NCBI GenBank assembly: GCA_039586365.1
Contig: JBDHKN010000042.1
Span: forward strand, 1 to 64,000
Length of the DNA: 64,000 nucleotides
Source of the DNA: Gemmatimonadota bacterium
Lineage (GTDB): Bacteria; Gemmatimonadota; Gemmatimonadetes; Gemmatimonadales; GWC2-71-9
Direction: 5' to 3'
Below are positions 1 to 64,000 of the stretch, piece by piece. The translations under genes were made by a program, and so were the position numbers. The notes beneath the pieces were generated by a model that saw nothing but the letters and a program-made list of their open reading frames with translations, was not told where the DNA came from and did not search any database. Positions within the stretch are counted from its first letter, which is position 1; each line of letters starts with the position of its first letter.

Positions 1-100
1 GAGGAGAACGCTCACTAGCTGCGCTCCTACAAGTGGGAAAAGGTGGATCATTATGGTGGCATTTGGTGCACAAAGAGACTGTGGCGTACGTCACAATTTT

Positions 101-180
101 GGGGACGGTGGGGGCCGGTGAGGGACGGTCAAGGTCGGGAGAGGGTGGTAGATGGCGGTAACGGGCGGTAGTAGGCTGAA
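101..180. repeat. Degenerate 10-bp tandem repeat (about 8 units, RRGGNCGGTR-like)
   Basis: ggggacggtg ggggccggtg agggacggtc aaggtcggga gagggtggta gatggcggta acgggcggta read directly in 10-nt register. Confidence 0.75.
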
Positions 181-212
181 GAAAATCGCAATGGCTCGGG
201 AGGGTACAGCGC

Positions 213-250
213 GGCTCCCGGCTCCCGGCTCCCGGCTCCCCGCTCTCGGC
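213..250. repeat. 7-bp tandem array (GGCTCCC)4 plus CGCTCTC
   Basis: Read directly; lies just downstream of the ADOP permease native stop codon. Confidence 0.9.
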
Positions 251-265
251 CGACCGATCCCCGCC

Positions 266-2988
266 CTACTCTGCCCGCAACGCCTCCACCGGATCTACGC
301 GCGAGGCCCGCAGTGCCGGGATGCAGCTTGCGTCCCTGTGCCGAACGTGAGCGGGTCGGTCGCACTCACACCATGGATCATGCCCACCATGAGGCGTGTG
401 AGGGCTACGGCACCGGCCGTACCTATGGCAAGGCCAATGACGGCCAGGCCGACACCCTGTTTCATTACCTGCCCCACGACACCCCTAACCTGAGCGCCCA
501 GTGCCATCCGAATGCCGATCTCGTTGGCTCGTTGAGCCACCGCGAAACTGAGAACCCCGTACAATCCAATTGCAGCCAGCACGAGAGCCGCTCCGGCGAA
601 TACGGCGAGCAGGAGCATATTGAACCGCCGCGATCCCAAGGAGTCAAACAGCACCTGTTCCATGGTCGCGACACCCGAAAGGGGCTGCTCGGCATCGACT
701 TCCAGTACGGCCCGGCGCACGGCGGAAGTGAGCGCGCTCAGGTCCATTTCGCTGCGCACGACGAGCGTCATATATGGCAGGGCAGTCTGCAGGTAGGGTT
801 GGTAGATCTCGCCCCTCGGAGGCTGGTCCAGGCCGAAGTGCCGGGTGTTGCCGATCACTCCCACAATGGTGAGCCACTCAGTATCTGCAGCATCTGGATC
901 GCCAAAGGCGACCCGCTTTCCAATCGGATCTTCATTCTGCCAGTATGTCTTAGCCAGTGCTTGGTTGATTACCGCCACTCCGGGTGCCTCGGCGTCGTCA
1001 CCTTCCGTGAACCAGCGTCCGCTCACCAGCGGTATGCCAATGGTCCTGAGATAATCCGGGCTGGCTATCTGGAATCCGGCGGTGGGAAATTGCCCATCGG
1101 TCTCGGGTGCCCGGTCCTCGATCACGAATCCGAATGTCCCGTTGATGCCGGCGTTGACCGGAAGGCTCAGCACGGCACCCACCGATTGCACGCCAGGAAT
1201 CGCCCTTACCCGCTGCAAAGTCTCCCGGTAGAAAGCGGTTACCTGGTCGTCTTCCTGATACTTGTTCGCCGGAATCCACACCCTGGCAGACAACGTGTTC
1301 TCGACACTGAAACCAGGATCGACCTGGTTGAGCGTGAACAGTGTGCGCACCATGAGTCCCGCCCCGACCAGCAGCATCAGCGAGACGGCCACTTCGCCAA
1401 CGATCAGTGCGCCGTGGATCCTGCCACGACCGCGCCCTGCTGTCTGCCTGACCCCTCCCGTTGCCGCAGATCCTCCCGTGCCCTTGCGGAATGACTGGAG
1501 TGCGGGAGCCAACCCGAACAAGAGCCCGGTTCCCAACGCGGCTGCCAGAGTGAACCCCAACACACGGAGATCGGTGCTCACCTCGGCTAATCGCGGAATC
1601 CCATCGGGCGCCAGCGCCAGCAATGCCCGAGTACCCCAGACTGCTAGGACGAAACCGGCCAAGCCACCGGCCAGGGCGAGAACCACGCTTTCTGTCACTA
1701 GCTGACGTAGAATGCGGCTCCGTCCCGCCCCGAGTGCCGCCCGAACCACTATCTCCCGGTCCCGACCGGCTGCCCGCACCAGGAGGAGATTGGCCACGTT
1801 GGCACATGCGATGAGCAGTAGGAAACCCACCGCACCCAGCAACACGTACAACGAGGCGCGGACATCACCCACCAGCGACTCGCGCAACGGCACCAGCAGA
1901 GTTGCCTCGTCAACTTCGGGGTAATCCGCGGCCAGGCGCTCCGAGATCATGTCCATCTCGAGCTGTGCCTGTTCCAGCGTTACGCCGGTGCGCAGCCGGC
2001 CGAGCGCGCTGAACCAGCTCAGGTTCCGCACCGAAGCCGGGTCGTCACCGATGTCTACCGGTGACTCCGGCACAGCAAAACGCGATGCAGCCCAAAACTG
2101 GGAACGTTCAGGGAAGGCGAAGCCGGGTGGCATGATACCCACGACAGCGTACTGCTGTTCGTTCAACTTGAGATATTGGCCGAGCAGTGCAGCATCACCA
2201 CCGAATTGCGATTGCCACATGCCGTAACTCAGCACGACCGCCAGTTGCGAGCCGGGCATATCCACATCGGGTGACAGTGCGCGACCGACTAACGCTTGGA
2301 CTCCCAGCACCGTGAAGAAGTTGGCGGTGACATTGGAACCGCGGATGAGCTGCGGAGTGCCGCTGCCCACGACGGTGTATTCCATGCCCCTATGCCCGGC
2401 CAAACCTGCGAACGACCGATTCTGGTCACTCAGGTCGAGGAAGTTCGCCCCACTGTGGTTGTCACGCTGGCCGTCCGCTTCGGTGCGGTACACTGCAACC
2501 AGGCGATCGGCCCCTGGATACGGCAGTGGCCGCAACAGGATCCCGTTAACCACACTGAAGATCGAGGTGCTCGCTCCTATGCCCAACGCCAGAGTCAGCA
2601 GCGCCACGAGGGTGAAACCCGGGGCTCGGAGAAATCCGCGCACCGCGTACCGGACATCCTGCACAAACGAACTCACTAGTGTTCCTCTCAATACTCGACG
2701 CGGTAGAGTTGTCACACCGGCGCCGGCCGATCCCGACCCGCGGCGGCTCCACCTTCCTGCCGCCCGGTCCACCGCAAGCCGCGCCACGAAGCCTCCCACC
2801 TGTTTCCAGTACCAAACTCGCGACCACACACGGCCGTGCTTGGCAAGGCGTAGCGCATATAGCTCTGCCAGGTCGCGCGTAAGCGGTGCCCGGTCGGCTG
2901 GCGGAAGCGCGGCCGCGAGGAGCCGCTCCGCCAATTCAGGCGGCCCTGTGGTGGGTGATTCACCAGATACCCCGCGATAGACCGTCAT
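266..2988 (-). pseudogene. ADOP-family (duplicated MacB/FtsX) ABC permease with a frameshifting deletion near the 3' end
   Basis: Typical motifs [30 protein letters not shown] and [13 protein letters not shown] at 2988 overlaps the padR stop. The main frame drifts after DPLTFGTG and stops at 295, while another frame carries the canonical end [21 protein letters not shown] (stop 266-268). Confidence 0.85.
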
Positions 2989-3314
2989 CCCTGCTCCAGT
3001 ACCGGCCCAATCCCTTCCCACAACCGCTCCAGTACTCGTCGCGAAGCCCTGAGCCGCTCCATCGCTTCGGGTTCCAGCTTGAAGTAGCGCCGCGGCCGTC
3101 CTCCCTCGTCGGGTGTGGCCGTGTCCAGTCGCGACGAAACCAACGCTTTGTGCTCGAGCCGCCGCAGGGCGATATAGACCGCCGCCGGCGCCACCCGCCG
3201 CTCCGTGCGCTCCTCCAGCTCCAGGACTATCGGGACCGAGTATGACTCTGACCCGAGACGCAGAATGGCGATCAGGACCTGATGCTCGAATTCACCCAGA
3301 GTTGCTTTGCTCAT
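2985..3314 (-). CDS. PadR family transcriptional regulator (ADOP-associated type)
   Basis: 109 aa with [20 protein letters not shown] and [10 protein letters not shown] motifs; translationally coupled to the permease. Confidence 0.93.
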
Positions 3315-3339
3315 GACTTGCCCCGTGCCATGGATAGCG

Positions 3340-3377
3340 TTGCTAGTCAGTATAACACATGCCTAGATAGCTAGCAA
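3340..3377. promoter_or_regulatory. Candidate PadR operator/promoter
   Basis: Inverted repeat TTGCTAG...CTAGCAA and CCTAGATAGCTAG in an AT-rich patch just upstream of padR; function is inferred. Confidence 0.4.
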
Positions 3378-3385
3378 TGTTAGTA

Positions 3386-3597
3386 AATGGCGGCAAAAGG
3401 GCAGTAGAGGTCGGCAAAGGGCGGTACAAGGGCAGTAAAGGGCGGTAAGGGATGGAAGGGGAGCTTTGCGACCACAGGCAAATCGTCTTTGCGACTAGAG
3501 ACTCACGTTCTCCGTCCGACTCGCAAAATGCGTGGCGTTGCAGCAGGACGGTGAAAATGGTGAGGGACGGTGAAGGACGGTGAGGGACGATGGAGGT
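3386..3597. repeat. Two blocks of the degenerate 10-bp repeat (3386-3460 and 3545-3597) around a unique spacer
   Basis: Units such as gggcagtaga, gggcggtaca, gggcagtaaa, gggcggtaag, ggacggtgaa and ggacggtgag. Confidence 0.75.
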
Positions 3598-3639
3598 GCG
3601 CCCGCTAGTTACTCATTGATCTATACCGGCCGCCGCCGG

Positions 3640-4110
3640 CTACCCCACACCATCGGCCGTCACCGCTCCAGCAGCCCGCTGAGCTGCACGGGCCACCATT
3701 TGAACCATTGCCTGAAGCCCCATGCTCTTCCCCATGGAGAGCTCCTGGCCGAACAGGTCATAGACTATGTCGCTCGATAAAGCGGCGACCTGGGCAAGCG
3801 GAGTGCCGGACATGGTGTCTGCGAGGATCACTGCTAGAGCCTTGGCGGAAATGCCATGTGGATTCTCTACTGCAAAGTGGAACTCAAGAGTACCGTCGTC
3901 CCGGTCTTCGGTATACACGTATACCCCGGACTCACACCCCGGTACCTCGTGGTCCTTTGTGTAAGGTCGCGTCGCTATCCGTTGCGGCACTTCCCGGTAA
4001 CGCCTGGAAATATCAATCAAAGTCTGGATGCGCTCGGCGCGCGTTGCGGCCGCTGTGATCCGTCGCAGCAGCTTGCTCAGTTTGGCAGGGTATCTGTCCG
4101 CTTCAGGCAT
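3640..4110 (-). CDS. sufE: SufE family sulfur-acceptor protein
   Basis: VPGCESGVYV catalytic Cys motif; LSMGKSMGL near the C-terminus; adjacent to a sulfurtransferase. Confidence 0.88.
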   Translation of the reverse strand: MPEADRYPAKLSKLLRRITAAATRAERIQTLIDISRRYREVPQRIATRPYTKDHEVPGCESGVYVYTEDRDDGTLEFHFAVENPHGISAKALAVILADTMSGTPLAQVAALSSDIVYDLFGQELSMGKSMGLQAMVQMVARAAQRAAGAVTADGVG

Positions 4111-4178
4111 GACAGTTCTCGAAGGTCACTGGTGAACTGATCGCAGTTGGGTAATAACTGTCAGCTGCTGGCCGTCGG

Positions 4179-5042
4179 CTACTTCTCAATCGGCGCCCCT
4201 ACCAGATTGCCCCACTCAGTCCAACTCCCGTCGTAGTTCCTGACCTTGGAGAAACCCAACAGATAGGTCAGCATGAACCAAGTGTGACTGCTGCGCTCAC
4301 CGATACGGCAGTAGGTGATCACCTCTTCATCGGCCTTGAGACCTTGCTCCTGGAGGTAGATCTGTCTGAGTTCGTCCGCCGGTTTGAAAGTACCGTCCTC
4401 TGGATTGATTGCCCGTGCCCACGGCACGCTGACTGCACCCGGGATGTGCCCGCCCCGCAACGCACCCTCGTTGGGGTAATCCGGCATATGGAGCCGTTTA
4501 CCCGAGAATTCCTCCGGACTACGCACGTCGACCAGCTTGCCATCTGCCATCATGTGATCGATGACCCGATCGCGGAACGCGCGAACCCTAGAGTCATTCC
4601 GCTTGGGCGCCAGGTACCCGGTCGGCTCGAAGCTGGGAAGCTCGTCTGTCATCGGACGGCCCTCCAGTTCCCACTTGAGCCTGCCACCGTCCATGATCTT
4701 GGCGTTGGAATGGCCGAATAGCTGGAAGATCCAAAATGCGTAAGTGGCCCACCAGTTGTTCTTGTCGCCGTAGAAGACGACCGTCGTCTCAGGCGTCACC
4801 CCTATACGGCCCATTAGAGCTTCGAATCCCTCCTTTTCCAGGTAATCACGCACAATGGGCTGGTTGAGGTCTCTGGTCCAGTCGACTTCCGCTGCGCCTG
4901 GAATGTGACTGGACGGATACAGCAGCGGGTCCTCGTTGGACTCCACGATGCGGACGCCGGGGTTGGCTAGGTTGTCCGCCATCCAACTGGTCGATACGAG
5001 GACACTCGGATCTGTGTACCCGCGGGCAGCAATATCCGTCAT
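4179..5042 (-). CDS. Tandem-rhodanese thiosulfate/3-mercaptopyruvate sulfurtransferase
   Basis: HIPGA twice, active-site YCRIGERS, C-terminal YDGSWTEW signature. Confidence 0.95.
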
Positions 5043-5164
5043 TCAGTCTCCCATGGAATTGTTTTGCGAGGCGGTTCAGCGCTGCTGGATGAACACCGTT
5101 GGTAGGTGGATGGTTCCGATGAGTCGCTATCAGCCACCAGCCGGGAGCTGTCAGCTGACTAGAG

Positions 5165-6553
5165 TCAATTCAAGTGCGCATTGACAATGGGCATCCACTG
5201 CCACACTCCCTCGTTGTTGCCCGCGTAGTTCAACAGCCCAATTTGCACGCCGTGCAACTCGCGGGCTCGATTGTACAGTCCGATGGTGAGCCCGCGTTGG
5301 ACTCCTTGAATGTTATTGTACCCGGCAATGGCAAATCCCGTCAGCGAGCGGCGTGCCTTAGTCCGGATACCGGCGATGATCAGCCCTTCCAGGCGCCTGC
5401 TCTCCACCTTGTAGCCGCCCACCGCCAATCCCCTCATCATGCCCTCCGCATGCACCGCCCCCGCACTCAACGCGATGCCGCTGATTCTCCGCGAGGCTAC
5501 CACCGCCAACCCCCCGATACCTATACCAGTCATATCGCCGTTGACAACTGAAGCAAGGCCTCCCACCAGCAAGCCAGTGGCCCTGCCGTTAACCACTGTG
5601 GCGAGTCCACCCACGTGGAGTCCCACCGCATCTCGATTATGCACAGTGGCCAACCCACCCACCGAGGCACCGGTGGTAGCTCCGTTGACCACGGAGGCCA
5701 GTCCCCCGACGGACAGACCTTCAAAGTCCTCACCTATCACGGACGCAAGACCACCAACACCAATTCCATGGAGCGATCCGTCGGCTACGGTGGCCAGGCC
5801 GCCCAGGCCCACTCCTGCCATGTCACCCTCAGTGACCAACGCCAGGCCACCGACACCCATCCCCCGCATGTTGCCATTCGATACTGCGGCAAGACCACCG
5901 ACACTAATGCCATGCACGTGGCCGTTGGTGACCGTAGCCAACCCTCCTACGGCGAGGCCATGGAATGACCCGTTGGACACAGTAGCCAGGCCGCCCACGC
6001 CGATCCCGTCCATGTCACCGTTGGTCACCGTTGCGAGACCGCCAACTGCTATCCCTGCCAGATCGTTGTTGACGACAGTGGCCAGGCCCCCGATAGCTAT
6101 ACCGGCCAGATCGCCCTCAGCCGCGACGGTGGCCAGGCCGCCAACGGCTACTCCATTGAGGGAATGCGTCACGACGGACGCGAGAGCGCCCACGCTGAGC
6201 CCATTGAGGCACTTTGCCTCAACTCCCAGGCCCAGCGCGATGCCATTGATCTGCCCCGCCTGCGGCCCAACCAGCCCCACCGCAAGGCCATTGACGACGG
6301 CGTCGTAGTTGTCCCGCGCCTTCCAGAAGGTCAGGTTGATCCCATTCACCCACTGCAGATCATCGTCCCGGAAGTTGATCCTGAGGCCGTTGATGCCGCG
6401 CGAGTTACCGACGCTGATCCCATAATCGTGTACCGCGATATTGAGCGCGCGGTGGGTGGGGTGGCCACGACGTCCCTCATCCTGCGCCAGTGTACTGTGC
6501 GGAATTGCCAGCGCCGCCAGGATCACGGCGCACGACAGACTGGTATTGGACAC
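5165..6553 (-). CDS. Secreted Gly-rich 16-aa repeat protein (LA_2272-like surface repeat)
   Basis: Signal-peptide-like N-terminus; about 16 repeats of GxxVGGLAxVxxGxxx; C-terminal GVQIGLLNYA...PIVN. Confidence 0.8.
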   Translation of the reverse strand: MSNTSLSCAVILAALAIPHSTLAQDEGRRGHPTHRALNIAVHDYGISVGNSRGINGLRINFRDDDLQWVNGINLTFWKARDNYDAVVNGLAVGLVGPQAGQINGIALGLGVEAKCLNGLSVGALASVVTHSLNGVAVGGLATVAAEGDLAGIAIGGLATVVNNDLAGIAVGGLATVTNGDMDGIGVGGLATVSNGSFHGLAVGGLATVTNGHVHGISVGGLAAVSNGNMRGMGVGGLALVTEGDMAGVGLGGLATVADGSLHGIGVGGLASVIGEDFEGLSVGGLASVVNGATTGASVGGLATVHNRDAVGLHVGGLATVVNGRATGLLVGGLASVVNGDMTGIGIGGLAVVASRRISGIALSAGAVHAEGMMRGLAVGGYKVESRRLEGLIIAGIRTKARRSLTGFAIAGYNNIQGVQRGLTIGLYNRARELHGVQIGLLNYAGNNEGVWQWMPIVNAHLN

Positions 6554-6785
6554 GGTTTGCCTCGGCAGGGTAGCTCCTTGCTTAAATACGGTTCCCTCGC
6601 GGTCTCAGTTTCTGATTGGAACCTGTCACCGCCGAACTGAGGCCCGCCGTGGAGGGGAGTTACCTAGCGCCCGGCACGTCTTCGGCTTACATTCGGCCAT
6701 GCAACCTGTCTACTACTCCGGCCTTGCAGTGCTCGCACTCGCGTTGGCTTCAGCCAGCGCCACACCACGGACATCGGACGAGACA

Positions 6786-7169
6786 ATGAAGAAACTCACG
6801 CCCGTGATATTTGTCGAAGCAGTGGAACCTTGCATCGCATTCTGGATCGATCGACTCGGGTTTGAGAAAACGGCCGAGGTCCCGGAGGGAGACCGCCTCG
6901 GGTTTGCCGCCGTCAGCGCCGGCAACGTCGAGGTCATGTACCAGAGCCGCGCGAGCGTCGCGAAGGATATTCCGACTCTCGCTGAAGGCCCCTTCCACAA
7001 GTCTGGCGGGCTCTTCATTGAAGTATCGGACCTGGATGCGATCAAGGTGAAACTGGAAGGCGCCGAGCTCATCTTTCCCGAGCGGACTACTTTCTATGGC
7101 GCACGCGAGATTGCGGTGCGCGCACCGTGTGGAACTGCGGTGATATTCGCCGAAATGACCCAGGGCTGA
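6786..7169 (+). CDS. VOC/glyoxalase/bleomycin-resistance family protein
   Basis: MKKLTPVIFV..FWIDRLGF and TTFYGAREI motifs; the start could also be the ATG at 6699. Confidence 0.85.
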   Translation: MKKLTPVIFVEAVEPCIAFWIDRLGFEKTAEVPEGDRLGFAAVSAGNVEVMYQSRASVAKDIPTLAEGPFHKSGGLFIEVSDLDAIKVKLEGAELIFPERTTFYGAREIAVRAPCGTAVIFAEMTQG

Positions 7170-7209
7170 TCGCCGCGGTGCGACTGAAACCAACAGGGGG
7201 GATGCCACG

Positions 7210-7629
7210 GTGTTGCGTGGGATAATCGAAATCGGCGGTCATGAATGGGAGGTGCGGGAGGAGAAACGGGCCGGGCCGCAGAGTCAGCTCTTTTCGCTCA
7301 CGGCAGTTGACACGCCGCGTTCCAGGATGCACGTGCGGTCGTTTCCCGGGCAGCCAGCCGGGAGTCTGGAAGAAGTTGAGCTACTGGCAGTGGATCCACA
7401 GATCAGATGGTTCGCGGATCCCGATGGAGTTGGCTGGGAGGCTCGTATCGTGGTCCGCGCCGAACCGAATGGCCTGGATACACGGCTGGTGAAGTTCATT
7501 TCGGAGCAGCACGAGGTTCGCGAGGGAGCCTACAAGTTTGTCGATGGGCTGGGCGGGCGCACCGACGAGGAGCTGGGAAGACTACTGGCAGCGGCAGCTG
7601 ACACGCCCAAGCGCAGTCGGCAATCCTAG
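7210..7629 (+). CDS. Hypothetical protein
   Basis: 139-aa ORF with protein-like composition, co-oriented 40 nt after the VOC gene. Confidence 0.6.
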   Translation: MLRGIIEIGGHEWEVREEKRAGPQSQLFSLTAVDTPRSRMHVRSFPGQPAGSLEEVELLAVDPQIRWFADPDGVGWEARIVVRAEPNGLDTRLVKFISEQHEVREGAYKFVDGLGGRTDEELGRLLAAAADTPKRSRQS

Positions 7630-7783
7630 CCGTCTGTTCGCAGCCTCTTACAGTCTCTTCGCGCCCTCTCCAGTCTCTTGCCGCAGTCAACCTCACCCAG
7701 CGACAACCATCGCAGTCAGGTCCGCATCGCTAACACCACGATCCCAGGTGAGCAGGCGTATAGACGGGTAACCGGGTCTCTTG

Positions 7784-8461
7784 TTAGGATGCGTCGGCGG
7801 AGTCCGGCTGCACACCGCCTAGCCCCTGATGTGGATTCGTGGGTTGCGCCACCCTGCCGTGAGCATCCTCAAGCATCTGCAGATAGACATCCATCGGAGG
7901 AAGCCCGAGTCTGGCCCGCCGCGCATCGACTGAGTCGGCATTGTCAAAGGGCTCCTGCACCAGCTGCCCGTGGAATTGCTTGAACTGGGTGCCGTATAGC
8001 TGTGGCTTACCCCTGCCCACCAGCACTCGGTCCGTCATTTCTGCAACATCCACCTCCGCAACTCCGGAGTTCCCTGACTGTGCAATCAGCTCGAGCGCGC
8101 GTTCCTGCAAGTCTATATCACCATGTCTGACCAGTACCCAGGCCGACTCCGCACCGTCGCTGCGAACCATGTCCACACCGGGCCACCCGAACTCCTCCAA
8201 GATCTCTCCCATCCTCGCAGCAAACTTCACTTCTCGTGCTAACAATTCATCCAGAAGTTTGGTCATCAACTCAGTATCCTGCATGTTGTCTGCCGTTATC
8301 TGCGATCGCAGCTCATCGTCCAGTTCCGCCATCCCGAGCAACTCCGTCCGCAGCTTCGAGTTGAGCCCACCTTCACCTCCACCACCGGAGCTGCACGAGG
8401 GCACCACGGCGACCAGCAAGGCAGTGAGTGACACGACGAGGATCTTACTGACTTCAGACAT
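7784..8461 (-). CDS. DUF6624-like putative lipoprotein
   Basis: Hydrophobic leader ending VVPSC; motifs FGWPG, AWVLVRHGD, TDRVLV..GKPQLYGTQF and VDARRARLGLPP; start chosen at MSEVSK. Confidence 0.78.
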   Translation of the reverse strand: MSEVSKILVVSLTALLVAVVPSCSSGGGGEGGLNSKLRTELLGMAELDDELRSQITADNMQDTELMTKLLDELLAREVKFAARMGEILEEFGWPGVDMVRSDGAESAWVLVRHGDIDLQERALELIAQSGNSGVAEVDVAEMTDRVLVGRGKPQLYGTQFKQFHGQLVQEPFDNADSVDARRARLGLPPMDVYLQMLEDAHGRVAQPTNPHQGLGGVQPDSADAS

Positions 8462-8956
8462 CTGCACGAATCTCCCGAGTTTTCGATCTAACATGGCGGC
8501 CCAGGGTGGGCCCCTGAAAAACAGAACACGCAAGATAAGGGACTCACCACAGGTGGCAACAGGAGGGGCGGTCAACCAGGTGATACGGCAATCGCGGCGC
8601 GGTTGGAGCGGGCCGTCTAGCCACCCTTTGCACTCTGGTGGAGCTGAGCAGGACGGCAAACTCCTCACTGCACAGATCAGTGAAGAGTCGGCTGTCACGC
8701 CATGTGATAGTCCCGCTCCACTCGGGCTCAAATGACTTCACCCACCATATCGGAGGACTGACCTCTGGCAATTGCGGGAGCAACCGGGCCGGCCCGCGGC
8801 GAGCCCTCAGGCCACGCTTGGAGCCGACGGTGTGTTACCCCGACCATGCTATGGGGCTATCGTGAGAATTCTTGAGGGCAAGAAGCGATGGCTGCAGCCG
8901 TGAACAGAGACCCCGGTCCTTAGACCGTCGGCGGCGCGGTTCCATATCTTTATCGT

Positions 8957-10015
8957 GTGTATTCGACCTGTCTGTTCTGCCACAAGTACCTGGGTGCCAA
9001 CCAGGTACTGGAGACCTTCCCTGTCGGACGGCGGCTCGCGTTTGATCTAGCCAAAGGAAGGCTATGGGTCGTTTGTCGCCACTGCGAGAAGTGGAACCTG
9101 TCGCCGTTCGATCAGCGGTGGGAAGCGCTGGAAGATTGCGAACAGCGCTTCCGCGATGCAAGGAAGCGAGTCTCCACCGATCAGATTGGGCTGGCGCGGT
9201 TGGACGAGGGATTGGAACTGGTGCGAATCGGCGAACCGCTCCGGCCGGAGTTCGCGGCCTGGCGCTACGGCGATCAGTTCGGCCGCCGCCGCCGCCGCAC
9301 CATTGTGAGAGGTGCGGGAGTAACCGCTCTGGGAGCAGCAGTAGTGCTCGGTGGAATCGGGACCGGCGTCCTCGCTGGCGGCAGCTGGTGGATTTACCAA
9401 CTGATCGCCCGTTCCTACCAGGGAATCGCCAACCGACGCCTCATTGCAAAGATACCCACGGAAGAAGGCGGCAGTCTCATCGTTCGAGCAGGAGATCTGC
9501 AGTGGGTACGTCTGCTCCCGGGTGACGCCGATGAGTTGCGCATGGAATTCTGGCATTCCACTGGTGAGACCGTGATGACTGGTGACTACGCACTAAACGC
9601 TGCGGCCCTTATCATGCCCCGTGTCAATCGCAGCGGTGCGTCACGCGGCCAAGTGCAGCAAGCGGTGAAGCGCATCGAGCAGTGTGAGGACCCCGTGCGC
9701 TATCTGCACGTAGCAGCGCGCGAAGCCGACGAGAGAATCAGCGACCTGGCCCAATGGAGCCCCAGGAGCGCCCGAATGCGGGCCGGATCGTTGCCACGGC
9801 TTCCCGCCGAGACACGGGTCGCCATAGAGATGGCAATAAACGAAGAGAACGAGCGTTGCGCTCTGGCGGGTGAGCTCGCACTGCTCGAGATGGCCTGGCG
9901 CGAGGCGGAGGAGATCGCAGCTATCGCGGACAGTCTGGCTCTGCCGCTGGAGGTCGAAGCGAAGTACGAGGAGCTGAAGGGCGAGGCGACGGTGAAAGGC
10001 GGCGAGAGAGTTTGA
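8957..10015 (+). CDS. Hypothetical membrane protein with N-terminal zinc-ribbon-like CxxC pairs
   Basis: CLFC and CRHC pairs, a poly-Arg run followed by a hydrophobic segment, and an acidic helical C-terminus. Confidence 0.8.
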   Translation: MYSTCLFCHKYLGANQVLETFPVGRRLAFDLAKGRLWVVCRHCEKWNLSPFDQRWEALEDCEQRFRDARKRVSTDQIGLARLDEGLELVRIGEPLRPEFAAWRYGDQFGRRRRRTIVRGAGVTALGAAVVLGGIGTGVLAGGSWWIYQLIARSYQGIANRRLIAKIPTEEGGSLIVRAGDLQWVRLLPGDADELRMEFWHSTGETVMTGDYALNAAALIMPRVNRSGASRGQVQQAVKRIEQCEDPVRYLHVAAREADERISDLAQWSPRSARMRAGSLPRLPAETRVAIEMAINEENERCALAGELALLEMAWREAEEIAAIADSLALPLEVEAKYEELKGEATVKGGERV

Positions 10016-10220
10016 AAGAAGGTGAAGGTGGGTGCCGCGGGGCTGCCTGTCGTCAGAGCCTGGCCACCGACATGCCCACCGACCGACCCCTCATCCAGCC
10101 TTCGATCGACCGTCCTGTGACTGGCCCCCTGCTGGTAACTGTGGCCGGCACCGGCTCTCCTGCGAGCCTACTGTTCCGCTTCGTCTAGTTCCCTGGACGA
10201 CCCAAGCGGCCCCGATCTTG

Positions 10221-10853
10221 TCATCGGTTGCCTTCAACCCCTGCGCTCCCCGACAGTTCGCTTGGCGTGACCGTGTCTGGCACGAGCGAATCAATCGGTA
10301 TAGGTATCGGCGATCGCACCCGCTCCCGGCCAAAGCCGCGCCCGATTGCGCGCCCGATCACGGCGGAAGCCAACACCAACAGCACGAGGAAGGCCGATTG
10401 TACCAACCGACGCCTTATGCTGGAGTGCAGCCGGCGCTTCAACGCCACGTTCTCGCGCCTGAGCATACCCTTCTCAACAGCCTTTTCGATTGCCGCTGTC
10501 AAATGCTCCATGTCGACGGGCTTGAGCAAGAAGTTCTCGGCCCCAAGATGCATGGCCCGGACCGCGACTTCCACATCGGCATGGCCCGTCAGCATAATAA
10601 CCATGGCCTGACGCTCCCTCAGCCGGCTGAGCACCTCGAGCCCCGACATGCCTGGCATGGCTAAGTCAAGCACCGTGACGTCCGGCCGTACCCGCTGGTG
10701 TATCTCCAAGCCCAGCTCGCCCGAGGAGGCCCGATGAACCTCGTAGCCGCGCCGCTCCAAGTAATTGCTCAGCGATTTCAGAACCGTCGGCTCGTCGTCT
10801 ACGATCAAGACCTTATTCCCGGACAGCTGTGTTCCTCCTGTACCATGCGCCAT
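10221..10853 (-). CDS. Response regulator receiver domain with a C-terminal transmembrane segment
   Basis: VLIVDDE, VLDLAMPGMSG, MLTGH and FLLKP motifs, then RRRLVQSAFLVLLVLASAVIG. Confidence 0.88.
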   Translation of the reverse strand: MAHGTGGTQLSGNKVLIVDDEPTVLKSLSNYLERRGYEVHRASSGELGLEIHQRVRPDVTVLDLAMPGMSGLEVLSRLRERQAMVIMLTGHADVEVAVRAMHLGAENFLLKPVDMEHLTAAIEKAVEKGMLRRENVALKRRLHSSIRRRLVQSAFLVLLVLASAVIGRAIGRGFGRERVRSPIPIPIDSLVPDTVTPSELSGSAGVEGNR

Positions 10854-11216
10854 CCTGCTCCTCCAGCTTCAGTACGAGCTTCACGACAGCACGCGCCTGA
10901 TCGCACGTTATGGGTTTAGGGATGCACTGCACAATGCCGGTCTGGCACTCTGGACCGTCAATTCGTTGCTCGATCTCAGACGTCACGACTAAGCTGATCT
11001 GCGGATGATCCTGCGGCAAATTCGCATCAGTCTCAGTCCGTCCATCCGTGGTAGGTCGCGGTCAGCGAACTCCGTGTTGAACGCAATTACACGGTCCATG
11101 GCCAGCGTTTCTTCTGCGCTCGCTACACCAATGACATCGTGCCCCTCAGATTCGATGAACCTCGCTAAGGCTCTGCGCACTTCACTGTCGTCGTCAACAA
11201 CCAGTATCGCGGCCAC
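10813..11216 (-). pseudogene. Single-domain response regulator split by a frameshift near 11019
   Basis: N-half ILVVDDDSEVRRAL..DLPRMDGL in the ORF at 10989-11216; C-half HPQISLVVTS..IPKPIT in the ORF at 10813-11019. Confidence 0.7.
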
Positions 11217-11611
11217 TACCGCTCATACTCCGGGCGCCACTCGCCACCGGCCAACCATCCCCTTGCTTCAGCCAGATCCCGGAAGACGTGAAGCTCTAAC
11301 CGGAGATCCACCGCGTACCCTTCAATCATGCGGGCGACGCCATACGTGACGTGCTCGGTAGCAACGATCGCCGTGCGGCCTGGTACACCCGGATGGTGTT
11401 GACGGATGAATTCAGTTACGGCGGACGCCTGGAACGCGATTGGCACGTCATGAAGCTCGGTCCAGTCCCACAGCGCAAGCAGGGGTCTGTCCACCGGACC
11501 TCCCCTGTAGATCGCACTGAGCAGGCGTTCAACCTCCTCCAACACCAGTTCGTCAACAGGAGTTATGGTGATAGCACCGATGTTCCGGTCCGCCGATACT
11601 TTGACTCCCAC
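11216..11611 (-). CDS. STAS/SpoIIAA-like small protein
   Basis: LALWDW, RTAIVA..YGVARM and HVFRDLAEARGWL pattern. Confidence 0.72.
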   Translation of the reverse strand: MGVKVSADRNIGAITITPVDELVLEEVERLLSAIYRGGPVDRPLLALWDWTELHDVPIAFQASAVTEFIRQHHPGVPGRTAIVATEHVTYGVARMIEGYAVDLRLELHVFRDLAEARGWLAGGEWRPEYER

Positions 11612-11776
11612 GCGGCTCCTTCAGTTCGTACCGATGACGACACATCATTATGGCAACCGGCCCGGCCGTCCAGTGCGCTCCGGGGACATCATATGTCGTT
11701 TTTGGGACATTTTGTCCAGAAATGGGACTCCAAACAGGATCCCTTCCAGGTTATCTGACTGACAGCGGTCCCCGCC

Positions 11777-11792
11777 TGGCAAGAGCACTGCC
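11777..11792 (+). promoter_or_regulatory. Possible sigma-54 (-24/-12) promoter
   Basis: TGGCAA-N5-CTGCC has the correct GG..GC spacing; inverted repeats GACAT-N3-ATGTC and GGACA-N3-TGTCC lie 60-90 nt upstream. Confidence 0.3.
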
Positions 11793-11902
11793 AGACGACG
11801 GCCGGTGCGCGGATCTTACACGGGGTTTCACATTCCAAGCGGATTCAGAATATTGGTCAGGTCGACCAGTGCCATTCTCCACGCCAACTGGAGCGCGGAC
11901 AG

Positions 11903-12577
11903 ATGCTCTCACTCAGTGAGTTCACACGAGTCGCACCAGTGTCCCATCGACCGCCGTTACCCCGAAGACAGTGGTTCTACGTGGCGACTGCATACCTGAT
12001 CCCGGTGGTGATCCAGGTGGCATTCCCAGAAGACCCAACCTACAGTGACGAGTTGGTGTGGCTGGTTACCCTGGCTCCGGCTTTCCTGCTATCGCTATAC
12101 TATGGGCTCAAGGGCGCGTTCGCGGCGTTGGTGATGGGTACACTTCTGTTCGTGGTGGTACAGGCGGTGGTGGCGCTCAACTACACCCCCGACGACTGGC
12201 GGATAACCGTACCCACGTACATTGCCTACGGGACGGTCTCGATCAGCGTGGGATGGCTCTCGGAACAACTGCATACCTACTACAACAGACTTCTCGGGCA
12301 GGAACGGATGGTGGCAATCGGGCAACTGGCGCTGACGGTCGAGCACGAACTCAACAACGCCCTGACGGCGATACTGACCGAGAGCCAGCTGCTCATTTCT
12401 GACGACGAGAACTTGACGGAAGACCAGAAGGAATCGGCGCGCAGTATCAACCAGAGCGCAACCCGTATGGCCCAGGACATAGAGCGGATCACCCAACTGG
12501 AAGACGCTCCACTCGTGAGCCCGGTCGACGGGTTGCACATGGTGAGCCTACACAACGCATCCCTCCGCGCAGATTGA
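11903..12577 (+). CDS. Membrane protein with a HisKA dimerisation/phospho-acceptor domain but no ATPase domain
   Basis: About four hydrophobic segments, then ERMVAIGQLALTVEHELNNALTAIL (H-box); ends about 70 aa after the His. Confidence 0.82.
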   Translation: MLSLSEFTRVAPVSHRPPLPRRQWFYVATAYLIPVVIQVAFPEDPTYSDELVWLVTLAPAFLLSLYYGLKGAFAALVMGTLLFVVVQAVVALNYTPDDWRITVPTYIAYGTVSISVGWLSEQLHTYYNRLLGQERMVAIGQLALTVEHELNNALTAILTESQLLISDDENLTEDQKESARSINQSATRMAQDIERITQLEDAPLVSPVDGLHMVSLHNASLRAD

Positions 12578-12840
12578 GAGCCAAACATGCCGGTCGCTAG
12601 GGCGTGATTCGGCTTGGGTACTTTCGGCTGTGCTTCTTGGGCACGGCCCGAATCCCCAACTGAGAACCTCTGGCCCACGCGGGGCTCTATTCAGAATGAT
12701 TCGAGAACCCGGCTGTATCCTCTGCAACGCACCGAAACCGAGTAACCCCCCGGACGGACAGTGGAGAATACACTCATGACCAGATTTCCCGAGCGAGAAG
12801 ACGAAGTAGCTGTCCTCGCAGAAGGGCCCATCGAGGGACA

Positions 12841-12895
12841 CAGTCCCTCACCGTCCCTCAGCATGCCTCACCGTATCTCCCACTCCCCTTGCCCC
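12841..12895. repeat. 10-bp repeat family, reverse orientation
   Basis: cagtccctca ccgtccctca gcatgcctca ccgtatctcc, complementary to the tgagggacgg units at 3560-3590. Confidence 0.6.
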
Positions 12896-12949
12896 ATCGA
12901 TAAGTCGACACTAGCATGCGAATAATGCCAACAGTTATGGCTGCAGGAG

Positions 12950-13366
12950 GTGGACGTGATTCTGTCTAGCACAGCGGAGTACGCGCTGCGAGCAATTCTA
13001 TATTTGGCTGAACGTGGTGAGAATGGACCCGTGCCGGCCGCCGAAGTGTCGGCCGCCCTCAAGATCCCGCCGAACTACCTGGGGAAGATCCTCCACGAGT
13101 TGGCCCGATCGAAGATTCTGACCTCGTCGCGCGGAAAGCGCGGCGGATTCGTCCTGGCGGTCAATCCGGACCGATTGCCACTGCTGAAGGTGGTGTCGCT
13201 GTTCGACGACTTCTCACAGGAACGCCGGTGCCTGCTGGGTCGTAGTCGCTGCAACGATCAGAACCCCTGCCTCGCGCACGACCGGTGGAGAGATGTGTCG
13301 GAACAGGTGACGACTTTCTTCCGAGAGACAACGGTTGGGCACCTGCTGAAGGAAGCCCAAGGCTGA
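12950..13366 (+). CDS. Rrf2 family transcriptional regulator
   Basis: AEYALRA, YLGKIL and SSRGKRGGFVLA motifs; Cys cluster CLLGRSRCNDQNPC; SD GGAGG upstream. Confidence 0.95.
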   Translation: MDVILSSTAEYALRAILYLAERGENGPVPAAEVSAALKIPPNYLGKILHELARSKILTSSRGKRGGFVLAVNPDRLPLLKVVSLFDDFSQERRCLLGRSRCNDQNPCLAHDRWRDVSEQVTTFFRETTVGHLLKEAQG

Positions 13367-13628
13367 GAGGTAGTAGCAGTCGCAGGAGAACCCTCACCCC
13401 AAACGCTCCTCGGTGACCTAGCCCCATTTCAACGTTCGACACCGAAGTAATTGCGGTACAATAACTTGCCGCCGTCAGTGGCAGCCCAGAAGCCGCCCGG
13501 ACCCCTCGCTAGCTATTGAGGACGCGGGTCGTCACTCTCTGACGAACCGTGGCGTCGCTACACCGAGTCACCCGCGCAGCAAACCTTCTTGACTCGGGCT
13601 TGATCCAGACCAGCGACTGTCAATTACC

Positions 13629-14129
13629 ATGATACTGTTTCTCTACGCGTTCGCGTCCAATGTGGCATTGGCCATCATCCCGCACGAGCCAGTGGTCATC
13701 TGGTATGGCGCACAAGTGGGTGTTTGGCTCACAGCGTCGATCGCCACTGCCGGCACGTTGGCCGCTTCATTGATCGACCACCGGGTCTTCGTCCCGCTGC
13801 TCCTGCGCGCTTCAGATAGCAGGCCGCTCAGCAGGGGCCCGGCCGGATTGATGCTGCGGTTGTTCGGCCGCGCACCGTTCACCATCATCGCCCTGTCGGG
13901 TCTGACACCATTGCCGTTCTGGCCATTCAAGGCAATGGCGTTTGCCAGAGGTTACCCCTTGGGGCGCTACTTGGCAGCGGTCGCAGCCGGTCGGTTTCCC
14001 CGCTACTTGCTCCTCGCCTGGTTCGGTGTGGTGCTGAGCATTCCCGCGTGGGTTTTGGTCGCGGCGCTACTGGGGCTGATGATCCCTTCACTGAGGTTGA
14101 TTCCATGGCAACGGCAACGCGCGAATTGA
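13629..14129 (+). CDS. VTT/DedA-like (SNARE-associated) membrane protein
   Basis: Hydrophobic; PHEP, LTPLPFWPFK and GRFPRY motifs. Confidence 0.78.
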   Translation: MILFLYAFASNVALAIIPHEPVVIWYGAQVGVWLTASIATAGTLAASLIDHRVFVPLLLRASDSRPLSRGPAGLMLRLFGRAPFTIIALSGLTPLPFWPFKAMAFARGYPLGRYLAAVAAGRFPRYLLLAWFGVVLSIPAWVLVAALLGLMIPSLRLIPWQRQRAN

Positions 14130-14797
14130 CATTCCTGCTCGCGGAGCCGGAGCGCCGTTTGCTCCGGGGCATCGCCCGTCTCATTCCGCTCCGCTTCAAC
14201 TCCAACCACTTGACGGCGCTGGGGGTTATAGGGGCGGCCGGCACCGGTGCCGCCTACGCACTGTCGAGCCTAGACATCCGGTGGCTCTGGGCGGCGAGCC
14301 TCATGCTAGCGGTGAACTGGTTCGGTGACAGTCTGGACGGCACCCTGGCCCGCGTCCGCAAGGCCGAGCGCCCCCGGTATGGCTATTACCTCGACCACTT
14401 CGTGGACGCCTTCGCCACCGCAGCTATCGGTGTTGGCATCGGGCTGTCACCGTTCGTGAGCTTGCCGGTCGCCCTGGTCCTGGTGGTGTTCTACTTGGCG
14501 CTGTCGATAAACGTGTATCTGGAGTCCCACGTCTTTGGCGTCTTCAAGTTGGCCTACGGCAAGATCGGCCCGACGGAGGCCCGGATCATTCTGATTGTGG
14601 TCAACAGCATGTTGGTGCTGGTATCTCATGCCAGCGGCGTTCCGGCACAGATCGTTCCTGTGCTGGGTAATTCGCTTGCTGTGCTGCTCGCCGTTGGGAT
14701 GGTGGTGACTCTCGCAGTGAGATTCGGGAAGAACCTCAGCCGGTTGGCGAGGCTGGAACCGAGGAAGCGGGTGGCACGAGCAGCACAGGTAGGATGA
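14105..14797 (+). CDS. CDP-alcohol phosphatidyltransferase family protein
   Basis: Signature DSLDGTLAR..GYYLDHFVD; GPTEAR motif. Confidence 0.93.
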   Translation: MATATRELTFLLAEPERRLLRGIARLIPLRFNSNHLTALGVIGAAGTGAAYALSSLDIRWLWAASLMLAVNWFGDSLDGTLARVRKAERPRYGYYLDHFVDAFATAAIGVGIGLSPFVSLPVALVLVVFYLALSINVYLESHVFGVFKLAYGKIGPTEARIILIVVNSMLVLVSHASGVPAQIVPVLGNSLAVLLAVGMVVTLAVRFGKNLSRLARLEPRKRVARAAQVG

Positions 14798-14810
14798 TGC
14801 GGTCCCCACT

Positions 14811-14851
14811 GCCTTGCCACCCGTCCCCCGGGGGAAAACGGGTGGCAGGGC
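14811..14851. terminator. Strong hairpin between the convergent CDS and the tRNA pair
   Basis: TGCCACCCGT (14815-14824) pairs with ACGGGTGGCA (14838-14847). Confidence 0.55.
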
Positions 14852-14858
14852 AAGGGAG

Positions 14859-14930
14859 TGCCCCCAAGGGGAGTTGAACCCCTGTCACCACCTTGAAAGA
14901 GTGGTGTCCTGACCGCTAGACGATGGGGGC
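14859..14930 (-). tRNA. tRNA-Glu (TTC)
   Basis: GCCCCCATCGTCTAGCGGTCAGGACACCACT-CTTTCAA-GGTGG...GGTTCAACTCC cloverleaf; no encoded CCA. Confidence 0.95.
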
Positions 14931-14966
14931 TTCTTCCCCGTGACCGGTGGCAGGGGAAAGGAGAGG

Positions 14967-15039
14967 TAGCGGTAACGGGATTCGAACCCGTGTTTCAGCC
15001 TTGAGAGGGCTGCGTCCTGGTCCCCTAGACGATACCGCC
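14967..15039 (-). tRNA. tRNA-Glu (CTC)
   Basis: GGCGGTATCGTCTAGGGGACCAGGACGCAGCC-CTCTCAA-GGCTG...GGTTCGAATCC cloverleaf; no encoded CCA. Confidence 0.95.
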
Positions 15040-15195
15040 ACGGCACCTGCCGGAGCAGAGCAAAGCAATATCATCGGGATCAACGCTCGACGCAAGATGA
15101 ATGTATGAGCCTTCTTGCGTCGCGTTCCTGCCGCCTGCCTATTACTAGCGCTCCCAAGCTGTCACAGCGAACAGACAACGGATTGGTGACTGGCC

Positions 15196-16938
15196 ATGCG
15201 CAGAACTCTCACGCTCATATCGATCTACACCCTGGCGGTCACGGCATGTAATCGTGCCACCGCCGCCGACCTCCTGCTCTTGAACGGGCGGGTCTACACG
15301 CTCACGTGGCACGAGCCTGCCCTCGACGGTACACCCGCGCCGAACGCGCCCTACGACGAACTAGGGTGGCACCCTGATGCAGAAGCAGTGGCCGTCAAGA
15401 ACGGTGCGATCGTCTTCGTGGGTCACAACACAGAGGCTGAGATCTACCGCGGGGACCGCACCGAGGTGATCGACTTGAACGACGCCACGGTCATCCCGGG
15501 CCTAGTGGATTCGCACGTGCACATCAAGGAGTTGGGAGCGAACCTGGAGCGAGTCAACCTAGCCGGTGTACCTACGGAACGTGAGATAGTTGATCTGATC
15601 GCGAACCGGGCGGCAGCCGTGCCCGAGGGTGAGTGGATCATCGGCTGGGGTTGGGACGAGGGGGTGTGGGCCGCCAAGTACCCCACCATGCAACTCTTGA
15701 GCGAACGGGTCCCGAACCACCCGGTCTATCTCGGCGGCCTGCACGGTTTTGCCGTTTGGGGCAACCGTTTGGCCTTTGAGCGGGCCGGTATCACCGGCCA
15801 GACCGAGTCTCCCTCCGGTGGTGAGATACTGAAGGACCGCTCCGGTAATCCCACCGGAGTCCTGCTCAACCGGGCTACTCTGCTGCTAGAAGCTGCCGTA
15901 CCACCGATCAGCATCGAGCACCTCAAATCACGAGTCCTGGCAGGGCTCCAGGAGATGGCGGCGTCAGGCTTCGTGGCGGTGCACGAGGCGGGTGCCGAGT
16001 CGGAGTTGATGCAGGCCTTCGAAGAACTGGAAGCGGAAGGCAGGCTTCCAATTCGGGTTTTCGCTATGATCAGAGCGAGAGATGAAGCTCTCCTGCGCCG
16101 CTGGGAGCAGAGCGGTCCGCAGCGGGCTTCCGGCGCCATGCTGACGACCCGCTGTGTGAAAGCATTCTACGACGGCGCACTTGGGTCCAGGGGGGCGCGG
16201 CTGCTGGAGGACTACTCCGACCAACCCGGGCACAGGGGCGTGAGTGGCGGAGAATATGGTTTCAACGAAGAGCTAGTCGCCGACATGATCCGAGCGGGGT
16301 TCCAGGTGGAGATCCACGCGATTGGCGATGCAGGGAATCGGGAGACGTTGGACTTCTTAGAGAGGATGGCTACCGGCACTCCGGAATCGAGCCAGTTGCG
16401 CCACAAGATTGCCCATGCCCAAGTGCTGCACCCGAACGACGTCGGTCGCTTCGCCCAGCTCGGGATCATTGCCTCAATGCAGCCACCTCATGTTGCCGAA
16501 GACAAGACCTGGGCCGAAGATCGTCTGGGGCCCGAGCGCGTACGCTACGCCTATGCTTGGCGCTCACTGCGAGAGTCAGGAGCGCGACTGATATTCAACT
16601 CGGACCTGGCCGGTTCCGATCACGATATCTTCTACGGGCTGCATGCCGCCATAACTCGACGGGACAAGGAACAGCAACCCGAGGCGGGTTGGCACCCGGA
16701 GCAGCGCATGACACCGGAGGAAGCCCTACGTGGCTACACGGTGTGGCCCGCATATGCGGCTTTCGAGGAGGAGAACACGGGAGCCCTGGCACCCGGCAGA
16801 TGGGCCGACATCACCGTAATTGACGTCGACCCACTGAACCTAGGAGCCACTTCACCGGGTGAGCTGTTAAATGGCTCGGTCCTCTTCACTATCGTGGGCG
16901 GCGAGATAGTCCATCGGGCCGGCGAGGATCAGGCGTAG
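15196..16938 (+). CDS. Amidohydrolase, YtcJ-like (amidohydrolase 3), probable lipoprotein
   Basis: PGLVDSHVH, DGALGSRGA, HAIGDAGN and G.WAD motifs; lipobox-like VTAC. Confidence 0.92.
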   Translation: MRRTLTLISIYTLAVTACNRATAADLLLLNGRVYTLTWHEPALDGTPAPNAPYDELGWHPDAEAVAVKNGAIVFVGHNTEAEIYRGDRTEVIDLNDATVIPGLVDSHVHIKELGANLERVNLAGVPTEREIVDLIANRAAAVPEGEWIIGWGWDEGVWAAKYPTMQLLSERVPNHPVYLGGLHGFAVWGNRLAFERAGITGQTESPSGGEILKDRSGNPTGVLLNRATLLLEAAVPPISIEHLKSRVLAGLQEMAASGFVAVHEAGAESELMQAFEELEAEGRLPIRVFAMIRARDEALLRRWEQSGPQRASGAMLTTRCVKAFYDGALGSRGARLLEDYSDQPGHRGVSGGEYGFNEELVADMIRAGFQVEIHAIGDAGNRETLDFLERMATGTPESSQLRHKIAHAQVLHPNDVGRFAQLGIIASMQPPHVAEDKTWAEDRLGPERVRYAYAWRSLRESGARLIFNSDLAGSDHDIFYGLHAAITRRDKEQQPEAGWHPEQRMTPEEALRGYTVWPAYAAFEEENTGALAPGRWADITVIDVDPLNLGATSPGELLNGSVLFTIVGGEIVHRAGEDQA

Positions 16939-17081
16939 CGGTGCAAGACCAAAGAGCCAGGGTGAGGTCCTGGCCGCTCGAGAATGGGCGGCGCGCCTCA
17001 GGTTCGAGAAACCGCCCGCCAGTTCAGCCGTATTCTATAGTAGAGAGATTGATACTCTCAGGCGCATTACACGGAGCCACG

Positions 17082-17261
17082 ATGCTACGATTGCTAGACT
17101 TGCTCAGTGGGCGAATCCTGCTCGGGAAGCGGGGACCCCACTCCCGCCGCCCGCCCTGCACCCCCGCACCTCCCAAAGATCCTCCACCGGTTCGTCCCGG
17201 TGAGCCTTGGTGTAGCACGGGACCGGAGCTGAAGATCCGGAAGCAGCGAAAGGGGAAATAA
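17082..17261 (+). CDS. Possible small Pro-rich protein (59 aa)
   Basis: ATG preceded by GGAG; stop abuts a heptamer array; no recognisable family. Confidence 0.3.
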   Translation: MLRLLDLLSGRILLGKRGPHSRRPPCTPAPPKDPPPVRPGEPWCSTGPELKIRKQRKGK

Positions 17262-17380
17262 CCGGGAGCGGGGAGCAAGGAGCGGAGAGCTGGGAGCGGG
17301 AAGCCTTAGGTGGTATGTAGCCCACGTGATCACAACGTCCACCGGCCCGCTCCCTGCTCCCCGCTCTCAGCTCCCGGTTA
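17259..17380. repeat. Inverted pair of 7-bp NRRGAGC arrays (empty form)
   Basis: Left arm cgggagc ggggagc aaggagc ggagagc tgggagc gggaagc; right arm is complementary; outer 11 bp TAACCGGGAGC/GCTCCCGGTTA are perfectly inverted. Confidence 0.88.
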
Positions 17381-18038
17381 ACAACCGGACAAGCCCCCCC
17401 AGCGTTTCCACTTCTGCGACCAGCCGCACACCTCCCACCGCTGGCTCTCGCTTGCGGTTTACCCACACCGCCGGGATGCCCAATGTGCCGGCTGGGACAA
17501 TGTCATGGAACAGGCTCTGTGCCACGTGGAGCCAGCGAGATCCGCCCAACAATTCGCGAGCCCTGAGAAAGTGCGCGTGTGCTGGCTTGTAGGAACGCAC
17601 TTGCTCTGCGGTAATGAGGAAATCAAACTCGACGGAGAGATTCCGCAGCGTTCCCTCCAGCAGATCATCATCGACGTTCGAGAGAATCCCTAGCTGGTAA
17701 CCCGCGGCCTTGAGCCGCTCGAGCGCGGCGTTCGTGTCGCCGAACGGAGTCCAAGCTGCAACGCTGTCGGCCAGGAATCCGGCCCGTTCGGGCACTAGAT
17801 CCCAACCCAGGCCTCGCGCCAGCGCCACTGCCACATCGCGCAAGACTGCCTTGTAGGGCTGATATTCCTCAGCTTGCACCGTCGGCTCCACACGATGGTA
17901 CTCCGCCACTATTGCTTCGCGCTCTAGCTCAATCCCATCGTGCGCCGCCGCAGTCTGGATCGCCGTGGTGATGCCCGTTTCCCAATCGATTAGGGTCCCG
18001 TAGCAGTCAAACGTCAGCGCATCGTATGGATAGTCCAT
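17367..18038 (-). CDS. HAD-superfamily hydrolase (haloacid dehalogenase type II-like)
   Basis: TFDCYGTLIDWE, LSNVDD, SYKP and HVAQSLFHDI motifs. Confidence 0.92.
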   Translation of the reverse strand: MDYPYDALTFDCYGTLIDWETGITTAIQTAAAHDGIELEREAIVAEYHRVEPTVQAEEYQPYKAVLRDVAVALARGLGWDLVPERAGFLADSVAAWTPFGDTNAALERLKAAGYQLGILSNVDDDLLEGTLRNLSVEFDFLITAEQVRSYKPAHAHFLRARELLGGSRWLHVAQSLFHDIVPAGTLGIPAVWVNRKREPAVGGVRLVAEVETLGGLVRLLTGS

Positions 18039-18128
18039 CGCAACCCGCGGGTAGGGTGTGGTCGAACCGGCCGAGCGATAAATTTACCGCATCGATTCAC
18101 CCGAAGCCTACCAGCGAAGGAGTCTGTC

Positions 18129-19007
18129 ATGAGATCTTGCCGAGCCGTGATTTCACTCGGTGGTTTGTGGTTGTTCGCCACTTTCCTGGCGAGCGAACTA
18201 AAGGCCCAGGAGTACGGACCCGAAAACGGATCGCTAGTGATCGTCGGCGGTGCCATGCGTGACGAAGCTATCGTGAATCGGTTCCTCAGTCTTGCGGGTG
18301 GTCCGGACGCGCCGATAGTCATCATTCCCACTGCTGGTGGTGCAGCCGAGTATGACCGGTGGTGGAGCGGCACGCGGCAGTTCAAGGCGGCGGGAGCCAC
18401 TAACATCACCGTGCTGCACACCACTGAGCGGGACGTGGCCAACTCGGAAGAGTTCGTGCAACCCATCAAACAAGCTCGCGCAGTATGGTTTGGCGGCGGT
18501 CGGCAGTGGCGGCTGGCCGATGCCTACCTCGACACGCAGGTTCACGAAGAGCTGTGGGCTCTGCTGCAGCGGGGAGGAGTGATCGGTGGATCCTCGGCCG
18601 GTGCGACTATCCAGGGCGAGTATTTGGCGCGTGGCGATACCGAGACCAACACGATAATGATGGGCGATCATGAGGTCGGCATGGGGTTCCTGAAGAATTC
18701 CGCTATCGATCAGCATCTGTTGAGACGGAATCGCCAGTTCGACCTGATCGAAATAATCGAGGCGCACCCCGAATTGCTCGGTATCGGCATCGATGAGAAC
18801 ACCGCTATCGTGGTGCAGGGTGATCGATTCGACGTCATGGGCCAGGGCTATGTGGCCATTTACGACTACAACCGGACACTGGATTCCGGCGGGCAGTTCT
18901 ATTTTCTCGCCCCAGGTGATCGCTTCGATCTGAGCACCAGAGAGGCCACCCGACCCCAGAACACCCAGCAGCCGCTGGAGCGAGTAGTGCTGCGGAAGTG
19001 GCGGTGA
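18129..19007 (+). CDS. cphB: Cyanophycinase (peptidase S51) with signal peptide
   Basis: LVIVGG, IIPTA, FGGGRQ, nucleophile GGSSAGA, IDQH and GIGIDENT motifs. Confidence 0.88.
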   Translation: MRSCRAVISLGGLWLFATFLASELKAQEYGPENGSLVIVGGAMRDEAIVNRFLSLAGGPDAPIVIIPTAGGAAEYDRWWSGTRQFKAAGATNITVLHTTERDVANSEEFVQPIKQARAVWFGGGRQWRLADAYLDTQVHEELWALLQRGGVIGGSSAGATIQGEYLARGDTETNTIMMGDHEVGMGFLKNSAIDQHLLRRNRQFDLIEIIEAHPELLGIGIDENTAIVVQGDRFDVMGQGYVAIYDYNRTLDSGGQFYFLAPGDRFDLSTREATRPQNTQQPLERVVLRKWR

Positions 19008-19008
19008 C

Positions 19009-19032
19009 GGGGAGCCGGGAGGTGGGAGCCGT
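19009..19032. repeat. Short single-arm 7-bp array
   Basis: ggggagc cgggagg tgggagc directly after the cyanophycinase stop. Confidence 0.6.
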
Positions 19033-19104
19033 AGCCGCAAGTAGTACCCACCCTAACCATCTTTCACCGGCGCCACCGATTCTTCTCACAGAGGGCCACC
19101 TTGC

Positions 19105-19680
19105 ATGACTCTACGACGCTGCGAGTGGTGTCTGGGAAACGACTTGATGATCGCCTACCACGATGACGAATGGGGCGTTCCGGTGCACGACGACAGGAGG
19201 CTATTCGAGCACCTCGTGCTCGACGGTTTCCAGGCTGGCTTGAGCTGGTCTACCATCCTCAACAAACGTGAGAACTTCAGGGCAGCCTTCGACGACTTCG
19301 CGGCTGAGAGAATCGCGCGGTACACCAAGCACAAGATCGAGCGGCTGTTGACAAACCCAGGTATCGTGCGTAATCGCCAAAAAGTGCTGGCCGCCGTGTC
19401 CAATGCCAGGGCATTTCTCGAACTCCAACAGGAGTTCGGGACGTTTGATTCCTTTATCTGGCAGTTCGTCGGAGGCCAGCCCAAACAGAACCGCTGGAGA
19501 TCGCTGCGGCAGCTTCCGGCCAAGACGAAACAGTCGGAGGCCATGAGCAAGTCGCTCAAAGAGCGCGGTTTCAAGTTCGTGGGATCCACCATCTGCTACG
19601 CGTTCATGCAAGCGGCGGGGATGGTGAATGATCATGTCGTGAGCTGCTTCAGATACCGGGAGCTGGGAGCGGAGAGCTGA
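19105..19680 (+). CDS. tag: DNA-3-methyladenine glycosylase I
   Basis: RCEW, YHDDEWG, FQAGLSWSTIL, IVRNRQK and GFKFVGSTICYAFMQAAGMVNDH motifs. Confidence 0.97.
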   Translation: MTLRRCEWCLGNDLMIAYHDDEWGVPVHDDRRLFEHLVLDGFQAGLSWSTILNKRENFRAAFDDFAAERIARYTKHKIERLLTNPGIVRNRQKVLAAVSNARAFLELQQEFGTFDSFIWQFVGGQPKQNRWRSLRQLPAKTKQSEAMSKSLKERGFKFVGSTICYAFMQAAGMVNDHVVSCFRYRELGAES

Positions 19681-19748
19681 GAACCGTGACGCAAGGACGT
19701 GCGAACTAGGAAGGGCTCGGCTCCCTGCTCCCCGCTCTCGGCTCCCCG
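19657..19748. repeat. Inverted pair of 7-bp arrays (empty form) between convergent genes
   Basis: cgggagc tgggagc ggagagc tgagaac, a 30-nt spacer, then gctccct gctcccc gctctcg gctcccc. Confidence 0.85.
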
Positions 19749-19751
19749 TGT

Positions 19752-21194
19752 TCACTCCCTCCTGTAGTCCAGCGGCGGTGCCCTATCCCCCAGTAGCGGC
19801 CGATACACAAAATCCGGCCCGCGGCGTTGCTCCAGCTCGGCGCGCGCTTCCTGGATTAGCGCAGGATTGGTGTACAAGTCCACCGCAGTGAGTGCGAGTG
19901 TCTTCGCTGCCACCTCCAAACCCTTGTTACCAATACTGGTTCCGCCCGCGGCGATTGCCTGCCAGCTGTGCGCCGGAGTACCGGGCACCCAAGTGGCCGT
20001 CCGCAAGCCGGTCGTCGGAACGACCCAACTGACGTCGCCCACGTCGGTTGACCCGCCAGGTGGCCTCATCTGGAACGGCTCGATCTCTGCCTCGGTTCCC
20101 AGCATCCTGTCGGTGTCCAGCGTGGGGTGGAGCTGCTCGGCGAAAGCTCGTTCCTCCGCGGTGTAATGAACCCCACCGACTATGCGCAGGTTCGCGTCCA
20201 TGATTTTTGCCAGCGATTCATTCGGAAGCAGGCTGTGAAGTCCGTGAATGACCTCATATTCCATGGTTGTACCGGTGCCCAGGGCCGCACCTTCCGCCGC
20301 TTTGACGACTCGCTCGAAGATCTCCTCCGCTCCCTCAGCGGTGGGGAAGCGGGTGTAGTAGAAGACCTCGGCGAAATCCGGGATCACATTGGGTGCAAAC
20401 CCACCCCGCGTTATCACGTAGTGGATCCGCGTCTCGGGCGGTACATGCTCCCGCATGAGGTTCACCATGTCATTCATCGCCTCGACACCGTCCAACGCCG
20501 AGCGGCCCAGCCAGGGCGCTCCAGCGGCGTGGGTGGATCGGCCGTGGAATCTGAACTTGGCGGATTTATTGGCCAGGCTGGTACCGGGGCTGGCATCGTT
20601 GCGGTCTCCAGCATGCCAGTGAAGCGCCACGTCAACATCCTCCAACAACCCCTCCCGGACCATGTACACCTTCCCAGCGCCACCTTCTTCCGCAGGTGTT
20701 CCATAGAGGCGTATTTCGCCCGGCGTGCCGGTCTCCGCGAGCCATTCCTTCACGGCAATGGCGGCAGCCACCGATCCGGTTCCGAACAGGTGATGCCCAC
20801 ATGCATGTCCCGAGCCACCACCTTCGACTAGCGGCTTCCGAAAGGGTACGGAGTCCTGGGAGATGCCGGGCAGAGCGTCGAACTCAGCGAGAATCCCGAT
20901 CACAGGACTGCCGCTGCCGTAGCTGGCGACGAATGCCGTTGGCATCCCGGCCACTGCCGCCTCCACCGTGAAGCCAGCATCACGCAGCGTTGCTTGCAGC
21001 AGCGCCGAACTCCGCTCCTCCTGGTAGCCAACCTCCGCGAAACCCCAGATCTGTAGCGCGACGTCCGCGTACCTATCTCTGTTCGCCTCGATCACCGCCA
21101 GCACACGATCCTTCGACGCTTGTCCCCAAGTTGTCTCAGTGCCAGACGCGGTCAGAGCGACGACAGCGAGTGGGATTACGAGACTGGCCTTCAT
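19752..21194 (-). CDS. M20 amidohydrolase, AbgB-like, with signal peptide
   Basis: AEFDALPG, GHACGHHLFG, GTPAEEGG and GSTDVGDVSW motifs. Confidence 0.92.
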   Translation of the reverse strand: MKASLVIPLAVVALTASGTETTWGQASKDRVLAVIEANRDRYADVALQIWGFAEVGYQEERSSALLQATLRDAGFTVEAAVAGMPTAFVASYGSGSPVIGILAEFDALPGISQDSVPFRKPLVEGGGSGHACGHHLFGTGSVAAAIAVKEWLAETGTPGEIRLYGTPAEEGGAGKVYMVREGLLEDVDVALHWHAGDRNDASPGTSLANKSAKFRFHGRSTHAAGAPWLGRSALDGVEAMNDMVNLMREHVPPETRIHYVITRGGFAPNVIPDFAEVFYYTRFPTAEGAEEIFERVVKAAEGAALGTGTTMEYEVIHGLHSLLPNESLAKIMDANLRIVGGVHYTAEERAFAEQLHPTLDTDRMLGTEAEIEPFQMRPPGGSTDVGDVSWVVPTTGLRTATWVPGTPAHSWQAIAAGGTSIGNKGLEVAAKTLALTAVDLYTNPALIQEARAELEQRRGPDFVYRPLLGDRAPPLDYRRE

Positions 21195-21375
21195 AACAGT
21201 ACTCCTGTCAGATGACGGCAGTGATATTACTCATCCTGCGGCAACATGCCAGAGCCGCGCCTGGACAGTTGTCGGGCTGCGCGGTCCTACACCCTCGCGA
21301 ATCGTGCGACGAAAACACATCTTAGGAACTGTGCGCAGGACCTCGAGAGCACCGTTAGACCAATCGGAGGATTAC

Positions 21376-22497
21376 ATGAAACGTAGAGCCTTCATACAAA
21401 CGGGTTTGGCGCTTGGTGTGGCCGGCGTGAGTGGTAGCGCTTCCGCAACCGCAGTGGCTCCGTCTCGTCGCAGCACCGTTGATGGCGTGATCCGCCTCAA
21501 CTCAAACGAGAATCCTTTGGGGCTAGCTCCGGCTGCGCGCCAAGCGGTGATCGACGGGCTCACCGAGGCAAACCGATATCCGGGAGCCAAGAGAGCTGAG
21601 CTGACCGAGGCCCTGGCAGCAAAGCATGGTGTTACCCCGGAGAACATCGTCCTCGGCGCGGGCTCCACCGAGATACTGCAAATGATGGTGCAAGCCACAG
21701 CTACGAGGCGCACTACGTTGGTACTACCCGACCCAACTTTTGAACATGTCTCCAGGTACAGCCTACCCGAGACCTACCGCAGCGAGGTGGTTCCCCTCGA
21801 TGACGGGTTCGCTCACGATCTGCACCGGATGCGTGAGCTGGCGCAGCGGTCATGGGATCCCGTACTAGTGTATATCTGTAATCCCAACAACCCGACGGGT
21901 ACGCTCACCTCTTGTGCCGACATCGACGCCTGGATCGAATCGTCACCTGACAACGTACGCTTCATGGTGGACGAGGCATACTTCGAGTATGCCGAAGACC
22001 AGGGATATTGGACCAGCATCAAGTGGATCAAGGACCGACCGAATGTCGTCGTCGTGCGAACCTTTTCGAAGATCTTCGCCATGGCCGGGATGCGGCTTGG
22101 TTACGGCATCGCACATCCTACAACTGCGGCTCTGTTGCGCCAGTTCATGTCGAGCAGCAACGTGAACGAGCTTGCGTTGCGTGCCGGTCTCGCTTCGCTC
22201 GCAGACTCCGGCCTAGTGGCCCGCAGCCAGGCGGCCAACAGGCGAGCCAAGGACATTCTCTACCAATGCCTCCAGGAACTAGACATCGAATACATCCCGA
22301 CGCACGCCAACTTCGTGCTGCATCGAATCCAGGGTGATCTACGGACGTACATCGGTCGCATGCGGGAGAACAACGTTCGGGTAGGCCGGCCGTTCCCGCC
22401 CATGCTCACCTATAACCGAGTCTCTCTTGGGCTGCCCGAGGAAATGGACCGCTTCACCGATACGCTACGGATTTTCCGGAGTAAGAACTGGGTGTAG
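21376..22497 (+). CDS. HisC-like class I/II PLP aminotransferase with Tat signal
   Basis: MKRRAFIQTG leader after SD GGAGG; LNSNENP, CNPNNPTG, DEAY and RTFSKIFAMAGMRLGY motifs. Confidence 0.92.
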   Translation: MKRRAFIQTGLALGVAGVSGSASATAVAPSRRSTVDGVIRLNSNENPLGLAPAARQAVIDGLTEANRYPGAKRAELTEALAAKHGVTPENIVLGAGSTEILQMMVQATATRRTTLVLPDPTFEHVSRYSLPETYRSEVVPLDDGFAHDLHRMRELAQRSWDPVLVYICNPNNPTGTLTSCADIDAWIESSPDNVRFMVDEAYFEYAEDQGYWTSIKWIKDRPNVVVVRTFSKIFAMAGMRLGYGIAHPTTAALLRQFMSSSNVNELALRAGLASLADSGLVARSQAANRRAKDILYQCLQELDIEYIPTHANFVLHRIQGDLRTYIGRMRENNVRVGRPFPPMLTYNRVSLGLPEEMDRFTDTLRIFRSKNWV

Positions 22498-22609
22498 AAA
22501 CCAAGCCCGGGTGTGCCAGTTCAACCGAGGAATAATGGGGGGCGGGAAGGATAGCTCCCGCCCCTCTGCCCAATCGGCTTTACATCCGGCTTGCAGTGAG
22601 TAATTGCTG

Positions 22610-24019
22610 TTATGCCACCTGCACCTGCCCAGCGTCCTGGGCGACGGAAGCGTTCCAGCCGAGTTGTTGCTCAACAGCATCCACCAACGCCGCTCCCGCT
22701 TGTTCCTCGCCATGAACAGCAAACGTCTGAGCTGGTGGTTCGTCAAATCCGGCCAGCCACTTCAGCAACTCAGCGCGATCGGCGTGCGCCGAGAGCCCGT
22801 GCACTGTCTCGATCTCAGCGCGAACGCGCACCTCCTGGCCGTGCATACGCACAGCCTCAGCACCCTCCTGCAGTGAACGGCCCCGCGTTCCGGCGGCCTG
22901 GAATCCGGTGAGCAGCACCGTCGTCCGGTGATCCGGTAGGCGACGTTTCAGGTGGTGCAGCACTCTGCCTCCGGCGGCCATACCGCTGGCGGAGATTATG
23001 ATCACCGGACCCTTCAAGCTATTCAGCGCCTTTGACTCGGACGCAGTCCTGGCAATCGAGAACAGCTTGGGCCTGAGTGGTCTAATCCCTTGGTCAATCA
23101 GGTCACTCATCTCGATGTCGTGTTCTTCGGGATGGTTGAGGTACACACCTGTCACATCGATCGCCATCGGGCTGTCGATATACACCGGAAGCACCGGGAT
23201 CCGATTCTCGTCTTCCAGCTGCCTCAGGCGCCAAAGGACCTCCTGGGTTCGCCCAACGGCGAACGCAGGTATGATCAAGGCACCTCCTCGCTGAGCCGCT
23301 TCCTGAACCACACGAGCGAGATCTCCATCAGGATCTGGTTGGTGGGTCCGGTTGCCATAGGTAGACTCGACTATGAGAATATCTGCGTGATTCACTTCGA
23401 CCGGGTCCTTCAGGATTGGACGACCCCACCTGCCCAAGTCTCCAGAAAACACGATCCGCTTTTCACGCTTCCCGTCCAACTTCAGCTCTACTGTGGCAGA
23501 GCCCAGGATGTGGCCCGCGCAACGCAACACCGCCTCGACTCCAGCGGTCGGAGCAAACGCTGTGCGGTATGGCTGATCCTGAAGCAGAGGCAGGGTCTCC
23601 TCAACGTCCTCCATGGTGTAGAGGGGCAGGGCGGGCCGGTGTCTCGAGTAGCCGAACTTGTTTGCGTGGGCCGCCTGTTCTTCCTGCAGGTAAGCCGAAT
23701 CGCGCAGCAGGGTCGGTAGTAGATCTCGCGTGGCAGCAGTACAGTAGATGGGCCCATGATAACCGAGTCGCACCAGTAACGGGAGGTAACCTGAATGGTC
23801 GAGATGGGCATGGCTCAGCACAACTGCGTCAATCTCGCCCGGGTCAAACGGTGGAGCTTCCCAGTTTCTCTGACGCAGGGCTTTGAGACCTTGAAACAGA
23901 CCGCAATCGAGCAGCACCTTGCGGTCGCCGATGGTCACCATGTGCTTCGAGCCCGTCACGGTGCCTGCGGCACCGAAGAACTGCACCGTTGCCGACGGCG
24001 TAGTACTAGTCATAGTCAC
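22610..24019 (-). CDS. MBL-fold beta-CASP metallo-hydrolase (RNA-processing exonuclease family)
   Basis: GAAGTVTGS, SHAHLDHSG, AGHILGS, ESTYG, SAHAD and VHGE motifs. Confidence 0.95.
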   Translation of the reverse strand: MTMTSTTPSATVQFFGAAGTVTGSKHMVTIGDRKVLLDCGLFQGLKALRQRNWEAPPFDPGEIDAVVLSHAHLDHSGYLPLLVRLGYHGPIYCTAATRDLLPTLLRDSAYLQEEQAAHANKFGYSRHRPALPLYTMEDVEETLPLLQDQPYRTAFAPTAGVEAVLRCAGHILGSATVELKLDGKREKRIVFSGDLGRWGRPILKDPVEVNHADILIVESTYGNRTHQPDPDGDLARVVQEAAQRGGALIIPAFAVGRTQEVLWRLRQLEDENRIPVLPVYIDSPMAIDVTGVYLNHPEEHDIEMSDLIDQGIRPLRPKLFSIARTASESKALNSLKGPVIIISASGMAAGGRVLHHLKRRLPDHRTTVLLTGFQAAGTRGRSLQEGAEAVRMHGQEVRVRAEIETVHGLSAHADRAELLKWLAGFDEPPAQTFAVHGEEQAGAALVDAVEQQLGWNASVAQDAGQVQVA

Positions 24020-24104
24020 AGTCTTTCACGTGCTTGCTGGCGTCACACCACTGTAGAACGCCATTCTCATGCCTGCCAAAGCGCTCACGCAGCGCGAGCT
24101 TAGG

Positions 24105-24638
24105 CTAGTCTCGCTTGAGTACTTTGGTCGCTGCAACAGCCACTGCGGTCGCCGCGGCCGCGGCCGCGCTGGCTGCCACCGCCACCTTCTTCCCCTTGCC
24201 TTTGCTGGCCTGCCTCACTCGCTTCACCGCCTTGTCACTCTTGACCTTGGCACTGGCTATACCCTGAGCTGTACGCTTGCCGGTCGTCTTGGCCACCTTG
24301 GCAACGCGCTTTGCCAGTCTCTTGCCGCGGTCCTTCGCGGTAGTCGTCGCGGAATCGACTGCCCGTTTTACTCTGTCGGTCGTGCGTTTGACCGATGCAC
24401 CCTTGGCCCCGGCACGCTTCTTGGCAGGGCTACGCTTCGTTGCCCTCTTGGCAGCCTTGGAGGTTGCGCTCTTGGCGGCCTTGGAGGATTTCTTTTTAGC
24501 GGACTTAGCCGCAGTACCCGTCGCGCCCTTCGTAGCCTTGTTCGCGAGCTTGGTGGCCCGCTTCGCCGTCGCCCTTGCCTTTGCGCTCTTCTTGGTGGCT
24601 CTTGCCGCAACCTTGGCGACCCTCTTTGACTCAGCCAT
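24105..24638 (-). CDS. Lys/Ala-rich histone H1-like protein
   Basis: 177 aa dominated by K, A, R and T (KKSAKARATAKRATK); SD GGAGG upstream; Ala/Val-rich C-terminal segment. Confidence 0.8.
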   Translation of the reverse strand: MAESKRVAKVAARATKKSAKARATAKRATKLANKATKGATGTAAKSAKKKSSKAAKSATSKAAKRATKRSPAKKRAGAKGASVKRTTDRVKRAVDSATTTAKDRGKRLAKRVAKVAKTTGKRTAQGIASAKVKSDKAVKRVRQASKGKGKKVAVAASAAAAAATAVAVAATKVLKRD

Positions 24639-25129
24639 CTGTGCTCCTCCGTATTAGAGAACATCGTGTCAACCGCATAGCGCAATATATGACGTACCAC
24701 GCTTGCCGTCTGCTCATATCCAGTCGCAGATTGGGATAGGTGCGTCAGTCACCCGTTGGATAGCCGAGTAGCGGCAGCAAGCGAGATTCCGATTGCTGGC
24801 TTCGCGGGCACAAGCGGGTAATTTCCATATTCCATTTCCGCGGCACCAACGAAGCAGAGCTAGCGAGGAATCGACAAGTACGCACTCGGTGTCGATCGGA
24901 TACCGGGGCAGGCGAGGGAGACACGAACGACGAGAAAGATGACCAGACGGTCACCTCGGAATGCACGGCGCCTCTTGGATATGGGTGACGCCCAGACACC
25001 GACGAGCCCGACAGGACCGGGTGAAGGCTGTAGCAGCGACCGTAGCAAGGCGCTACCTGCATCGGCGCAGGCAAGCGAGATCCGTGTGCTTGCTTACGGC
25101 CTCGGACCGTATTCTGGAGCCCTGACACC

Positions 25130-27259
25130 ATGTCTCTGCTGAAGTCCCAGCGTCTCACGAAGCAGCTCGGGCTCTTCGATGTCTACGTCATCGCTACCGG
25201 GGCGATGTTCAGCTCCGGCTTCTTCTTGTTGCCAGGCATAGCCGCGGCGGCGGGAGGGCCGTCCGTCATACTGGCTTACTTGCTCTCTGGTCTGCTAATC
25301 GTGCCGGCCATGCTGAGCCAAGCCGAGCTGGCCACCGCGATGCCACGAGCGGGCGGTGCCTATTATTTCCTGGACCGGACGTTAGGACCACTAATCGGCA
25401 CGATAGGCGGTATCGGCACCTGGTTTGCCCTGATGCTCAAGAGTGCTTTCGCCTTGATCGGGATGGGCGCTTACCTCTCCCTTCTGTTCAATGCCCCATT
25501 CAAAGCGATCGCTGTAGGGTTTGCGCTGCTGTTTGCCATTTTGAACATTGTCGGCGCAAGGGAATCCACTGGACTAGTGCGATTCCTCGTCCTCGCACTG
25601 CTCACAGTCCTGGCACTCTTCATTCTCGAGGGTGCTGTGACGGTGGGGTCGCAGAGTGTTCAGACGACGCAGGACCGACTGACCCCCTTCCTGCCCTTCG
25701 GGGTCGACGGTCTACTCGGGACCGTTGGGCTCGTCTTCGTCTCCTATGTGGGCCTTACACAGGTAGCCAGCCTCGCAGAGGAGGTGCGGGATCCTGACCG
25801 TAACATCCCGCTCGGAATGACGCTTTCGCTTGTGACCGTGACCAGCATCTACGCAGTCGGTGTGTTCATGATGGTTGCGATCCTCGGCATCGATGGCTTG
25901 AGCACGAGCATCACTCCAGTCGCCGACACTGCGAGCCATATGTTCCGGTGGCTACCCGGACGCACCGGTGTGTACCTGCTGGTCGGGGCCGCAGTAGCTG
26001 CCTTCGCGTCAATGTCCAACACGGGTATTCTTGCCGCATCACGTTATCCGTTGGCGATGGGGAGGGATCACCTAATCCCGCCGCGCTTGGCCGCGCTCGG
26101 ACGATTCCGTACGCCGGTTTACTCAATTGCGCTCACTACGACGCTGCTCGTCACATTCTTGCTGGTACTGGATGTGGCGGAGGTAGCAAAGCTAGCCAGC
26201 GCAATTCAACTCACGCTCTTCGGATTGATCAACATTGCAGTCATCGTGATGCGCGAGAGCAGGATCGAGAGCTACGATCCCGGTTTCCGCTCGCCGCTCT
26301 ATCCCTGGATGCAACTCGCCGGGATCGTGTTTCCGATGTTCCTGGTGGCTGAGATGGGGTGGCTCCCCGCTCTGTTCACCGTCGCTGTCGTCACGGCCAG
26401 CATCGCTTGGTACACCTACTATGCCAAGGGGAGACTCAGTCGCGAAGGAGCGATCTATCACTGGTTCGAGCGGCTGGGACGGCGCCGGTTTGCCGGTCTG
26501 GACCGGGAACTGCGGGACATCATGAAGGAGAAAGGTGCCCGGGCCGCCGACCCATTCGACGAGGTGGTGGCAAGAGCTTTCGCGATCGACCGGCGTGACC
26601 CGGTCTCGCTCGACACGATCATAGAGAGCGCGTCCGATATGCTGGCCCACCGTCTTCCTGCAACGGCGGAAAACCTGCTCCGCGGCTTCGATCGCGCAGT
26701 CCAGGCCGGTGGCATTCCTGTATCCCATGGCGCAGCGCTGTTCCACTTGAGGTTGCCAGACATCGAAGCTTCCGAGTTGGTGCTGGTGCGGTGTAGGTCA
26801 TCCGTAGCTGTCGACACAACCGACGATGAGATAGCCCGCCAGGCTGCGGAGACCCCGATCCGAGCCCTGTTCTTCCTCGTGAGCGGCGAAGGTGACGCGG
26901 GACGACACCTGCGGATCCTGGCACAACTCGCCGGACGGATTGAGGACGACAACTTCATGGACGAGTGGTTGGAGGACCGCGACGAACAGGACCTCAAGGA
27001 GACCCTGCTCAGGGATGACCGCTTCATGTCGCTCGACCTCATTGCGGGGGCCAGGTCCGAGTCGATCGTTGGGCGTGCCCTGAGCGAGTTGCGTTTGCCG
27101 GAGGGCACCCTGATCGCCCTGATACGGCGCTATGGTGAGACGATCGTGCCGCGAGGACGGACCGTGCTGCGCGAGGGAGATCGACTAACGATAATTGGGT
27201 CACCCTCCGGGCTACGTGAGGTCATGGCCCGCTACGGCGACACACCACCATCGCAGTGA
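25130..27259 (+). CDS. APC amino-acid permease fused to PTS EIIA-like and TrkA-C domains
   Basis: GAMFSSGFF, PRAGGAY and AEEVRDPDRNIP in the membrane part; HLRILAQLA (EIIA-like); IVPRGRTVLREGDRLTIIG (TrkA-C). Confidence 0.9.
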   Translation: MSLLKSQRLTKQLGLFDVYVIATGAMFSSGFFLLPGIAAAAGGPSVILAYLLSGLLIVPAMLSQAELATAMPRAGGAYYFLDRTLGPLIGTIGGIGTWFALMLKSAFALIGMGAYLSLLFNAPFKAIAVGFALLFAILNIVGARESTGLVRFLVLALLTVLALFILEGAVTVGSQSVQTTQDRLTPFLPFGVDGLLGTVGLVFVSYVGLTQVASLAEEVRDPDRNIPLGMTLSLVTVTSIYAVGVFMMVAILGIDGLSTSITPVADTASHMFRWLPGRTGVYLLVGAAVAAFASMSNTGILAASRYPLAMGRDHLIPPRLAALGRFRTPVYSIALTTTLLVTFLLVLDVAEVAKLASAIQLTLFGLINIAVIVMRESRIESYDPGFRSPLYPWMQLAGIVFPMFLVAEMGWLPALFTVAVVTASIAWYTYYAKGRLSREGAIYHWFERLGRRRFAGLDRELRDIMKEKGARAADPFDEVVARAFAIDRRDPVSLDTIIESASDMLAHRLPATAENLLRGFDRAVQAGGIPVSHGAALFHLRLPDIEASELVLVRCRSSVAVDTTDDEIARQAAETPIRALFFLVSGEGDAGRHLRILAQLAGRIEDDNFMDEWLEDRDEQDLKETLLRDDRFMSLDLIAGARSESIVGRALSELRLPEGTLIALIRRYGETIVPRGRTVLREGDRLTIIGSPSGLREVMARYGDTPPSQ

Positions 27260-27319
27260 TCACAATATTTCCCAAGGAATCGCAGAACCGGTTTCGTCCA
27301 GTTGCTCTGTGGAGGATGC

Positions 27320-29003
27320 ATGAGGATTTTCGCAGCTGCAGCAATAATGACTCTCACCCATTCGCTTGCCATGTACGGACAGGACCGTCTCACCGGTAGG
27401 TCTCATGCCACGCGTTCTGAGGCCATCGCTCGGAACGGTATGGCCGCGACCAGCCAGCCGTTGGCGACACAAGCTGCTCTGGACATTCTCAAAAGCGGTG
27501 GCAGCGCAGTCGACGCTGCAATCGCCGCCAACGCGGTGCTTGGCCTCGTTGAACCGACTGGCAACGGCATCGGCGGAGATCTCTTCGCGATCGTATGGGA
27601 TGCCGAGACACAGAGACTTCACGGCCTCAACGCGAGCGGTAGATCACCGCAATCGCTTACAGCCGAACATTTCAAGCGACTCGGCCTGAGTCGGATCCCG
27701 TCTCACGGGCCGTTACCCGTGAGCGTTCCTGGAGCCGTGGACGGCTGGTTCGAACTGCACGGCAGGTTCGGCGTCCTACCGATGGAACAGATTCTGGCAC
27801 CAGCGATTCAATACGCGCGCGAGGGCTTTCCGGTAACCGAGGTGATAGCCTACTACTGGCAAGCAGGTGCCGCACAGCTGCTGCATTGGCCTGGGTTTGC
27901 CGAGACCTTCATGCCCGAAGGACGCGCGCCCAGAAAGGGGGAAGTGTTTCGGAACCCGAACCTGGCAGAGACGCTCGAGACAATAGCCCGTGACGGCAGG
28001 GATGCCTTCTACAAGGGAGACATCGCCCGCACCATCGATGGGTACGTGGAGAGGGTCGGTGGCTTCCTCTCTTACGAGGATCTTGCCGCACATCGTTCTG
28101 AGTGGGTGGAGCCCGTGTCAACGACCTACCGGGGATACGAGGTGTGGGAGCTGCCACCGAATGGACAAGGGATCGCGGCGCTGCAGATGTTGAACATCCT
28201 GGAAGGGTATGACATCTCCTCTATGGGCTTTGGCAGCCCAGAGTACATCCACTTGCTCACGGAAGCGAAGAAGCTGGCCTTCGAGGATCGAGCCAAGTTC
28301 TACGCCGATCCGGCGTTCAATGACATTCCAGTCGAGTGGCTCGTATCCAAGGACTACGCCGCTCAGCGCCGATCCTTGATAGACATGAGCAGGGCGGCGC
28401 GCGCGTATCCGGCCGGAGATCCGATCCTGGAGACCGGCGAGACCATCTACCTGACCACCGCCGACAAGAGCGGCAACATGGTGTCGCTCATCCAGAGCAA
28501 CTTTCGCGGCATGGGATCCGGAATGACTCCGGACGGACTCGGATTCGGGTTAGCTGTTCAATCTCGAGCCGGGCCACTTCAACAGCTATGAGCCCGGCAA
28601 GCGTCCCTTCCACACCATAATCCCAGCGTTCGTTACGAAGGAAGGCAAACCCCTCATCAGCTTCGGCGTCATGGGTGGAGACATGCAGCCCCAGGGTCAC
28701 GTTCAGATCCTCGTTAACCTCATTGACTTCGGTATGAATCTTCAGGAGGCGGGAGACGCTCCGCGGATTCGTCACTTGGGATCATCCCAGCCGACTGGCG
28801 AGGTAATGACCAACGGCGGTGTGTTGAGCTTGGAACACGGTTTCTCGCCGGAGACACTCCGCGCACTCACTGGTCTGGGGCACACGATCCAGTTTGTACC
28901 CGGCGGTTATGGCGGCTACCAAGCGATCATGTACGACGCCGCAAACGGTGTGTACTACGGCGCCTCAGAATCACGCAAGGACGGGTACGCGGCGGGGTAC
29001 TAG
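27320..29003 (+). pseudogene. ggt: Gamma-glutamyltransferase, frameshifted at about 28553
   Basis: GGSAVDAAIA, GIGGDLF and ETIYL (nucleophile Thr) motifs; after GLGFGL the conserved LFNLEPGHFNSYEPGKRPFHTIIP..GVMGGDMQPQGH continues in another frame to the stop at 29003. Confidence 0.9.
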
Positions 29004-29056
29004 CGGGAGCTGAGAGCGGGGAGCAGGGAGCGGGCCCCCCGCTCCCCGCTCGCTGC
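29004..29056. repeat. Inverted pair of 7-bp arrays (empty form) between convergent genes
   Basis: cgggagc tgagagc ggggagc agggagc ggg, then cccc gctcccc gctc. Confidence 0.85.
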
Positions 29057-30553
29057 TCACGGCTCCCGCCGCACGACCGGCGGTTTCTGATCCAACGGGA
29101 TCGGTGATTCGTAGGCTTTTCCTCCGGTCTGCTCCAAGAAGAACGCTCGAGCCTGCTCCAAGAGAGACGGGTCTGTCAGCATGTCGACCGCGGTGAGGGC
29201 GATCACCTTGGCGGCCACATTCGCCCCGCGAATGGCCCCCTCGGTACCGTGCGAGGCTGAGGCCGCCCAGCTATGCCACGGGATATCCGCAGCAGCAGTG
29301 GTCACAGTGAATCCCACGGTCGGAGTTATGTAGCTCACCTCAGCTACGTCAGTGGACCCACCACTGGGGGGCTCAGGCTCGTCTGCCAGTGGCTTGATCT
29401 TCACGTCGAGGCCCTGCTGCTCGATCTGGAGGGATTCCTGGAGGTGCTTGGCAAACGACTGATCTTCTGCGGTGAACGGAGGCGCTCCGACCAGCTCGAA
29501 GTTCCGTTGCGCCACCTCCTGTAATGGCCTGTTCAGCAGCGTTTCGTGTACCCCGGTGATGAGCGTCACCTTGTGGGTCGTGCGCGTCGCCATGGCAGCG
29601 CCCTCAGCGATCTTCAGGATCCAATCGTAGTACGCCTGGACCGACTCACGGTTCACGTCGCGCACATAGTACCATACCTTGGCGTACTCGGGCACGACGT
29701 TGGGAGCTTCTCCGGCCGAGGGCATCACATAGTGGATGCGAGCGGTGGGCTTGACGTGCTCCCGCATCATGTTCACGCCGTAGTTCATCATCTCGATCGC
29801 GTCCAGGGCACTCCTGCCGTTCCACGGGTCGGCGGAGGCGTGGGCTGCCTGCCCGAAGAACTCGACCGTGAAGTTGTTCAAAGCTCGACCGGGTTGATTG
29901 CGGACGCTGTTCTCAAGCCCGGGATGCCACTCGATTGCTGCATCCAGATCATCGAAAACCCCGGCCTTGGCCATGTACACCTTCCCCACGACCGTCTCTT
30001 CCGCCGGAGTGCCATAGAGCCGCACTGTTCCACTCAAGTTGTGGCCCGCGATCACTCGTTTCAGGATCATCGCAGCGCCCACTGAAGCGGCGCCGAAGAG
30101 GTTGTGACCACATCCCTGACCGCTGCTCAACCCATCAACACGCGGCGCTTTCCGGGGAACCACCGCGTTCCCCACTCCCGGAAGCGCATCGTACTCCGCA
30201 AGTATGCCGATTATCGGATGACCACTGCCGTACGATGCCATGAACGCTGTGGGCATTTCCGCCACATCGCGTTCCACCGTGAATCCATCCTGCTCGAGCA
30301 CATTGGCCAGGAATTCGGCCGACCGGTACTCGAGCATCGCCGTCTCAGAGAAGTCCCACAGGGTTTGTGACATGCGGCCGATTTCCGCCGCCACCTCATC
30401 CGCTGCTGACAGTGCCGTGCTCTTCTCTCGCGACAGCCTCTGGGCGGACATGGCGCCACTGATCGTCAGGCTGAAGAGCATTAGGGCCGGGACTACTCGG
30501 AACAAGTGCGATATGACACTGTGTTGGGTGACTCCGTGGTATTGGGACATCAT
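29057..30553 (-). CDS. M20 amidohydrolase, AbgB-like, second paralog
   Basis: AEYDALPG, GCGHNLFG, GTPAEE and GSTDVAEVS motifs; start uncertain. Confidence 0.9.
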   Translation of the reverse strand: MMSQYHGVTQHSVISHLFRVVPALMLFSLTISGAMSAQRLSREKSTALSAADEVAAEIGRMSQTLWDFSETAMLEYRSAEFLANVLEQDGFTVERDVAEMPTAFMASYGSGHPIIGILAEYDALPGVGNAVVPRKAPRVDGLSSGQGCGHNLFGAASVGAAMILKRVIAGHNLSGTVRLYGTPAEETVVGKVYMAKAGVFDDLDAAIEWHPGLENSVRNQPGRALNNFTVEFFGQAAHASADPWNGRSALDAIEMMNYGVNMMREHVKPTARIHYVMPSAGEAPNVVPEYAKVWYYVRDVNRESVQAYYDWILKIAEGAAMATRTTHKVTLITGVHETLLNRPLQEVAQRNFELVGAPPFTAEDQSFAKHLQESLQIEQQGLDVKIKPLADEPEPPSGGSTDVAEVSYITPTVGFTVTTAAADIPWHSWAASASHGTEGAIRGANVAAKVIALTAVDMLTDPSLLEQARAFFLEQTGGKAYESPIPLDQKPPVVRREP

Positions 30554-30734
30554 CGTGCTATCTCCAGGCTGATCGAGTTGGTGAAGAAGGTGGCGCCCTC
30601 CGGGATGGAGGATAGAGCAACAGACTCGAGACGACAACGTAGCCACACTCGGTTACCTCGGACCGGTCGGACTCGTGGCTTTGCACCGAACACGCACCTC
30701 GCTATCGACATCCGCACCGTCTATTTTCACTTCG

Positions 30735-33713
30735 ATGTCTGATTTCCTCAACCGTTTGAGAGCAGCGTTGGCCACCCGTTACGAGATCCGGTCAGAGATT
30801 GGCAGCGGGGGTATGGCAACCGTATACCTAGCGGAAGACCTCAAGCACCATCGCAAGGTCGCGCTCAAGGTACTGCGCCAGGAAGTGGCCGCCGTATTTG
30901 GCGCCGATCGATTCCTGCGAGAGATAGCTATTCTTGCCAGGTTGCAGCACCCCAACATCCTGGGGCTGTTCGACTCCGGCGACGCGGACGGCTTGCTCTA
31001 CTACGTCATGCCGTTCGTGGAGGGGGAATCACTGCGAGACCGTCTCGACCGAGAAGGGCAACTCCCCCTCGATGATGCCCTGAAGATCGTGCATCAGGTG
31101 AACGAGGGACTCAGTTATGCACACAGCGTCGGGATAGTCCATCGGGACATCAAACCTGAAAACATCATGCTAACAGGAGAGCACGTTCTGTTGGCGGATT
31201 TCGGGATTGCGCGGGCGGTATCACTGGCGGGGGCAGACAGGCTGACCAAGACCGGGATCGTGGTTGGCACCCCGGCCTACATGAGCCCCGAACAGGCGAG
31301 TGGGAACCAAGCGATCGATGGTAGAAGCGATCTCTATTCGCTTGCCTGTGTGCTGTACGAGATGTTGGGTGGAGAGCCGCCACATACGGGCCCCACCCCG
31401 CAGGCGATCTTGGCCCGCCAACTCACTGGTGAGGTACGATCGCTGACACCATTGAGGAGCACTGTCAGTCCGGAGCTGGACGCGGTAATCAGGGTTGCAC
31501 TAGCGCCCGCACCCGCAGACCGACACGCCACACCGTACGAGTTCAGTACCGCACTCAACTCAGCACCAGTCACAGCCACGACACCGGGGCGCAAGTTACA
31601 TCCTGTCACAGCTCGGCGTCGGCTGCGTAGGTGGGTTGTAGCTGCGGTCGCGGCCGCAACAATTGCGGTGCTCGCGGTGGTGGGAATCCACCAGTTCTCC
31701 GGAAGCTCCGTCCCGGACGATGGTCGTCTGGGCTTGGCGGTGTTTCCATTCCGTGCCAGCAGCATGGAAGCAGATCGCTGGTCCGAACAACTGCCCGACC
31801 TCCTGGCTACGGCATTGGATGGTACTCCGGGTGTTCGCGTTGCCGACCCGTGGTCACTGTGGCGCAGCCTGCGATCGGATCGAGCGGCGCGCGCTTTGAG
31901 TCCATCAGATGCCGGGGAGGCCGAACGATTGGCGAGGGCGGCGCGGGCTGGGCAATTCATCCTGGGCTCGTTGGCCGTCGAGGCCGGCACACTGAATCTC
32001 ACGCTCCGTGTCTATCGTACGGGTTTGACCGATCCACTGCACTCACTGGCGCATGTGGGTTCGGTCGACAGCATAGCCGCGTTGGTGCAGCGTCTCGCCG
32101 TGGAGATAATCACAAAGGTGTGGCCCCGCGACAGCGTGCCGACGGTACCGCGACTCGACCGCTATACGACTCGATCGGCCGACGCATTGAAAGCGTATCT
32201 CCACGCCAAAGAAGCAATGCGGAGAGGCCAGGTCGACGAGGCAGAGGCAGCGATCGACACGGCACTGGCGCTCGACTCCACCTTTGCCCTCGCTCTGGTA
32301 GACGCCATCAGTATCAAGTCTTGGGCTCAGTACATGAAGGGCGAACCGTACTACCTGACGGACCTAGCGCAGCGTGCTAACGAGTATGCTGACTCGCTGA
32401 GCGAGCGCAATCGGCTTCGTGTCAGGGGCGCCCTCGCTTCCGTCCGGACGGACGGAAGCGCCGCTGTAGCAGCTGCTTCCCGAATCTTGGAAATCGACAG
32501 CACCGACTTCGACGCTTGGAACAGTCTCACGTACTATCACGCAACGTATGGCTGGCAGTACGGCGCGGACGAGCGTGATGCTTTGAGAGCCTCGGACCGG
32601 GCACTCGAGCTGGATGCGTCGTACGTGCCAGCGCTGGCCGCCCGCATAAACATCGCGTTGGCTTCAGCCTCTCCCGAGGAACTCGAACCGTTGCTCGATA
32701 AGATGCGACGGGTCGACACGCTGACTGTGCTGGCTCGCAGCACCTTGCTCGGAGTACAGGGGTTGGCCGTTGACAGCAGCGCGTTCATAGAGTTTGCAGA
32801 TCGAGCGGCGGCCGCGAGCCAGCAGGAGTGGTTAGCGGTCCTGAGGCAACTTCGTTCGTACCATCCCGAACGGGCAGAGATCCTCCTCCAGAAGCGTCTC
32901 GAAGCCGCCAATCCCGGCAGTCCAGTGGCCACCGCTCAGGCTGAACAAGGCCGCCTCTTGATCGCCGAAGGGAGCGTGCGACGGGTCGATTCGATGTTGC
33001 AGATGGGAGCGTATCCGGACAGCGGCGTGGCTCTTGCTCTGAGAGCGCAGTTGATAACAGCAACTCTGGCGGGTGTGGGGGACGAGGGTATCGCTAGCCG
33101 AACCGTTGCGGCACTCGAGAGCCTATCACCGGACTCCGCACTGGAATATTTCTATCGGCGACCGGTATGGTGGATCGGCTGGTTAGTCGGAGCCTACCAT
33201 GCGACCTTCGGTGACACCGCGGTCACACGACAGTGGCAGGCTGCGCTCGGCACGCTGCCTGCGGGAGGAACGTCACAGGATTATCGGGGAGCACTACAGA
33301 GCGACATGGAAGCCAGAATAGCAGCACGCCGCGGAGATCTCGATACGGCGCTGGTTTTGGCACAGCGCGCGTACGCTCTCTGGAGCATTCATTCAAACAA
33401 CTCTGCAGAGAGCCAGCCAGAGGCCTCGATGCGTTTTCACCTGGGGATGCTGCTGCGCGCCACCAACCGGCCCGACAGCGCTGCAGCGATCCTTCGCTCA
33501 CTAGTGCCACCAACCACGTGGATGGGGTTTCGCACTGCACGAGCCTCTTTCGAACTCGGGCAGTTGGCTGAGAACAGAATGGACTTCGAGGCCGCGGCCC
33601 GGCACTACGGGAGAGCGTTGAGTCTGTGGGAACGGGGGGATCCGGAAATCCGGGAATGGAGAACTCAGGCACGAGAAGGGCTACAGCGAGTCGTGGGAGA
33701 GCGCGGCCGATGA
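30735..33713 (+). CDS. Hanks-type Ser/Thr protein kinase with TM segment and long helical/TPR-like C-terminal region
   Basis: GSGGMATVY, VALK, HRDIKPEN, DFG and GTPAYMSPEQ motifs; hydrophobic segment after RRRLRR. Confidence 0.95.
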   Translation: MSDFLNRLRAALATRYEIRSEIGSGGMATVYLAEDLKHHRKVALKVLRQEVAAVFGADRFLREIAILARLQHPNILGLFDSGDADGLLYYVMPFVEGESLRDRLDREGQLPLDDALKIVHQVNEGLSYAHSVGIVHRDIKPENIMLTGEHVLLADFGIARAVSLAGADRLTKTGIVVGTPAYMSPEQASGNQAIDGRSDLYSLACVLYEMLGGEPPHTGPTPQAILARQLTGEVRSLTPLRSTVSPELDAVIRVALAPAPADRHATPYEFSTALNSAPVTATTPGRKLHPVTARRRLRRWVVAAVAAATIAVLAVVGIHQFSGSSVPDDGRLGLAVFPFRASSMEADRWSEQLPDLLATALDGTPGVRVADPWSLWRSLRSDRAARALSPSDAGEAERLARAARAGQFILGSLAVEAGTLNLTLRVYRTGLTDPLHSLAHVGSVDSIAALVQRLAVEIITKVWPRDSVPTVPRLDRYTTRSADALKAYLHAKEAMRRGQVDEAEAAIDTALALDSTFALALVDAISIKSWAQYMKGEPYYLTDLAQRANEYADSLSERNRLRVRGALASVRTDGSAAVAAASRILEIDSTDFDAWNSLTYYHATYGWQYGADERDALRASDRALELDASYVPALAARINIALASASPEELEPLLDKMRRVDTLTVLARSTLLGVQGLAVDSSAFIEFADRAAAASQQEWLAVLRQLRSYHPERAEILLQKRLEAANPGSPVATAQAEQGRLLIAEGSVRRVDSMLQMGAYPDSGVALALRAQLITATLAGVGDEGIASRTVAALESLSPDSALEYFYRRPVWWIGWLVGAYHATFGDTAVTRQWQAALGTLPAGGTSQDYRGALQSDMEARIAARRGDLDTALVLAQRAYALWSIHSNNSAESQPEASMRFHLGMLLRATNRPDSAAAILRSLVPPTTWMGFRTARASFELGQLAENRMDFEAAARHYGRALSLWERGDPEIREWRTQAREGLQRVVGERGR

Positions 33714-35950
33714 CCATGAGTGGCAGCGTCGGCGTCATTCTGGTGTGTCTCGCGGTACCGACCGTGGCTCACGCCCAGCAAGGGCTACAGTCGCTCAGCG
33801 CGGACAGTCTTACCCCAGCCGTAGCTCCGATCGATCCCGACGCAGCACCGCGGCCGACAATACGCGCGTTTCACACCTCGGGCCCTGTAGTGATCGATGG
33901 GAGACTCGCAGAGTCGTCCTGGCACGATGCCGACTCAACGTGGGGTTTTGTCTCGAATGTGCCGCAGGTTGGTTACCCGGAGTCTGAGAAGACGGTCGTC
34001 CGCATCCTGTACGACGAGCGGAACCTGTACCTCGGTGCGACCTTGTACGATTCAGATCCGAACCGCCTGACGATTTCAGGTCTCGAGCAGGACTTCCAGA
34101 CGCACGATTCGGATGTCTTTGCCATCTCACTTGACACCTATCACGATTCACAGAACGCTTTTCTCTTCGCGACCAATCCGGCCGGAGCGGTCTTCGACGC
34201 TCAAGTCTTCAACGACAGCCGATACACCAATCGCGCCTGGGAAGGTGTCATAAGCATCAAGACGGAGATACACGACTCCGGCTGGACCGCTGAGATCGCG
34301 ATCCCATTCACCACGCTCCGGTTCAAGGGTACCGACGGCGACCAAACCTGGGGTATCAACTTCATGAGGAGGATTCGCCGGCGCAACGAGGATGCCTATT
34401 GGGCACCACTCAACCGGCCGTACCGGGTCCATAAGATGTCTCGTGCCGGCAACCTCCAGGGTCTGACTGGCCTGCGGCAGGGACGCAATCTCACAGTCAA
34501 GCCGTACCTGAGTGTCGGGCGGAAGGTTGGAGAGCTTCGTGTAGACGATCGGGGCAACGAGTTCGATGCCGGTATCGATATCAAGTATGGCATCACGCCG
34601 CGTCTCACACTCGATGTCACGGCATTCACAGATTTCTCTCAAGTGGAGGTCGACCAGGAACAGGTGAACCTCACTCGCTTTCCCCTCTTCTTTCCCGAGA
34701 AGCGGGATTTCTTCATGGAAAACGCGGGTAGCTTCAACTTTGGCGATGTGACGGAACGCGACTACCGGATGGGTTCGTCACTGCAGGAATTCACGCTGTT
34801 CCACTCTCGGCGAATCGGCCTTTCGGAGGATCGCCAGCCAGTACCCATTCTCACAGGTGGGAGACTGTCCGGCCGGACAGGTGACTTCGAGATCGGCTTG
34901 ATTGATGTTCAAACAAGGGAGAGCGGTGCTACTCCCGCCGAGAATTTCGCACTGGCCCGATTGAGGTACAACATACTTGGCAACTCGGATGTCGGTTTGA
35001 TGTTGGTCAATCGACAAGGCACGAGCGACGGTGCCACAGACCAGTACAATCGGAGCTATGGGATCGATGCCAACTTCAGATTGCTGGATCACATGCTCAT
35101 CAACTCCTATATGGCTGCAACCGACGAACCGAACGTTGTCGGTGACCAGAAGGCAGCCCGATTACAGATCGCTTGGCGTGACCCGATCTGGGATCTGTCC
35201 GGATTCGTGAAACATGTGGGAGCTGCCTTCAATCCGGCGGTGGGTTTCGTACAGCGGCGAGGCGTGCGGCAACTCTTCGCAACTCTCGGAGCGCACCCCC
35301 AGCCGACACTGCCGGCAATCATAGAGTTCAATCCGTACGCTGACCTGAGTTTCATCGCCAATCTTGACGGCACTCTCGAGACACGCTCGATCAAGGGCGG
35401 CTTCGGCACCACCTTCCTCGACGGCGGGGTCTTGAGCCTCGAATACGTCAACCAATTCGAACGGCTGCTGGAACCCGATATCATTGCCGGTGTCGATCTT
35501 CCCGCAGATGACTACCACTTCAACGATGCAACCGTCAGCTACACATCGAGTGGCGCTCGGAGGCTCTCCGGGAAGGTGAGCTTGAGCCGCGGCGGGTTCT
35601 TCGACGGCTCCAAGACCTCGGTTGCCCTTGGCGGGCTGGTGAGGCCCAGTCATCATGTCTCACTCGATGTCACGGCCCAGCACAATGAGTTGACCCTGTT
35701 GGACAGCACCTTCACGGCAGACGTGTTTGCTGGACGGCTGCGCTACGCCCACTCCACCCGCCTCTTTCTCAGCGCATTCGTACAGTACAACACCTCATCC
35801 GAGGAACTCACAACGAATGTGCGTTTCAACTTCATTCACGCACCCCTAAGTGATGTATTTCTCGTCTACACCGAACGGCGCAATGTGGATAGCGGGATAG
35901 TGATGGACCGCGTGCTCACCGCAAAGGTGACGCGGCTATTCGCATTCTGA
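33710..35950 (+). CDS. DUF5916 / CBM9-like outer-membrane protein
   Basis: IDGRLAE..W, GWTAEIAIPF and DFSQVEVD..NLTRFPLFFPEKRDFF motifs; terminal Phe; ATGA overlap with the kinase stop. Confidence 0.88.
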   Translation: MTMSGSVGVILVCLAVPTVAHAQQGLQSLSADSLTPAVAPIDPDAAPRPTIRAFHTSGPVVIDGRLAESSWHDADSTWGFVSNVPQVGYPESEKTVVRILYDERNLYLGATLYDSDPNRLTISGLEQDFQTHDSDVFAISLDTYHDSQNAFLFATNPAGAVFDAQVFNDSRYTNRAWEGVISIKTEIHDSGWTAEIAIPFTTLRFKGTDGDQTWGINFMRRIRRRNEDAYWAPLNRPYRVHKMSRAGNLQGLTGLRQGRNLTVKPYLSVGRKVGELRVDDRGNEFDAGIDIKYGITPRLTLDVTAFTDFSQVEVDQEQVNLTRFPLFFPEKRDFFMENAGSFNFGDVTERDYRMGSSLQEFTLFHSRRIGLSEDRQPVPILTGGRLSGRTGDFEIGLIDVQTRESGATPAENFALARLRYNILGNSDVGLMLVNRQGTSDGATDQYNRSYGIDANFRLLDHMLINSYMAATDEPNVVGDQKAARLQIAWRDPIWDLSGFVKHVGAAFNPAVGFVQRRGVRQLFATLGAHPQPTLPAIIEFNPYADLSFIANLDGTLETRSIKGGFGTTFLDGGVLSLEYVNQFERLLEPDIIAGVDLPADDYHFNDATVSYTSSGARRLSGKVSLSRGGFFDGSKTSVALGGLVRPSHHVSLDVTAQHNELTLLDSTFTADVFAGRLRYAHSTRLFLSAFVQYNTSSEELTTNVRFNFIHAPLSDVFLVYTERRNVDSGIVMDRVLTAKVTRLFAF

Positions 35951-36180
35951 AGCCAGCCACGCCGTTGTAGGCGATGCCGTAGACCACTCCTGACCGATAG
36001 GACACGATTCGCTGAGGGGTCGGGCACGACAGGACCCGATCCACTACCAAGAGACAAGGGGCCATTGTAGGCACGGATTTGTTAGCCACGTCACAGATGG
36101 TCTGTACCGGACACACTAAGCTGTCTCACCAGCGATACAGCGTATCTGACCCACCATCAAGTTTCGGAGATTTGGCTACG

Positions 36181-36549
36181 ATGGCGAAAGTAATCGGTTG
36201 GGCTCGTCTGTGGCCTGTCGCCAAGGCCCCCCTCTTGCGTCATGGCGTATGGTATTCGGTTGTGGGCGACGGAGCATCCAAGAAGATCGTGCTCGACATC
36301 CCGAGCGGTCCGGTTGCAGTACCACGACACCTCGTGGAAGTCCGCAAACGCCGCCCGTCCCATTTCACCGTCGTTTATCGCTCGACGAAAGATCGCAACC
36401 CAGCACGGGGTACGTCGAATGATCTCGGGCGCACTTACGCTGTGTGTCCCCATTCAGCATCCCGATTCAGATTGCACGGACATCCAGAATCCGTCAAATG
36501 CCCTGATTGTGGGCACGTCGGGCCAGTTGCGTGGTGGGAAAGCGGATAA
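36181..36549 (+). CDS. Hypothetical protein with C-terminal zinc-ribbon-like Cys motif
   Basis: YAVCPHS..CPDCGH; GGAGA upstream of the ATG. Confidence 0.7.
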   Translation: MAKVIGWARLWPVAKAPLLRHGVWYSVVGDGASKKIVLDIPSGPVAVPRHLVEVRKRRPSHFTVVYRSTKDRNPARGTSNDLGRTYAVCPHSASRFRLHGHPESVKCPDCGHVGPVAWWESG

Positions 36550-36584
36550 CCCGAGTGGCCTATCGCGATTGAGCAGTACTCAGG

Positions 36585-38435
36585 TCACAGCGGATTGGAG
36601 CGGCCTCCACCGGCACCCGTGACCCCGGACTCTACCCCTGGCAGATCCGGAATGAAATCCTCGCCGGGATTGATGAACCGGTTGAGCTCGATCTTGTACT
36701 GTCGCTCGTACAGTTCGCGGTAGCGTCCGCCGTCGGCCAACAGCGCTTCGTGGGTGCCTCTTTCCACGATCTCGCCCCCCTCGAGCACCAGGATCTGATC
36801 GGCGCTCTGTATCGTCGACAGCCGGTGGGCGATTACGAAAGCCGTTCTGCCCTCGCGAAGCGTGGCCAGACCGTCCTGTATCTGCGCCTCGCTCTCGCTA
36901 TCGAGACTCGAAGTCGCTTCGTCCAAGATCAAGATACGGGGGTTCGCCAGAACCGCCCGGGCGATAGCGATACGCTGGCGCTGGCCACCGGAGAGCTTGA
37001 CTCCCCGCTCACCGACCACAGTGTCGTAGCCGTCTTCGAACCGGCTTACGAACTCGTCGCAGTGAGCGATCTTGGCTACCTGAAGTACCTGCTCCGTGGA
37101 GGCGCGCGGGGCCCCGAACCGGATGTTCTCGGCAATTGTGCCATCGAACAGGAAGTTCTCCTGCAGTACCACTCCGATATTGGAGCGGTAATCCCTGAGC
37201 TTCACCTGAGAGAGGTCGATACCATCAACCAAGATTCTGCCGGTCTTGGGCTTATTGAACGCTGAGACCAGGCTGATCAGAGTGCTCTTACCCGAGCCAC
37301 TAGAGCCGACCAGCGCAGTCGTCGTCCCTACCGGCGCTTCGAAACTCACTCCTGTGAGAACAGGGACGCCCGGGTCGTACTCGAAGCTGACGTTTTCAAA
37401 CCTGAGATGACCACGCAGACCCGGTACGGCTTGCCGGCTGTCATCCTGCTGATCTTCGGTCGCCATCGTCCGGATCTCGCGAATACGGTCCAAACCCGCG
37501 AACGCCTCGCTGATCTGAGTACCGATGGATGCGATCTGTATGAGCGGAGAAGCCATGAGGCCGGTGAAGAAGACATACATCACGAAATCACCGAGCGTCA
37601 TGGCACCGTTTACGATCGCGCGTCCACCCACCAGTATCATGACGACGCCAATTACGCCCACAATCAGGGTCGAGAACGATGAAATCGCCGAAATACCTGT
37701 TACTGCTTTGGCCACATTGCGGAAGAGCCGGTGGGCGCCTTTAGCGAAGACATACTGCTCGCGTCGCTCAGCGGTGTACGCTTTGACTATGCGGATCCCA
37801 CCCAGCGTCTCTCCCAACCTTCCCGTGACCTCCGCGTTGATCTTGCCACGCTCACGGAACAGAGGTCGGAGGTGATTGAAGGCGAACGCCATTACGCCGC
37901 CAAAGGTACCGAGGATCAGGATCGTGACTACTGTGAGGCTCCAGTTCAAGTAGAACAGCACTACCAGCGCGATCGTGGCCGTGACCAAGCCGCCGGTCAG
38001 CTGCACCAAACCGGTGCCAACCAGGTTCCTGATGCCCTCGGCGTCGGTCATGACGCGCGAGATCAGAACGCCCGTCTTCGTTGAGTCATAGTAGCTGACC
38101 GGTAGCCGCGCTACATGCTCCTGGACGACCTTGCGCATCTCCGTTATGGCGCGCTGCGCCGCCACACCCAACACCTGGGACAAGGAGAACGAAGTGCCAG
38201 CCTGCACCGTGGTCGCCACTGCCACAGCAAGTGCGAGGTTCACCAACAGCTCGGGGCGGTTGTTCCCGATCACTTCGTCGATCACGTACTTCGAGCTCGC
38301 GGGTAGTACCAGTCCGGCGAGTCGATTCACCAGCATGATCCCGAAACCAAACGCAAGCCGCTTCCGATAGGACCAGATGATCGTCCGCGCCTCACGCCAG
38401 GCGTTGGCGAAGTTGGGCTTCTTCTTCTCGGTCAC
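36585..38435 (-). CDS. ABC exporter, fused permease/ATPase (MsbA/MdlB-like)
   Basis: Walker A GSSGSGKS, signature LSGGQRQR, ILDEATS and IAHRLST motifs; N-terminal TM domain. Confidence 0.95.
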   Translation of the reverse strand: MTEKKKPNFANAWREARTIIWSYRKRLAFGFGIMLVNRLAGLVLPASSKYVIDEVIGNNRPELLVNLALAVAVATTVQAGTSFSLSQVLGVAAQRAITEMRKVVQEHVARLPVSYYDSTKTGVLISRVMTDAEGIRNLVGTGLVQLTGGLVTATIALVVLFYLNWSLTVVTILILGTFGGVMAFAFNHLRPLFRERGKINAEVTGRLGETLGGIRIVKAYTAERREQYVFAKGAHRLFRNVAKAVTGISAISSFSTLIVGVIGVVMILVGGRAIVNGAMTLGDFVMYVFFTGLMASPLIQIASIGTQISEAFAGLDRIREIRTMATEDQQDDSRQAVPGLRGHLRFENVSFEYDPGVPVLTGVSFEAPVGTTTALVGSSGSGKSTLISLVSAFNKPKTGRILVDGIDLSQVKLRDYRSNIGVVLQENFLFDGTIAENIRFGAPRASTEQVLQVAKIAHCDEFVSRFEDGYDTVVGERGVKLSGGQRQRIAIARAVLANPRILILDEATSSLDSESEAQIQDGLATLREGRTAFVIAHRLSTIQSADQILVLEGGEIVERGTHEALLADGGRYRELYERQYKIELNRFINPGEDFIPDLPGVESGVTGAGGGRSNPL

Positions 38436-38589
38436 ACCACCTCTTGCTCTAACGCCGTGAATGCGCATCCACGCAAGGTAGTAGGGTGCAGGGTCAGGTG
38501 GCAGGTCCGCCCCTGCCCTTCCCCTCGCTCTTCCTCCTCTTCTTAATTAGTCAAGTTACATCATCCTAATTATAGTGCACTCACTTACC

Positions 38590-39504
38590 ATGGCTTTTCC
38601 ACTACTACCCGTCATCTGGCATCCGGCCTACGAGTTCGACATTGGGCCCCATGTTTTCCCGACGCAGAAGTACAGATTGATCGTGGACCGGCTCGCGAGC
38701 GAGGGTTTCCTGTCTGAGGCCGACATCTTGCGACCTGATTCGGCCAGTGACCAGCAGGTTGCCTTGGTGCATACCCCCGACTATCTGCACAAGATCGAGT
38801 CTGGCACGCTCTCGCGTTGGGAGCAGATGACACTCGAGGTCCCTTTCTCGGCCGAACTGCGCAACGGTATGTGGCTCTGCGCTGGGGGGTCGATCCTCGC
38901 GGCCGAGCGCGCCCTGGCATGCGGGATCGCGGTACATTTGGGAGGTGGATTCCACCATGCGTTCCCCGATCACGGCGAAGGGTTCTGCCTCATCAATGAC
39001 GTAGCCATAGCCATTCGCACACTGCAACAGGCGAAATCGATCGAGCGGGCCGTGGTCATCGACTGCGACGTGCACCATGGGAACGGGACGGCTGCGATTT
39101 TCGCGAATGACCCTGCCGTATTCACTTTCTCGATTCACCAAGAGCGAAACTACCCCGCGTGGAAACCACCTTCCGACCTGGATGTGGGGCTCGCAGACGG
39201 GACGGGTGACGACGAGTACCTCTCTCTTCTCTCCGCACACCTACCGGAGATCCTGGAACAACATCGGCCGCAACTAGCTTTCTATCTTGCAGGGGCAGAT
39301 CCCTACCGGCAGGATCAGCTTGGCGGCTTGGATCTCACGATAGACGGGCTGCAGCAGCGCGACGGATTAGTGCACCAGTTGCTGTACGAGCGGAACGTGC
39401 CCATAGCCACCGTGTTGGCTGGTGGGTATGCCATACGAGCAAACGATACTGTCGAGATCCACTGCAACACGGTGCGACAAGCGAGCCAGCTGGCCAAAGG
39501 TTGA
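38590..39504 (+). CDS. Histone deacetylase family (Zn-dependent) protein
   Basis: GGGFHHA, GFC, DCDVHHGNGT, AGAD and GGY motifs. Confidence 0.95.
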   Translation: MAFPLLPVIWHPAYEFDIGPHVFPTQKYRLIVDRLASEGFLSEADILRPDSASDQQVALVHTPDYLHKIESGTLSRWEQMTLEVPFSAELRNGMWLCAGGSILAAERALACGIAVHLGGGFHHAFPDHGEGFCLINDVAIAIRTLQQAKSIERAVVIDCDVHHGNGTAAIFANDPAVFTFSIHQERNYPAWKPPSDLDVGLADGTGDDEYLSLLSAHLPEILEQHRPQLAFYLAGADPYRQDQLGGLDLTIDGLQQRDGLVHQLLYERNVPIATVLAGGYAIRANDTVEIHCNTVRQASQLAKG

Positions 39505-39612
39505 GTAGGTGCTGGCGCTGCCCGGCCGTCTAGCCACCACTGGCACGTAAAGCTATTGTTCGTGATCGTTCCAATCTGCCGTCTGTGCTCGGGAATCACT
39601 GGAGACAATCAG

Positions 39613-40581
39613 ATGTCCAGTTCACGCACCTGTGAATTCTGCCAAACCGCGACACCGGAAAGCGCCAGATTCTGCCCGGGCTGCGGCTCGCGACTGAATG
39701 ACGACGGATCGCGCCCACCCGATCAGATGGATCTCGAGAAGTTTTTCAGCCATGCACTCGACATGTGTTGCATAGCCGGCGTAGACGGATACTTCAAGCG
39801 AGTCAATCCAGCCTTCGAACGCACTCTGGGCTACAGTACGGCAGAACTCCTCGACAAACCTTTCGTCGAGTTCGTCCACCCCGACGACCGGCCCGGGACC
39901 ACGACAGAGATCGGCACGCTCGCAGATGGAGCACCCACGCTCTCATTTGAGAACCGCTATCGCTGCAAAGACGGCTCCTACAAAAACCTCCACTGGACTT
40001 CGTTCCCCGAACCCGGCACCGGTCTGTTGTACGCGATCGCCCGCGACATAACCGACCTCAAACTGAGGGAGGATCGCATCGACCGGTTGACCGGGACCAT
40101 CACGCGTCGGCTATTCGAGCAGACGTTGGTCGAGGAATGGAGGCGTGCCTACCGTTCGCGGCTTCCTCTGGCAGTTGCCATGATAGACATAGACCACTTC
40201 AAGGCGTACAACGCGCTCTACGGGCACCACGTTGGTGATCAACGGCTGCGCGAAGTGGCCCAGGCCGTTTCACGACGCGTTCGCAGAACCGGTGACGTGG
40301 TCGCCCGCTACGACGGCCAGGAATTCGCGCTCATTCTGTCTGGTGGGCTCACTGCGAAGGATGCCGCAGATCTGTGCGAGAACATTAGGGCTGCTGTCGA
40401 GCAGTTGGACATCCCTCACGCCGAGGCACAGCCCGCCGGACATCTGACGGTAAGCATTGGCACCGCAGCGGTGGTGCCCAACGCAGAGTCGGCGCCGCCG
40501 CTCCTAATCGGAGCCGCCGAATCCGCACTCGCCAAGGCCAAGGCTCAAGGTCGCAATCGAGTAGTCCAGTCATCCTACTAA
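39613..40581 (+). CDS. Zinc-ribbon + PAS + GGDEF-domain protein with a degenerate active site
   Basis: CEFC..CPGCG; PAS VNPAFERTLGY..VHPDD; DIDHFKAYN; RYDGQEF in place of RYGGEEF. Confidence 0.9.
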   Translation: MSSSRTCEFCQTATPESARFCPGCGSRLNDDGSRPPDQMDLEKFFSHALDMCCIAGVDGYFKRVNPAFERTLGYSTAELLDKPFVEFVHPDDRPGTTTEIGTLADGAPTLSFENRYRCKDGSYKNLHWTSFPEPGTGLLYAIARDITDLKLREDRIDRLTGTITRRLFEQTLVEEWRRAYRSRLPLAVAMIDIDHFKAYNALYGHHVGDQRLREVAQAVSRRVRRTGDVVARYDGQEFALILSGGLTAKDAADLCENIRAAVEQLDIPHAEAQPAGHLTVSIGTAAVVPNAESAPPLLIGAAESALAKAKAQGRNRVVQSSY

Positions 40582-40603
40582 CACCGGCGATTCCAAGCGG
40601 GCT

Positions 40604-40822
40604 ATGGTAGACGGCAATCAACCGCCACCGACGGCCCGGCTGAGCACCATACTGCGAGCCTGGGCCTGGCTCGTGCTCGTACTCGCCCTGGCACAACGCT
40701 TCGTGCTACGGGTCGGATCGTCCGAGCGGTCCGTATATCTCTCCACGGTCATTCTGCTGCTGGTTGCCGTCGCACTCAGGATCGTGGCGTGGCGGATCAG
40801 CAAGCGCACGAGGCGGAGCTAG
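40604..40822 (+). CDS. Small two-TM membrane protein
   Basis: 72 aa with two hydrophobic segments and a basic tail. Confidence 0.55.
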   Translation: MVDGNQPPPTARLSTILRAWAWLVLVLALAQRFVLRVGSSERSVYLSTVILLLVAVALRIVAWRISKRTRRS

Positions 40823-40866
40823 CTGAAAGACGGTAAAGGGCGGGAGAAGGCGGTAGAAGGCGGTAC
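40823..40866. repeat. 10-bp repeat family copy
   Basis: agacggtaaa gggcgggaga aggcggtaga aggcggtac directly after a stop codon. Confidence 0.7.
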
Positions 40867-41074
40867 GACGAATAACGAGAGAGGGTAGGGTAACTCAGTT
40901 CTGCTGATACTTGGACCCGTCAGCACCCGCTGCACTGCGATCGCCGCTGAGACCGGTCGTGAACGGTTCCAAGGAAGACGACGCCTTGCCGAGCCAACCC
41001 AGCGGTCGGTCAATCTGGCAGGCCGGCCGAAGTCTCAGATCTCCAGGACCGAGCCTGGAGACGCCGAACCCCAT

Positions 41075-41283
41075 CTCGAATCGCCAATTCCTGGCTTCGA
41101 ATCGCCGACTCGAGGCCTCGAATCGTCGAGTCGAGCCCTCGATTAGCTGATTCGATCCATAGAGCAACCCAATCGAGAGGTCGAATCGTCGATACGAACC
41201 GCAGGGCAGCCGAATCTGAGGTCGAATCGCCGAGTTGAGGCGTCGAATCGTCGACTCGAGGCCTCGAATGACCGACTCGAGAT
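41075..41283. repeat. Degenerate 21-bp tandem repeat, about 10 units (STCGAATCGYCGACTCGAGGC)
   Basis: Clear units begin at 41075, 41096, 41117, 41138, 41180, 41221, 41242 and 41263. Confidence 0.8.
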
Positions 41284-41487
41284 GACGTTCGGAGCAACCA
41301 AAGCCTCGCCCTCACAAGTCTAAGTCATTATCTAACAATTACATACAGCGCAGCAGCGAAAAGCCGGCACCGGCCGGCCAACTCGTCGTCTTCATAATCT
41401 TCATGATTCCACAGCTGCTCCGCGGCACCCTGGCAACCAGCGTCTCTTACCGCAAAGCGCCGAAACCCTGTCGTGCTGGCAGGGGGT

Positions 41488-41550
41488 CGATTGACGATTG
41501 ACGATTGACGGTTGACGATTTGACGATTTGACGATTTGACGAGTGACGAG
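41488..41550. repeat. 7/8-bp tandem array (TTGACGA / TTTGACGA)
   Basis: cgattgacgattgacgattgacggttgacgatttgacgatttgacgatttgacgagtgacgag. Confidence 0.9.
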
Positions 41551-41700
41551 CGGGACACCCGGGGTGGTCGATCCGAACCGCTAGATCCGGCGCACGGCGA
41601 AAGCCCGGATGGCAGGCAAAATCCGGACGGGACGCTAACCCTGAACGGCAGGGAGTCCCGGGGGCCTATACGTGTACCAGGCTGAGTCCCGCTCCGCCAC
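41543..41700. ncRNA. Candidate structured ncRNA (6S-like size and closing stem; identity unproven)
   Basis: Ends pair (GTGACGAGCGGGAC with GTCCCGCTCCGCCAC); internal hairpins GGC-GAAA-GCC, CCGGAT..ATCCGG and GGGAC..CCCTG-AACGG-CAGGG..GTCCC. Confidence 0.4.
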
Positions 41701-41846
41701 CCGTCCGCAGCCCAGCCCACCCGCAACCGATCGCAACCATTGGAACCTAAAGTGCATCTAACTGTATGTATGAGGAATAGTGACTAGCCATGGACACTGT
41801 ATAGTGACCATCAGGAAGAGCTAACCGCCAACGGTGGGAGGGACCG

Positions 41847-44579
41847 TTGCAATACGCCGTCACACACCCGTTTCCAGAGTCTGCGAGGATCGCGGCCGCA
41901 GGTGCGGTCCTAGCGGCCCTGAGTCTCCTCGTTGCCACTGCGGCTGCAAGCCCCCAGCAGCATTCGGCCAGCAGGCCTGCGGCCGCCAGATCACGGGACG
42001 CAGCAGCAGCCGTGGCTTTCGCCATTCACGCCGAGCCCAGCTCACCCACCCTGGACGGGAAGCTGGACGACCCGGTGTGGCAGGACGCTTTGGCTATCTC
42101 CGGTTTCACTCAAGTCAGGCCAGACGACGGGACCGATCCCACTGAGCGCACCGAGGTGTTCATTACGTACGACGAAGCAGCCCTGTACATCGGCGCTCGA
42201 ATGCACGACAGTGACCCATCTGGCATCGTGGGTCGTCTAGGCCGTCGCGACGGCTTCACTCCGAGTGATTTCTTCTCGGCGGAGATAGACTCGTACCACG
42301 ACCACCGTACGGTGTTCAGCTTCACGGTCAACCCGGCCGGCGTCAGAAGCGACGAGGTCATGACCAATGACGGCCCTCACGGTGACATGTCCTGGGATCC
42401 AGTGTGGGAGGTCGCTACCCGGATCGACTCTTTGGGTTGGGTCGCCGAGCTGAGGATCCCGTTTTCTCAGCTGCGCTTCTCGAGTGCTGCCGAACAGGTG
42501 TGGGGAATCAACTTCAGCCGCAGCATCTTCCGGAAGAATGAGTATGTGCGCTGGAGCTGGGCGCCCAACACGGAGCAGGGCTTCGCGTCCCTGTTCGGTC
42601 ATCTGCAGGGACTGCGCGACATTCCGGCGTCCAGCCGGCTGGAGCTGCTTCCCTACACGGTGGCCACGAGCAATTTCACCGAGGGAGCCGACCGGGCCAA
42701 CCCGTTTGACGACGGTAGCGTCCAAGACCTGACCGGCGGCCTGGACCTCAAATACGGCCTCACCAGCGATCTCACCGTCGACGCGACCTTCAACCCCGAT
42801 TTCGGCCAAGTCGAAGCCGACCCGGCGGTGGTGAACCTGAGTGCCTTCGAGACCTATTTCCAGGAGCGGCGGCCGTTCTTCGTGGAAGGTGCCAACATCT
42901 TCCGGTTCGGGGCCGGCAGCGGAGGGTTCGTGTTCGGCGCACCTCAGCTGTTCTATTCCCGCCGCGTGGGGCGCCAGCCCTCGGAACCGGCGGACGAGCC
43001 GGACGGCTATGTCGACAACCCGACAGCAACCCGCATACTCGGCGCTACGAAGCTGTCTGGTAAGACCGGCAGCTGGTCCATCGGATTGTTGGATGCGCTG
43101 ACGGCTCCCGCACGGGCGAGGGTACAGCTCGAGAACGGCGCCAGAGAAAGCCGACCGGTTGAGCCGCTGGCCAACTATGCGGTCGCCAGCCTACGCAGAG
43201 ATTTTCGGGACGGAGCTACTGGGGTTGGGGCGCTGGCTACTGCGGTCCACCGCAACATCAGTGATGAGATATTCGCGTCGCTCCGTTCCTCGGCATACTC
43301 AGGAGGTGCCGACTTCTTTCACAAGTTCGCCGACAACCAGTTCGCGGTGAACGGCACTATCAGCGCCTCGCACATCATAGGAGATCCCGCTGCGATCACC
43401 GAAGCACAGCATTCCTCAGCCCGCTATTTCCAGCGACCGGATCAAGACTATGTGTCAGTCGACTCTTCAGCCACCTCGATGACCGGATTTGCCGCTTCGA
43501 TGCAATTCGACAAGGTGTCCGGCAACTGGGTCTACGGCACGGACCTGTTCGCATATTCACCGCACTTCGAGGTGAACGATGCTGGCTTTCAAACGGGTGT
43601 CGACCGGATCTTCCACGGAATCCGCCTCACCCGCCGCTGGCTCCAACCCGGCAAGGTGTTCCGCAACTTCAGGATCAACGGGACTTTCGCGCAGCAGTGG
43701 AATTTCGGTGGCACCAACCTGTTCCGTTCACCGTACTTCGGTGTCGGTGGCCAGTTCCGCAACTACTGGAGCTTCAACTTAGGTGGCAGCTACGACTTCA
43801 CCGGCCTCAGCGACAAGATGACACGCGGTGGTCCCCTGATGGAAAGTCCCAGCGGGTGGTCCGCTAATGGCTTCTTGGGAACCGATCACCGCAAGCCAGT
43901 ATCACTGGCCGTGTTTGGTTACTACAGTCGCAACGGCTACGACGGGTGGGGCGGAGACATCGGCACCGAGATCAATATCCGCCCCAAAGGGGCCGTGAAC
44001 CTGAGCCTGTCACCCAGCTTCAACAAGTCGCACGCAATGGGGTTCTACGTCTCCCAGAGCGAGGATACGACTGCCACCGCAACCTTCGGCACGCGCTACC
44101 TGTTCAGCGAACTGGTACAGACCAGCCTGGACATGACGGTGCGGATGGACGTTGCGCTGACGCCCGACCTCTCCATCCAACTCTACGCCCAACCGTTCAT
44201 CGCTGCGGGCGACTACACCGGGTTCAAGGAGTTGGCGCAGCCGAAAACCTTCGATTTCCTGCGCTATGGGACGGATAACGGTTCCACCATCTCATTCGAC
44301 ACCGAGTCGAACGAGTACACCGCCGACCCGGACGGGGACGGACTGGCTGAGCCGATCACGTTCGAGAATCCTGACTTTCGGTTTCGCTCGCTCAGGAGCA
44401 ACCTGGTTGTCAGGTGGGAGTACAAACCCGGGTCAACTGTCTTCCTGGTCTGGAACCACGGGCGCTCGGCGTCCTCAGACGATCCGACTTTCGGTGTGTT
44501 CGATGAGGTCGGCAACCTGTTTGCGGACCAGATGACCAATACGTTCCTGGTGAAGTTCAACTATTGGTTGAGTCTTTGA
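41847..44579 (+). CDS. DUF5916 / CBM9-like outer-membrane protein, second paralog
   Basis: LDGKLDDPVW, GWVAELRIPFSQLRF, NPDFGQVEAD..ERRPFFVEG and VVRWEYKPGS motifs; start uncertain. Confidence 0.9.
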   Translation: MQYAVTHPFPESARIAAAGAVLAALSLLVATAAASPQQHSASRPAAARSRDAAAAVAFAIHAEPSSPTLDGKLDDPVWQDALAISGFTQVRPDDGTDPTERTEVFITYDEAALYIGARMHDSDPSGIVGRLGRRDGFTPSDFFSAEIDSYHDHRTVFSFTVNPAGVRSDEVMTNDGPHGDMSWDPVWEVATRIDSLGWVAELRIPFSQLRFSSAAEQVWGINFSRSIFRKNEYVRWSWAPNTEQGFASLFGHLQGLRDIPASSRLELLPYTVATSNFTEGADRANPFDDGSVQDLTGGLDLKYGLTSDLTVDATFNPDFGQVEADPAVVNLSAFETYFQERRPFFVEGANIFRFGAGSGGFVFGAPQLFYSRRVGRQPSEPADEPDGYVDNPTATRILGATKLSGKTGSWSIGLLDALTAPARARVQLENGARESRPVEPLANYAVASLRRDFRDGATGVGALATAVHRNISDEIFASLRSSAYSGGADFFHKFADNQFAVNGTISASHIIGDPAAITEAQHSSARYFQRPDQDYVSVDSSATSMTGFAASMQFDKVSGNWVYGTDLFAYSPHFEVNDAGFQTGVDRIFHGIRLTRRWLQPGKVFRNFRINGTFAQQWNFGGTNLFRSPYFGVGGQFRNYWSFNLGGSYDFTGLSDKMTRGGPLMESPSGWSANGFLGTDHRKPVSLAVFGYYSRNGYDGWGGDIGTEINIRPKGAVNLSLSPSFNKSHAMGFYVSQSEDTTATATFGTRYLFSELVQTSLDMTVRMDVALTPDLSIQLYAQPFIAAGDYTGFKELAQPKTFDFLRYGTDNGSTISFDTESNEYTADPDGDGLAEPITFENPDFRFRSLRSNLVVRWEYKPGSTVFLVWNHGRSASSDDPTFGVFDEVGNLFADQMTNTFLVKFNYWLSL

Positions 44580-44581
44580 AC

Positions 44582-44637
44582 GGGGAGCAGAGAGCAGAGA
44601 GCGGGGAGCGGGGAGCCGGGAACGGGGAGCAGAGAGC
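44582..44637. repeat. Left arm: eight 7-bp NRRGAGC units
   Basis: ggggagc agagagc agagagc ggggagc ggggagc cgggaac ggggagc agagagc. Confidence 0.92.
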
Positions 44638-44645
44638 GGGGGGTG

Positions 44646-45006
44646 TCAGGTCTTCCTGCGGGATTTCCTGAGCAGTCCGTAGGTAACCGCGATTGTACGA
44701 TCGACAACCGCGGCAAGCTCGTCGAGTCGAGGTTTCGGTAGATACCCTACCTCGGCGGCAACTCGCCGCAAGCACTCGACCTCAGCGGCAGAGCCTAGCG
44801 CGATCGCAAGGTGACGCCGGAACTGAGGCGTCGAACTCAGAGCATGTCCCTCGACCACGTTCGCCTCGACTGAGATGGCGGCGCGCCGAAGCTGATCGAA
44901 CAGCTGCCTGCAGCTAGGACTGTACGATTCGTCTGTGGCCCGGAGTACTCCGACTGTCAAATTCGTGGGCGTGCTGCCAGACGGCGAGACGCTGGTATTG
45001 TTTCAC
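44646..45006 (-). pseudogene. Four-helix-bundle protein (TIGR02436 / 23S rRNA IVP family, Avd-like) with a 1-nt frameshift at about 44960
   Basis: GTG at 45006 gives MKQYQRLAVWQHAHE; removing one T from GAATTTGAC joins it to LTVGVLRAT..DQLRRAAISVEANVVEG..FRRHLAIALGSAAEVE. Confidence 0.88.
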
Positions 45007-45077
45007 CCCTCAACAGTGCCAGGCTGGACCCTACTTCGCAGCACCAATTCGACGTACCGACGGCACATAACCACGCG

Positions 45078-45133
45078 GCTCCCCGCTCCCAGCTCTCTGC
45101 TCTCTGTCCTCCGCTCCCCGCTCCCGGCTCCCC
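45078..45133. repeat. Right arm: eight 7-bp units in inverted orientation
   Basis: gctcccc gctccca gctctct gctctct gtcctcc gctcccc gctcccg gctcccc. Confidence 0.92.
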
Positions 45134-45526
45134 CTACCGCCTCCGCACCGGCTTTACCCTGATCGGGGTCACTATCGGCAGGCCCATCGGGCGTTCCTTG
45201 GGCACCTTCTCACGACCCTGCGCCAAGAGTTGCTCGGCGAAATCGATGCGCTCCTCCACCGACTCCACGAGCTGGGCAGTGCGATACTCCATTTCCGAGA
45301 GCACGCTGTAGACCCGCTCCTCCAGCTCCCCCAGCCGACGGTCCAGCAGGGCTTCGAGGCCACCGCTCCCTCGCTTCTTTTCCCGCAATGCCTTGATACC
45401 GAGCGGGATCGCACTGCCACCGACCAAGATGCCACAGATGAGGACCGGAACCGCCTCATACGCAACAGCGGAGCCGACCAACACACCGCCGATGATCATT
45501 CTGTCCATTATCTGGCGCAGAACCAT
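45134..45526 (-). CDS. Hypothetical membrane-anchored coiled-coil protein
   Basis: Hydrophobic N-terminus, then LEERV..VEERIDFAEQLL. Confidence 0.7.
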   Translation of the reverse strand: MVLRQIMDRMIIGGVLVGSAVAYEAVPVLICGILVGGSAIPLGIKALREKKRGSGGLEALLDRRLGELEERVYSVLSEMEYRTAQLVESVEERIDFAEQLLAQGREKVPKERPMGLPIVTPIRVKPVRRR

Positions 45527-45646
45527 GGTATTCCCTTGTATGGTCTATGAACAGACTACGTGACGAGAGGCTCTGATGTTTCCGGCTGCATCCCTAGGAT
45601 TCCGCGGCCGCTGGCAGGACTGAAAGGCAGCCGAACTTCGGGCCGC

Positions 45647-48166
45647 TCAACCGGTCCAGAACACGATCACCCCGCAGGTTGCTCCGGGGCGATTGAAGAT
45701 CAGCGGGAGCGACGCCGCACTGCTGTACGCCTCCACCGCCTGGACGTTACTCAACGGCAGAAATGCGTCGATGTCTACATCGTTGGCATTGCCCAGGTAA
45801 AGTCCGTCGAGGAAAAACAACGGTGCGCATTCCCCCCCACCTCTTGCACCTCCCAAGGTCCTCGGTCCCCCTATCTGTCGCGCCGTGGTGATGAGCCATC
45901 GTCGCGTGTCCTGGTTTGGCCAACTGCCCTTCATGTACCCCGGATTCGGTTGTACTCGGAAGCCGCTCATGCGTCGGATCACGTCAGTTGGCTTCTGAGG
46001 ATTGCCCATCTCCTCAAACTCTTCCCGCGTCAAGAAGCTGCCGGTCACAGCCACCCGTCGCTCCTCAAACTCGGCTAGCTCTCGCCTGCGTCCTACCGCA
46101 TTGGCTGTTACCACGACCGGAGGCAGTTGTACTATCCCCATTGCGAGGAGACCGTCGGGAACCACGATAGTGTCTCCCGCGCTCGCGGTGACTATCAGGT
46201 ACCGGGGGGCGTACGCTATGTGTCGCACGGTCACCCTGTGTATGCCCGCCGGCACCTGGGCCAGCTCAAACCGACCGGCGCTGTCCGTAGTCGTGGCCCA
46301 CTCCGTGCCTGCCACCAAGACCTCTGCCCGGCTGACGGGCCCTCCTTGTTGAGCCTCGGTCACCTTGCCGCGGACAACCGCCGGGGCGCCGTGAAGGGAC
46401 CCCAGGATCAGATCCCGCCGCCATATCCAGCGTTCCGCGCCCGACTCGTCGAGCACAAGTTCGACTGCATTGCTGGTGTATTCGGCGTACCGCGCGACGA
46501 GCGTGACACGCCTGTCGACGGGCACGCCGCACAGTCGATAGAAACCCGTGCTGTCGGTCAGTACAGTCGCTCCACGGCTGTCGATCCGGCCCTCGGCGAT
46601 CTGGCCGAAGTCACGCCAGCGCGCCGTGACCTCGGCTCCAACTAGTGGGGGACCCCTCTCCGAATGTCGCACGACACCGACGATGGCGCGGTCATCCGGG
46701 CTGAGATTGCCGCCACCGCAGACGGATCGCAGCACGACCTCCGGTCGCGGTAGCGCCAGCGTGACGGTCTCAGTGTGCCCCCGCCGCAGCGTTACGGGCG
46801 TTTCCTCTGGCACATAGCCCAACGAGTCGAGTCGGGGATGGCTGAACGTCATCTGGTAGTCTCCCGCGTACGGCCGAGACAGTACGAACCGGCCCGCAGC
46901 GTCGGCCGTCGCAGTGTCTCCGGTCCCCAGCAGAAACACCCTGGAACCCGCCAGGGGACCCCCGCTTACCTCGTCGATAACCCTGCCCGCAATCATAGCG
47001 ACGTCAGCGATGTAAACCGGCACACCGTCAGCGCCGCGGATTTCCAGTACCTCTCCTCCGGTATCTTGAAAGCCGGCCAGAATGATGCCTTCTTGTAGCC
47101 TTCCTCTCCTGACACCCACGTTAGCGCGTTGCATGATGGGCAACCGGAGCTGCCACTCTCGGACGATCCAGGCACCGGCCGGCGTCGCCATGAAGTGAAG
47201 TGTACCCCCCAGACGCGAGTCGAAGACATCACCCGGCAGATGGTCATACTGGAACTCCAGGCTGCGTAGTTCCGAACTCTCTTCGTCGATCCACAGCGTT
47301 CCTGAGACATCGGTTTCTTCTCGGCCGGGAATCGGCTCGAACTCAAGTCCAACCCGTCGCTCCCGCTCAGTGGTCTCGCGCACGACGCGAAAACAGTGGG
47401 TGTTGAGGAAACCGGTGTTCGTGAGCACAGCCGCATCTGGGGCGTACACGATCCATCCCTGGCCGCTTCGTATTACGTAGCCGGAATCGGCCAATCGCTC
47501 GGCTGAGACGCTGGCAAACGGCGCCCGATAGTAACCGGACTGCTCTCTAGTTTCCTCCCGCACCACTCGGCGGCGGTCGATGTCCAATTCGCGTTGGTAA
47601 AGCTGGCTACGGTACCAGTAACTCCCCTGAGCAGCGGTCCAGATGGCGGCTTCGAGTGCTTTACGCGCTTCCTCCCAGACAGCAGCGGTCTGACCGGCTT
47701 GCTCCGGGTTCACGCGACAAGTTCCTGTTCCCTCCACCTCGATCGTCTCAAGCTGGATGGGCAACGCGGCCACCCGCAACTCGTAACGGGCCGTCTCCCC
47801 AACTCGGAGACGGAGGAGGGGGGACACGGCAGCCCGGTAGCCGATCCGCTCCGACCGGATCCGGTAGCGACCGGAACGGGGCGCCCTCAGAACCAGGGGG
47901 GTGGCCGAGGGGTTGAGCGCTCGCCGAACCTCGGCGCCGGCAGTGTCCAGCAGGACCACGAAACCGCCCACGACGGGCACGCCGCTCATGCTGTCGACCA
48001 CGGTTATTTGGACTGACTGAGCCGCGAGACCAGAGGAGAGGGCCAAGGCGGCTAGGCCGAGGCACAACAGTGCTTTGTGGGAGGGCAGTCGGGTCCCAAA
48101 AGCCAGCCTAGACCTGGTGAACGAGACTCTCTGCGTGCTCGGCTGTCTCAGGAACGGCAAATACAT
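45647..48166 (-). CDS. Secreted protein with carboxypeptidase-regulatory-like domains and a C-terminal TonB-plug-like domain, no barrel
   Basis: Repeated GxVxD..P..GA / TTDSAGRF / RHIAY modules; ends VEAYSS..CGVIVFWTG*; start uncertain. Confidence 0.85.
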   Translation of the reverse strand: MYLPFLRQPSTQRVSFTRSRLAFGTRLPSHKALLCLGLAALALSSGLAAQSVQITVVDSMSGVPVVGGFVVLLDTAGAEVRRALNPSATPLVLRAPRSGRYRIRSERIGYRAAVSPLLRLRVGETARYELRVAALPIQLETIEVEGTGTCRVNPEQAGQTAAVWEEARKALEAAIWTAAQGSYWYRSQLYQRELDIDRRRVVREETREQSGYYRAPFASVSAERLADSGYVIRSGQGWIVYAPDAAVLTNTGFLNTHCFRVVRETTERERRVGLEFEPIPGREETDVSGTLWIDEESSELRSLEFQYDHLPGDVFDSRLGGTLHFMATPAGAWIVREWQLRLPIMQRANVGVRRGRLQEGIILAGFQDTGGEVLEIRGADGVPVYIADVAMIAGRVIDEVSGGPLAGSRVFLLGTGDTATADAAGRFVLSRPYAGDYQMTFSHPRLDSLGYVPEETPVTLRRGHTETVTLALPRPEVVLRSVCGGGNLSPDDRAIVGVVRHSERGPPLVGAEVTARWRDFGQIAEGRIDSRGATVLTDSTGFYRLCGVPVDRRVTLVARYAEYTSNAVELVLDESGAERWIWRRDLILGSLHGAPAVVRGKVTEAQQGGPVSRAEVLVAGTEWATTTDSAGRFELAQVPAGIHRVTVRHIAYAPRYLIVTASAGDTIVVPDGLLAMGIVQLPPVVVTANAVGRRRELAEFEERRVAVTGSFLTREEFEEMGNPQKPTDVIRRMSGFRVQPNPGYMKGSWPNQDTRRWLITTARQIGGPRTLGGARGGGECAPLFFLDGLYLGNANDVDIDAFLPLSNVQAVEAYSSAASLPLIFNRPGATCGVIVFWTG

Positions 48167-48312
48167 GAGCAATTGAGTCAGCACGACCTTTCCGGACCCT
48201 TGACGAATGCGGTTCGGGCAGGTATAACAATAACTATAGCAACTAGTCAAAAGTCGGTCTTCATTCGCTAACGGTGCGGACTGGTTTGGAGCTAGTTGGA
48301 CCCTAATCGCAT

Positions 48313-48331
48313 CTAGTTAATATTAAGCTAG
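48313..48331. promoter_or_regulatory. AT-rich palindrome between divergent genes, candidate regulator site
   Basis: CTAG-TTAATATTAA-G-CTAG with a perfect 10-bp palindromic core. Confidence 0.35.
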
Positions 48332-48642
48332 GTATTCGCCAACCTGAACGAAGAGTTCCCGGCGCTGTGTATCGTGGCCGCACCGAGGTCCGGTATTACC
48401 TCGACGGCAGTGCCAGGGACTGTAACTACTCCAACGCGGTGCGTTCGCGGCAGGCGTTCCCTGGGGGAGGTCAGTTGTACAGACCAGAATCCCCGCAATG
48501 AAACGAGCCCTGCACGGGCATTCACTCCCGGTGCCTTGGCGTTCTCAATTCCCGACCATTGCAACCTGGAACGGTTGTTTATGGCAGATATCCAGTAGTT
48601 CTTGGTTCCCAATTACGTCCTCAATCATTCAAGGAGCGTAAT

Positions 48643-51579
48643 ATGCAGAAGCGTTGTATCAGAATCGGGCTTGGCTTTTTGCTGGGCGCGTTCACCGCGT
48701 TGGTGTTCGCCGCCCCAGCGTCAGCCCAAGCCGGGGGCACCGTCGCGGTAACGGTTATCGACCTGACCAACGGTCAGCCGGTGAACGGTGCCCGGGTGGT
48801 CCTCGATGGCACCCAATTCACCGGGGTGACCGACGGCCGTGGCCAGGTCAGCTTGACCGGGATACCTGCGGCCCAGTACACGATCCGGGTGCTCGCCATC
48901 GGTTACCGCTCCGCTGAGCGGACCGTCACCGTCTCGACCGGTGCCACTGCTGAGGTCGCCTTCGAGATGAGCCTCAGTGGCTTCACACTGGACGAGATTG
49001 TGGTCACGGGTACCGGCGGCGCGGTCGAGAAGAGGAAGCTCGGGAACGCCGTCGGTAACGTGACGATGGACAAAATGCAGGAAGTGGTTCCGATACAGGA
49101 CTTCGGGACTGCCCTGCAATCCCGCATTCCGGGCGTGCGTTCGCTCCCTATGGCTGGCGGAGTAGGCGCAGCTAAGGAACTCAAGATCCGTGGCGTCGCC
49201 AGTTTCAATCTCGGTGCACGCCCCGTTGTCTATGTCGACGGCATACGGATCGACTCCCGGCAGACGAACTGGGGCGACGGAGGGACCGCCTGCTGCTCGT
49301 TCGAGGGCGGTGCCGGAAACGATCGCTTGAACGACCTCAACCCAGATGACATCGAGCGGATCGAGGTCGTCAAGGGTGCGGCCGCAGCAACCCTGTACGG
49401 GACCGAAGCCTCCAACGGAGTTATCCAGATCTTCACCAAGAAGGGTCGGAGGGACAGTGCCCCCCGCTGGACAGCGTCTTATGCGGCAGGCTTCAACCGA
49501 CTGCGTGAGAACATGCCCACTAAGATGTATCCGCAATTCTCCGGCCCCGATGGTTTCAGGGCCCATGACTCCAACGAGTTGATCGAAAGCGGGCTCATCC
49601 AGCAGGGCAACATCGGAGTCCAGGGCGGCGGCGAGAGCGTCAGTTACTTCATCGACGGCGGCTTGCTGTACGAGGAGGGCTCCATCAAGCCCAACTGGAT
49701 GCTCCGTGGCAACCTGCGGATGAACATCAACTGGCAGCCGTCTGACAAGTGGAGTTTCGAGGTCAACTCGTCCTACGCCAACAACAAGGCCCAGTTGGTG
49801 CAGGCCGGTAACAACTGGACTGCGCTGCTCGGCAATGCAATCCTCGGAAATCCCTTTACGGCAACTCCGGACCGGCCTTTCGGCGAGCCCTGGGTTGCGG
49901 TCAAGGATATCAGGGAGATTGAGTCCAAGACCCAAGCCAACCGCTGGACGGGCGGGCTCACGATCAACTACACACCAGTGGCCAACTTCGCACACAGACT
50001 CACAGTCGGGTTGGACCACGTGGGAGACAGGAAAGAACGGCTGTTTCCATTTGGCAGGCAGTACATATACGTGGGAGATGACGGGGAGCGCAGCGTCGCT
50101 TACCGCAATTTCGACTCGTACACGGTGGACTACCTGGGCACGTTGAACTTCAACATCGGCAACAGTATCCAATCGGACTTCTCGTTCGGCGCCCAGGGAT
50201 TCTGGGAAATCGACCGAAACAACACCGCGATCGGCGAGGGCTTCGCTGGCATTGGTGTCACCACTGTTACAGGAGCATCGGTGCGGTCGGGGCGCGAGAA
50301 CTTCCGTGAGGAGATCAACGTCGGTTTGTTTGTACAGGACCGTTTCTCCATCGCTGACAAGCTGTTCGTAACCGGTGGTTTCCGGTTCGACGGCAACAGC
50401 GCCTTCGGTGAGAACTTCGGCCTGCAGTTCTATCCCAAGGCAGAGATCGCCTACATGGTCTCCCAAGAGAACTTCGTCCCCGAGTTCATCAGCAGCCTCA
50501 AGCTGCGCGCCGCTGTCGGAAAGTCCGGCTTGGCCCCGGGGGCATACGACCAGTTCCGCACCTTCACGCCCATCGCCGTCCTAGGGGCACAGGCCGCCGT
50601 GCGACCCAACAATCCAGGCAACGCAGACTTGGAGCCGGAGAAGACAACTGAGTACGAGGCCGGCTTCGACCTTGCCTTGTTCGACGGACGCGTCGTCTTC
50701 GAAGCCACGGGCTACTACGCCCACACGACCGATGCACTCTTGGATGTTCCGTTGCCCCCCAGCCTGGGCTTCCAGGACGACCGCCAGGAGAACGTGGGCG
50801 AGCTCGAGAACCGCGGCCTGGAAATGAAGTTGGACGCCACGATCGTCGAGAATGCAACTCTCCGGTGGAGTTTCGGTATCAACACCGACATGAACAAGAA
50901 CAAGATCCTCGATCTTGGCCCTGGGGCCACCTGTGACGAGCTGGGTCAGGTAGATCAGCATCAAGAGGGTGCCGACTGCCAACTCGGTGGCTTCCGGTTG
51001 GGTAAAGAGGTCGGGGCCAGGTATGCCCGCATCATCACGGGTTTCGATCCGGTCGCTATTAGACACGAGCGCTCGGACACCACGGTTTACCTCGGCAGTC
51101 AGCTGCCCTGGTGGACCGGCTCGGTCAATCAGACGTTCGAGTTCGGTGCCTTCCGCATTTACGGCTCTGCCACGTGGGAGAAGGGTGCCTGGTTCAGCAA
51201 TGGCGACCGCGCATACCAGTTCCGGCAGGGCGGCGGCGACGAGTACCTGTCGCTGCTAGACGCGAACAATGAGCCAACCTTCGCAGCCGACTCGCTGTTG
51301 GACTACTACACGCGTATCGGTGCGAACGACAAGCGGGACAACATCCGGCTCAGCGAGATTTCGGTCACGTACACCATGCCGCAGAGTCTGTCGGCTAAGT
51401 TCGGCCTGGGGCGTACGACCACTTCGCTCTCCGGGCAGAACCTGATGTGGTGGGACGACTGTAACTGCCGCGACCCGAACGGGTCCGCCGAGGCCGGCAC
51501 CAACAACACCAATTTCTATGACTTCTTGTCGCAGCCGTCGCCGCGGCGGTTTGTCTTCACCCTGCGAACGAGTTTCTAG
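48643..51579 (+). CDS. susC: SusC/RagA family TonB-dependent outer-membrane receptor
   Basis: SD AAGGAG; LDEIVVTG, DLNPDDIERIEVVKGAAAATLYGTEASNGVIQIFTK, DGNSAFG and LEPEKTTE motifs; terminal Phe. Confidence 0.95.
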   Translation: MQKRCIRIGLGFLLGAFTALVFAAPASAQAGGTVAVTVIDLTNGQPVNGARVVLDGTQFTGVTDGRGQVSLTGIPAAQYTIRVLAIGYRSAERTVTVSTGATAEVAFEMSLSGFTLDEIVVTGTGGAVEKRKLGNAVGNVTMDKMQEVVPIQDFGTALQSRIPGVRSLPMAGGVGAAKELKIRGVASFNLGARPVVYVDGIRIDSRQTNWGDGGTACCSFEGGAGNDRLNDLNPDDIERIEVVKGAAAATLYGTEASNGVIQIFTKKGRRDSAPRWTASYAAGFNRLRENMPTKMYPQFSGPDGFRAHDSNELIESGLIQQGNIGVQGGGESVSYFIDGGLLYEEGSIKPNWMLRGNLRMNINWQPSDKWSFEVNSSYANNKAQLVQAGNNWTALLGNAILGNPFTATPDRPFGEPWVAVKDIREIESKTQANRWTGGLTINYTPVANFAHRLTVGLDHVGDRKERLFPFGRQYIYVGDDGERSVAYRNFDSYTVDYLGTLNFNIGNSIQSDFSFGAQGFWEIDRNNTAIGEGFAGIGVTTVTGASVRSGRENFREEINVGLFVQDRFSIADKLFVTGGFRFDGNSAFGENFGLQFYPKAEIAYMVSQENFVPEFISSLKLRAAVGKSGLAPGAYDQFRTFTPIAVLGAQAAVRPNNPGNADLEPEKTTEYEAGFDLALFDGRVVFEATGYYAHTTDALLDVPLPPSLGFQDDRQENVGELENRGLEMKLDATIVENATLRWSFGINTDMNKNKILDLGPGATCDELGQVDQHQEGADCQLGGFRLGKEVGARYARIITGFDPVAIRHERSDTTVYLGSQLPWWTGSVNQTFEFGAFRIYGSATWEKGAWFSNGDRAYQFRQGGGDEYLSLLDANNEPTFAADSLLDYYTRIGANDKRDNIRLSEISVTYTMPQSLSAKFGLGRTTTSLSGQNLMWWDDCNCRDPNGSAEAGTNNTNFYDFLSQPSPRRFVFTLRTSF

Positions 51580-51674
51580 TGGTTACTCTCGGAGCATCGG
51601 ACAGAATCCGAGCTACACGTCGAGAGCGATATTGGGTGAGACAACAACAACGCAAGCAAGGGAGATTGTGATAA

Positions 51675-53039
51675 ATGATGTCAAGACTTGGAAGATTCCT
51701 GTTCTGCGGTGCGTTGATCGGGACCCTCGCCGGGTGTGACAGTCTGCTCACAGTGCAGGATCCGTCACGCTTCACCGATGAGGACCTGAACCAGGCGCTG
51801 GAAGCCGTGGCAAGAGGTCCAGAGGGTCAAATCCATCAGACGCACGATGACAGAGTCAACAATCTCGAGATCCTGACCGACGTGATGCAGCACACCGGTA
51901 CATGGATTCAATGGGACGACACCGATCACGGCCGGATCACGTACGACAATCAGGGACGTTCTGACGGTGGTTCCGGCTATCTCAGAGCACGTTATGCCGC
52001 CCAGGATGCCCGAGCACGGTTTGATAGGTTGAGAGCCGAGGGAGAGACCGTGTCCGACATGCTGTACTCCCAGGTGGAGTCTGCCGAAGCGTGGGCCAAC
52101 CTGCTGCTGGCAGGACACTTCTGTGAGTCCGTGGGGGATCCAGTATATCCGGACTGGCCGGACGTGAATACGATCGAGCATCCACAGGCCCTGTCGGATA
52201 TGGAGATGTACGCTCTGGCGCTCCAGAAGCTCACTTCTGCCCTCGCTACGGCTCAGGCCGCAGGGGACACGGAGCACGAGCTGTGGGTCCGCGCTGGGCG
52301 AGCCCGGGCGAACCTCATGTTACAGAACTACGATGCCGCTCTCGCGGATGCCCAGGTAGTTCCGGATGGCTGGGTGTACGAGGCGATTTACGATCAGGCG
52401 ACGATGTCCAACAGCATCGTGAGTCTTTCCACCGTCGGTTTCAACAACGCCTCCGGGATCCGGGAATGGATGTGGCCCAGGGTGGACGCGGCCACTAACC
52501 TGCTGCGGGACGCGTACACTGACGAACCCGATCCCCGTATCCCCATCTACCACCGGATAACCGATGGCATACCCGAGTTGGGGGTGGACGGTGTCACGCT
52601 GTTCTACAGCCAGTGGAAGTATCAGACTGAGAGCACCAATATGCCCATGACCCACTCCGAGGAGATGCGGTTGATCGAGGCCGAGGTGTACTGGCAGCGA
52701 GGCGATCTGACGGAGGCCGTGACGATCCTGAACGGCCTCAGGGCCGCCGCCGGATTGTCACCCGTCACCGCGACCACCTCGAACGAAGTATTCGAGTTGC
52801 TCCTGAACGAGCGGTTCGCGGAGTTGTTCATGATGGGCCTCCGGAACGAAGACCTGTACCGGTTCGGCCTGAACCAGCGGTTCATGGACGAGGGTCGGTT
52901 CGCAGGTACCGAGGCGGTCCGGTCCGTCAAGTTCCCGCTGGACGACGGAGAGGCGCAGGACAATCGAAACCTCGAGGACGACAATTCCCAGAGGTGCCTC
53001 CCGATGTCCAACGAACCACCGCCAGCACCGTGGGGATAG
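51675..53039 (+). CDS. susD: SusD/RagB family lipoprotein
   Basis: Lipobox LAGC; EMRLIEAE, LNGLR and ERFAELFMMGLRNEDLYR motifs; follows susC. Confidence 0.9.
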   Translation: MMSRLGRFLFCGALIGTLAGCDSLLTVQDPSRFTDEDLNQALEAVARGPEGQIHQTHDDRVNNLEILTDVMQHTGTWIQWDDTDHGRITYDNQGRSDGGSGYLRARYAAQDARARFDRLRAEGETVSDMLYSQVESAEAWANLLLAGHFCESVGDPVYPDWPDVNTIEHPQALSDMEMYALALQKLTSALATAQAAGDTEHELWVRAGRARANLMLQNYDAALADAQVVPDGWVYEAIYDQATMSNSIVSLSTVGFNNASGIREWMWPRVDAATNLLRDAYTDEPDPRIPIYHRITDGIPELGVDGVTLFYSQWKYQTESTNMPMTHSEEMRLIEAEVYWQRGDLTEAVTILNGLRAAAGLSPVTATTSNEVFELLLNERFAELFMMGLRNEDLYRFGLNQRFMDEGRFAGTEAVRSVKFPLDDGEAQDNRNLEDDNSQRCLPMSNEPPPAPWG

Positions 53040-53065
53040 GGTAGGGCGCTTGCTGAGCGCGCACG

Positions 53066-53100
53066 GGCGGGGGCGGCAACGCCCCCGCCTTTTGCTTTTT
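53066..53100 (+). terminator. Rho-independent terminator after susD
   Basis: GGCGGGGGCG-GCAA-CGCCCCCGCC followed by TTTTGCTTTTT. Confidence 0.9.
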
Positions 53101-53208
53101 GACCGTCAGGGAGCGTACAAGACTGGCTGCCTCTCAAGAGCCGCAAGCACAGTTTAGTTGAACTGCGGCTAAGCCGTTTTGAACAATGACCAACATCCCG
53201 CTGAGATT

Positions 53209-55557
53209 ATGATGCCCATACAGACGATGAGTAAGCTGCCACTAGTGATGCTGTGGGCCAGTTCAGGAGTCCTCCAGGGACAGGTCACCGCAACTGACTA
53301 CGCCCGCGCCGAGCAGTTCCTGGGTCGCAACGCCACCATGTTGATAGCCAACGATGGCGTCGCCCCGCACTGGATCGACGGTAGTCGCTTCTGGTACCGC
53401 AACCATAGGTTTGACGGCCACGAGTTCATCCTGGTAGATCCAACCGCCACGACTCGCCGACCGGTGTTCGATCATGCCCGCCTCGCGGCGGCATTGTCCG
53501 TCGCGGCGGATACGGCTTACGAACCGTTCAAGCTGCCGTTCCAGCAATTCGAGTTTCTGGACGGCGAACGCCGCATCCAGTTCGCGGTAGGTGACTCGAT
53601 CCGCTGGACCTGCGAGATCGCCACCACACCATATCACTGCACCGGCCCGGACACGATTCCCGATTCCCCACTCAGCGAAGTCAAGTCACCGGATGGGAAC
53701 TGGGTTGCCTTCGCTCGGGACAACGACCTGTGGCTACGCTCGGTCGCGTCCGGAGAGGAGATACGGTTGAGCGATGACGGGGAGCCTTACTACGGGTATG
53801 CGGTGAACGACCAATGCTGCAACCAGGTCACAGCACCACGGCGGGGGGAGGAGCGCCGGCCCGTGCTGCGCTGGTCTCCCGACTCCCGCCGCATCGCGAC
53901 CCACAAGCTGGACCAACGTGGCGTCGCGGAACTGCACTTGCTCGAGACTGCCACCGGCAGGCCGATCCTACACAGTTATCGCTACGCCCTTCCCGGGGAT
54001 TCAGTCATCCCCACCTTCGACCTGTACGTGTTCGACGTGGCGGCGCGCCAGCAGGTAAAGGTCCAACTCGAGCCGCAGGAAGCGGGGAACACTTCCTGTT
54101 GCGGCCTGATGTCCGACACGGCGTGGAAAGACGTGCACTGGGGTGACGACTCCGACGAGTTGTTCTTCACTCGTGGCCAGCGCGATTTCACCAAGCTCGA
54201 ACTGATGGTGGCGGACGCCGCGACCGGTAGCGCCCGCATGATCCTCGAGGAACGCAGCCCGACATTCGTGGAGACAAGCCTGGCCTACGGCCTTCCCAAC
54301 TGGCGCGTGGTGAACGACAACCAGGAGATCATCTGGTTCTCCGAACGGGACGGCTGGGGTCATCTCTACCTGTTCGACGCAGGCACGGGAGCGCTGAAGA
54401 ACCAGATCACCTCGGGTCCCTGGGTGGTCCTCAGCGTCGTGCACGTCGACGAGGAGCGGCGCCTGGTCTATTTCGTCGGCCTCGGCAGAGAAGCAGATCG
54501 GGACCCCTACTTCCGCCACTTCTATCGTGTTGGTTTCGACGGCTCCGGCCTCACCCTGCTCACGCCTGAAGACGCCGATCACGACATCCAAGCCGCGCCG
54601 TCCGGCCGCTACTTCGTGGACACGTACTCCCGCCGGGATACGATCCCGACCACGGTGGTTCGTGGCACTGATGGCAGGGTCCTCCAGACGTTGGAGCTTG
54701 GTGACGTCTCGCCACTGCTCGCGGCGGGTTGGCAGTGGCCAGTGCCGTTTACCGTGAAGGCACGCGACGGCGTGACCGACCTGTACGGGCTGCTGTTCTT
54801 CCCGTCCGACTTCGACCCGGAGCGTCGCTACCCGGTTGTTGACTACGTTTATCCCGGTCCCCAGATCGGCCCCATCGGATTCCGCAGCTTCACCGTAAAC
54901 GCGCGGGGTAACGCCCACGCTCTGGCCGAGCTGGGGTTCATCGTGTTTGCCATCGACGCCATGGGCACGCCGGTGCGTTCCAAGGCCTTTCACGACACCT
55001 ACTTCGGCAACATGGGCGACAACGGAATTCCGGACCACATCGTGGCTCTGCGGCAGTTGGCGCGCCGCTATCCCCAAATGGATTTGGATCGGGTGGGCAT
55101 CTTCGGACACTCCGGTGGCGGCTTTGCCTCAACCGACGCTATCCTGAGGTATCCTGACTTCTTCAAGGTTGCCGTGTCTTCCGCCGGCAACCACGACAAC
55201 AGGAGTTACGACTACACATGGGGCGAGAAGTATCAAGGGGTGCTCGAAAAGAACGAAAATGGCGGCGACAACTTCGATTCTCAGGCCAATCAGAACCTAG
55301 CAGAGAACCTCGAGGGGAAGCTGCTGCTGATGTACGGGACGTTGGATGACAACGTGCATCCCAATGCCACATTATTGGTGATCGACGAGTTGATCAAGCA
55401 CAACAAGGATTTCGATCTCATTGTGATGCCCAATCGCAACCACGGCTACGCTGCTGATCCCTACGTGACAAGGCGCAGCTGGGACTATTTCGTGAAGCAT
55501 CTGCTGGGAGTCGATCCACCGGTGGAATACCAGATAAGACAGGAATCCGGACGCTAG
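53209..55557 (+). CDS. S9B dipeptidyl-peptidase IV-like serine peptidase
   Basis: Propeller motifs WSPDS and SERDGWGHLY; nucleophile GHSGGG; DDNVHP; NRNHG; start uncertain. Confidence 0.93.
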   Translation: MMPIQTMSKLPLVMLWASSGVLQGQVTATDYARAEQFLGRNATMLIANDGVAPHWIDGSRFWYRNHRFDGHEFILVDPTATTRRPVFDHARLAAALSVAADTAYEPFKLPFQQFEFLDGERRIQFAVGDSIRWTCEIATTPYHCTGPDTIPDSPLSEVKSPDGNWVAFARDNDLWLRSVASGEEIRLSDDGEPYYGYAVNDQCCNQVTAPRRGEERRPVLRWSPDSRRIATHKLDQRGVAELHLLETATGRPILHSYRYALPGDSVIPTFDLYVFDVAARQQVKVQLEPQEAGNTSCCGLMSDTAWKDVHWGDDSDELFFTRGQRDFTKLELMVADAATGSARMILEERSPTFVETSLAYGLPNWRVVNDNQEIIWFSERDGWGHLYLFDAGTGALKNQITSGPWVVLSVVHVDEERRLVYFVGLGREADRDPYFRHFYRVGFDGSGLTLLTPEDADHDIQAAPSGRYFVDTYSRRDTIPTTVVRGTDGRVLQTLELGDVSPLLAAGWQWPVPFTVKARDGVTDLYGLLFFPSDFDPERRYPVVDYVYPGPQIGPIGFRSFTVNARGNAHALAELGFIVFAIDAMGTPVRSKAFHDTYFGNMGDNGIPDHIVALRQLARRYPQMDLDRVGIFGHSGGGFASTDAILRYPDFFKVAVSSAGNHDNRSYDYTWGEKYQGVLEKNENGGDNFDSQANQNLAENLEGKLLLMYGTLDDNVHPNATLLVIDELIKHNKDFDLIVMPNRNHGYAADPYVTRRSWDYFVKHLLGVDPPVEYQIRQESGR

Positions 55558-55639
55558 CACGTCCGGCCCTGAAAGACCGCTTCGGCACCGCGTCGCGGTG
55601 GCACGCCCTAAAGGGCGGGTACCCACAAGGAGTCTCGCG

Positions 55640-57979
55640 ATGACAAACATATCCAGCAGTTCGAGGGATAGCATCTTCGGCCTGACCGGCCTGCTGCTGC
55701 TTTGCGCACCCACTTTTCCCGCCTCAGCCCAGCAGGTGGACTACAACAAGGCCGAGCGGTTTCTGACCTGGCACACGGAACGGATGATCTCGGGGGACGT
55801 GGTGGACCCGAACTGGATGGAAGGCAACAACCGGTTCTGGTATCGCAACAAGATGGGAGAAGGCTACGAGTTCATCCTGGTAGATCCGGTGACGGGAACA
55901 CGAGTGCCTCTGTTCGATCATGTCCGACTAGCCGCTGCCATGTCACTGGCAGCAGACACAGCCTTCATTGCAGAGAAGCTGCCGTTTGAGTCCTTCGAGT
56001 TGTTGCGCGACGAGACCGCTATCGAGTTCACCGCCCATAAGAAACGGTTCGAGTGCGACATCAGAGCCTACAACTGCACCGTCGGCGATACGCTACCAGA
56101 TGACACGCCATTCGTCGAATCGCCGGACGAGCAGTGGGAAGCATTCGTGCACGAGCACAACATGTATGTCAGACCGGCGGGCGGAGGTGACTCCACGCAG
56201 TTGACCACCGATGGTGTCGAGTACTGGTCCTACGGCCTCACCGCGCCGCGACCGAATGATGTCAAGAACAAGCGAGTCCGCAGGCCCAGCATCATCTGGT
56301 CCCCCGACTCCCGGAAGATGGTGGTGGCGCGCAGCGACGAGCGCGACGTCGAGCACATGCACTACATCTCGATGACGCCGCAGCGGCCGGTTCATTACTC
56401 ACAACCCTACGCGCTCCCTGGCGATTCTCTCATTCCCTACCCCGGCTTCCATGTGCTCACACTCGAACCAGACGCGTCTATTTTGCGGGTAGTGAGCAAC
56501 CACGCGGTCGCGGTGGAACCACGCCCGCACCGGATGTACTTGAACGGAACCCCCAGCGATTCCACTTGGAGCGCCGATTCAGATCGCTGCTACGTATCCT
56601 ACGCGACCAGGGGCTCCAAGAGCATCCATCTGGCAGAGATAGCCGCCGCTACGGGTGAGTCACATCTCATCGTCAGTGATTCCAGCAAGACTTTCATCGA
56701 CGAGCTGAGGGCGGGCATGTATGGGGCCAGTTGGCATGTGACGGCAGACGGGAACGACGTTATCTGGTGGTCGGAAGACGATGGTTGGGCACATCTCTAT
56801 CGACTCGACAGGAACGGCACTGTCAAGAACCAGATAACGTCGGGGCCCTGGTTCGTGAGCACCTTGTATCACGTCGACGAAGCACGACGGCAGATCTACT
56901 TCACCGGCCGAGGGCGTGAGTCCGGACGGAACATCTACTTCGCCTATGTCTACAGAGTGAACTTCGACGGCTCCGGACTCACCCTGATTACTCCCGAGGA
57001 CGCCGATCACACGATCCGCTGGTCACCGAGTGGCCGCTTCTTCGTCGACACCTACTCCCGGGTAGAGACAGCGCCGGTAACTGTGGTGAGAGCGGTACCG
57101 GACGGACGCGTCGTGGTGCGTGCTGAGGAGGCAGACATCTCACGGCTGGCGGAGATCGGCTGGAACCCGGCCGAGGTCTTCACGGTCAAGGCACGGGACG
57201 GGGTGACGGACCTGTACGGGCTGATCTACTTCCCGCCGAGCATCGACTCGACCAAAAAGTACCCGATCATCAGTCACATCTACCCCGGTCCGCAAATCGG
57301 GAGCGTGCGGGGTTACAACTTCAAGGGCGGTGGCGAGGATTTTTCACTTGCCCAACTCGGTTTCGTGGTGATTCAGTTGGATCACCTCGGCACGCCATTC
57401 CGATCCAAGGCCTTCCACGACAACTACTACGGCAACTTCACCGACAACGGTATTCCGGATCACGTGACGGCCATCAAGCAGCTCGCCGCGCGTTATCCAT
57501 TCATCGACCTGGATCGGGTAGGGATCTACGGCCACTCGGGCGGCGGCTTCGCATCCACCGACGCCATGCTCCGCTTCCCCGAGTTCTTCAAGGTGGCGGT
57601 ATCGGGAGCGGGTAACCACGACAACCGGAGTTACAACATCTACTGGGCTGAGAAGTACCAGGGTCTGATGGAGCAAGACACGGTAAAGAACAGCGATAAC
57701 TTCGAGGCGTCCGCCAACAAGACCTATGCTGAGAACCTCCAGGGCAAGTTGCTCCTGATGCACGGTGACATGGACGACAACGTGCATCCCGCTATGACGA
57801 TCCAAGTGGTGGATGAATTGATCAAGGCAAACAGGGACTTCGACCTGATCATAGCACCGGACCGCGCCCACGGCTTGAACGAGCCGTATTTCATCCGTCG
57901 CCGCTGGGATTACTTCGTGAGACACCTGCTGGGTGCGGAACCGCCCAAGAACTACGAGATTGTGCGGCCTGAGAACTGA
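55640..57979 (+). CDS. S9B dipeptidyl-peptidase IV-like serine peptidase, tandem paralog
   Basis: GHSGGG, HGDMDDNVHP and DRAHG motifs; signal peptide ending ASA-QQ. Confidence 0.93.
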   Translation: MTNISSSSRDSIFGLTGLLLLCAPTFPASAQQVDYNKAERFLTWHTERMISGDVVDPNWMEGNNRFWYRNKMGEGYEFILVDPVTGTRVPLFDHVRLAAAMSLAADTAFIAEKLPFESFELLRDETAIEFTAHKKRFECDIRAYNCTVGDTLPDDTPFVESPDEQWEAFVHEHNMYVRPAGGGDSTQLTTDGVEYWSYGLTAPRPNDVKNKRVRRPSIIWSPDSRKMVVARSDERDVEHMHYISMTPQRPVHYSQPYALPGDSLIPYPGFHVLTLEPDASILRVVSNHAVAVEPRPHRMYLNGTPSDSTWSADSDRCYVSYATRGSKSIHLAEIAAATGESHLIVSDSSKTFIDELRAGMYGASWHVTADGNDVIWWSEDDGWAHLYRLDRNGTVKNQITSGPWFVSTLYHVDEARRQIYFTGRGRESGRNIYFAYVYRVNFDGSGLTLITPEDADHTIRWSPSGRFFVDTYSRVETAPVTVVRAVPDGRVVVRAEEADISRLAEIGWNPAEVFTVKARDGVTDLYGLIYFPPSIDSTKKYPIISHIYPGPQIGSVRGYNFKGGGEDFSLAQLGFVVIQLDHLGTPFRSKAFHDNYYGNFTDNGIPDHVTAIKQLAARYPFIDLDRVGIYGHSGGGFASTDAMLRFPEFFKVAVSGAGNHDNRSYNIYWAEKYQGLMEQDTVKNSDNFEASANKTYAENLQGKLLLMHGDMDDNVHPAMTIQVVDELIKANRDFDLIIAPDRAHGLNEPYFIRRRWDYFVRHLLGAEPPKNYEIVRPEN

Positions 57980-58253
57980 GATGAGGGTGTACCCCTGCTT
58001 ACGTCGCAGAGCATCAAAGGAACACGCTGGAGAGCCGCAAGGCATGGGTTCGTTCCAAAGTACGCGCGCGGCATGGACGGAACCACAAACGCTTGGCTGC
58101 ACTGCGCCCGACCAGGAACCCAGATGCATGTCGCGGGGTTTCAGCTCTTATACAGTTGCTCCGACACCCAGGATGTTGCCGCTCTCCGCTGCTGAGACAC
58201 AGAGGGTAGCTTTACTGTTAGCCCAGGACTTTCGGACCACTACGTTACCTGTG

Positions 58254-59852
58254 ATGCGCAAGATACTCCTATTTCTGATTGCCTTGGCGGCCGGCTTCGC
58301 AGCCCCAAGCAAGCGAGCGGCAGCTCAGCAGGTGCAGGGTCAGGTGGTGGACAGTGTCACGGGACAAGCACTGCTTGGCGCGGCCGTATTCCTGCTGGAC
58401 CTGGACGGTTCCATTGTAGCGACCACCCTGACGGACTCGGATGGCGTCTTTCTGTTGCTGGGGCCCGGGCCCGACAGCTACAGCCTGCGGGTGGAGCACG
58501 AGGGCTACCGCACGTCATTGTTCCCACAGTTCGAGTTGCCTGCCGACCAATCGGCCTCATACAGACTGCGACTTCCGAGACAACTTGCCCCAGCAATACG
58601 CGTAGCGGACGAATCCCTCCTAGCTATGATCCCGGTCGCATGTCCCAATACGTCACCGGAGGAACCTGTCGTTCTGGGGTGGGTGCATCGATCGAAAACC
58701 CGAGCACCGATTCCCGATGCTGCCGTCCTCGTTTCTTGGAGTCATGTGCCAGACGCACTGAGGGGAACCGTGGACGTCGGGTATTTCGAGGGCATCACGA
58801 CCACCGACTCTGCTGGCTTCTACGCGATCTGCGGCGCACCCACTGGCTCGAGGATAGCGATTCATGCGGTAACCGACCAAGGACTGAGCGGTTTCCATCA
58901 ACTGCGGTTCGTTGGCAGCGGCGTAGTCACCGACGATCAGGTCTATTTGACGTCCGGCCCGGTATGGCGGCAGGACCTCATGATCCTCGAGTTGGATCAG
59001 CGCTCAACAAATCTGGTCGGTGTTGTCACCGACAGCGTGACCGGAGAACCTTTACCGGATGCCGAGGTTGAGGTGGTCGGAACTCCGCTGTTCGCCGTTA
59101 CAGACGGCACTGGCCACTTCCGGCTAGAAGCCCTCTCATTCGGTCCCGTCCGTCTTAGGGTACGGCATGTGGGCAACCTGCCACTCGAGCACGCAGTCAC
59201 TCTACCGGAAACGGGCACGCTTGAGATCCCGCGAGAGGCTCTGGTTTTGCCCCGAGTTCCCACTGAGTTGGAACCCGTGGTTGTCGAAGCCGTTCCCGGC
59301 CGTAGTCCCTTCGCCGAGTTCGAAGCCCGCAGGGAAAGAGGAGCCGGAAGCTTCATCACTCGGGAAGAATTCATGGCTCGAGGTGATCCCGCGCGCGTCA
59401 CCGATGTCCTTCGCGGCATGCCTGGGATCGAACTGAAGCGGGGACCGGATCTCAGTCGTCCTTGGATCGTCTCGTTGAGGCGCGGTGGGCCCCGGACTTT
59501 CGGCAATGCGGTAGGCGGGACACCGGGCAGCAGCGATGGTTGCTGGCCGCTATTCTACCTGGATCGTCACTACATCGGCAACGCCGGTGAGACCGACGTC
59601 GATATGGCAGTGTCGTTACCGGAGGTCGAAGCGATCGAAGTATACGGAGGTGCTGCCTCCATCCCCCACGATTTCAACCGTATCGGGGCACAGTGTGGTG
59701 TGATTGCATTCTGGACACGGCAGGCTGAGCCCCGGACCGTACCGGTCGAGGGTGGCGGTGGAATCTTGAGTTCGCCGTATCTTCACTTTGGTTTCGCCGC
59801 GGTAGCGGTGGTGGCGATCTTTCTTGGCCTCGGGCACGCCATTCACTTCTAA
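58254..59852 (+). CDS. Carboxypeptidase-regulatory-like domains plus plug-like domain and C-terminal TM segment
   Basis: Signal peptide MRKILLFLIALAAG; AIEVYGG..CGVIAFWTR followed by a hydrophobic tail. Confidence 0.85.
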   Translation: MRKILLFLIALAAGFAAPSKRAAAQQVQGQVVDSVTGQALLGAAVFLLDLDGSIVATTLTDSDGVFLLLGPGPDSYSLRVEHEGYRTSLFPQFELPADQSASYRLRLPRQLAPAIRVADESLLAMIPVACPNTSPEEPVVLGWVHRSKTRAPIPDAAVLVSWSHVPDALRGTVDVGYFEGITTTDSAGFYAICGAPTGSRIAIHAVTDQGLSGFHQLRFVGSGVVTDDQVYLTSGPVWRQDLMILELDQRSTNLVGVVTDSVTGEPLPDAEVEVVGTPLFAVTDGTGHFRLEALSFGPVRLRVRHVGNLPLEHAVTLPETGTLEIPREALVLPRVPTELEPVVVEAVPGRSPFAEFEARRERGAGSFITREEFMARGDPARVTDVLRGMPGIELKRGPDLSRPWIVSLRRGGPRTFGNAVGGTPGSSDGCWPLFYLDRHYIGNAGETDVDMAVSLPEVEAIEVYGGAASIPHDFNRIGAQCGVIAFWTRQAEPRTVPVEGGGGILSSPYLHFGFAAVAVVAIFLGLGHAIHF

Positions 59853-59988
59853 GGCAACACCGCCCGGGGAGCGAAAACCGCTGTAGCCTCGATCGAACAG
59901 CACGCCGGTCCAACCATTGATCGGTGAGGATGCCCCCACATTGCCACCTCAGGACAACGCGGGGGCGGACTGCTGGTTTGGTAATGCC

Positions 59989-61500
59989 CTACCGCGTCCA
60001 GAAGACAATCACCCCACATACTGCACCGACGCGATTGAACTCTTGCGGCACGGCCACCGCACTCGAATAGACCTCTACGGCCTCGATGGCGTAGGCCGAT
60101 ATTTCCCGGTTGACGTCCACCGTGCCTGTAGTCCCAACGTAGGACCTGTCGACGAACACGAGCGGGTAGCACGGATTTGTGTCAAAGTCCCTCAACCCGC
60201 CCCGCATGGAACCCCGCCTGGTCGTGATGATCCACTCGAGGGCACTCGTGCCGCGGCGAATGTACATGCCTGGCGCACGCCGCAGGATGTCTATCACCTC
60301 GTCCACAACCCCCTGCTGCTCGAACTCTTCCCGTGTAACGAAGTAGCCACTGGTCGTCTCCCTTCTTCGTTCGAATTCGGGCAGGCTGCGGCGCGCCTCA
60401 CTCACCTCGGCTTCGACCGCGACCGGATCCAAGACTGTTGGCGCCCCGCCCAGCTGGAACGGTGGAAGACTGATCGTTTCACCCTCATTCAGTTGTACGT
60501 CGAAACGCACCGGCTCGTAGCCAAGGCGCTGCGCAAAAACCCGCATATCGCCCGGTGGCAGTCCCGCCAGCCGAAATGCGCCGGTGACGTTCGTTCGGGT
60601 ACTGAACGGAGTACCTGCAATAGACACAACTGCGTTTGAGATCGATGTGCCACCCGAATCCATGACGGTCCCTATGATCGCAGCCGTCCGCATCGTCACA
60701 GGTCTCAATTCGAAATCCTGGCGCCAGGCGCGGCCGGGCATCTCTTTAAACCCACCCCCCGTATACACGCCACTGAACACCCCCCCCCACTCGAAGGTCA
60801 GACTGACCACCTCGCTGATTCGGTTTCCCTCGACAGCGTAGGCGGCTATCCGACTGTCCACCGGGAGTCCACAGATGCCGTACAACCCACCGTCGCCGGA
60901 GATAGCCCAACCTTCAGTGTCATCCAAGTCGACCCGCTCCCTAAGCATGCCAGATACCGCAGGCCAGGAAATTCGGATTTCGGCGTCGACCACAGGTTCT
61001 TGCGTCATCGCATCGCGAACCAATCCCAAGACCACCGGAAGGTTGGCCGGAGTGTCTTCAGGACACACTTGAGCAGCAACCGCATCAGGATCCCAATCGT
61101 CAAACATCGGCGTCAGGCCCACTGATGGTTGTGGTTCGATCGACGGTACCAGTAGCATATAGGTCGCGAGTTGGTCCGTCGCCAGCTGGAACGGCGGGAA
61201 CTCGGAGAGCCGATAGCCCTCCGCCTCCGCTCGGAGATGGAATTGACCCACGGCGCCGGCTTGGATCAGAAAGAGCCCTTCAGGGTTCGTCCGGGTCCGA
61301 CCCACCTCCGATCCATCGGCCGAGATGAGCGTCACCGTCCCACCGTCGATTGGCACCAGGGTGATGCTGTCGACGACCTGGCCCCGAACGACCTGGGCCT
61401 GGAGATAAGCGATGCCAGAAACGGTCAGAAGAAGTACGCTTCCAATGACCCGGCTCAAGAAGCGAGTAGTGTTGACCGGACGGAGGATCGAGCCTGACAT
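59989..61500 (-). CDS. Carboxypeptidase-regulatory-like domains plus C-terminal plug-like domain, no barrel
   Basis: SD AAGGA; QVVRGQVVDS; ends AVEVYSS..CGVIVFWTR*. Confidence 0.87.
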   Translation of the reverse strand: MSGSILRPVNTTRFLSRVIGSVLLLTVSGIAYLQAQVVRGQVVDSITLVPIDGGTVTLISADGSEVGRTRTNPEGLFLIQAGAVGQFHLRAEAEGYRLSEFPPFQLATDQLATYMLLVPSIEPQPSVGLTPMFDDWDPDAVAAQVCPEDTPANLPVVLGLVRDAMTQEPVVDAEIRISWPAVSGMLRERVDLDDTEGWAISGDGGLYGICGLPVDSRIAAYAVEGNRISEVVSLTFEWGGVFSGVYTGGGFKEMPGRAWRQDFELRPVTMRTAAIIGTVMDSGGTSISNAVVSIAGTPFSTRTNVTGAFRLAGLPPGDMRVFAQRLGYEPVRFDVQLNEGETISLPPFQLGGAPTVLDPVAVEAEVSEARRSLPEFERRRETTSGYFVTREEFEQQGVVDEVIDILRRAPGMYIRRGTSALEWIITTRRGSMRGGLRDFDTNPCYPLVFVDRSYVGTTGTVDVNREISAYAIEAVEVYSSAVAVPQEFNRVGAVCGVIVFWTR

Positions 61501-61588
61501 ATTGTTTCCTTGTTGCCAATCCCCTCAGAAAGGGTACGTGGATGAAGATCGTGACGGCCCAGACGCCACCAACCCGGCTATGGCTGGC

Positions 61589-61984
61589 CTACCCATCCCT
61601 CAGCCTCGCCAGGTGACTGGCTCTCGCAGCTATGATCAAGCGCAGGTTGTCGTCGACTCCAGGATAGACAACTTGCTTCTCGCTCACTATCAACCCGCCT
61701 CCGGTGAAGTCTATGACCATTTGGAGCTCGTTTTGATACCAGCGAAATTTGAATGTCTCCGTGGTCTTTCCGGTTACCCTACCCAACCGAAGTCGCTGCC
61801 CGTTATTGAACGCGTAGATCGTGGCGTCGCTGAAGTTCTGGTTCTCGACTTCGACGGTCAAGCCGGCTGGGTCGAGTTCTGGCTGTGGTGCCGGTGACGG
61901 ACCGCTCGTACCCACGCACGCCTCGATTGACAGCATCAGGAAGGCCATCGACGCTATTGTAATCGAGCGAATCATCCCAGTCAT
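61589..61984 (-). CDS. Hypothetical lipoprotein
   Basis: Lipobox-like IEAC; VEVENQNFSDATIY..RLGRVTG beta-rich domain. Confidence 0.72.
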   Translation of the reverse strand: MTGMIRSITIASMAFLMLSIEACVGTSGPSPAPQPELDPAGLTVEVENQNFSDATIYAFNNGQRLRLGRVTGKTTETFKFRWYQNELQMVIDFTGGGLIVSEKQVVYPGVDDNLRLIIAARASHLARLRDG

Positions 61985-62277
61985 CTGAATCAACCTAGTC
62001 CTCCCGATCAGGCTGTACAGACCCCATCTCACATTGCCACGCTGGATCCGAACTGACAAGAGATCACCAAGAAGGCTACTATGAAGTTTAACCGCTGTGA
62101 GTAGTCAGTGTTCCATTCGCCAGCTCTGGAAGTCCGGCAGTTCATGCCCCCCGCTGGTGATATCACGGGGAACCGGCCACTCTTGGGTGGGTTCTAATAT
62201 CCGGGGTCGGAGTGCATGTTTCCCTCAAAATGGGCGTCGCCACGCGACGCGCGAAGCCACATGTGAGGTGCGCCACA

Positions 62278-62727
62278 ATGAATACTGGAGTGTCGAAGAA
62301 ATGCGCCCTGTACGTCGCTCTATTGGCCGGATCGGTCGTCGCCTGTTCGACTGAGCCTGGAGGAGACGTATCCGGTTCCTGGGACCTCGTTGAGAGCATG
62401 AGTTCGCAGACAGGGATTGCCTGCGAAATGACGGGGGAGTTCTTGCTGTCCCAGGCTTCCAACGGGCCGAGTTTTGACGGACTACGAGTGCGGACCGCTA
62501 CATGCACCAACGCCCCGGACGGCTTTGAACTCCGGACGAGCGGTGCTGACAACGTCTTGCACGGCCGGGTCGAAGGGCTGACGGTGACGTTCAACGTCGA
62601 TTTCTGCGACTACGAGGGTACGCTTGCTGAACCCGTAATGAGCGGCACAATGGAATGTGATGAAGACCCGGACCTGTCCGGCCAGTCCGTGTTGTTCACG
62701 GGCACCTGGCAGGCCACCAGGAAGTGA
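62278..62727 (+). CDS. Hypothetical lipoprotein
   Basis: Lipobox VVAC; DVSGSW..FTGTWQATR beta-rich pattern with several Cys. Confidence 0.75.
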   Translation: MNTGVSKKCALYVALLAGSVVACSTEPGGDVSGSWDLVESMSSQTGIACEMTGEFLLSQASNGPSFDGLRVRTATCTNAPDGFELRTSGADNVLHGRVEGLTVTFNVDFCDYEGTLAEPVMSGTMECDEDPDLSGQSVLFTGTWQATRK

Positions 62728-62790
62728 AGCAACACCGCATACAGACGAGTGGCGTTTCTGCTTCATGATGCTACTGCCTATGCAGGAGGG

Positions 62791-63999
62791 ATGAGCATGA
62801 CCATCTCACGCCGGGTGTTCTGCGGCACCGCCGTTGCACTGGTGGCGCCCAGGACGGCTTTCAGAGCCCCGCCCCCACCAGCAGCTATTCCAGGCGATCG
62901 CTTTGACCCCTGGGTCGAGGTCGATCCCAAGCTGCTCGGCCACAACATCGGGGAGGTGAGTAGACTCACCAACGGTCACCCAATTCTCGCCGTGGTCAAG
63001 AACAACGCATACGGGCTCGAATTGCCGCTGACCGCGCACCTGCTGGAACCACATCCGGAGATCGCGGGCTTCGCCGTAGTCAAAGCCGAGGCAGCTGTCG
63101 CTTTGAGAGACGCGGGCATCCGAAAACCGATTCTCTTGATGGTGATCGCGGCGGATGAGGAGGGGCATGAGTTAATCGCCCGCAAGGTCGAGCTGAGCCT
63201 CTACACCGATGACGCAGCACGGCGCGTGACTGCTCTGCGCAGCAGGGCCGCTGCCCCAATCGATGTACAGCTATATCTCGATACCGGCATGGGTCGGATG
63301 GGGATGCCATACCACCGGGCGCTACCCTGGGCCCATGAGCTGACAACCCGCGGCGACGTCCGTGTTCGGGGGACGTTCATGGCGTTCACCGAGGAGGCTG
63401 ACTTTGACGTGGAGCAGCTCCGGCGCTTCCTCGAGCTGGCTCAGACTGCCAAAGAGCAGGGCATGTCTTTGGGACCACTTCATGCGGCAGCCTCCAACGG
63501 GGTGTTCCATTTGCCGACGTCGCACCTCGACCTCGTTCGTCCCGGCATCGCGTTATACGGCGGCTATCCCAGTCGCCCGGACGAGGAACGACAGAAGGCG
63601 GAACTGGTTGCCGCGTTCCGGCTGCGGGCCCGGGTGGTTCGCGTCGAGCGGTTGCGGACGGGCGACGGAGTCAGCTATGGGCGGAACTACGTGGCGGAAA
63701 GACCCACCTGGATCGCAACGCTGCCGGCTGGCCACAGTGACGGCTACTCTCGCAGGGCAGTCGATGGGGCGCGCGTGTTGATCAACGATCGGCTCTATCC
63801 CGCGATCGGCGCGGTGAGTGCGAGCCACACGATCGTAGAGCTGGGCGACGAGCCCTCGGTCAAGGTGGGCGATGTGGCCACATTCGTGGGACCTGACCAT
63901 CCAGCCATACATCCCAACGCCGTAGCCGAAGCGATGGGGATCTCGGTGTACGATGTTCTGATGCACCTCAGTCCGTCGTTGCCTCGGGTGGTGGTGTAG
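62791..63999 (+). CDS. alr: Alanine racemase family PLP enzyme with Tat-like leader
   Basis: AVVKNNAYG (PLP Lys), DTGMGRMG, VRPGIALYG and GVSYG (catalytic Tyr) motifs; leader ISRRVFCG. Confidence 0.9.
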   Translation: MSMTISRRVFCGTAVALVAPRTAFRAPPPPAAIPGDRFDPWVEVDPKLLGHNIGEVSRLTNGHPILAVVKNNAYGLELPLTAHLLEPHPEIAGFAVVKAEAAVALRDAGIRKPILLMVIAADEEGHELIARKVELSLYTDDAARRVTALRSRAAAPIDVQLYLDTGMGRMGMPYHRALPWAHELTTRGDVRVRGTFMAFTEEADFDVEQLRRFLELAQTAKEQGMSLGPLHAAASNGVFHLPTSHLDLVRPGIALYGGYPSRPDEERQKAELVAAFRLRARVVRVERLRTGDGVSYGRNYVAERPTWIATLPAGHSDGYSRRAVDGARVLINDRLYPAIGAVSASHTIVELGDEPSVKVGDVATFVGPDHPAIHPNAVAEAMGISVYDVLMHLSPSLPRVVV

Positions 64000-64000
64000 G

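Follow-up and report, generated by a model that had tools for sequence, protein, structure and literature searches.

Genes of the PF05635 family have been described inside rRNA insertions (bioRxiv 2024.02.27.582315). The helix-45 intervening sequence (IVS) in the 23S rRNA of Coxiella burnetii, which encodes S23p, carries an ORF of this same family, ends in tandem heptamers (GACAGAT) of variable number, and is excised by RNase III (PMC4990558). Genes of the family have also been noted within cas loci (PMC3936711). Avd, the accessory protein of diversity-generating retroelements (DGRs), has a similar fold and is described as a pentameric barrel with RNA lying over it (bioRxiv 2023.10.23.563531).

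Dispersed bacterial repeats form the other background to this work. REPIN/RAYT systems comprise extragenic, gene-less inverted doublets and a low-copy gene with those repeats on both sides, with one repeat family per gene; the REPs are 20- to 40-bp palindromes, and the gene encodes an HUH tyrosine transposase (Bertels and Rainey 2011, PMC3116915). The GGGAATC and GGGGAYT repeats of Xanthomonas and Nostoc are intergenic, contain about four units, place their G-rich strand just after stop codons, and often occur as inverted pairs (70 in Xcc); Rehm et al. report that no regulatory role could be identified for them (PMC4692102). The TAACTGA repeats of Beggiatoaceae are further dispersed heptamer arrays (PMC4679880). 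In the portions of PMC4692102 and PMC4679880 covered here, these repeats are not linked to a gene family or to a mobile element, and term searches returned no mention of a PF05635-family protein in PMC4679880 and no mention in PMC3733652. A search of the open literature, with subscription journals and supplements outside its scope, yielded no description of repeat arms around the PF05635 family outside rRNA.

Here, we analyzed a 64,000-nt stretch of a Gemmatimonadota genome (the window), in which a PF05635 gene is framed by heptamer arms. Two inverted arms of eight heptamers each, one four-helix-bundle gene between them, convergent stop codons on both sides, and three more arm pairs lacking a gene had been reported in the first-pass annotation, and all of these features are confirmed by their coordinates (Table 1). 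The left arm consists of GGGGAGC/AGAGAGC-type units; in the right arm, one of the inverted units is degenerate, and the adjoining TAG occupies positions 45134-45136. A fourth pair of the empty type lies just beyond the window (C73:64001-64095). The supposition that the arms pair into a long stem is supported by the single-stranded DNA fold of 44575-45140, in which they are paired with a z score of -5.2 (0 of 100 shuffles were equally stable), and the RNA duplex of the arms has an energy of -88 kcal/mol on one strand and -95 kcal/mol on the other. The exact symmetry of the arms, to which a meaning had been attached, is incidental: in register, left and right arms are identical at 41 of 56 positions, below the mean of 44.9 for random arrays drawn from the family's units, and a relative's locus (L053) has arms of 8 and 10 units, so that the count of eight plus eight is not conserved.

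Table 1. Positions of the cassette, its host genes, and other arms of the same type in the window
Feature	Position	Strand	Remark
Left host gene, 910 aa, DUF5916 (PF19313)	41847..44579	+	TGA ends 2 nt before left arm
Left arm, eight purine-rich heptamers (NNRGARC)	44582..44637	+	3' side of four-helix-bundle gene
Four-helix-bundle gene, PF05635/TIGR02436	44646..45006	-	GTG 45006 to TGA 44646; one extra base in A-run 44959-44961
-10-like hexamer CACTGT	45013..45018	-	At -12 to -7 from start codon
Cassette-specific upstream motif, consensus YGCG-N3-RWWWYGRTKM	45038..45057	-	Begins at -51; 12.1 bits
Right arm, eight heptamers, purine-rich on minus strand	45078..45133	-	5' side of four-helix-bundle gene; adjoins convergent TAG
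Right host gene, 130 aa	45134..45526	-	No family over cut-off
Empty arm pair, 5+4 units, 51-nt spacer	17263..17376	.	
Empty arm pair, 4+4 units, 35-nt spacer	19657..19747	.	
Empty arm pair, very short spacer	29004..29067	.	Start directly 3' of TAG
Solo arm, 5 units	214..248	-	

The family assignment and the four-helix fold proposed at first pass are borne out by profile scores and by structure. The 104-aa piece at 44649-44960(-) scores 61.3 bits against PF05635 (cut-off, 33.8) and 67 bits against TIGR02436 (cut-off, 24). A model of the L053 protein (pLDDT, 96.5) consists of four long helices and matches Xcc0516 (PDB ID 2GSC) with a TM score of 0.90, 34% identity, and a phmmer E value of 5e-13; TM scores are 0.78 to BT_0352 (2RLD) and 0.76 to DGR Avd (4DWL and 8UB7), to which the identity is only 4 to 9%. 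Residues Q38, R41, N49, E52, S72, and E75 (L053 numbering) are invariant. The 2GSC and 2RLD structures contain five chains each and, by analogy, the window protein may be an Xcc0516-like pentamer. To our knowledge, no catalytic activity is known or has been demonstrated for the PF05635 family.

In the window copy, the GTG start is out of frame with the 104-aa piece, owing to the extra base. This base is missing from a 402-bp contig of run X3 that differs at just two other positions, from a more distant contig of run X1, and from L053, where the gene is an intact 119-aa ORF; we thus attribute the frameshift to misassembly or to a private mutation. The L053 locus is 89.9% identical over 3.1 kb, with the cassette at the same site and in the same orientation, and the cassette has thus been kept in place across 10% nucleotide divergence. 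Between the two loci, the gene has a dN/dS ratio of 0.255, against 0.129 and 0.089 for the host neighbors, which indicates a constraint weaker than theirs but well below 1. The window copy is old and vertically inherited, a degenerate example and not a fresh insertion.

The sequences surveyed at the window site hold no vacated allele. We found no cassette in 11 DUF5916 homologs besides that of the source genome (11 of the 19 fetched were examined) nor, by eye, in 12 homologs of the 130-aa gene besides L053 (29 fetched), the gene pair not being kept in either set. In two orthologs of the 130-aa gene, those of G001 and G003, the stop codon is not followed by an arm, and the window gene order is absent there too; the genus orthologs of both host genes have no arms but, since they lack this order, they are not true empty alleles of the site. 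An excised circle of the window cassette was not found. Among low-depth contigs, one joint skips 484 nt; its sides are 22 nt long, its insert is 18 nt, and we read it as an empty pair belonging to a different site. In one of these relatives (G003, L034), the DUF5916 ortholog is directly followed by the gene that lies just past C73:64001-64095 in the source genome, and the 19.5 kb from window position 44580 to C73:64095 are bounded by GGGAGC arms; the gene order of this relative raises the idea that they might form one composite element.

How does the cassette compare with the described systems? It shares with ORF-bearing 23S IVSs the protein family, a length of ~430 to 550 nt, terminal inverted repeats that form a stem around the ORF, and tandem heptamers at the end. 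The cassette differs in lying between protein-coding genes, with no Rfam match in 44400-45300, and not inside an rRNA gene, and in having its own promoter-like motif and gene-less sister hairpins genome-wide. It also belongs to a lineage nearly devoid of RNase III. Among the 41 related genomes of the order (G000 to G040), which include the source genome (G000; 5.4 Mb, 86% complete), the two RNase III models (PF14622 and PF00636) matched in a single genome, and in 1 of 31 when near-complete genomes were considered; they detected the domain in 8 of 14 controls. G000 itself and 39 of its 40 relatives gave no match. Such near-absence is unusual for bacteria; it takes away the textbook route of IVS excision for this order, separating the element from that mechanism, and the IVS-style excision first imagined for the locus is not supported.

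With REPIN/RAYT systems, the cassette shares the many dispersed, extragenic, gene-less hairpin doublets (16 short pairs in G000 and ~16 in another genome, G038) tied to a low-copy, repeat-flanked gene. Instead of palindromic REPs and a transposase, however, the repeats here are tandem 7- to 10-mers and the gene encodes a 119-aa four-helix bundle; the one PF01797 (Y1/HUH transposase) match of G000 has no arms, and neither do its single GxxExxY and reverse transcriptase (RT) genes. As first noted, no mobilizing enzyme is visible: no transposase, recombinase, or RT was found beside the cassette. An assignment to insertion sequences or miniature inverted-repeat elements was rejected, the cassette having no transposase and no target-site duplication visible by eye. 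The likeness to DGRs lies in the fold that Avd shares with the window family; the window gene has no adjacent DGR RT and no template/variable repeat pair, and the only RT of G000, on another contig, looks like that of a group II intron, to which type we assign it from its 3' sequence.

The association between gene and arms extends far beyond the window. PF05635 is present in 36 of the 41 genomes, with 132 matches; about 120 of these (the weakest fragments were left out) were fetched with ten extra loci, giving 129 distinct loci, 120 of them with full flanks. At an inverted stem score of at least 16, arms frame 94 of these 120 loci, versus 1 of 591 long control genes, all from G000, and 3 of 358 mismatched pairs of upstream and downstream flanks. 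Direct repeats at the same threshold occur at 7 of 120 loci and 5 of 591 controls. Of the 94 armed loci, 81 have their purine-rich arm upstream of the gene, and 26 loci fall below the threshold. The survey of PF05635 genes against control genes, which had been suggested at the outset, thus reveals a strong link. On cyanobacterial plasmids, 6 of the 8 copies examined, from 29 hits, pass the threshold, whereas among 50,697 phage records there was no match. Three of the plasmid copies (L194, L196, and L195) are armed cassettes between cas6 and cas4 and between two ribonucleotide reductase genes; the former location would account for the reported presence of the family in cas loci. Divergent members without arms also exist. 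Four of them, at conserved-looking sites, are candidate domesticated copies (L182 and L185 in G027 and G039; L107 and L171 in G007 and G006), and L102 (G001:C548:37-611) consists of two divergent four-helix-bundle genes, tail to tail, without heptamer arms.

The arm units differ among protein clades. Arms are similar in 1% of protein pairs below 30% identity, in 27% at 60 to 70%, and in 75% at 70 to 80%. On the protein tree, the unit period (7 versus 8 to 10) changes 8 times, against 18.2 after shuffling (0 of 1,000 as low). Among the 27 proteins that share at least 45% identity with the window protein, 10 are flanked by GAGC-type arms, versus 1 of 102 others; the pattern was written after the arms had been seen, and one of the ten hits (L278) lies beyond the arms belonging to the gene. 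Across all pairs, proteins and arms correlate weakly (Spearman, 0.13; Mantel, 4 of 999 permutations), kin not being independent, and such a correlation would arise from co-inheritance alone. At the sequence level, then, the unit follows the protein clade, which shows co-inheritance and, alone, does not show recognition.

In the source genome, arrays of the window unit type number 86, versus 2 in one mononucleotide shuffle. Array pairs within 1.5 kb are always in the purine-then-pyrimidine order (18 pairs; 0 in reverse order); 16 of these 18 GGGAGC pairs are short and empty, one holds the window gene, and one spans an unrelated stretch. Intergenic arrays lie with their purine end at most 20 nt from a stop codon in 31 of 61 cases and with their other, inner end in 3 of 61, as computed with our own gene caller. 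Arms thus also follow the stops of arbitrary genes, so that lying next to a stop characterizes the repeat family and does not single out the cassette. The first-pass annotation had named this outcome as one that would count against its reading, and on this point its reservation was partly justified; another such outcome, a lack of enrichment of arms around family genes, did not materialize.

Heptamer units vary between genomes, and several unit families can coexist in one. The second PF05635 gene of G000 is framed by TTGACGA, so that both of its PF05635 genes have arms from the genome's two main heptamer families. A custom profile run over six frames found no further degenerate family copies in G000, and the inner ends of its empty spacers showed no clear sharing with the window cassette. 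GGGAGC arrays are also abundant in three genomes in which no matching filled cassette was found (G006, with 87 matches and 93% completeness, G001, and G007). Two TTGACGA-armed stretches of ~340 bp in G000 (C43:71176-71596 and C50:49228-49601) are 73% identical to each other over 90 bp and share a 27-bp piece by the arm; they contain no detectable family ORF, their interiors have no significant match to the PF05635 family, and they may represent cassettes that have decayed or else non-coding cargo.

Bare, empty, and filled alleles coexist at one convergent junction, picked out by flank clustering, between guaA and a gene that we take to be PTS EIIA-like. In a tally by eye, 22 of 30 loci keep the same downstream gene; of these, 11 are bare (G000 among them), 5 contain an empty hairpin, 4 are filled, 1 is ambiguous, and 1 contains another gene. 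Each of the five empty hairpins has its own unit. The four filled cassettes, one with weak arms, lie two in each orientation, and in three of them the proteins are 28 to 34% identical and the flanks 70 to 78% identical. Many related cassettes occupy junctions conserved across genera. Of 64 shared-flank matches, 60 agree in orientation; the other four all involve one distant protein (L132). The comparison of filled and empty alleles in relatives, also proposed beforehand, was productive at the guaA junction and not at the window site.

The genome G038 contains 65 matches to the arm followed by GGTWCC and none to the reversed pattern; ~16 of them form short, near-perfect palindromic pairs. Its filled cassette L157, whose protein is the closest to the window protein apart from L053 (64% identity), has the same inner ends as the empty hairpins of that genome. 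As judged from these sequences, the shared ends are the best sign that filled cassettes may give rise to empty hairpins and that these reach new junctions. The early suggestion that empty pairs are non-autonomous or vacated sites is thus favored by the three guaA states and by G038, while no vacated allele of the window site was found. By eye, no target-site duplication was visible at the ends of the G038 hairpins. In the same genome, GGGAGC-GGTACC arms lie on both sides of one gene, presumably ribosomal protein L21-like (L263; G038:C99:21794-22273).

The cassettes also share a promoter-like region. The motif YGCG-N3-RWWWYGRTKM begins at -50 or -51 in 53 of the 69 cassettes with an assignable start. 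A -10-like site just before the start is present in 45 of 69 cassettes versus 108 of 1,659 G000 genes, and a Shine-Dalgarno sequence in 6 of 69 versus 517 of 1,659. Only 7 of the 1,659 G000 upstream regions score above 8 bits for the motif, for which the leave-one-out median of the cassettes is 8.7. This arrangement may represent a leaderless promoter carried by the cassette, together with an operator upstream of it, and in the window the CACTGT hexamer suggests that the transcript would be leaderless.

Considering the anatomy, the gene-arm association, the clade-specific units, the three allele states at one junction, and the inner ends shared in one genome, we infer mobility and a role for the protein. 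The cassette is real and old, and the element to which it belongs is widespread and, it seems, undescribed. We lean, by a little, toward the reading that the cassette is the gene-bearing member of a REPIN-like family of selfish hairpins without a known transposase, whose protein would recognize its own arms and help hairpins to be copied into positions immediately following stop codons. The protein would form an Xcc0516-like pentamer, which would bind its cognate arms as a folded single strand, of DNA or of RNA, and, either unaided or together with host enzymes, would let hairpins seed new gene junctions. Gene-less pairs would then be non-autonomous deletion derivatives, and solo arms would be decay products. 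More tentatively, and with some doubt, we extend this proposal to a class of mobile DNA without a known transposase, in which an Avd-fold pentamer would recognize its own periodic arms on folded single strands and seed hairpins after stops; the heptamer arrays of many phyla might descend from it as non-autonomous offspring, ORF-bearing 23S IVSs might be copies inserted into rRNA, and the DGR Avd might be a recruited relative.

A role in host regulation is a rather unlikely alternative, albeit one that several observations would suit. The arms would be domesticated RNA elements of the host, serving after stop codons as bidirectional terminators, stability hairpins, or G-rich structures, and the pentamer a repeat-binding regulator, its own gene framed by its sites for autoregulation, movement having ceased. 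The proximity of the arms, as opposed to their inner ends, to stop codons agrees with this, as do the same polarity reported for the GGGAATC and GGGGAYT repeats (PMC4692102), the purifying selection on and stable position of the window cassette, the junctions conserved across genera, and the conserved promoter-like motif. However, the units differ between genomes and several families coexist in one, the hairpin is dispensable at the guaA junction, which is bare in half of the 22 genomes, neither strand folds better across cassettes (38 versus 48 of 94), and Rehm et al. could identify no regulatory role (PMC4692102). We consider it improbable that the gene is passive cargo, riding between the arms for its own benefit while a separate, unlinked enzyme, or else replication slippage and template switching, spreads the hairpins. 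In favor of this, the family has no known enzyme motif, arrays have survived with no matching gene in G006, G001, and G007, arms turn over through unit gain and loss, and the two TTGACGA-armed stretches hold related DNA without a detectable family ORF. Yet a random passenger would not be expected to be armed at 94 of 120 loci across two phyla, and the 18 GGGAGC pairs of G000 include, besides the 16 empty ones and the window gene, just one unrelated stretch.

Excision at the mRNA level, with read-through transcripts forming the stem and RNase III cutting the cassette out as in ORF-bearing 23S IVSs, would draw on the stability of the stem and on the Coxiella IVS, which is excised by RNase III, ends in heptamers, and carries an ORF of the same family (PMC4990558). 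We find it very unlikely, as RNase III was found in 1 of 41 genomes and PF05635 in 36, the site lies between convergent stops with no downstream cistron needing rescue, and Rfam gave no match. We give still less credence to an invertible switch, in which recombination between the inverted arms would flip the gene with its promoter. A 239-bp contig of run X1 (depth, 5.1) does lead from the 3' end of DUF5916 through ~14 units into 36 unique bases from the upstream side of the gene, oriented the opposite way, and both orientations are found at the guaA junction; but a single short contig through a repeat may be an assembly chimera, a contig of run X2 ends within the arm, the L053 orientation is that of the window, and nearly all shared-flank matches keep theirs.

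The selfish-hairpin reading would link two long-open questions, the role of the very large S23p/IVP family and the origin of dispersed bacterial heptamer arrays and, if true, would explain these long-puzzling repeats. It is made directly testable by the match of clade to unit, by the young hairpin family of G038, and by the three-state guaA junction; the window locus is valuable as an entry point to the element family.

Other repeats were observed in the window. An inverted pair of arrays with a 21-bp (3 x 7) period, of the CTCGAATCGCCGACTCGAGGC type, lies at 41075-41281 with 66 nt between them, and similar arrays are found in L066. Further repeat families, made of 10-mers (GGGACGGTGA and AAAGGGCGGT) and TTGACGA heptamers, occur at 101-145, 3382-3448, 3545-3589, 12839-12874, 40827-40865, and 41488-41549; a filled cassette with 10-mer arms was not found in G000 and is present in G003 and G004. 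Repeats with a 48-bp period at 5505-6190 are apparently coding, and tandem paralogous genes ~2.4 kb apart, with blocks 71 to 82% identical, occupy 53386-57790.
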